Below are positions 1 through 28,567 of a DNA stretch of 28,567 nt, in pieces. Each line of letters begins with the position of its first letter. The stretch's first letter is position 1. The DNA lies in IMG/VR virus record IMGVR_UViG_3300018073_000020, positions 1 to 28,567 of that record. The stretch is one strand, 5' to 3'. A program made the translations under genes and the position numbers. The notes below the pieces were generated by a model. The model saw only the letters and a program-made list of their open reading frames with translations, had not been told where the DNA came from and did no database searches. This DNA comes from a virus (taxonomy: Duplodnaviria; Caudoviricetes).

Positions 1-42
1 GGCGGGGCGGGCGGAGCGGAGCGGGAGCGGGAGCGGAGCCGG
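1..42. repeat. G-rich short tandem repeat (GGAGC/GGGAGC units)
   Basis: ggcggggcgggcggagcggagcgggagcgggagcggagccgg read directly at the window edge. Confidence 0.7.
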
Positions 43-168
43 ATGATCAGGGCGTGACACCGGTGACCAGGCGATGATCAGGCATGCGTGGGGTGATCGG
101 GGATCATGAGGGGTGGCCAGGGATCGCGAGGGATCATTAGGCCAGACTAGTGAAGACCCGTGTACTCG

Positions 169-177
169 TGGTATAGT
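169..177 (+). promoter_or_regulatory. Extended -10 promoter element TGGTATAGT
   Basis: TGn-TANNNT consensus ~60 nt upstream of ATG 236; the same TGGTANNNT form occurs at 6606 (+) and 13431 (-). Confidence 0.6.
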
Positions 178-235
178 GGTGCCTAGCGGGGCCGGGGAGG
201 CCGGGCCCCCGGCAAGATCACGAGAGGATCTGATC

Positions 236-718
236 ATGAGCGAGCAGCCCACCGCCACCCCCCAGGCCAGCACCGTCGACACCCTGCGCACCGCACTCCC
301 GGCCAGCCTGAACACCAGCACGATCTACGCGCTGGCCACCCTGGTCGACTGGAAGAGCGCCACCCTCGACACCCTGCACCCGGCCACCCGCCCGGCCCTG
401 GAGTCCGGCGCCGTGCAGGCCGTGTGGATCGTCGAGACCGACTCGTTCGAGATCGGCAACTCCGACCTTGACAACATCCACTCCATGGTCGGGGTGTACG
501 CCAGCCTGGAGATCGCGGTGGCCGACGTGTGGCGCAAGATCGTGGCCGGGGACCGGATCTTCAACCCGGTGTTCGGTGAGCACGTCGTGGCCACCGTGCT
601 CGTGCCCACCCCCGACAACAGCGCAGCGGCCGTGCCCTACGGCTGGGCCTCCACCGATGACAGCGCCGATGACAGCGCCGTGGCCCCGCACGGGCTGTCC
701 ACCGGATGGGACGCGTGA
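236..718 (+). CDS. Hypothetical phage protein (160 aa)
   Basis: ATG 236 follows CGAGAGGATC; strong GC3 codon bias; trimmed from ORF 113..718. Confidence 0.8.
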   Translation: MSEQPTATPQASTVDTLRTALPASLNTSTIYALATLVDWKSATLDTLHPATRPALESGAVQAVWIVETDSFEIGNSDLDNIHSMVGVYASLEIAVADVWRKIVAGDRIFNPVFGEHVVATVLVPTPDNSAAAVPYGWASTDDSADDSAVAPHGLSTGWDA

Positions 719-719
719 C

Positions 720-893
720 ATGCGGATCATCGGACTGCTCGCCATCGTGTTCCTGATCATGATGCTGGTCGGGCGCATCCTCGGCCGCGACGCACTGCTG
801 TTCATCTCCGTGACCGCCAACATCATCGTGCTCGGGATGAAACTCCGGATCTGGATCTCCGACCTGATCGCCCGCTCCCGAGAGGACGTCTGA
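720..893 (+). CDS. Small membrane protein (57 aa, two hydrophobic segments)
   Basis: MRIIGLLAIVFLIMMLVG...LLFISVTANIIVLG; starts 1 nt after the upstream stop. Confidence 0.7.
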   Translation: MRIIGLLAIVFLIMMLVGRILGRDALLFISVTANIIVLGMKLRIWISDLIARSREDV

Positions 894-894
894 C

Positions 895-1326
895 ATGGCC
901 CGCAGCACCCGTTCCAGCACCGACCCCGTCGTGTGGCTGTTCATCACCGGCATCGAAGAGGACCGGCACGTCCGTTCCGTGCACGCCACCCGCGACAGCG
1001 CCTGCGCCGAACTGTGCGACCTGGCCATGCGTGGCCAGCAACTGATCAGCCCCCGCATCGAGCGCAAGGTGATCAGTGGGGCCGAGCCGATCCGCTCCGA
1101 CCAGGTCGATCAAGTGGCCGCGGTGATCAAGGCGTATCGCGGGCTGGCTTCCGCGGGCAAATCCGACATGACCGGCCGGGCCAGCCTGCGCCCACTGCGC
1201 GAAGCCCTGGACGCGCTGGCCTACCCGATGGCCGTGCCCGACCCGGATGCGCCCTACCCGGTGCGCCGACCCGATCCCGACCCCGACGGGTGGACCGAAC
1301 CCGTGCCGCACCCCGGGAAAGGCTGA
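895..1326 (+). CDS. Hypothetical protein (143 aa)
   Basis: RBS GAGAGGA upstream; tightly packed; GC3 bias. Confidence 0.75.
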   Translation: MARSTRSSTDPVVWLFITGIEEDRHVRSVHATRDSACAELCDLAMRGQQLISPRIERKVISGAEPIRSDQVDQVAAVIKAYRGLASAGKSDMTGRASLRPLREALDALAYPMAVPDPDAPYPVRRPDPDPDGWTEPVPHPGKG

Positions 1327-1328
1327 TC

Positions 1329-1490
1329 ATGGGCTTCTCCCTGGGACCCGGCAAACCCATCCGGCGCACCACCCGTGAGGGTCGCTGGTCCCTGACGTGG
1401 ACCGAACGCCCGCCGTGGCCCGACCGCCTGGACAAGATCACCTTTCGATTCTGGGGCAAGCGTTACCCGATCTTTAACCGGAGGCTCTGA
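1329..1490 (+). CDS. Small basic hypothetical protein (53 aa)
   Basis: TGATCATG stop/start junctions at both ends; MGFSLGPGKPIRR... Confidence 0.6.
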   Translation: MGFSLGPGKPIRRTTREGRWSLTWTERPPWPDRLDKITFRFWGKRYPIFNRRL

Positions 1491-1492
1491 TC

Positions 1493-1852
1493 ATGGACGG
1501 CCTGGCCGAACGCCTGATCGCCTGCGACGCCGACCCGTGGGGCGAAGGCGCCATCCGCTACCCGCCCGAACTCGCCCGATCAGGAGACCGCCCGATGCCG
1601 CGCCGCAACACGATCACGATCCACGCCTACCCGACCAAGGGCGCCGACACCATCACGTTGATCGATTGCCCGCAGCATGAGGCCGAGCGCGACGCCGATC
1701 TCGACCCGCGGCCCGGGGTGCGGATGATCGTGCAACCCGAGGGACAGCTCAAGGCCACCCGGCTCACCCTCGACCCGCGGGCGGTGCGCCAACTCCGGGC
1801 CGCGCTCAACCGCTGGGAGCACGGCAAGGATCTGGCCGAGCCGAGGAACTGA
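1493..1852 (+). CDS. Hypothetical protein (alternative start 1595)
   Basis: ORF fills the gap; an AGGAG RBS precedes in-frame ATG 1595. Confidence 0.7.
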   Translation: MDGLAERLIACDADPWGEGAIRYPPELARSGDRPMPRRNTITIHAYPTKGADTITLIDCPQHEAERDADLDPRPGVRMIVQPEGQLKATRLTLDPRAVRQLRAALNRWEHGKDLAEPRN

Positions 1853-1857
1853 CCGCC

Positions 1858-2118
1858 ATGATCATCGTGCTGGTGGGGCTCGCGCTGTTCATCGGCGAGT
1901 CCCGCAAAACCCGCCGCATCCATGAGGCGCAGGCCAAACGGGCCCGTTACACCCGCGTCGACAAGTGCGGCGGCTGCAAGAAATCCCTGCTGGCCTGCAC
2001 CTGCGGGCAGACCCCCCAGAGCCCCACGTTCGCGGCTAACGGGCGCTTATGGTGCTCGCTGTGCTCATCGCTGTGGCGCGGCGGACACTGCGCCAACACC
2101 CGTTGCCGGGCCCACTAG
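1858..2118 (+). CDS. N-terminally anchored Cys-rich protein (86 aa)
   Basis: Hydrophobic N-terminus; CGGC, CTC, CSLC, C-x4-C-x2-H. Confidence 0.7.
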   Translation: MIIVLVGLALFIGESRKTRRIHEAQAKRARYTRVDKCGGCKKSLLACTCGQTPQSPTFAANGRLWCSLCSSLWRGGHCANTRCRAH

Positions 2119-2134
2119 CCGAGAGGATCACGTC

Positions 2135-3076
2135 ATGACCAAGATCGGAATTGCGGCGCTGATCACCGGTCTGGTGCTGCTCGGATTCGTGCGGGCCGTG
2201 CAAACGTTCGGCGCCCCACTCGTGATCGTCGTGCTGGTCGCCGGGCTGGCCATCCTGATCAAGGTGCGCAACGTGCACGCCGAAGGACACCAGGCGTCCG
2301 GCATCGACAAGATCAACCAGCCGGGGCGGGCCGTCACCGTCGGGGACCGCACCTCCCGATGGTGGGACACCGAACGCGAACTCGAACACCGACGCCACTC
2401 CTGGCTGTTGTCGCGCATCCTGCCCTACCGCGAAGTCCGGGTCGGCTCCCTCGACACCGCGCGGCGCCAACAGGCCAAACAACAGGCCGGTAAGCCGGTC
2501 CGGCCGATCGACTGGACAGCACCCAACCGCAACGGGGGCGGCTCGTTCGCCGGGGGCATGACCGCATCCGGCATGACCTACGACTGGTGCACGTGCTCCG
2601 AACAGGCCATGCCGTTGCTGTCCATGCCCGACGGATCCCAGCGCGCCAACCGCGGCGAAGAGACCTGCCTGTGCCAGTGCTCCGAATGCCGACCGAAGGG
2701 CCGCTACTACGACCAGGCCGAAGCCAAGATGATGCCGATCAAGCCCCGGCACTGGCGGGAACGCGAGATGGAACACGAGGTAGCGGTCAGCCTGGCCGAC
2801 AACCGGCGCCGCGCCGAGGTGGGCCGCGTCACCCGGCTGTGCCGCCTGGCCCGCGACTTCCGCAACGACCGGGCCGCCGACAAGCGGGACGAACAAGCCG
2901 CAGCGGCGGCCGGATGGGAGCACCCGAACGTGCGCCGGGCGCGGGGCGAGGAAGTCATCACCGACACCGATGAGTGGTACTACCGGCACGGGTTCCCGGG
3001 CGACGATGGGGACGACGACACCGACGACGACCGACCGACCGACCCGATCAACGCCCAACCGGGCGGACACGAATAA
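2135..3076 (+). CDS. Membrane protein with Cys-rich central segment (313 aa)
   Basis: ATG 2135 after CGAGAGGATC; two N-terminal TM segments; CTC...CLCQCSEC; acidic tail. Confidence 0.8.
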   Translation: MTKIGIAALITGLVLLGFVRAVQTFGAPLVIVVLVAGLAILIKVRNVHAEGHQASGIDKINQPGRAVTVGDRTSRWWDTERELEHRRHSWLLSRILPYREVRVGSLDTARRQQAKQQAGKPVRPIDWTAPNRNGGGSFAGGMTASGMTYDWCTCSEQAMPLLSMPDGSQRANRGEETCLCQCSECRPKGRYYDQAEAKMMPIKPRHWREREMEHEVAVSLADNRRRAEVGRVTRLCRLARDFRNDRAADKRDEQAAAAAGWEHPNVRRARGEEVITDTDEWYYRHGFPGDDGDDDTDDDRPTDPINAQPGGHE

Positions 3077-3092
3077 CCGAGAGGATCACCCG

Positions 3093-3986
3093 ATGGCTGA
3101 CACGATCAACATCACCCGTGAGTGCGGGCACTGCCACGCACCCAAGACGATCACCGTGAGTAGGACCGGATACCAGGCGTGGGACATGGGCCGGGGCGCG
3201 TTCGTGCAGGAAGCGTTCCCGGAGTTGAGCGCCGACGATCGGGAACTGTTGGTGTCCGGGATCTGCGGCCCGTGCTTCGATGCGATCATGGGCCCGGAGC
3301 CGGATGAGGACGAGGGACCCGGCGCGCTGATCATCGTGGCCGGGGACCCGTCGGACATCGAAGCGTTTGCACGGGCCGGGGGCTATGCGGGTGCGGAGCG
3401 GCCCCCCTCAGACCCCATGCGGGATGATGAGTCGACCCCGGTTGATCACGAACACCCCTGTTCACCGGACGCCAACCCGGGACCGGCCGGGGTCACCCTC
3501 ACCGACCTGGGCCCCGGATCGCTGCACGAGATCCAATCCCGGGTGTTGGCCGGGAAGACCCTGCAAGGCGAGGAAGCCACCCGCGGGCACCTGTCCGCGC
3601 CGCACACCGACTGGCCGCGCTGCGCCACCGTGCTGCCCACCATCACCTCCCCGCTGTTCTCCACGGAACCCAGCCTGTGCAACCGGCCCGCCACCTTGAT
3701 CGCCGGGTTCACCGCCGACTACCTGGACGCCTGCGGACACCACCGCTGCGACGACCCGATGTGCCCCATCGAGATGATCGGCTCCGATCCGGAGATCCGG
3801 GCGCAGGCCCTGGCCAACGTGATCCCGGTGTGCGGCATGCACCTGAACAAGTTGCGCATGGATGAGGACCGGTTCCGCCGCGACGTGCACCCCGACCTGT
3901 CGGCGGTGTTCCGGCTGGCCGTGATCGGCGTCGAGTCGTGCATCGGCACCGCGGCGCAAGTGTTCGATCTGCGGGGCGCGCAATGA
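3093..3986 (+). CDS. Two-domain putative Zn-binding protein (297 aa)
   Basis: ATG 3093 after CGAGAGGATC; N-domain CGHC...QEAFPELSADDRELLVSGICGPCFD resembles a common small phage domain; Cys/His-rich C-domain. Confidence 0.8.
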   Translation: MADTINITRECGHCHAPKTITVSRTGYQAWDMGRGAFVQEAFPELSADDRELLVSGICGPCFDAIMGPEPDEDEGPGALIIVAGDPSDIEAFARAGGYAGAERPPSDPMRDDESTPVDHEHPCSPDANPGPAGVTLTDLGPGSLHEIQSRVLAGKTLQGEEATRGHLSAPHTDWPRCATVLPTITSPLFSTEPSLCNRPATLIAGFTADYLDACGHHRCDDPMCPIEMIGSDPEIRAQALANVIPVCGMHLNKLRMDEDRFRRDVHPDLSAVFRLAVIGVESCIGTAAQVFDLRGAQ

Positions 3987-4540
3987 CCGACGATCCACGG
4001 CTGAGCGAAGCCTGGCGCGGGGAGCGGTGCTGGCTGATGGCATCGCCCCCGGGCCGGTCGGTGCCCGATGTGCTCGACGACCTGGACGGCATGCTCACCT
4101 ACTGCCGCCGGTTGCGGCTGACCCCGATGGTGGTCACCGACCCGCGCGGCGTGGTCGCCGACGACCCCGACGGGGAAGCGCTGGCCACCGCGCTGCACGA
4201 CCGGATGGGGGAGGCCCGATTGAGTGGGCTGGTCATGGGGTGGAACACCAAACCGGTCCGCAAGATCCGCTGGAAGATCAGCATGGGGTGGGGTTCGTCG
4301 CTGTGGTGCCGCGGTAAGGCGTTCAGCGGTCACCCCTACAAGCCCAAGATCACCTCTCGGGAGGCGCTGTTCTACTGGCTGCCCGACGGCGTGATCATCG
4401 ATCCGTGCGCGGCCGACGGACAGTTGATCATCCCGGCTTGGCGGGCCGGGCGCAACATCATGGCCGTGACCGACAAGGGTCCGGCGCTGTGCGTGGCCGG
4501 GCTCGGCCAGGGCATGCTCTTCGACCCGGCGCAGGGCTGA
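3983..4540 (+). CDS. Degenerate N6/N4 DNA methyltransferase-like protein (185 aa)
   Basis: VVTDPRG (cf. DPPY), GHPYKPK (cf. HPxxKP), GVIIDPCAADG...AWRAGR (cf. VLDPFxGSG...AxxxGR) in beta-class order; ATGA overlap with upstream gene. Confidence 0.5.
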   Translation: MTDDPRLSEAWRGERCWLMASPPGRSVPDVLDDLDGMLTYCRRLRLTPMVVTDPRGVVADDPDGEALATALHDRMGEARLSGLVMGWNTKPVRKIRWKISMGWGSSLWCRGKAFSGHPYKPKITSREALFYWLPDGVIIDPCAADGQLIIPAWRAGRNIMAVTDKGPALCVAGLGQGMLFDPAQG

Positions 4541-4542
4541 TC

Positions 4543-4680
4543 ATGACCGGGGCGATCGTACTGGCCGCGCTGCTCGCGCTCTGCGGCGTGTTGATCTGGG
4601 CTATCCGGCGGGACTACCGGCGGCTGCCCCCCGAAGTGCGCGCCCTACTTGATCACTGGACGCATCGCGACTTGGACTGA
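4543..4680 (+). CDS. Small single-TM protein (45 aa)
   Basis: MTGAIVLAALLALCGVLIWAIRR; TGATCATG junction. Confidence 0.65.
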   Translation: MTGAIVLAALLALCGVLIWAIRRDYRRLPPEVRALLDHWTHRDLD

Positions 4681-4736
4681 TCAACTGATTGATCAACCTC
4701 TCAAGATGAGACACATCCGGCGTGTAAACGGTCACC

Positions 4737-5027
4737 ATGCCGCGCATGGGCGCACCCGGATACATCGGGGCGATCGTCGCCGTGGCTGGCGCGTTGATTG
4801 CCGCGATCATCTGCACAGTGGCATGGATCATGCATCTCAAGCGCGCGTACCGGTGCCGCTGCGGACACTTCAAAAACGCGCACGAGCACTACCGAAGGGG
4901 GTCGGATTGCGGGCTCTGCGGATGCCCGCGCTTTCGACCCGTGATCAACCGCTCGGCGCGCGAAAGCCACCGGGCAACGCTGCGCTACGTGCAGCACGCA
5001 ACCGGCCAGTGGGTCCACACGACCTAA
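4737..5027 (+). CDS. Membrane-anchored Zn-finger protein (96 aa)
   Basis: TM helix then CRCGH...HEHYRRGSDCGLCGC, a motif familiar from small actinobacterial proteins. Confidence 0.75.
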   Translation: MPRMGAPGYIGAIVAVAGALIAAIICTVAWIMHLKRAYRCRCGHFKNAHEHYRRGSDCGLCGCPRFRPVINRSARESHRATLRYVQHATGQWVHTT

Positions 5028-5048
5028 CTCATAACCGAGAGGATCGCC

Positions 5049-5375
5049 ATGATGACCGCACTGCACTACGTGGGGCTGATCGGCATGTATGTGGAGTTCG
5101 AGCAACTGGACGGGGAGGAACCGATCATCGGCGGAGTGGTGCGCGCCGTGGCCGACCAGCCGCACGGCGCGGTACTGGTCACCTTCGAGAACGACCAGTG
5201 TTTGCTCATCGAGCGCGAGGCGTGCTGGGGGCTGCGCGTGTTCCGCCGGTCCCCATGGCTGATCAACCGCTACGGCGAGGCCGAGCACGCGGCAGCCGAT
5301 GCGGCGGCCACCACCTACGGCGATGAGCGCTACGGGCGGCCCCGGTGTGAGAGCAACGGCGCCGATGCCCAATAG
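5049..5375 (+). CDS. Hypothetical protein (108 aa)
   Basis: CGAGAGGATC at 5036; GC3 bias. Confidence 0.75.
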   Translation: MMTALHYVGLIGMYVEFEQLDGEEPIIGGVVRAVADQPHGAVLVTFENDQCLLIEREACWGLRVFRRSPWLINRYGEAEHAAADAAATTYGDERYGRPRCESNGADAQ

Positions 5376-5745
5376 ATCCTCGCCCAACCGGTTGATCATC
5401 AAGCTGCCGATGTGGTGGGCCACGCTGGGCGCGATCGGCGCCGACCCGTTGGTGCACGAGCCGTACGCCCGCGCCGCGCGCAAGGCCGTGCAGCTCTACG
5501 TAGATCTCGCGGTGGAGATCGAGACCACCCGGCTGGCTGTGCGGGCGTGTCACCCGCGGGTACTCGATGAGCGCCACGAGTGGCCCGGTGTCTGCTCGAC
5601 GTGCTGGGACCCCACCCGTGACGATCACTACGTGTGGCCGTGCCCGACGTTGCGCGCGGCCGGGGTGGATGAGGAGGGCCATCAGGAACGGGCCCAGCGG
5701 CCGGGTGGGTATGAGCCACACATAGTTCCGCCGGACGAGTCCTAG
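5365..5745 (+). CDS. Hypothetical protein with H..CxxC..WPCPT motif (126 aa)
   Basis: CSTCWD...WPCPTLRA motif recurrent in actinophage proteins; 11-nt overlap with upstream gene. Confidence 0.7.
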   Translation: MPNRSSPNRLIIKLPMWWATLGAIGADPLVHEPYARAARKAVQLYVDLAVEIETTRLAVRACHPRVLDERHEWPGVCSTCWDPTRDDHYVWPCPTLRAAGVDEEGHQERAQRPGGYEPHIVPPDES

Positions 5746-5803
5746 CCCAGCTACCCTGCACGCGGCCACCCCGGGCGTTTACACGCTAAGGAGGGGCGCA
5801 CCG

Positions 5804-6076
5804 ATGGCTGATCATGCACACCGGCAAGGGTTCGATCCGGGGCCGTGGGGTTCCGGCGGATGGATAGAGGCGCACTCCCGGCGTTACCGCATGTGGCACG
5901 TGCGGGCGGGCGCTCAGCTTTCGACACCCGATCTCGATGCGGTCACCCCGTACGCGTTGCGCAGCGGCCGACTGATCGACGTCTCGTGGGGGATCATCGT
6001 CTGTGATCGGGTGTCCCCCCGCGGCACCATGCACATCCTTGATCACGTACCTCAGCTCCGGGTGGCCACCTACTAG
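5804..6076 (+). CDS. Hypothetical protein (90 aa)
   Basis: AAGGAGG RBS at 5788-5794. Confidence 0.7.
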   Translation: MADHAHRQGFDPGPWGSGGWIEAHSRRYRMWHVRAGAQLSTPDLDAVTPYALRSGRLIDVSWGIIVCDRVSPRGTMHILDHVPQLRVATY

Positions 6077-6092
6077 GAGAGGGGATCCGATC

Positions 6093-6545
6093 ATGACCGA
6101 CTACCCGGACGGCTACAGCGAACGCTATCCACCCGGTGGGCCGTGGCCGCACTACGGCGACCCGCGGGACGGCACCTACGGCAACGTCCCGATCATCGAC
6201 GGCACCAACGTGCGCCCGGACGTGCTCACCGACCGGGCCCAACTGGTGGCGCTGCGGGCGTGGGTGCTGCAAGAGCGCGACCACGCGTTGCGGATCACCA
6301 TCGGCAGTGGGGCGGCGTCGTCGCTCCAGTTCGCCATCGCCATGTCCGACGTGGCCGCGGTGCTGTGGGAGTGCATCACGAAACTGCCGCCGGACGAACG
6401 GCTCAAGATCCTGGGGGAGCGGCCGAGCCCCCACAAGCGTCCGCGTCCGATGCGTCGGTTGACCCGCAACCCGCTGCCGTCCATGATCGATGAAACCGAC
6501 CCGGCGTTGTCGAGCCTGGACGATTGCGCGCCGCACCACTACTAG
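6093..6545 (+). CDS. Hypothetical protein (150 aa)
   Basis: AGGAGAGG RBS; ATG 6093 in ORF 6003..6545. Confidence 0.75.
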   Translation: MTDYPDGYSERYPPGGPWPHYGDPRDGTYGNVPIIDGTNVRPDVLTDRAQLVALRAWVLQERDHALRITIGSGAASSLQFAIAMSDVAAVLWECITKLPPDERLKILGERPSPHKRPRPMRRLTRNPLPSMIDETDPALSSLDDCAPHHY

Positions 6546-6605
6546 TGCACAGCAAGTACGCCTAGAGTCATCACACCCCGAATCCCGTAGGTAGTACCGA
6601 CGGTA

Positions 6606-6614
6606 TGGTATGCT
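6606..6614 (+). promoter_or_regulatory. Extended -10 promoter element TGGTATGCT
   Basis: In a 115-nt intergenic gap; followed by a CCGGGG..CCCCGG hairpin and the same 17-mer RBS block as at 220-236. Confidence 0.6.
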
Positions 6615-6660
6615 GGTGTCTCCGGGGCACGTCACCCCGGACGAGAGGATCTGATCACCG

Positions 6661-6939
6661 ATGACCGCCCCGGCCCTGCCCCGGATCGCTCACTGTGGCT
6701 CTTGCCCGGCCACCTTCCCCCGCGACGCCGCGCACTGCGCGAGCTGTCACGCCACGTTCGCCGATGTGGAGCTGTTCGCCGCGCACCGTCGGCCCACCCG
6801 CACCCGCTCCCTGTGTAAACGGCCGGGGAGTCTGGGCCTGGTCGAGCGTGCACACATCTGGCACCTTGCGCCCATGGCGCCCGCCGACCGTTTGGCGCGC
6901 TACCGGGCCATCCGGGCGCAGAACGAGCACGAGAGCTGA
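6661..6939 (+). CDS. FDXHR-like phage Zn-binding protein (92 aa)
   Basis: HCGSC...AHCASCHATF...FAAHR...C pattern. Confidence 0.7.
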   Translation: MTAPALPRIAHCGSCPATFPRDAAHCASCHATFADVELFAAHRRPTRTRSLCKRPGSLGLVERAHIWHLAPMAPADRLARYRAIRAQNEHES

Positions 6940-6987
6940 ACGGCCGTAACGCACGTCCCGATGGAACCGAACGAGAGGATGCACACC

Positions 6988-7272
6988 ATGGGCGGAACGC
7001 TCAAGGCCCTGACCGAAGACGCCGAAGCCGATGTGATCTTGCATTATCTGCGCGGCTGCGATGCCCAGGACCGGGCCGCGCGGCTGACCGCGGAGAACGT
7101 GCACGTGATCGTCAGTCTCCTCGATCATCTGTTCACGGCTACCGCGCTGGTACCCGCGGTGCGCGGCGCATTGATCGATCTGCTGAGCGTGGCCCGTGCG
7201 GACAAGTTGGCCGGGCTGCTCGCGCAGATCGATCCCGAGGGTGACATCGGCCGCCTGGCCAAGGTGGCGTGA
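6988..7272 (+). CDS. Hypothetical helical protein (94 aa)
   Basis: CGAGAGGATG at 6972 positions ATG 6988. Confidence 0.7.
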   Translation: MGGTLKALTEDAEADVILHYLRGCDAQDRAARLTAENVHVIVSLLDHLFTATALVPAVRGALIDLLSVARADKLAGLLAQIDPEGDIGRLAKVA

Positions 7273-7649
7273 TCATGAGGGGTGACGGTGGGCCTGACCC
7301 GCGGCGGCTCGATCGAGATGACTCAACCGAGCCCACCGATCACCCCGATACAGATCCGGCGCTGCCGGTGGATCCTGCACCGTGGCCGGACCGTCTACGG
7401 CTCCCTGAGCTACGGTTACTTGATCATCGTCGGCCCGGGGCGGCGCTACTGGCGGCCTACCAGAAACGGCGCGGTGACCCTGGCCCGACGGATCCGCAGC
7501 CAGACGATCGAGATCTAGGCCCGACCGCGCGGTGCCCGCTGTGCCATGAGCGCATCCGGGTGGAACTGGTCGACGTCGAGATCGGGCACGTCTGGCACGG
7601 CGTGCACTGCGGGTGGGGCCACGAGTTCGGCTCGGCGGACCTGCCATGA
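7269..7649 (+). CDS. Possible ORF; only the C-terminal CPLC..VDVEIG..HC segment looks coding
   Basis: GTGA/ATGA overlaps at both ends, but poor codon bias before ~7520. Confidence 0.3.
   Translation: MIMRGDGGPDPRRLDRDDSTEPTDHPDTDPALPVDPAPWPDRLRLPELRLLDHRRPGAALLAAYQKRRGDPGPTDPQPDDRDLGPTARCPLCHERIRVELVDVEIGHVWHGVHCGWGHEFGSADLP
7318..7518 (+). CDS. Small basic hypothetical protein (start 7318 or 7282)
   Basis: This frame carries the GC3 bias across 7318-7518. Confidence 0.55.
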   Translation: MTQPSPPITPIQIRRCRWILHRGRTVYGSLSYGYLIIVGPGRRYWRPTRNGAVTLARRIRSQTIEI

Positions 7650-7759
7650 TCGGGTTCGTGGTGGCCTGGTCGTTGGTGGTGTTCGCCGGGCTGTGCGTGT
7701 ACCTGGCGGTACTGGTCGCCACCGCGCCACCGCATGAGCGGGGACCGGAGGACCGATGA
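7646..7759 (+). CDS. Single-TM microprotein (37 aa)
   Basis: MIGFVVAWSLVVFAGLCVYLAVLVATAPPHERGPEDR, hand-translated; ATGA overlaps. Confidence 0.6.
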   Translation: MIGFVVAWSLVVFAGLCVYLAVLVATAPPHERGPEDR

Positions 7760-7857
7760 CGTTCAGCATCGTGTGGATCATCCTGGCCATCCTGGCCGGG
7801 TTGGCCATCCTGGCCGTGATCAGTTGGTTCATGCGGGATCGCGACGGTCCGCTGTGA
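7756..7857 (+). CDS. Single-TM microprotein (33 aa)
   Basis: MTFSIVWIILAILAGLAILAVISWFMRDRDGPL; GGAGG RBS; ATGA overlap. Confidence 0.65.
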   Translation: MTFSIVWIILAILAGLAILAVISWFMRDRDGPL

Positions 7858-7935
7858 GCTTGACCGGCTACTGGTCGTTGGTCGCCATCGTCGTGGTGTC
7901 CGTGGCGCCCATGGCCATGGGCTATACCGAAGCGC

Positions 7936-8070
7936 ATGGAAATACTGATCTTGTGCGTGTTCTGCGTTGCCTGCGGCGTGGTGTTGGGCTGGTCGGCCCG
8001 CGCCGCGCTGGCCCTGCGGGACGCCACCGAACCCAGACGAGAGGATCACTACCGAGATGACCAGTGCTAG
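7936..8070 (+). CDS. Single-TM microprotein (44 aa)
   Basis: MEILILCVFCVACGVVLGWSARAALALRDATEPRREDHYRDDQC, hand-translated; competes with overlapping ORF 7854..8060. Confidence 0.45.
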   Translation: MEILILCVFCVACGVVLGWSARAALALRDATEPRREDHYRDDQC

Positions 8071-8272
8071 CGGCACCCATCCCTACTGTGCGGTAACCGT
8101 GGTGCTCGTCCCGCTCGATCCGGACGGCAAGCCACAGATGGAGCGCACCGTGACCCTGTCCGGCGTGGCCGGGCCGATCGTCACCGACCAGGAAGAGGTG
8201 ATGATCCGGTGGCGGCCCGATGATGAGACCGGGGTCCGGTTCACCCTCACCGGGTCGGCGGTGCTGATATGA
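8057..8272 (+). CDS. Hypothetical protein (71 aa)
   Basis: CGAGAGGATC at 8038; ATGA overlap with next gene. Confidence 0.7.
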   Translation: MTSASGTHPYCAVTVVLVPLDPDGKPQMERTVTLSGVAGPIVTDQEEVMIRWRPDDETGVRFTLTGSAVLI

Positions 8273-8799
8273 GTATCTCCAGTGCCCAGGCGCGCGCCAA
8301 CGTGGCGCGGGGCAAAGAGGCCGAACGCCAAGCCGCCCGGTTCCTGACCGTGGTACTCGGCGCCAAGATCGTCCGGGCGATCCGGACCGGGCACCGCGGC
8401 ACCGCCGACCCGGGGGATCTGGCCAAGCTCGACGGCATGGTGTGTTCGGTGAAGGATTCCGAGCGGGTCTACATCGAGCAGTGGATGTATGAGCTTGATC
8501 AAATGGACGGGCTGGACACCGACGTCCGATTCTTGATCCACAAGTGGCGTCAGCACCCGGTGGTCCGCTGGCACGTCTACGTGCGGGCCGGGATCCTCGT
8601 CCCGCTGTTGACCATTGACCGGCAGGACGAGGGCGCCCGTGCGCTGATCGACTTCTGGGCGGTCAAGATCCTGTGGAAGGACACCGACCCGCTGTTCGAT
8701 CAAGTGTTGCGCACGCCGGTCCGGCTTGATCTCGGCGCGTGGGCCACCATCCTGTTGCACGCCGGATACGGTGATCCGATACCGGAGGAGGCTCTGTAA
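8269..8799 (+). CDS. Holliday junction resolvase-like PD-(D/E)XK nuclease
   Basis: ARGKEAERQAARFL...DPGDL...CSVKD follows the G..ER...GD...(E)xK layout; E of ExK replaced by S. Confidence 0.6.
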   Translation: MSISSAQARANVARGKEAERQAARFLTVVLGAKIVRAIRTGHRGTADPGDLAKLDGMVCSVKDSERVYIEQWMYELDQMDGLDTDVRFLIHKWRQHPVVRWHVYVRAGILVPLLTIDRQDEGARALIDFWAVKILWKDTDPLFDQVLRTPVRLDLGAWATILLHAGYGDPIPEEAL

Positions 8800-8996
8800 T
8801 GGGTGCGGTCGAAGAGATCCACGAACGTGAGCGGATGCTGATCATCCGGCTGGCGCCGCTGATCCTGCGCTACCTGCGCGACAAAGAGGGCGGCGCGGAG
8901 ACCGAACCGCCCGCCGAGCGCGAATGGGGCCAGGTCTCGTTCAAGGTCATGATCAGGTCCGCGCCGGTCACGGTCACCCTCAAGATCGACCCGTGA
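8799..8996 (+). CDS. Hypothetical protein (65 aa)
   Basis: GGAGG RBS; TAATG overlap. Confidence 0.7.
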   Translation: MGAVEEIHERERMLIIRLAPLILRYLRDKEGGAETEPPAEREWGQVSFKVMIRSAPVTVTLKIDP

Positions 8997-9178
8997 TCAT
9001 CCGGCTGCGGGATCTCGTGCCCGCTGGTCACCGCATGTGCTGCCTGTGCTTCGAAGCCATCCCGGTTGATCAACTGTGGGTGGACAACGATGGCATGCAG
9101 TGGGACATGTGCGTGCCGTGCAAGGCGGCCGACGATGAAGCGGTCCGGCTACGTGATCAAGCCACCTGCGTAGAATAG
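8993..9178 (+). CDS. Small Zn-finger protein (61 aa)
   Basis: CCLC...CVPC; GTGA overlap. Confidence 0.65.
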   Translation: MIIRLRDLVPAGHRMCCLCFEAIPVDQLWVDNDGMQWDMCVPCKAADDEAVRLRDQATCVE

Positions 9179-9183
9179 AACGT

Positions 9184-9314
9184 GTCGGGGGTGCTCGCCG
9201 GTCTCGCCTGTTGACGACACCCGGGTCCCGCGGCGTGAGACGCGTGACGTCTCGCCCCCGACCTCATGGCCCCACTGCGGGAAAGACTTAGATCCTCTCG
9301 CCCGCGGTGGGGCC
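9184..9314 (+). ncRNA. Candidate structured small RNA with an anti-RBS loop
   Basis: TAGAAT -10 at 9171-9176; GTCGGGGG/CCCCCGAC stem (9184-9191/9255-9262) enclosing a GAGACG/CGTCTC hairpin; 14-bp stem 9268-9281/9301-9314 whose loop ends in GATCCTCTCG. Confidence 0.55.
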
Positions 9315-9415
9315 GCCTGGCGTTTAGGGCCATTCGGACAACCTCATCGTGACCCACACGTCTTAGCCTGTGTAAACGCCGCGTGTGGCTGCGCGGTCCT
9401 ACGTGAGGTGACCCC

Positions 9416-9970
9416 ATGCATCGCGCCGTCCTGTTCGTGTCCCTGATCGTGGCCGCACTACTGGCCTTGATCGCCACCGCCACCCCGGCCGCTGCGCAGG
9501 TGACCCCGGCCGCGGTAGCGTCGCAGGCTGCGGCCTGCCCGCACGTCAACTGGGGGTCCCTGCCCAAGGTGAGCGGCCTGGCCCGTCCAGACGAGGCGAT
9601 CACCGCCGTGCGGGTGGGTTCGCACCCGTGCTTCGCGCGGCTGGTCGTGCAGACCGATGGCCGGGCGGCCCCGCGGTTCGATATCCGCTATGTCGGCCAG
9701 ATCATCGAGGACGGATCCGGGCGGGTGCTGTTCGTGCCCGGCGCGGCCAAGCTCCAGTTGGTGATCTTTGCCCAAGGCCACAACGCGGCCGGGGATCGCT
9801 CGTTCGTGCTGCCGCGCATCGGCGGTGAAACGATCAAGGGCGCGGTGTTCGCCGGTGACTTCGAAGGCCAGGTGACGTTGGGCCTGGGCCTGCGCGGCCG
9901 TCTGCCGTTCCGGGTGTTCACCCTGACCAACCCGCCGCGGGTGGTGCTCGACGTCGCCCGGCATTGGTAG
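9416..9970 (+). CDS. Secreted AMIN-like domain protein (host-like actinobacterial family)
   Basis: Signal peptide ending AAA-Q; VRVGSHPCFARLVV, EDGSG, GDFEGQVTLGLG, PFRVFTLTNPPRVVLDVA motifs; GAGGTGA RBS. Confidence 0.8.
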   Translation: MHRAVLFVSLIVAALLALIATATPAAAQVTPAAVASQAAACPHVNWGSLPKVSGLARPDEAITAVRVGSHPCFARLVVQTDGRAAPRFDIRYVGQIIEDGSGRVLFVPGAAKLQLVIFAQGHNAAGDRSFVLPRIGGETIKGAVFAGDFEGQVTLGLGLRGRLPFRVFTLTNPPRVVLDVARHW

Positions 9971-10335
9971 CAACCGGTTGGTCGATAGGGGGTGGAAGAT
10001 CGGTTGAGCCGGATGGTCCCCCCGTCGAGTGGCGGCGTCATGAGCGAATCCGACCGGACCGCTACACCACTGACGAGAGGACCGGGGCCGAGCGTAACGA
10101 AACGGGGCCCGGCTGGCTGACCGGACCCCGTCCCCGACTGACACTGCGTTGCGCGACCCCCGACGGTCACACTCCATACCGGTGACCGGATCGCGCGATT
10201 CCCGCTGGACACCGGGGGGCGGCGTCCAGTGGGCCCCATGAAGGTGTTGCACACGCCCCGGAAGGAACGCGGTACCAGGCTAGACAGTGTGGGCGTGTAA
10301 ACGGGCCGAATCTGAGAGGTTGATCTCGGCCGCGC

Positions 10336-10662
10336 TCACACCGTGATCGAGTCGAGCACATGCGCGAGCCACCGCGTATTGAACGCCACCACCACCGACA
10401 CCGACCGGTGCCGCGGATCCGGCAGGGCCACCGTGGCCGACCACACCTTCGGCTCCGGAGGTGGCGACCAATCCTGCGCGGGCGGCCACCACAAGTTGAC
10501 CTCCGCCGTGTAGTGCAGGAACCGGGTGGCGTGATCAAGAGTGGGGAAGTGCGCCCGGATCTGGTGATCACTCAGGCAGCGCGACACCTGTCCGGTCGCC
10601 CCGCTGGCGTCGAGCATCTCCCGGGCCGTCGAGCGGGCCGCGCGCCGCACCGGACGCATCAC
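10336..10662 (-). CDS. Hypothetical protein (108 aa)
   Basis: GTGA overlap with the stop of the PrnB-like gene. Confidence 0.7.
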   Translation of the reverse strand: MMRPVRRAARSTAREMLDASGATGQVSRCLSDHQIRAHFPTLDHATRFLHYTAEVNLWWPPAQDWSPPPEPKVWSATVALPDPRHRSVSVVVAFNTRWLAHVLDSITV

Positions 10663-11744
10663 CGACCCCGCAGCGCCGACACCCGGGCCCGCGCCTGGCG
10701 GGTGTAGTCCAACAGCGGCACGAACTGTGGCGCGGCTTGCATGCCCGAGCCCACGTCACCCGGTCGCAAGCCGAGGGTTTCCATCGCGAACCGTTGGTGC
10801 ACCGCCCGAAAGTCCCGGATCCGGCGGAGCAACCCGTCCAGGCCGTCCAGCACTGCGGGCCACGCGGCCCGACGTCGGCCCGGCGGGCACTGTTCGAGCG
10901 CATCCACCAACGACCGGCGGCCCAACGTGGCCACGATCCGCTCACCCAGGACACACACCGAACGTGGGCATTCCGCACGGAACGCCGCGGAGTAGTCGCG
11001 ATACCCGGCGTCGGTGCGAGCCACCCCGACCCCCCACAGCGCATGATCGAGCCAACTGTTCAAAAACTGTGCCCCGGTGGGCGCCCGGTAGATGCGTTCG
11101 CCGATGGTCAACGGGACCAGCCACGGGATCAACTCTGTGGAGAACACCCCCAGCGGCATCCGGCGGGCCATCAGGGCGGCCGAGGCCACCATCGGATCCC
11201 AGGCGGGCGCCAGTTCCTGCGCGGCCGATGCGGCGGCCCAGTCCGGGCGACGTCCCACCAACCAGTCCGCGATGATCGACAACCGGTGTAGCACGGTGAG
11301 CAGACCCCGACCGCCCGCGCGCAGCGCGTCGATCAACAGCACTTCGGCGTCGAGCCGGGTCAGGGTGCGCAGCCGTGGACCTTCCGGGTTGAACGGCCCG
11401 TAGAGATCATTATCGCTGCGCGGCATCCCCTGCCGCACCCGGCCCAGGTGGATCAACGCGGCTTCCAGTCCGTTGATCTTCTCCCAGGCGCCGGGCACCC
11501 GGCGGGCCAGCACGCACAGCGGCGGATCGACGTCGCGCAACATGGCCATGGCGATCGGCACGTCGGCCCGGTCGCGTCCGACCGCGGACATCACCGGCAC
11601 CGCCCCGCGCAGCACTGTGATCAACTCTTGGGGTGGTCGGATGATCACCGGGGTGGGGTCGGCGTACCAGTTGTCCAACCGCAGCGGATCAAGATCGGTG
11701 GGGTCGGGGGCCAGGGTCGGGGTGAGCAGTAGCGGCCCGGTCAT
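10659..11744 (-). CDS. PrnB/IDO-family heme-dependent tryptophan-type oxygenase (361 aa)
   Basis: Colinear PrnB-like motifs DPL, AMLRDV, GLE..L..L....PR, FNP....RTLT....E, VF..EL.P...P..IG...Y..P, LDHALWG, FRAVH, GSG, LL..T..AR.RV; start 11744 chosen from the ATGA overlap. Confidence 0.8.
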   Translation of the reverse strand: MTGPLLLTPTLAPDPTDLDPLRLDNWYADPTPVIIRPPQELITVLRGAVPVMSAVGRDRADVPIAMAMLRDVDPPLCVLARRVPGAWEKINGLEAALIHLGRVRQGMPRSDNDLYGPFNPEGPRLRTLTRLDAEVLLIDALRAGGRGLLTVLHRLSIIADWLVGRRPDWAAASAAQELAPAWDPMVASAALMARRMPLGVFSTELIPWLVPLTIGERIYRAPTGAQFLNSWLDHALWGVGVARTDAGYRDYSAAFRAECPRSVCVLGERIVATLGRRSLVDALEQCPPGRRRAAWPAVLDGLDGLLRRIRDFRAVHQRFAMETLGLRPGDVGSGMQAAPQFVPLLDYTRQARARVSALRGR

Positions 11745-11995
11745 GCGCGGACCAAACCGGTGGCGATGATCGCCCCAGGCAACAGGTAACAGGTGTCGTG
11801 ACAGGACTCGATGGTCATGGTGGCCCGGCTTCCGTTCGGGCCGATCACGGTCACATAGCCCGGCGTGCGGCACCACTCCTGGGGACTCTCGACGCCGATC
11901 ACCGCGTTGTGCGGGTAGGTCGGCACCCAGTGCCCGCGCATCAGGCGTTCACCGGTGGGCAGGTCGGGCCGGTTGGTGATCAGGTTTCCGGTCAT
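11741..11995 (-). CDS. Hypothetical protein (84 aa)
   Basis: GGAGAGGATC RBS 7 nt upstream; first gene of the leftward operon. Confidence 0.75.
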   Translation of the reverse strand: MTGNLITNRPDLPTGERLMRGHWVPTYPHNAVIGVESPQEWCRTPGYVTVIGPNGSRATMTIESCHDTCYLLPGAIIATGLVRA

Positions 11996-12216
11996 GGGGG
12001 GTGATCCTCTCCAGTTGCTGGCCGCCCCACCCTAACATCGGTGGACGGGCAGTACGCTCTACCCGATCAGGCGTGTAAACGGTCCCGACCAGCCAAACAC
12101 ACCGCGGCCCGGCGTATCAGAAACGTGCGCGGAAACCTCATGTCAAGGGCTCGATCCGTGCGCGGTCAACCGGTAGAGATGCACCGGGGGGTTCGACCCC
12201 TACCGAGGAGAAGATC

Positions 12217-12534
12217 ATGACCGTTCCCGTGCCCGTCGAGCTGTTCTGTGTCGTCTGCTACGGCCTGCCTCCCGCGGAGCAGTCCGACGACGTCAACGCC
12301 GTCACGATCTACCGGGGCGAAAGCCTGTGCGACGTGCACGCGGCGGCCCAACGACTCGTCCAGCCGGACGGGACGCTCGTGGAATGCTCCGTCTGCCTGG
12401 CCATCCCCGACCCCGCGGACCGGCCGGTGACCACCACCGCGTACGTGGTGCGACGCGGCGAAGGTCTGTGCTCCCATCACGCGCTCGAAATCATGGACGT
12501 GCTCGAAGTCGGCGGCGTGTTCGGACAAGCCTGA
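12217..12534 (+). CDS. Tandem Zn-finger protein (105 aa)
   Basis: Two CxxC...GExLCxxH units; GAGGAG RBS. Confidence 0.8.
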   Translation: MTVPVPVELFCVVCYGLPPAEQSDDVNAVTIYRGESLCDVHAAAQRLVQPDGTLVECSVCLAIPDPADRPVTTTAYVVRRGEGLCSHHALEIMDVLEVGGVFGQA

Positions 12535-12554
12535 CCCGCGGGTGGCGCACGGAC

Positions 12555-12585
12555 GGGGGGCCGGGCGGGGGGGTTCCGGCCCCCC
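12555..12585. terminator. GC-rich hairpin between convergent genes
   Basis: GGGGGGCCGG (12555-12564) pairs with CCGGCCCCCC (12576-12585); no U-tract. Confidence 0.55.
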
Positions 12586-12606
12586 TCACCCGACCCCTGG
12601 CGGTGA

Positions 12607-13383
12607 TCACCCGTTGATCGGGTCTGCGTCGATCGCGGTCACCATGTCGTGCAGGTGGCGCGGGCACGTCGGGTTCGGGCACACTGGGCGGGCCACCGCG
12701 ATCCACGAGCGGGCCACCCGCATCGTGTAGCCGCAACCGCCATCGGTACCCGAGCACCATGCCTTGATCTGGCGGGCCCGCTGCGGGGCCGGGCCCACGT
12801 AGCCGCGCTCGATCATCCCGCCACCGACCGGCACCGGGGCACCGGCGGGCACGATCGCGGTGCTGCGCTGCACGTCCAACACGCTGTGCGGGTAGGCGCC
12901 CAGCTCAGCCTCTGCCATCAGCATGAGTTCCATCTCGAACGCCGGGCCGGGCAGCATTTCGGTGGGCTTGCCCTCCAGACCCAGGGCCTCACCGAACGCG
13001 GCGAACACCCGGTCGTGGCCGTGGTCGCAGTCGAACAGCACGTGCAGCATCTCGTGGATCATGATGCCGAGCACGGTGGACGCGTGCGCGACCTCCGGGG
13101 AGATGAACATGTGGTTGACCTTGTCGGCGGACCGCTCGGCGCGCCACGTCTGGCCGACGATGATCTCGTTCTCGCGCTTGGCACCCCAGCCGAAGCCCAC
13201 CGAGATGTGGATCGTTTCGGGCATCGTGTAGACGGCGATCCCGGGCAGCGTCTTGCCGGTGGCCTCCGCGGCCGTGTTGACGATCTCGGCCAGTTCGTCG
13301 AACTTGGGACGGAGCAGCGCGTAGGCGGCCATCAGCCACTGCTCGCGGGTGGCGTACTTAGGGGCGCTGGTCGGGTTGCTCAT
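12607..13383 (-). CDS. SprT-like zinc metalloprotease with C-terminal Zn ribbon
   Basis: TREQWL, FISP, HEMLH (HEXXH), GH...F...GLEG, then C..CGY..R..W...P.C; GGAGG RBS. Confidence 0.8.
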   Translation of the reverse strand: MSNPTSAPKYATREQWLMAAYALLRPKFDELAEIVNTAAEATGKTLPGIAVYTMPETIHISVGFGWGAKRENEIIVGQTWRAERSADKVNHMFISPEVAHASTVLGIMIHEMLHVLFDCDHGHDRVFAAFGEALGLEGKPTEMLPGPAFEMELMLMAEAELGAYPHSVLDVQRSTAIVPAGAPVPVGGGMIERGYVGPAPQRARQIKAWCSGTDGGCGYTMRVARSWIAVARPVCPNPTCPRHLHDMVTAIDADPING

Positions 13384-13422
13384 CGGGTCCTCCGGGTCTC
13401 TGCCTTGCCTGTTGACACCTTG

Positions 13423-13431
13423 AGTCTACCA
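13423..13431 (-). promoter_or_regulatory. Extended -10 promoter element TGGTAGACT
   Basis: 40 nt upstream of ATG 13383; a CGTGTAAACG site lies just upstream (13435-13444). Confidence 0.6.
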
Positions 13432-13550
13432 CGGCGTTTACACGGGCAGGGGTGGAAAGGGTAGACCGATAGGGTGATGCTGACCACCGGGGCGCAAACC
13501 GGGGTGCGTTACCATAGGGTCACCGATGGCTGGTCGGAAACGGAGCGATC

Positions 13551-14156
13551 GTGGGCAACCACGACCATGCCGAGGAAGAGTGGATCAACCACGACCCGGC
13601 GGCCGAGGTGGCGACCCTGGCCGAGATGCGGCGCGAGCGCGAGATCTTGGAACTGCGCATCGGCGGCGCGTCGTATGTCGAGATCGGCGATCACTACGGG
13701 CTGAGCGCCCGCGACGTGAGCCGTATCGTCGATCGCGCGATCAAGTCCGAGGTACCCACCGAACTACGCGATCATGTCCGGGCGCTCACGCTGGCCCGGA
13801 TGGACATCCTGATGAAGCGCAACATGATCAGGTTGGTGAGTCCGACCGTGGGCGCCGAAGAGCAGGAACGCGCCGAAGACCGGGTACTCAAGATCACCGA
13901 TCGGATCATGGACATCACCGGCGCGCGGGCCCCGGTGCAGGTCGACGTGACCAACCATGACGCGCTCGACGAAGAGATCGCGATCTTGGTGCAGGATCTG
14001 ACCCGGGCGGTGCCGCCCCGCCCCGACGTCGCACCTCCGGTCCGCGGTGAGGACAACCGGATCAACCCGGACTTGTCGGCGCGCTCGGGACGTTGGCAGG
14101 GCCGCATGCACCGGACCGATCGCGATCATGGCTACGATGACCCGTCGGTGCCGTGA
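13551..14156 (+). CDS. terS: Terminase small subunit (HTH)
   Basis: ILELRIGGASYVEIGDHYGLS HTH, helical body, directly upstream of and overlapping TerL. Confidence 0.75.
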   Translation: MGNHDHAEEEWINHDPAAEVATLAEMRREREILELRIGGASYVEIGDHYGLSARDVSRIVDRAIKSEVPTELRDHVRALTLARMDILMKRNMIRLVSPTVGAEEQERAEDRVLKITDRIMDITGARAPVQVDVTNHDALDEEIAILVQDLTRAVPPRPDVAPPVRGEDNRINPDLSARSGRWQGRMHRTDRDHGYDDPSVP

Positions 14157-15679
14157 TGGGCAGGGGGCCGCATGTGGTCGACTTTGCGGGCGGCCACGAA
14201 CGCATCGTGCAATCCGAGCGCGGGGCGGGTGCTCCCCCGTGGTCGCACCTGGACGATCGTGGAAAGCTGGCGCTGCGGGCCAGGCTGGAAGCCGAACTAG
14301 AACGCCGGGCCACCCTGTGGCGCTGCGACCGCGTCTACTGCGACGGTGAGCCGCACGGCCCGGTGCACTCGGCCGAAGACGGCTACCCGGTGCGGCACGC
14401 CCGCTGGAACCAACTCCCCCCGCCCGACACCGCCCGGTGGGTGGATGACCGGCGCGGCACCCGACGCCAGGTCAGTCAACCGTGGTTCGAGTGGCTGATC
14501 ATGGCTGGGCGCGGTTGGGGGAAGACCCGCACCGGGGCCGAGTTCGTCAAGTGGCGCAACGATCACATCGGGGCCGGGCACCGCGTCGCGCTGATCGGGC
14601 GGACCGCGGCCGACGTGCGTGACACCATGATCGAGGGTGAATCCGGGCTGTTGCGCTGCTACCGGCGCAGCGAGCGACCCAACTACCTGCCCAGCAAGCG
14701 CCGGGTGGAGTTCGACAACGGTGGTGTCGCGTTCTGCTACTCGTCCGAGGAACCCGATTCGCTGCGCGGCCCGCAGCATCACACCGGGTGGGTGGACGAG
14801 TTGGCCACGTTCTACGCGCTCGATACGGTCATCTCGAACTACCGGCTGGGCATGCGGCTGGGCAACCATCCCCGGTGCGTGATCACCACGACCCCGCAGC
14901 CGCACCCCGAACTCCGCAAGATCATCACCGATCCGAAGACGGTCATGACGACCGGCACCACCTATGACAACCTGGCCAACCTGGCCACGGTGTTCCTGGA
15001 TAACGTGCTGCGCAAGTACGAGGGGACCAGCCTGGCTGATCAGGAACTGTTGGGCCGCTACCTGGATGAGGCCGAGGGCGCACTGTGGTCGCGTAAGTTG
15101 ATCGAGCGCCAACGGGCCACCCCCGATCTGGTCGCCCCCTACGTGCACGAGATGGAGACCGCGGTAGCGATCGACCCGGCGGGCAAGCTCAAGTCGGCCC
15201 GCAAGGGCACCGCCACCGCCGAGACCGGGATCATCGTGGCCGGGCGGCTGGACGATGAGGGGTTCGTGCTCGATGACCTGTCCGGGCATCACACCCCGGC
15301 GGCGTGGGCGCGCATCGCGTTGGGCGCGGCGATCAAGTGGAACGCGGGCTACATCGTGGCCGAGCAGAACAACGGCTGGGACATGGTCGAATCCACCTTG
15401 CGGATGGTCATGGCCGATATGCGCCGGGCCGGGGAACCGCTGCCGCGCGGGATCAAGATCCGGCCGGTGACCGCAAGCAAGGGCAAGCGCACCCGCGCCG
15501 AGCCCATCGCCACCTTGTCAGAGCGTGGCCTGTGGTGGTTCGCCGGGATGTTCGTCGAACTGGAAGATCAGTGCGCCACCTGGGATCCGGGCCAGGACTC
15601 CCCGGACCGACTGGACGCCATGGTGTGGGTGGCCAGCCACCTGTTCCTGCGCCGTCGGGGCCGGGCCGACGTGGCCTGA
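14153..15679 (+). CDS. terL: Terminase large subunit
   Basis: Walker A AGRGWGKT, LRGPQ, Walker B WVDE, TTTP, nuclease AIDPA and DRLDA. Confidence 0.95.
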   Translation: MMGRGPHVVDFAGGHERIVQSERGAGAPPWSHLDDRGKLALRARLEAELERRATLWRCDRVYCDGEPHGPVHSAEDGYPVRHARWNQLPPPDTARWVDDRRGTRRQVSQPWFEWLIMAGRGWGKTRTGAEFVKWRNDHIGAGHRVALIGRTAADVRDTMIEGESGLLRCYRRSERPNYLPSKRRVEFDNGGVAFCYSSEEPDSLRGPQHHTGWVDELATFYALDTVISNYRLGMRLGNHPRCVITTTPQPHPELRKIITDPKTVMTTGTTYDNLANLATVFLDNVLRKYEGTSLADQELLGRYLDEAEGALWSRKLIERQRATPDLVAPYVHEMETAVAIDPAGKLKSARKGTATAETGIIVAGRLDDEGFVLDDLSGHHTPAAWARIALGAAIKWNAGYIVAEQNNGWDMVESTLRMVMADMRRAGEPLPRGIKIRPVTASKGKRTRAEPIATLSERGLWWFAGMFVELEDQCATWDPGQDSPDRLDAMVWVASHLFLRRRGRADVA

Positions 15680-15709
15680 CGCCGCATGGCCCTATCGCCC
15701 GTGTAAACG

Positions 15710-17242
15710 GTGCGCGTAAGATCCCGGCCCGTGGCGGCGACGTGGCGCGGCTGGCTGGGCGGCGTCGTTTCCGACCTTGCAGACACCGCACTCAACACCC
15801 TGGCCGGGTCACGCGGCATCCCCTCCGGTGACGGGTTCAGCGTCGGCGTCCCCTCCCACGTCGGGCCCGACGGGCTGCACGTGACCATGGGCCTGGACGG
15901 GCTGTACCAGTGGTACGGGCAGTACGGGACCGGCTGGCGCAACTCGGCAGTTGCCTACCGGTGCATCGTGGCCATCGCCACCAACGCGGCCACCTGCCCG
16001 CTGCACGTGCTCGATCAAGAATCGGGCGAGGCTATCCCGGATCGCGTGGCCGACCTGTGGAATCACGCCCCCAACGATTACATGGCCGCCCGGGTGCTGC
16101 GCGAGATCACCTGGCTGCGCCTGGAAACCCAGGGCCAGGCGTTCGTGTTCATGGACCGCGGCGCCACCGGTCAGGGTGAGGTGGACTCGCTACACGTGCT
16201 CGATTCGTCCTGGGGTGTGCAGCCCATCGTGGACAACACCCGCGAGGACGGGTTGTCGGTGCTGATCGGCTTCCGGCTCAACTCGATCAACGGCCGGTCC
16301 GGGGTGGTGCTCCCGGAGGAAATGCTGTGGCTGCGCTACCCCGATCCGGATGACATCTGGTCGTGCCTGTCGCCGCTGGACGCGGCGCGTCATGCGCTCG
16401 AACTGGACGACTACGCGCGGCGCTACCAGACATCGAGCCTGGCCCGCGGCGGCGCCCCGGGCGGCGTGGTCTACCTGGGCGATGTGGACGAGGAAACCCA
16501 CGCCAAGATCAAAGCGGATCTGCGGTCCCGGCACGAACGACCCGAGGACGCCGGGCGCCATCTGGTGCTGTCCGGGCCGAACGCGGCCAAATACGAACGG
16601 ATCACGCTGACCGCCGAAGAGGTGGCCTACCTGGACACCCGGCTCCGCAGCGCCGAAGAGGTCATGTTGGCCTACGGGGTGCCCCGGGACTACCTGATGG
16701 GCGGCACCACCTACGAAAACCGGGACGCCGCGCGCACCACCCTGTGGTCGGACACCATCGTGCCCAAGTTGCAGGTGGTCGCATCGGAGATCGACCTGAC
16801 CACGCAACCCGACCCGCGGTTCATGGCCGAGTTCGACGTCTCCGAGATCGAAGCGTTGCAGGAATCCAACGACGCGCAGGTGAGCAGGCTCAACGAACTG
16901 GTCGATCGGGACCTGTTGACCTTGGACGAGGCGCGCGAGGAGATCGGGCAGGAACCGCTACCGGACGGCATCGGGGCGGTGACGTTGTCGATCTACCGGG
17001 CGCGGGCTACGTCGATCGGCTCGCACCAACTCCCGGATATCCATGGGGACAACCCATTCGGTGATCAACCGAGTCCGTTCGGAGATCCCGCCGACGATCA
17101 GAACGATCCGTACCCCGGTGCGGATGGCGACCCAGACGACCCAGAGCAAGATCCTGCGCCGACGCGTGTAAACGGTCATGGACGCAATGATCACTCACGC
17201 AATGGTCACCCGGTGCCCGTTCCGACTGGAGGTAGGACGTGA
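15710..17242 (+). CDS. HK97-family portal protein (possible start GTG 15731)
   Basis: NSAVAYRCI..IA, PNDYM, G.AF, LSPL, GGAPGG, YGVP, LTLDEAREEIGQEPL. Confidence 0.92.
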   Translation: MRVRSRPVAATWRGWLGGVVSDLADTALNTLAGSRGIPSGDGFSVGVPSHVGPDGLHVTMGLDGLYQWYGQYGTGWRNSAVAYRCIVAIATNAATCPLHVLDQESGEAIPDRVADLWNHAPNDYMAARVLREITWLRLETQGQAFVFMDRGATGQGEVDSLHVLDSSWGVQPIVDNTREDGLSVLIGFRLNSINGRSGVVLPEEMLWLRYPDPDDIWSCLSPLDAARHALELDDYARRYQTSSLARGGAPGGVVYLGDVDEETHAKIKADLRSRHERPEDAGRHLVLSGPNAAKYERITLTAEEVAYLDTRLRSAEEVMLAYGVPRDYLMGGTTYENRDAARTTLWSDTIVPKLQVVASEIDLTTQPDPRFMAEFDVSEIEALQESNDAQVSRLNELVDRDLLTLDEAREEIGQEPLPDGIGAVTLSIYRARATSIGSHQLPDIHGDNPFGDQPSPFGDPADDQNDPYPGADGDPDDPEQDPAPTRVNGHGRNDHSRNGHPVPVPTGGRT

Positions 17243-17556
17243 TCGACCCGCAGCGCAACCAACGCCAGTTGTTGCACACGGCGCGCGGCACCATCCCGGC
17301 CCCGCCCGCGGGCGTGGTCGACGGGGTGGCGGTGCGGTTGCGCGGCGGCCCCTGCGACGGGCGCACCGGTGAGTACGTGGGCGCCTACCCGGAACGCCTG
17401 GAGATCAACCTGGGCACGTTCGGGGTGTGGACCTACCTCAAGACCGGCGAGTGGGCCGATATCGAGGACTTCCGGCCCGGCACCCTGGACAAGCGGGTGC
17501 GATCGGGGCGGATCTACGTGTGGAACGAGAGGGACCCCGATGGTAACCCGATCTGA
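17239..17556 (+). CDS. Hypothetical protein (105 aa, LxGGPxDG motif)
   Basis: GGAGG RBS and GTGA overlap with portal. Confidence 0.75.
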   Translation: MIDPQRNQRQLLHTARGTIPAPPAGVVDGVAVRLRGGPCDGRTGEYVGAYPERLEINLGTFGVWTYLKTGEWADIEDFRPGTLDKRVRSGRIYVWNERDPDGNPI

Positions 17557-18187
17557 TCATGTAGATCCGGCGTACGCGCTCGGCGACGAACAGCGTCCGA
17601 CCACCGTCCGCACGGTGGCGCTGGCCGACCTGGAGTTGCGCGACGACGTACCCGAGGGCGAACCGCACTTCCGCGGTTGGGCCTGCCGGGCCGATGTGCG
17701 CGACGCCTACGGCACCACCTTTCAGGCGGGCGCCTGGGCCGCGGGCGGGCTGGACGCGCAGCCGTACGCGCTGTGTTGGATGCACGACCCGTGGGTCCCG
17801 GTGGGTGCGTTCACCGCGGCCGACCGCAGCGACGGGCTGTGGATCGAGGGCCGCTGGGACCAGACCCGTGACGGCCGGGACGCCCGGACCAAGGCGCGCA
17901 CGAGTGCCCCGGGGCTGTCCGTCGGCTTCCGGAGCGTGATCTTCGACGAGGAGGATCCGGAACTGATCATCGCCGCGCAGTTGGTCGAGGTCTCCCAGAT
18001 CACCGCGCGGATGGCGGCCGTGCCCGGCGCCAAGTTCGAAGAGGCGCGCAGCGCCCCGACCGATCGAGAGGATCAACGCCGAGAGGATCAACAGACCCCG
18101 GCGGGTTGGCCTGCGTCCCGCCGGTCCTTACTCGTGGCCCGTGCACGCCTGCGGACCACTCAGTTGATCACACCAGGAAGGATCTGA
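17540..18187 (+). CDS. HK97-type prohead protease
   Basis: FRGWA...DAYG..F..GA, WMHD..PVG, GLWIEG, GLSVGF, LVEVS; ATG 17540 after GAGAGGGA. Confidence 0.9.
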   Translation: MVTRSDHVDPAYALGDEQRPTTVRTVALADLELRDDVPEGEPHFRGWACRADVRDAYGTTFQAGAWAAGGLDAQPYALCWMHDPWVPVGAFTAADRSDGLWIEGRWDQTRDGRDARTKARTSAPGLSVGFRSVIFDEEDPELIIAAQLVEVSQITARMAAVPGAKFEEARSAPTDREDQRREDQQTPAGWPASRRSLLVARARLRTTQLITPGRI

Positions 18188-18189
18188 TC

Positions 18190-19539
18190 ATGCTCCCCGA
18201 CGATGGGTTCACCGCCGAGCAGATTGCGCGGGCGCGGGCCCGTGCGTTCGGAGCCGAGCACACCCGCGACCGCACCGGTACCGCGGTCGACTACACCCAG
18301 TTCACCGACGCCGAGCTACGCGCGGCCCGTGATGAGGCGATCGCCGCGCTCGACGCCGAGGACGCGGGTGAGGACCAGGCGCGGGCGGCTGACGAGATCG
18401 CCGCCGAGATCGAGCGCCGCAACACCATCACCGAAGCCACCAACGCGCGACGTCAGCGGCTGGCCGCGGTCGAGGTGGCCGAACGGTGGCGACCCGAAAG
18501 CGGCAACGGGCGCCCCGACCCCGGACCCCGGGAACGCGGCCAGCGTGGACCGGGTGAAGATGGGCCGCCCCGCGGTGGCGACGGGGCCAGCCTGGTCCCC
18601 GACAACTGGCGCCAGATGGTCGCCGAGGGCGGGGCGGCCTACATGGCGCGCGGCGCGCACGGCACCGCGGAAATCCTGAACCTGCCCCGGGCCACCGACC
18701 TGCGCACGCTGGTCACCACGGCCACGTACCCGTCTCAGCCACAGCGGGTGCCCGGCGTGCTGCACGCGCCCACCCCGCAACTGCGGGTGGCCGACCTACT
18801 CGATCAGCAAACCGCCACGTCGGGCGTGATCGAATGGGTGATCGAGACCGCTAGCCCGGTCACGGCCAACACCGCGATCGAAGTGGCGGAAGGCACCGCC
18901 AAGCCGGAAGGCGCGTTTACCTTCACCGTGGCGTCCAAGGCGCTGGCCACCATCGCCGTGTGGGTGCCGATCACCCGGCAGGCGGCCGAGGATGAGGCCC
19001 AGCTCACCGGCTACATCCAAGGGCGGCTGTCCTACTCGTGTGAGAAGCGGCTGGACTCGCAGCTCCTGAACGGTGATGGCACCGCGCCGAACATCCGCGG
19101 CATTCTCAACACCGCCGGTGTGCAGACCCAGAGCATGGCGACCGACTCGAAGTTGGTCAGCATCCGCAAGATGATCACCAAGGTGCAGGTGGCCGGGTAC
19201 GACGCGTCCGGGATCGTGCTCAACCCGGTGGACTGGGAAGACGTCGAGCTGTCTACCGACGACAACGGCGCGTGGATCTTCACCAACGACCCGTCCAGCC
19301 TGGTCGGGCCGCGGGTGTGGGGGCTGCCGGTGGTGCCGACGGTGGCCATCGCCGCGGGCACCATGCTGGTCGGCGCGTTCCGCGAGGCGGCCACCCTGTG
19401 GCGCAAGGCCGGGGTGCGGATCCTGATGTCCGACTCGCATACCGACAATTTCGTCAAGAACATCTTGGTGATCCTCGCCGAGATGCGGGCCCAGCTCGCG
19501 GTGTACGCACCCCCGGCGTTCGTGAAGTCGGTTGTCTGA
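18190..19539 (+). CDS. Major capsid protein (HK97 fold, N-terminal delta-like extension)
   Basis: VAEGTAKPE, LNGDGTAPNIRGIL, VLNPVDW, VWGLPVV, FVKNILVILAEMR..PPAFV. Confidence 0.95.
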   Translation: MLPDDGFTAEQIARARARAFGAEHTRDRTGTAVDYTQFTDAELRAARDEAIAALDAEDAGEDQARAADEIAAEIERRNTITEATNARRQRLAAVEVAERWRPESGNGRPDPGPRERGQRGPGEDGPPRGGDGASLVPDNWRQMVAEGGAAYMARGAHGTAEILNLPRATDLRTLVTTATYPSQPQRVPGVLHAPTPQLRVADLLDQQTATSGVIEWVIETASPVTANTAIEVAEGTAKPEGAFTFTVASKALATIAVWVPITRQAAEDEAQLTGYIQGRLSYSCEKRLDSQLLNGDGTAPNIRGILNTAGVQTQSMATDSKLVSIRKMITKVQVAGYDASGIVLNPVDWEDVELSTDDNGAWIFTNDPSSLVGPRVWGLPVVPTVAIAAGTMLVGAFREAATLWRKAGVRILMSDSHTDNFVKNILVILAEMRAQLAVYAPPAFVKSVV

Positions 19540-19599
19540 CGGGTGCCGCGCACGACGACGTACCGGCGGGGCGGTCGAGCTTCGCACCGGAGGATTCCG

Positions 19600-19875
19600 A
19601 TGACCAGACCGGACACCTGTCCGTGTTGCCTGGCGCCGATCCCGCCCCGCCGGTACGCCGGTCCGGAGGATGTGCAAGAGCGACCGGACCGTGTAAACAC
19701 TCCGGGGACGACCGATACCCCGGGGGGAGGCGAGCATGACGACCCCCGACCCGGACACGCCGATCGGCTACGCGAGCATCACGCAGGCCAAGGCTGCGGG
19801 TGCCGCGGGCACCGACACCGAGATAGCGGCGGCCCTGGAGAGCGCACAGATCACCATCGATCGCTACTGCCGTGA
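19600..19875 (+). CDS. Possible small protein (CPCC)
   Basis: GGAGG RBS before ATG 19600, but 140-nt overlap with the next gene. Confidence 0.4.
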   Translation: MTRPDTCPCCLAPIPPRRYAGPEDVQERPDRVNTPGTTDTPGGGEHDDPRPGHADRLREHHAGQGCGCRGHRHRDSGGPGERTDHHRSLLP

Positions 19876-20323
19876 TCATTTCAAGCCGGACGATCTGAGC
19901 TTTCGGGTGCCGGTCGACGAGTGGGGGACCGGCTACCTGCCGGTGATCGCCTACGCGACCGACGTCGGGGTGCTGGGCTACGACGGGCGCACCTGGAGCA
20001 CCGACACGTTCCCGCCGTTCGGCGGCTACTACTCGGGAACCGAGTTCGACGTTGCGGGTGACTACGGGTGGCGCACCACCCCGGCCCCGGTGATCGATGC
20101 GGCCGCCCGGCTGGCCGCGCTCTACAGCCCCGGCCAGTTCGACGGGCAGGCCGATGCCGAGGGCAACCCGATCGGCATGCCACCCGCCCCGACCCTGCAA
20201 GATCAATCCGACCCGGGGCCGCCCACCCAGCGCCAGGGCTCACCGGCGACCGAGCGCACCACCGGGGATCCGATTGTGGATGCCTGGCTTGAGCCGTACA
20301 AAACCAACCGGGTAATGATCTAG
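19736..20323 (+). CDS. Head-to-tail adaptor
   Basis: YASI...ALESAQITIDRYCRDHF, YGW..TPAPVIDAA, VDAWLEPYK; position after capsid. Confidence 0.8.
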   Translation: MTTPDPDTPIGYASITQAKAAGAAGTDTEIAAALESAQITIDRYCRDHFKPDDLSFRVPVDEWGTGYLPVIAYATDVGVLGYDGRTWSTDTFPPFGGYYSGTEFDVAGDYGWRTTPAPVIDAAARLAALYSPGQFDGQADAEGNPIGMPPAPTLQDQSDPGPPTQRQGSPATERTTGDPIVDAWLEPYKTNRVMI

Positions 20324-20332
20324 GAGAGGGCG

Positions 20333-20536
20333 ATGGCTACCAAGGACGCCAAGAGCAGCGGCACGGGCGCGAGCACGGAACAGGACGCCGAGCGGGCGAG
20401 GAGCACGCAGATCGACACCGGCGGCGGCGATATCAACCTGTCGGTCGGCGCCACCACGCTCAACACCGACGAGATGAACAAGGAACCCGACGTCGACTGG
20501 ACGTTGTGGACCAAGCGCGGCCCGGCCGAAAGTTGA
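20333..20536 (+). CDS. Hypothetical protein (67 aa)
   Basis: AGGAGAGG RBS; fills the gap. Confidence 0.7.
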   Translation: MATKDAKSSGTGASTEQDAERARSTQIDTGGGDINLSVGATTLNTDEMNKEPDVDWTLWTKRGPAES

Positions 20537-20543
20537 TCTCGCC

Positions 20544-20900
20544 ATGCCCGCATCGGTGACCTGGGAGAATGAGCGCCAGTGGCGGGACGCCATCGTGCGC
20601 GCGCTCGACGACTGGGATACCGGCCTGCGGGCCAACCTCGATCATCTCCTGGAGATGGCGGCCGAGGAGGCGCGCAAGCGGTGCCCGGTCGACACCGGGC
20701 GCTTGCGGCGTGGCATCGAGACCGACATCGACACCGGTGGGGCACATTCGGACGTGACCGGGGTCCTGTTCGACGATGTGCCCTATGCACCGTTCGTGGA
20801 GTTCGGTACGCGCTACATGCGCGCACAGCCGTTCCTGCGGCCCGGGATGGCCATGGCCCAGGCCCGCTACGAACGCGAGATGATCAAGGGGTTGCGGTAG
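20544..20900 (+). CDS. HK97 gp10-like tail/neck protein
   Basis: CPVDTGRLRRGI, YAPFVEFGTRYMRAQPFLRP. Confidence 0.9.
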   Translation: MPASVTWENERQWRDAIVRALDDWDTGLRANLDHLLEMAAEEARKRCPVDTGRLRRGIETDIDTGGAHSDVTGVLFDDVPYAPFVEFGTRYMRAQPFLRPGMAMAQARYEREMIKGLR

Positions 20901-20902
20901 CC

Positions 20903-21340
20903 GTGGGCACTCCCGTGGTCACCAACGCCACCGTGAGCGGGGCGCTCAAATACGTGATCGAGTCGGCCGGGCTGGGCGTGACCGTGTTCCGGGATCTCGC
21001 CCCACCCAAGGCCCCGCTCCCGCTGGTCGTGATCACCGAAGGGGTGGCCTGGACGGTGGTCCCGTCCGGTGACACCGACGCCGAGGGCGAGCTACGCATC
21101 CGCGAACAGGCCCAGGTGGACATCTACCAGGCGCTGCGCGCGGCCGACGGATCCCGCGTCGAGGAAATCGGGCTCGAAGATCACATCTGTTGGCTGATGC
21201 ACCGCACCAAACTGCCCTCATGGTTGATCGTCTGCTACGGGGTGCAGATCCTGACCCGCTCGGCGCAAGCCAGCGACAACCTACGACGCACCATCGTGAC
21301 GGTGCAGATAGATCGAGTGCTGGCAAACCCAGCGCCGTGA
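20903..21340 (+). CDS. Tail terminator-like protein
   Basis: VFRDLAPPKAPLPLVVI...QVDIY; between the gp10-like gene and major tail; GTG 20903. Confidence 0.7.
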   Translation: MGTPVVTNATVSGALKYVIESAGLGVTVFRDLAPPKAPLPLVVITEGVAWTVVPSGDTDAEGELRIREQAQVDIYQALRAADGSRVEEIGLEDHICWLMHRTKLPSWLIVCYGVQILTRSAQASDNLRRTIVTVQIDRVLANPAP

Positions 21341-21350
21341 GGAGGAATCG

Positions 21351-21962
21351 ATGACCACCCCGACCCCGGTTGCCGATCAAGGCATTACCAAGGTCTACGC
21401 CGTGCAGCACTGCCAGATAGCCACCGTGCTCACCGATGCGGTAGGTGCACTGGCCACCTACGGCGAATGGTTCGACGTCCCGGGGATCAAGAGCCTGGCC
21501 CTGTCCGGGGACATGGATACCAAGCAACTGCGCGGGGACAACCGGCTGATCGACCAGCAATCGATCATCACCGGGCTGACGGCGGCCATCGAGAACGCCA
21601 AGCTGTCGCTCATGAACCTGGCCATCATGCTCGGCGGCACCGTGAGCGATCGCACGGCCAGCGCGACGGTGCCCTACACCGGTCAGGGCTGGTCGCTGCT
21701 CTCGGATGCGTTCCCGAAGTCGTTCGGGTTGCGCGCGGTGTCCGCGGCGGCCGACGCCCCCGGCGGCGCAGTGGCGTTCGTGCTGAGCAAGTGCTCACTA
21801 TCTTCCTTCCCGGAGATCGGCGCGGCCGAGGAGGACTACCAGACGGTGTCAGCGGAGATGAACGTCAACCCGCCCACCGGGACCTCCCCGTGGGTGGACG
21901 TCGTGATCATCGATGCCTACGACGCGCCCGACCCGTGGGAGCCGGAAGACCCGTTCGCCTGA
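21351..21962 (+). CDS. Major tail protein
   Basis: GAGGAGG RBS; VPGIKSL...LRGDN; position before tail chaperones. Confidence 0.8.
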   Translation: MTTPTPVADQGITKVYAVQHCQIATVLTDAVGALATYGEWFDVPGIKSLALSGDMDTKQLRGDNRLIDQQSIITGLTAAIENAKLSLMNLAIMLGGTVSDRTASATVPYTGQGWSLLSDAFPKSFGLRAVSAAADAPGGAVAFVLSKCSLSSFPEIGAAEEDYQTVSAEMNVNPPTGTSPWVDVVIIDAYDAPDPWEPEDPFA

Positions 21963-22095
21963 GCTGATTGATCACAGACCCTTCCCGATGGCACCCATGA
22001 AGGTGCGGCCACCGTGGCGGTCCGCTCCCTTCACCGTGTAAACGGCCGCCGCACCCCGACGCGCCGGATGCACTGATCATGAGAGGACGTGCCGT

Positions 22096-22578
22096 ATGCC
22101 CGGCACCGGTAACGGATCCGGCCAGTGGGTCGCGATCGGCGACGACAAACACGAGTTGATCTATTCGATGCTCTCCCTGGAGAAGATCGAAACGCAGTTC
22201 GGTTCGGTCACCGAGATGCAAGCGATGATCACCGATGAGGAGGGTCAGGTCACCCTCGATCGCCCGGTGGTCAAACTCTTGATCGACATTATCCATGCCG
22301 GTCTACTGCACGTGTTCGACGACAACCCCGCGGGGCGCAAGGCCATCGCCACCGGCATCCGACCGGCCGACCTGGACACCATCACGACCGCGTTCACGCT
22401 GGCGTTCACCGACGCGTTCGGGGAGCTGGGGCAACAGGCCATGGCGGGGGAACTGACGGGACCGGTGACATCGAGCCAGCCGAACCGGGCGGCGCGCCGG
22501 TCCGCATCCCGTTCGCCCGGTGGTACTACATCGCACTCGTCATCCTCCAAAGATCACAAAAAGAGTGGGAAGAAATGA
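22096..22578 (+). CDS. Tail assembly chaperone (short form)
   Basis: Between major tail and tape measure; contains a slippery site. Confidence 0.85.
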   Translation: MPGTGNGSGQWVAIGDDKHELIYSMLSLEKIETQFGSVTEMQAMITDEEGQVTLDRPVVKLLIDIIHAGLLHVFDDNPAGRKAIATGIRPADLDTITTAFTLAFTDAFGELGQQAMAGELTGPVTSSQPNRAARRSASRSPGGTTSHSSSSKDHKKSGKK

Positions 22579-22763
22579 CCCCGCGCCAGTTGCGCGGGCT
22601 GGCCGAGCTGCACCGCGAGGCGAGCGGCGACCCGGGCCCCCAGGGTCAAGAGCCGGTAAAGCGTCCGGCGGCCCGTGGAAGCGGCGGGGCCGGGTGGCTC
22701 ATGGCGGTGTCCAACTCCCTGGAACGCAACCGCCCCCGACGCCGTGTAAACGCTCCGGGGTGA
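22096..22763 (+). CDS. Tail assembly chaperone long form via -1 frameshift at GGGGGAA (22446-22452)
   Basis: The -1 frame is open from the slippery site to TGA 22763: GTDGTGDIEPAEPGGAPVRIPFARWYYIALVILQRSQKEWEEMTPRQL... Confidence 0.85.
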
Positions 22764-22768
22764 TCTGA

Positions 22769-24826
22769 GTGGCGCTGCTCCCCGATCTGGTCGGCCGCAT
22801 CCGACTGGACATGTCCGAGTTGGACCGTGCCCAGGGTGAGGCCCGTTCGCGCGGCGCCATGATCGGCACGGCGCTGGGCACCGCAGTGGGCAGCCTGGCC
22901 GGGGGGCTACTGGCCGCCGCGGGAGAGAAAGTCCTCCAGTTCGTCTCCGGGTCGGTGGACGCGTTCGCCAAGCTCGAAGACGCCATGTCGGTTACCAACG
23001 TCAAGTTCGGTGAGGCGGCCGGGTCGGTCGAGAACTTCGCGAGCCGGGCATCTACCTCGTTCGGCATGAGCAAGCGTGAGGCCCTGGAGGCGGCCAACAC
23101 CTTCGGCACCTTCGGCAAGGCGGTGGGGCTGACCGGTCAGCCACTGGCCGACTTCTCCACCCAGATGACCGGGCTGGCCGGGGACATGGCCTCATTCGCC
23201 GGGACCACCCCGGACGAGGCGATCACCGCGCTGGGAGCGGCGTTCCGTGGAGAGTATGACCCGATCGAGCGGTTCGGCGTACTGATCAATAAGGAGATGG
23301 TCAACCAAAAGGCTCTCCAGATGGGCCTAGCCGCGACCAGCGCCGAGATCACCAAAGGTGATGAGATCATCGCCACCCGCGCGCTGATCATGGAGCAGAC
23401 CGGGCAGGCGCAAGGCGACTTCGCGCGCACGTCCGACTCTGTGGCCAACTCGCAGAAACGGGTGGCGGCCGAGACGGAGAACGCCCAAGCCGCGCTCGGC
23501 GAGAAGCTGGCGCCCGCGTACCTGGTCGTGCTGAACGCGCTCAACCAAGTGATCAACGGGATCACCGGGTTCATCGGCGTCATCGGCAACGTGATCACGT
23601 GGGTGGGCCAGTACAAAGAGGTCCTGATCGCTCTCGGCGTGGCACTGCTGGCCGCGACCGCCCGAACGATCGCGTTCAATGCGGCCGTGGCCGCCCAACT
23701 GGCCTGGATGGCCATCGTCAACGTGCTGAACGCGATGCGGGCCGCGTGGTGGGCGCTGAACGCGGCCATGGCGGCCAACCCGATCGGTCTGGTCATCACG
23801 GTCATCGCGGCCCTGGCGGCCGGGCTGATCTACGCCTACAACCACTCCGAGAGCTTCCGCAACGCGGTTGATCATCTGTTCGCCCTACTGAAAGAGTTTT
23901 TCGCCTGGTGCGGCCCGGCCATCGAGCAATGGGCGACCAAGGTCGGTACCTCGTTCGGCCAGGCCGTGACCGACGTGACCAACTTCGGCACCGCAGTGGG
24001 CAACTGGGGCGCCAAGATGAAGTCCTCTTTCGTCCAGGCGTACCAGGACGTCGAGGGCTTCGGCGCGCACGTGAACAAGTCGCTGAGCGACACCGGAAAC
24101 GATCTTTCCCGGTTCGGCGACAAGGTCAACGAACTGCCGCCCAAGGTGGCCGCCGCGCTGTCCCGGTTCGCGCAGATGCTGTGGGACTCGCTGGTCACCG
24201 GGTGGAACCGGGCCCGCGATGAGTCCGTGCGGGTGATCGGCGTGATCATCACCGATGCCCAGGCGCTCCCCGGGAAGATCATCGGTGCATTGCAGGCCCT
24301 GCCCGGCCAGATGATCAACATGGGCCGGGACATCATGAACGGCCTACTGAACGGGCTACAGCAACTCGGCCCCTCGATCGTGAGCTACCTGACCAACCTC
24401 ATCCCGGAACCGGTGCGCCGAGCGCTCAACATCCACTCCCCGTCGGGGATCATGAAGGACATCGGTGTGGACGTCATGCGCGGGTTGGACGCCGGACTCC
24501 AGAGCTGGATCCCGAAGATCCAACAGACGCTGAGCAGCGTGATGGACATGATCAAGGCGACCGGCCAGGCGTCCGGGTCGCTCAACATCGCCGGGCAGAA
24601 CATCGGCTATCAGGTGGCCAAGACTGATCAAGGCATCTCCGGAAGCGCCACCATCGGCGGCCAACAGGTATCCGGCTCGATCAACCGCAGCGGCCAGGCC
24701 AGCGCCACCATCGGCGGGCACACCTACAACATCGATGCGCGATCGTTCGGTACCCAACTCAAGCCCCAGGACGTCTCGGATGCGATCAAGTGGGCATCCA
24801 AGATCGGCGGACTGGTGTCCGCCTAG
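22769..24826 (+). CDS. Tape measure protein (685 aa)
   Basis: Longest ORF; Ala/Gly-rich; AAMAANPIGLVI, YNHSESFRNAV, LNIHSPS motifs. Confidence 0.93.
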   Translation: MALLPDLVGRIRLDMSELDRAQGEARSRGAMIGTALGTAVGSLAGGLLAAAGEKVLQFVSGSVDAFAKLEDAMSVTNVKFGEAAGSVENFASRASTSFGMSKREALEAANTFGTFGKAVGLTGQPLADFSTQMTGLAGDMASFAGTTPDEAITALGAAFRGEYDPIERFGVLINKEMVNQKALQMGLAATSAEITKGDEIIATRALIMEQTGQAQGDFARTSDSVANSQKRVAAETENAQAALGEKLAPAYLVVLNALNQVINGITGFIGVIGNVITWVGQYKEVLIALGVALLAATARTIAFNAAVAAQLAWMAIVNVLNAMRAAWWALNAAMAANPIGLVITVIAALAAGLIYAYNHSESFRNAVDHLFALLKEFFAWCGPAIEQWATKVGTSFGQAVTDVTNFGTAVGNWGAKMKSSFVQAYQDVEGFGAHVNKSLSDTGNDLSRFGDKVNELPPKVAAALSRFAQMLWDSLVTGWNRARDESVRVIGVIITDAQALPGKIIGALQALPGQMINMGRDIMNGLLNGLQQLGPSIVSYLTNLIPEPVRRALNIHSPSGIMKDIGVDVMRGLDAGLQSWIPKIQQTLSSVMDMIKATGQASGSLNIAGQNIGYQVAKTDQGISGSATIGGQQVSGSINRSGQASATIGGHTYNIDARSFGTQLKPQDVSDAIKWASKIGGLVSA

Positions 24827-24835
24827 GAGGAGAAC

Positions 24836-25006
24836 ATGAACCCGCTTCACATCGTGCTGTTGATCCTGGCGTTCCTGTTGGCGGCCGGGGCCGCGTTCGT
24901 GGCGTCCCGCCCGCACCCGGTGGCAACCTACGGGCTGGTACTGCTGGCGGCCGGGATCGCCGTGTGGTTCCTTGATCTGGTGCTGGTCGCCGCGCGGGTG
25001 TACTAG
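24836..25006 (+). CDS. Small two-TM membrane protein (56 aa)
   Basis: AGGAGG RBS; MNPLHIVLLILAFLLAAGAAFVASRPHPVATYGLVLLAAGIAVWFLDLVLVAARVY, hand-translated. Confidence 0.75.
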   Translation: MNPLHIVLLILAFLLAAGAAFVASRPHPVATYGLVLLAAGIAVWFLDLVLVAARVY

Positions 25007-25872
25007 TGCGATCCACGCAGCCAGGCCAGTGGCGAAACCTGATCTTCGGTCCGGGCACCGCCTACCCGGTGACCGAGATCGACGGTATCGACGGCCTGCC
25101 CGATATCGAAGCGGCCGACGTGGACCGCCCGCAGATCGACGGCGCGTGGACCGGCACCGACCAGGTCTCCCCCCGGGTGATCACGCTCTCGCTGGGCATC
25201 CGCGGCGATAGTCCGACCGACCTGGAGGCCAAGCGCCGGGCCGCGCTGCTCTTACTCGGTCCCTCGCGCAAGGCCGTGGAACGCCTGGTACTCACCGACG
25301 GACGGATCGTCTACGGCAAGTTGCGGCGCTCGGCGATGCCGTCGGACATGGGCTATGACTGGCGGCTGGGAGACATCCACCTCCAGTTCTGGTGCCCGGA
25401 CCCGCGCGTTTACACGGGGCTACCGCAGTCTGCGCTGTTGGTGGCGGGTGGGGCTCGGCTGACCGGGCGCACCTACAAACGTGGCTACACCCTGGCCAGC
25501 GGCGCACCCAACTACGTGGCGCCCAAGGGTTGGCAGTACCCGCCCGCCAGTCAGATGGTCGGACAGACCCAGATGATCAACTATGGCAACGTGGGAGCGC
25601 CGGTCGACTGTCAGCTCACCGGGCCGCTACTGAACCCGACCATCGAAGTGGTGGGCAACACCCTGTTTCCGATCAACGTCTCGCTCGGGTCCACCGACGT
25701 GCTGCTCGTGACCCGGGACTATCACGTGATCTTGAACGGAGTCGAGCGCCGCGACCTGATCGGCATCGGGGCACAGTGGCCGGTCATCCCGCCCGGCACC
25801 TGGACGGTCCGGCTGTTCGCGCAGTCGGGCAACGGGACCTGTTACGTCGCCACGCAGAGCGCGTACCTGTGA
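25006..25872 (+). CDS. Distal tail (Dit)-like minor tail protein
   Basis: IDGLPDI...RPQIDG...PRVITL, FWCPDPRVY, NYGNVGAP..GPLLNP; follows tape measure. Confidence 0.85.
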   Translation: MRSTQPGQWRNLIFGPGTAYPVTEIDGIDGLPDIEAADVDRPQIDGAWTGTDQVSPRVITLSLGIRGDSPTDLEAKRRAALLLLGPSRKAVERLVLTDGRIVYGKLRRSAMPSDMGYDWRLGDIHLQFWCPDPRVYTGLPQSALLVAGGARLTGRTYKRGYTLASGAPNYVAPKGWQYPPASQMVGQTQMINYGNVGAPVDCQLTGPLLNPTIEVVGNTLFPINVSLGSTDVLLVTRDYHVILNGVERRDLIGIGAQWPVIPPGTWTVRLFAQSGNGTCYVATQSAYL

Positions 25873-25885
25873 CGGTGATGATCAT

Positions 25886-26998
25886 ATGACCGGATTCGGC
25901 GGTGGTACATCCACCACGCTCATCGTGCGGGCCATCCAAACGAAACAGGTACTGGCCACCGCTCCCTGGTCGAGCCTGACCTATGAGTCCCGGATCAACG
26001 CGGCCGGACCGCTGCAAGCCACCATCCCGGTGTTCGATGGCGGGCTGGTCGACGTCATGTTGCCGGGCCGGGTGATGATCGGCGTGCTGCGCGGGTCCAT
26101 CCCGATGTGGTCGGGCATCCTGTGGAAACGGGCCATGAACGCAGACGGCCTGATGCAGATCAGTTGTGACGAGATCATGTCCTACTGGGACCGGCGCCGA
26201 ATCCGGCAAACCATGATCTTTACTCAGATCGATCAATCCTCGATCCTGTCCACGCTGATCGACCTACCGCAGCGCGACCCCTACGGGGCGCTCGGCGTGA
26301 CCACCATCGGCAACGTCATCACCGGCAAGCGTCGAGACCGCACCTACTACGGGGCGGACCGCAAGAGCTACGGCGAGATGATCCGCAACCTGTGCGGCGT
26401 GATCGACGGGCCGGATATCAAGTCGAGCCCCATCTACGCCAACGGGATCTGGTCAGACCGGTTCGAAGTCGGCTACCCGCGGTTGGGTCGCAGCCTGGCG
26501 CAGAGCCACCTGACGTTCATCGTCGGGGTGAACTGCGAGATCGTCGAGTGGGAGGAGGACGGCGCGTCCTCAACTACGTTCATCGACTGCGTATCGACCA
26601 ACACCGCCGATGCGTCCAACCCGCTGTTCGCTTCCTATGAGGCGCGGTTCATGTACGGCGCCGGATGGGTGCGCCTGGAGGACGCGCTGAGCTTCACCGA
26701 CGTGTCCGTGCAATCCACGCTCGATGAGAAGGCCAAAGCCGAGCAGGCCGCGCGGTCCGGCATCATCCTTTCGGTCAAGATCAAACTACCGGACGCGGAC
26801 GAGGATCCGATCATGGGCAGCTACGGGGTGGGGGATGACTGTCGGCTGATCGTGCCCCCGGGCCCCGCGTTCGTAGACGGCTACGACATTCAAGTGCGCA
26901 TCGCCGCGATCTCCGTGCAGGCCGGACAGATGGACACCGTCACCATCACGATGGCGCCTGCGCTGCTCGACGGCACCACGATCATCCCGGTGCCCTAG
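25886..26998 (+). CDS. Minor tail (baseplate hub-like) protein
   Basis: WSGILW, SYWDRR, GYPRLG, YGVGDDCRL motifs; follows Dit. Confidence 0.8.
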   Translation: MTGFGGGTSTTLIVRAIQTKQVLATAPWSSLTYESRINAAGPLQATIPVFDGGLVDVMLPGRVMIGVLRGSIPMWSGILWKRAMNADGLMQISCDEIMSYWDRRRIRQTMIFTQIDQSSILSTLIDLPQRDPYGALGVTTIGNVITGKRRDRTYYGADRKSYGEMIRNLCGVIDGPDIKSSPIYANGIWSDRFEVGYPRLGRSLAQSHLTFIVGVNCEIVEWEEDGASSTTFIDCVSTNTADASNPLFASYEARFMYGAGWVRLEDALSFTDVSVQSTLDEKAKAEQAARSGIILSVKIKLPDADEDPIMGSYGVGDDCRLIVPPGPAFVDGYDIQVRIAAISVQAGQMDTVTITMAPALLDGTTIIPVP

Positions 26999-27008
26999 GA
27001 GGCCGCCC

Positions 27009-28193
27009 ATGACCCGCGTCGCTCGCTCGATCGAACTCTCGGAATGGCTCACGCGCACCGAAGAGCGACTGTCCACGGCCGAGCGCCGGTTAGCTGCCGC
27101 CGCACGCCCCGCGCAGGGCTCCACTGCGGTGATCACCGGGCCCAACCTGTTGCCCAACCCGGGCTATGAGGGCAAACGCCTGGACGGATGGGTGAACTCG
27201 CAACAGGGCCTGTTGGTCGGCGGCCCGGACGCGCTAGCGGGCGACTGGTCGTTCCGCATGAGCCACGTGGCTTCCACCCCCGTGGTCACCCGGGAGAAAC
27301 GATCTTTCGATATCTCCCCCTACGCCTGGCGCAACTACACCGGGGCTAACGCGTTCAAACCGGCTACCGGCTCCGATGGAGTGGATCACGCCTGGCAAGG
27401 CCAGTTCGATGCGGTGGACGGCAACACCCGCTCTTACCTCTGGTACGACCCGGCCGGGTTCGCCGAAGCGGTGGGCACCATCGCCGGGGACTGGGAATCG
27501 TTCGACCTGTTGATCTTCTGGGAGCACTGGTACTGGTCCGAAGGCGGCATCGCGGTGATCGGCGCGCACACCGTGAGCACCCCACCCGCGACCGGCGCCA
27601 TCGGACCCACCACCAACTCATTCCCCAATCTGGTGCAATACCAGTGGCCGGGCCGCTACCTGACGGGTTCCTGCAACCTGATCAACATCGGCGGGATCGC
27701 CGACCGGATCCGGGACGGCACACTACGCGGCATCGAGCTGGGCCCTGGTCCCACCACGAACCTGACCTACTACGGGTACGCCCGGCCCTACGATGCCCGG
27801 CTGCGCGCCACGTTTTGGAAGACGACCAGCATTTCGATCACCGGGCTGTCGTCGGAAGTGCGCTCACTCGGGATGGGCGTGTCGGGTAACAACGTCAAGT
27901 GGAACGCACAGACCGTGGTCAAATCCACCGTCCCGGCGGCGGCCAAGCTGGGCGTGTGGTGGCGCAACGCGGGCGGCACCGTGACCGATGTGGACGTGGC
28001 CACGGTCAACCTGGGCGCCAACGCCACCACCCCGATGGCGGGCACCACCGCAGCCGCGTTCTCCGACGTCGCCGTGGATCTCGGCGTCTACCTCAAGGTG
28101 ACCGGTAGCCCACCGTCGGACGGGTCGGGGACCACCATCCCCTGGAACTACACGGTCGACGACTGGATCTTGCGTCAGCAAATCGCAGGCTAG
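27009..28193 (+). CDS. Minor tail protein with CBM-like elements
   Basis: N-terminal coiled coil (ERLSTAERRL), NLLPNPGYE, aromatic-rich beta domains. Confidence 0.75.
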   Translation: MTRVARSIELSEWLTRTEERLSTAERRLAAAARPAQGSTAVITGPNLLPNPGYEGKRLDGWVNSQQGLLVGGPDALAGDWSFRMSHVASTPVVTREKRSFDISPYAWRNYTGANAFKPATGSDGVDHAWQGQFDAVDGNTRSYLWYDPAGFAEAVGTIAGDWESFDLLIFWEHWYWSEGGIAVIGAHTVSTPPATGAIGPTTNSFPNLVQYQWPGRYLTGSCNLINIGGIADRIRDGTLRGIELGPGPTTNLTYYGYARPYDARLRATFWKTTSISITGLSSEVRSLGMGVSGNNVKWNAQTVVKSTVPAAAKLGVWWRNAGGTVTDVDVATVNLGANATTPMAGTTAAAFSDVAVDLGVYLKVTGSPPSDGSGTTIPWNYTVDDWILRQQIAG

Positions 28194-28201
28194 GAGAGAT
28201 C

Positions 28202-28567
28202 ATGACGTTGAAAGCGCTGTACCTGCAAAGCGGGGCCTACAACGCGCTCGATGATCGGATGCTGGCCGGGATGCTGCTCGACGTCGCATCCGACCCACTG
28301 TCCGGGGTGGGCCGCATCGTCACCGGGCTGCTCACCTCGGCCCAAGGCACCCCCAACATGACCGTGTCGGTGTCGCCGGGCCGGGCCATCGTGCCCACCC
28401 CGGCATCGGACGGCGGCGGCTATGCGGTGATGAACGATGCCTCGCTGAATGTCACCGTGACCCCGGTGTCCACGCTGCCGCGGGTGGATCTGATCCTGAT
28501 GGCGGTCGACGACGCCGACTACTCCGGTTCGATCTACGGGCCCAAGATCTACTGTCTGGCGGGCACC
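28202..28567 (+). CDS. Minor tail protein (truncated by window end)
   Basis: AGGAGAG RBS; MTLKALYLQSGAYNALDDR...TPNMTVSVSPGRA...PRVDLI; open to the end. Confidence 0.75.
   Translation, partial: MTLKALYLQSGAYNALDDRMLAGMLLDVASDPLSGVGRIVTGLLTSAQGTPNMTVSVSPGRAIVPTPASDGGGYAVMNDASLNVTVTPVSTLPRVDLILMAVDDADYSGSIYGPKIYCLAGT

Follow-up and report, generated by a model that had tools for sequence, protein, structure and literature searches.

Why should a phage that places one motif ahead of many of its non-structural genes carry a single copy of that motif in reverse, in the loop of a long hairpin? The question arises in an uncultured phage analysed here as a whole virus record of 28,567 nt (G000, or W; hereafter the window), which is about 70% complete and has a G+C content of ~67.5%. 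Positions 1 to 9178 are occupied by small rightward genes, most of them unknown; next come a mixed block and the terminase, portal, protease, capsid, and tail genes; the gene set came from a simple caller of our own, with one gene's start shifted to 8057. Judging from the G+C content and from the relatives of its SprT-like protein, which occur in Streptomyces, in Saccharopolyspora, and in phages of Arthrobacter and Microbacterium, the host is probably an actinobacterium. The nearest annotated terminase is 45% identical, so the phage collection holds no cultured close relative, and a blastn search of the RNA region against annotated phages returned no matches. We propose that the locus probably encodes a trans-acting RNA that blocks ribosome binding at the tags of an early, non-structural regulon.

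The tag and the tagged genes

Exact copies of the tag CGAGAGGATC precede the ATG codons at 236, 2135, 3093, 5049, 6661, and 8057 by 5, 5, 5, 3, 9, and 9 nt, respectively, and 9-nt matches lie ahead of 6988 and the leftward gene 11995(-), as a preliminary description of this DNA had reported. Exact forward copies number 8 in the window, compared with a mean of 0.26 (maximum 2) in 300 order-4 Markov simulations, a model that allows for the GATC excess of this genome. The same description had taken the reversed copy to be the only exact one not placed as a ribosome-binding site (RBS), which was mistaken: two further exact copies, at 18065 and 18080, lie inside the head-protease ORF. One such protease-ORF copy is found in G002 and in L005, and none in G003 or G001. 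In a folding test, the protease-gene copies were not seen to hold the capsid RBS shut. The tandem pair directly precedes a GC-rich hairpin that is kept in G001 and G002.

The claim that structural genes are largely spared was borne out, as an exact loop complement of at least 9 nt precedes 8 of 28 called genes left of terS and none of the 18 from terS on (Fisher p = 0.015). Counting against the model, the two protease-ORF copies sit in a late gene, and in G002 a gene located after the portal has a 9-nt match. Pairing of the tag with 16S rRNA is weak (score 5.8 vs. about 9.5–11.8 for most GGAGG-type sites), and tagged genes often sit after gaps, where they need fresh initiation. The tag of gene 2135 is shared with G003 and is missing from G001 and G002.

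Table 1. Positions in the window of the predicted RNA, the tags, and associated motifs.
Feature	Position	Strand	Remark
Tag, gene 236	221..230	+	Downstream of TG-TATAGT -10-like site (172–177)
8-nt partial tag, gene 895	879..886	+	
Tag, gene 2135	2120..2129	+	Exact
Tag, gene 3093	3078..3087	+	Exact
Tag, gene 5049	5036..5045	+	Exact
Tag, gene 6661 (phage FDXHR zinc-binding domain)	6642..6651	+	Downstream of TG-TATGCT -10-like site (6609–6614)
9-nt tag, gene 6988	6972..6980	+	
Tag, gene 8057	8038..8047	+	Exact
Conserved GATCA..CCACC block	9155..9166	+	Directly upstream of -10 hexamer; possible activator site
-10-like hexamer TAGAAT	9171..9176	+	6–7 nt ahead of first stem
Candidate structured RNA, ~135 nt	9183..9318	+	Putative 5' end, placed from the -10; without U-tail terminator
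Domain 1, three-way junction	9184..9262	+	Predicted fold: closing stem, irregular stem with TGTTGAC, variable hairpin
Possible second seed GCCTGTTGAC, domain 1	9206..9215	+	Complement of first 10 nt of SprT-like gene leader
Domain 2, final hairpin (14-bp stem, 19-nt loop region)	9268..9314	+	Predicted fold
Anti-tag seed TTAGATCCTCTCG	9288..9300	+	Complement of tag; predicted pairing
Second -10-like hexamer TAGCCT, then GTGTAAAC repeat	9364..9377	+	Before AMIN-like gene 9416–9970
9-nt tag, leftward gene 11995	12003..12011	-	Tag orientation follows gene's strand
GTCAACAGGC at predicted +1 of SprT-like gene (12607–13383)	13407..13416	-	6 nt after TAGACT (13423–13428)
Two tandem exact tag copies, 3' end of head-protease ORF	18065..18089	+	110–125 nt ahead of major capsid start
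GTGTAAAC/GTTTACAC copies	4722, 5777, 6813, 9370, 10295, 12073, 13436, 15701, 17166, 19691, 22036, 22744, 25408		

The predicted RNA and its hairpin

The RNA element had been placed in a 237-nt gap opening with TAGAAT. The hexamer was located correctly; the gap itself runs from 9179 to 9415, and the upstream ORF, with its stop at 9176–9178, reaches into the hexamer with its final codons. Relatives carry TAGACT or TAGGAT at this position. The GATCA..CCACC block upstream of it is present in the window, G002, G003/G004, G001, and L154 and absent from L150. A sigma-70 promoter scan of the window, which requires a -35 element, left the TAGAAT element uncalled, and a terminator scan called none for the RNA element. 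The internal TTGAC was considered as a -35 and rejected, no -10 being found at 17 nt in the sequences inspected.

Folding of the RNA region gave a z-score of -3.78, with none of 200 shuffles as good. The final hairpin was confirmed as a 14-bp stem (9268–9281/9301–9314) with one G-U pair and a 19-nt loop (9282–9300). This loop holds as a 19-nt region; it is not predicted to be fully open, with an apical loop of 9 nt (9287–9295) placed above a weak helix of 3 bp and an internal loop of 2x2 nt. The 13-nt pairing described for genes 236 and 6661 is correct, and complementarity does end at the border between loop and stem, none of the six exact targets having the G that would extend it into the stem.

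Counting both strands, the window has just one hairpin with at least 14 stacked pairs and a loop of 10–25 nt, and the single reversed tag copy lies in it. Likewise, the plus strand of G001 has one hairpin of this class, and it holds the anti-tag of that phage. Among the 28,567 10-mer positions of the plus strand, just 12 sit in a loop closed by at least 14 pairs, and every one of them belongs to the hairpin at 9268–9314. A reversed copy arose in 7.7% of 300 order-4 Markov simulations, and the chance of one landing in such a loop is ~0.077 x 0.0004–0.0015.

Searched against Rfam, the window gave no matches at the gathering score and four weak, unrelated ones, far below threshold, when the threshold was lowered; ARAGORN found nothing. 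YUNR U-turn motifs are present in the loops and were set aside as too common to count as evidence. The conserved TAGCCT/TAGTCT hexamer ahead of the AMIN-like gene suggests that this gene has its own promoter, and therefore the RNA may be free-standing. The secreted-looking AMIN-like protein (PF24837) is encoded directly behind the RNA in G001–G004 and elsewhere in G006.

Conservation among homologues

A terminase search yielded 18 viral loci, of which four records (G001–G004) cover the RNA element. A search with the RusA-like neighbour yielded 12 metagenome loci, namely eight with the whole element, the window's own contig, one cut after the element's start, and two that stop short of it. The element homologues collapse to seven distinct sequences, six with the same tag and G001. 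One pattern scan of viral contigs gave a single unrelated match and another gave 112 matches, in which the homologues were the four known records only. An SprT-like protein search of genome contigs found 10 loci at 35–40% identity, none with the RNA, and our RNA model R1 detected no homologues in L011–L019, the Cluster K phage loci, or G006–G008.

In all seven distinct homologues a TANNNT hexamer stands 6–7 nt ahead of the first stem, and all of them have the invariant TGTTGAC of domain 1, a side hairpin that varies, and a long hairpin at the end. The loop core of 12 nt, TAGATCCTCTCG, is kept in all six same-tag sequences, as expected of a functional loop in the preliminary description, while in G001 the hairpin's place is taken by an unrelated stem of 19 bp. 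Covariation of stem pairs among the six same-tag sequences was not significant (89 of 500 shuffles scored as high), and RNAalifold on a MAFFT alignment of domain 1 revealed no two-sided change. The structural case rests on predicted folding energy, a symmetric pair insertion, and the unrelated stem of G001 at the same place. The plus strand is predicted to fold better than the minus strand by 15.3 (L154), 13.6 (G001), and 4.4 (L150) kcal/mol, the advantage being due to G-U pairs; L154 and G001 are the two most divergent members. Counting against an RNA, the two strands fold within 1 kcal/mol of each other in the other four of the seven homologues.

Covariation of loop and tag

G001 is a complete genome of 41,466 nt whose major capsid protein is 86% identical to that of the window, with a median identity of 67% over 35 matched genes. 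Neither strand of G001 contains GAGAGGATC; its loop ends in TTCGTATCCTCTG, and its tagged starts read about CAGAGGA-N-ACGA. To compare loops with sites, the AGAGGA core was held fixed and the eight flanking nucleotides were ranked among 65,536 choices, using 10 sites each for the window and G001 and counting every AGAGGA-core start, including poor ones. The window's loop ranked in the top 0.76% on its own 10 sites, the top 0.08% on the 9 sites of G002, and the top 0.9% on the 7 sites of G003, compared with 70% on the 10 sites of G001. Conversely, the G001 loop ranked in the top 0.04% on its own sites and at 27% on those of the window. Loop and tags have both been rewritten in G001 and still match, with cross-matches no better than chance; the covariation that had been named as a check is thus present, as one evolutionary switch between the same-tag group and G001.

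Four orthologous gene pairs (236, 3093, 5049, and 6988) are tagged in both phages with their flanks switched. The tagged genes of G001 include ERF, SSB, replication-initiator-like, and RusA-like genes; no integrase was found among the 29 G001 proteins scanned.

Accessibility-weighted pairing, calculated with our own approximation of IntaRNA, pointed in the same direction. With opening energies included, the loop was the best predicted site for all eight tagged genes of the window, and the native RNA outperformed the foreign one on 7 of 8 tagged genes in the window and 9 of 9 in G001. This energy test is noisy, because the G001 RNA reaches -7 kcal/mol on 19 of 46 window genes compared with 14 of 46 for the native RNA; the G001 loop is more open, and a tail gene of G001 reaches -10.6. 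When accessibility was left out, raw duplex energies separated the loops poorly.

A blind test and a third tag

A blind comparison of hairpin loops with gene starts ranked the window's hairpin first of 30 (8 sites; next 5). It was positive in two of the seven sequences entered, the window and G006; it missed the loops of G001 (central mismatch) and Anaya (bulged stem) and returned nothing in G007, L011, or AnnaSerena. In G006, a complete genome of 40,281 nt with a capsid protein 64% identical to that of the window, a 16-bp hairpin ranked first of 33, and its loop complements that phage's own tag, GAAGGGA. Within the 40,000 of 40,281 nt examined, GAAGGGA occurs 10 times. One copy is reversed and lies in the loop; the other nine stand shortly before an ATG or GTG, eight of these with an ORF of at least 35 codons.

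The G006 hairpin, one of 10 of such size in that genome, lies directly behind a plus-strand gene of a replication-like module, is non-homologous to the RNA of the window, and was seen in the G006 record only. A minus-strand ORF behind its loop (GC3 0.54) was rejected as the shadow of the plus-strand gene. GAAGGGA also stands before starts in more distant relatives (L011 1792–7811, L012 136, and G007). No reversed copy in a loop was found in the L011, L012, and G007 fragments; L011, a 12-kb fragment, has five tags and no reversed copy.

Cluster K mycobacteriophages

Tags of a similar kind, termed start-associated sequences (SAS), were described in 2011 in Cluster K mycobacteriophages, and in its accessible text that study leaves open whether their partner is an RNA or a protein (PMC3203893). 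The same text restricts SAS to the non-structural right arm and notes a single reversed copy, unlinked to any start, in four K1 phages (PMC3203893). SAS are also reported from Microbacterium Cluster EF (PMC7302621). Their role is called unknown in a 2024 paper that speculates on a protein partner (PMC11373665) and unverified in a 2025 paper, which gives K4 and K8 as having few SAS or none (PMC12699233). In the accessible parts of these four papers (PMC3203893, PMC7302621, PMC11373665, and PMC12699233) the reversed copy is not linked to an RNA, and the main text of the 188-genome Cluster K survey, as far as accessible, does not contain 'antisense', 'hairpin', or 'reverse' (PMC12699233).

In Anaya, Adephagia, Peanam, and Mdavu, the reversed SAS forms the apical loop of a long hairpin, with an unpaired probability of 0.97–0.99. 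The K1 hairpin sits about 100 nt after a TAGACT hexamer, and the K1 element matches 193 phage records. In Adephagia the loop lies between genes 92 and 93, where, according to the accessible text of PMC11373665, late transcription starts. Thyatira and Psycho carry the same loop in a different stem of 14–15 bp at the left end, between the tRNA-Trp and terminase genes. An open anti-SAS loop is therefore found in 6 of the 12 Cluster K phages examined, at two genome positions and in different stems. Amohnition has a generic pyrimidine loop only, and an anti-SAS loop was absent from the stretches retrieved for Pixie, TM4, and Nergal (3 kb left, 14–16 kb right) and for Marshawn and KiSi (3 kb and about 0.55 kb), as well as from AnnaSerena, whose genome was covered in full. 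In their retrieved stretches, Pixie, TM4, and Nergal retain 8–12 SAS cores. SAS can apparently persist without the loop, which counts against the proposed RNA.

The Kratiovirus anti-SAS hairpins lie at L184:~990–1040 and L185:~1055–1105, that of Psycho overlapping the annotated small terminase start. Across the Cluster K late-promoter region (L161:33760–33930 and homologues), TAGACT is followed by a palindrome of the GCACAACTGTGC type, which is invariant, and by a long hairpin, a layout kept in all 10 aligned Cluster K phages, even those without an anti-SAS loop.

The tag of the window resembles SAS in being an over-represented, asymmetric motif with a partial Shine-Dalgarno (SD) sequence, 3–9 nt before non-structural starts and in one orientation, and in having its single reversed copy in a hairpin loop. 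It differs in sequence (CGAGAGGATC vs. the Cluster K consensus GGGATAGGAGCCC or the EF consensus) and belongs to a different phage group, and the RNAs are non-homologous, R1 finding nothing in the K loci. Nor was the 17-bp inverted repeat of the ESAS type seen in the window, where an unsystematic look found a GTCAACA run after some -10 hexamers and no left arm.

Proposed mechanism and alternative explanations

In the proposed mechanism, transcription would begin from TAGAAT on the plus strand and yield a small RNA of the phage or, alternatively, a longer transcript whose 5' part is stable. The hairpin loop would pair in trans with the RBS tag of eight non-structural genes, presumably beginning at the 9-nt apical loop and spreading through the weak upper helix. 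Once AGAGGA was covered, the 30S subunit would be kept off, and coupled downstream genes would fall silent too. Keeping the 30S subunit off by covering the SD is textbook sRNA action. Because the duplex covers the SD, a block of initiation is the most likely outcome of pairing, and since the hairpin tip and the tags change together in a related phage, the RNA likely switches the genes off as a group. The timing would be middle or late, given the position at the early/late border and the analogy with Adephagia, with the location in G006 making a middle stage possible. As for the anti-RBS idea of the preliminary description, a kept and covarying loop, an unsupported minus-strand ORF, and largely spared structural genes speak for it, and its remaining steps are predictions.

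The tag could instead be no more than the RBS that this phage prefers, with the hairpin serving as a terminator, a leader, or a structure for processing; the match would then be incidental, arising for example through copying or from a generic anti-SD loop directed at host mRNAs. AGAGGA can indeed pair with the 16S 3' end, the tagged genes' need for fresh initiation would fit, the G006 hairpin occupies a terminator-like place behind its replication-module gene, and the K loop contains CCUCCU, a plain anti-SD that is all Amohnition retains. We nevertheless regard this as rather unlikely: the covarying flanks are those that do not pair with 16S, a reversed copy in that loop has the low chance given above, three different tags each have their own complement in a loop, and the K loop was retained after a move to another stem and place. 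Still more doubtful is that the reversed copy serves as the RBS of a translated minus-strand ORF, an idea we find hardly credible even though a 148-codon ORF (9157–9603) overlaps the element. That ORF has no family match, the nearest start after the copy opens a 3-codon ORF about 17 nt from the core, and the open minus-strand frames differ in G002 and G001, the latter without an exact tag there.

A phage protein that binds the tag as RNA or DNA, with the reversed copy as an extra site or a minus-strand decoy, is an unlikely explanation for which there is nevertheless precedent, CsrB displaying CsrA sites in its loops. Repeats in this clade that resemble protein sites also turn over in concert (GTGTAAAC 13 vs. 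0 and GTGTACAC 0 vs. 23 copies in the window and G001, respectively); because the GTGTAAAC repeat switches genome-wide in G001, concerted motif turnover is possible without an RNA partner, and it is the position of the loop that does the rest. A protein would also fit the K phages that keep SAS where no loop was found, the equal folding of the minus strand in four of seven homologues, and the partner speculated on in the accessible text of PMC11373665. Against it, G-U pairs stabilise the plus strand by 14–15 kcal/mol in L154 and G001, and the conserved -10 indicates plus-strand transcription. Decoy RNAs usually carry several site copies, and those of the CsrB/RsmZ type show them on the transcribed strand; the window has a single copy, and the strand bearing it is the one that folds less well in the divergent members. 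A DNA site, in turn, would need neither the SD position, nor orientation with the gene's strand, nor a hairpin loop.

Pairing could also activate, the RNA acting as a phage-supplied anti-Shine-Dalgarno adaptor or stabilising the mRNA. Such a role would suit the weak pairing of the tags with 16S (5.8 vs. about 9.5–11.8), would employ the invariant core of domain 1, which is superfluous in our main model, and could make the copies 110–125 nt ahead of the capsid start an activating site. It is highly unlikely, as the duplex covers the SD itself, the K analogue belongs to a late transcript and SAS occur solely in the non-structural right arm, folding did not show the protease-gene copies closing off the capsid RBS, and literature searches found no precedent. 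In its extreme form, an RNA that supplies the anti-Shine-Dalgarno turning the tagged genes on, this idea seems distinctly far-fetched.

Relation to known phage and bacterial RNAs

A close mechanistic parallel to a silencing RNA is the c4 antisense RNA of phages P1 and P7, a structured RNA whose loops, according to the accessible text of PMC12197685, pair near an RBS of the phage's own mRNA and block translation. As in c4, the antisense sequence of the window lies in a predicted loop and complements RBS-proximal targets in the phage's own mRNA. Unlike c4, which controls one antirepressor mRNA, the candidate RNA has 8–9 dispersed target genes on both strands, and it has no Rfam match. The P4 CI RNA is grouped with the c4-type phage antisense RNAs. 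Among bacterial multi-target sRNAs, RNAIII, RsaE, and 6C pair a C-rich loop with the SD region of many mRNAs; these read generic host SDs, in contrast to the phage-specific sequence seen here, which changes with the loop. StxS resembles our candidate in being a short base-pairing RNA from the late-promoter region of an Stx phage and differs, as far as the accessible text goes, in being Hfq-bound and in targeting stx1AB and host rpoS in place of a shared early-gene tag (PMC7547250).

The preliminary description knew of no equivalent, which needs qualifying, as the tags are of the same kind as the published SAS and a loop that acts against an RBS is known from P1/P7 c4; the point holds insofar as c4 has a single target. 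In the literature searched, which took in few subscription papers, we found no description of a phage RNA that recognises an RBS tag common to several genes of the phage itself. Pairing as a mechanism is already known; what is new is a private barcode that covaries. Extending the proposal, actinophages may repeatedly have evolved a barcoded translational regulon, each lineage giving its early genes a private tag at the RBS and encoding a single RNA loop to read it, with tag and loop changing in step. Such an RNA would be the missing partner of SAS (in K1 and K5 at least), and that of the window would have a further seed directed at the 5' ends of additional transcripts, a tentative view that we hold to be somewhat less probable than its denial. 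It would offer a concrete answer to what reads the Cluster K SAS, a question standing since 2011, and Adephagia in M. smegmatis is a cultured system. Changes of stage in phage infection are for the most part ascribed to proteins that regulate transcription, and an RNA that silences barcoded early genes at the ribosome would add control at another level. Non-cross-reacting tag/loop pairs taken from nature would also provide orthogonal switches of translation for actinobacteria.

A possible second seed, a second repeat, and minor observations

Domain 1 of the RNA may hold a second seed. Its complement, GTCAACAGGC, occurs once per record, in the leader of the SprT-like gene and 6–8 nt after a -10-like hexamer, a layout common to the window, G002–G004, L154, and L157. 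In G001 the equivalent seed is GCTTGTTGAC, and two leaders carry GTCAACAAGC in the same layout. Pairing of this seed is predicted in G001 (-13.0 and -11.6) and not in the window. A second seed acting on GTCAACARGC leaders is thus a possible, weaker add-on to the anti-tag RNA in our model. A half-site of a DNA operator is a fair alternative to it, as the -10 of the Cluster K ESAS promoters is followed by a run of similar sequence.

The repeat GTGTAAAC/GTTTACAC occurs 13 times in the window, in either orientation, many copies lying in gaps just before early and structural genes or beside -10-like hexamers. The repeat has the look of an operator to which a dimeric phage protein would bind. In G001 the palindrome GTGTACAC occurs 23 times and GTGTAAAC is absent, and the window has none of GTGTACAC. 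A small HTH protein is encoded by G001.

The leftward gene 10659–11876 (-), of 361–405 aa, has a weak, sub-threshold PrnB match (PF08933, E 9e-5) and is missing from the matching region of the G001–G004 gene calls. GATC is ~4.9-fold above expectation in the window and 3.7–4.8-fold in close relatives, and many genes of the window have TGATC-ATG starts with a 1–5-nt gap.
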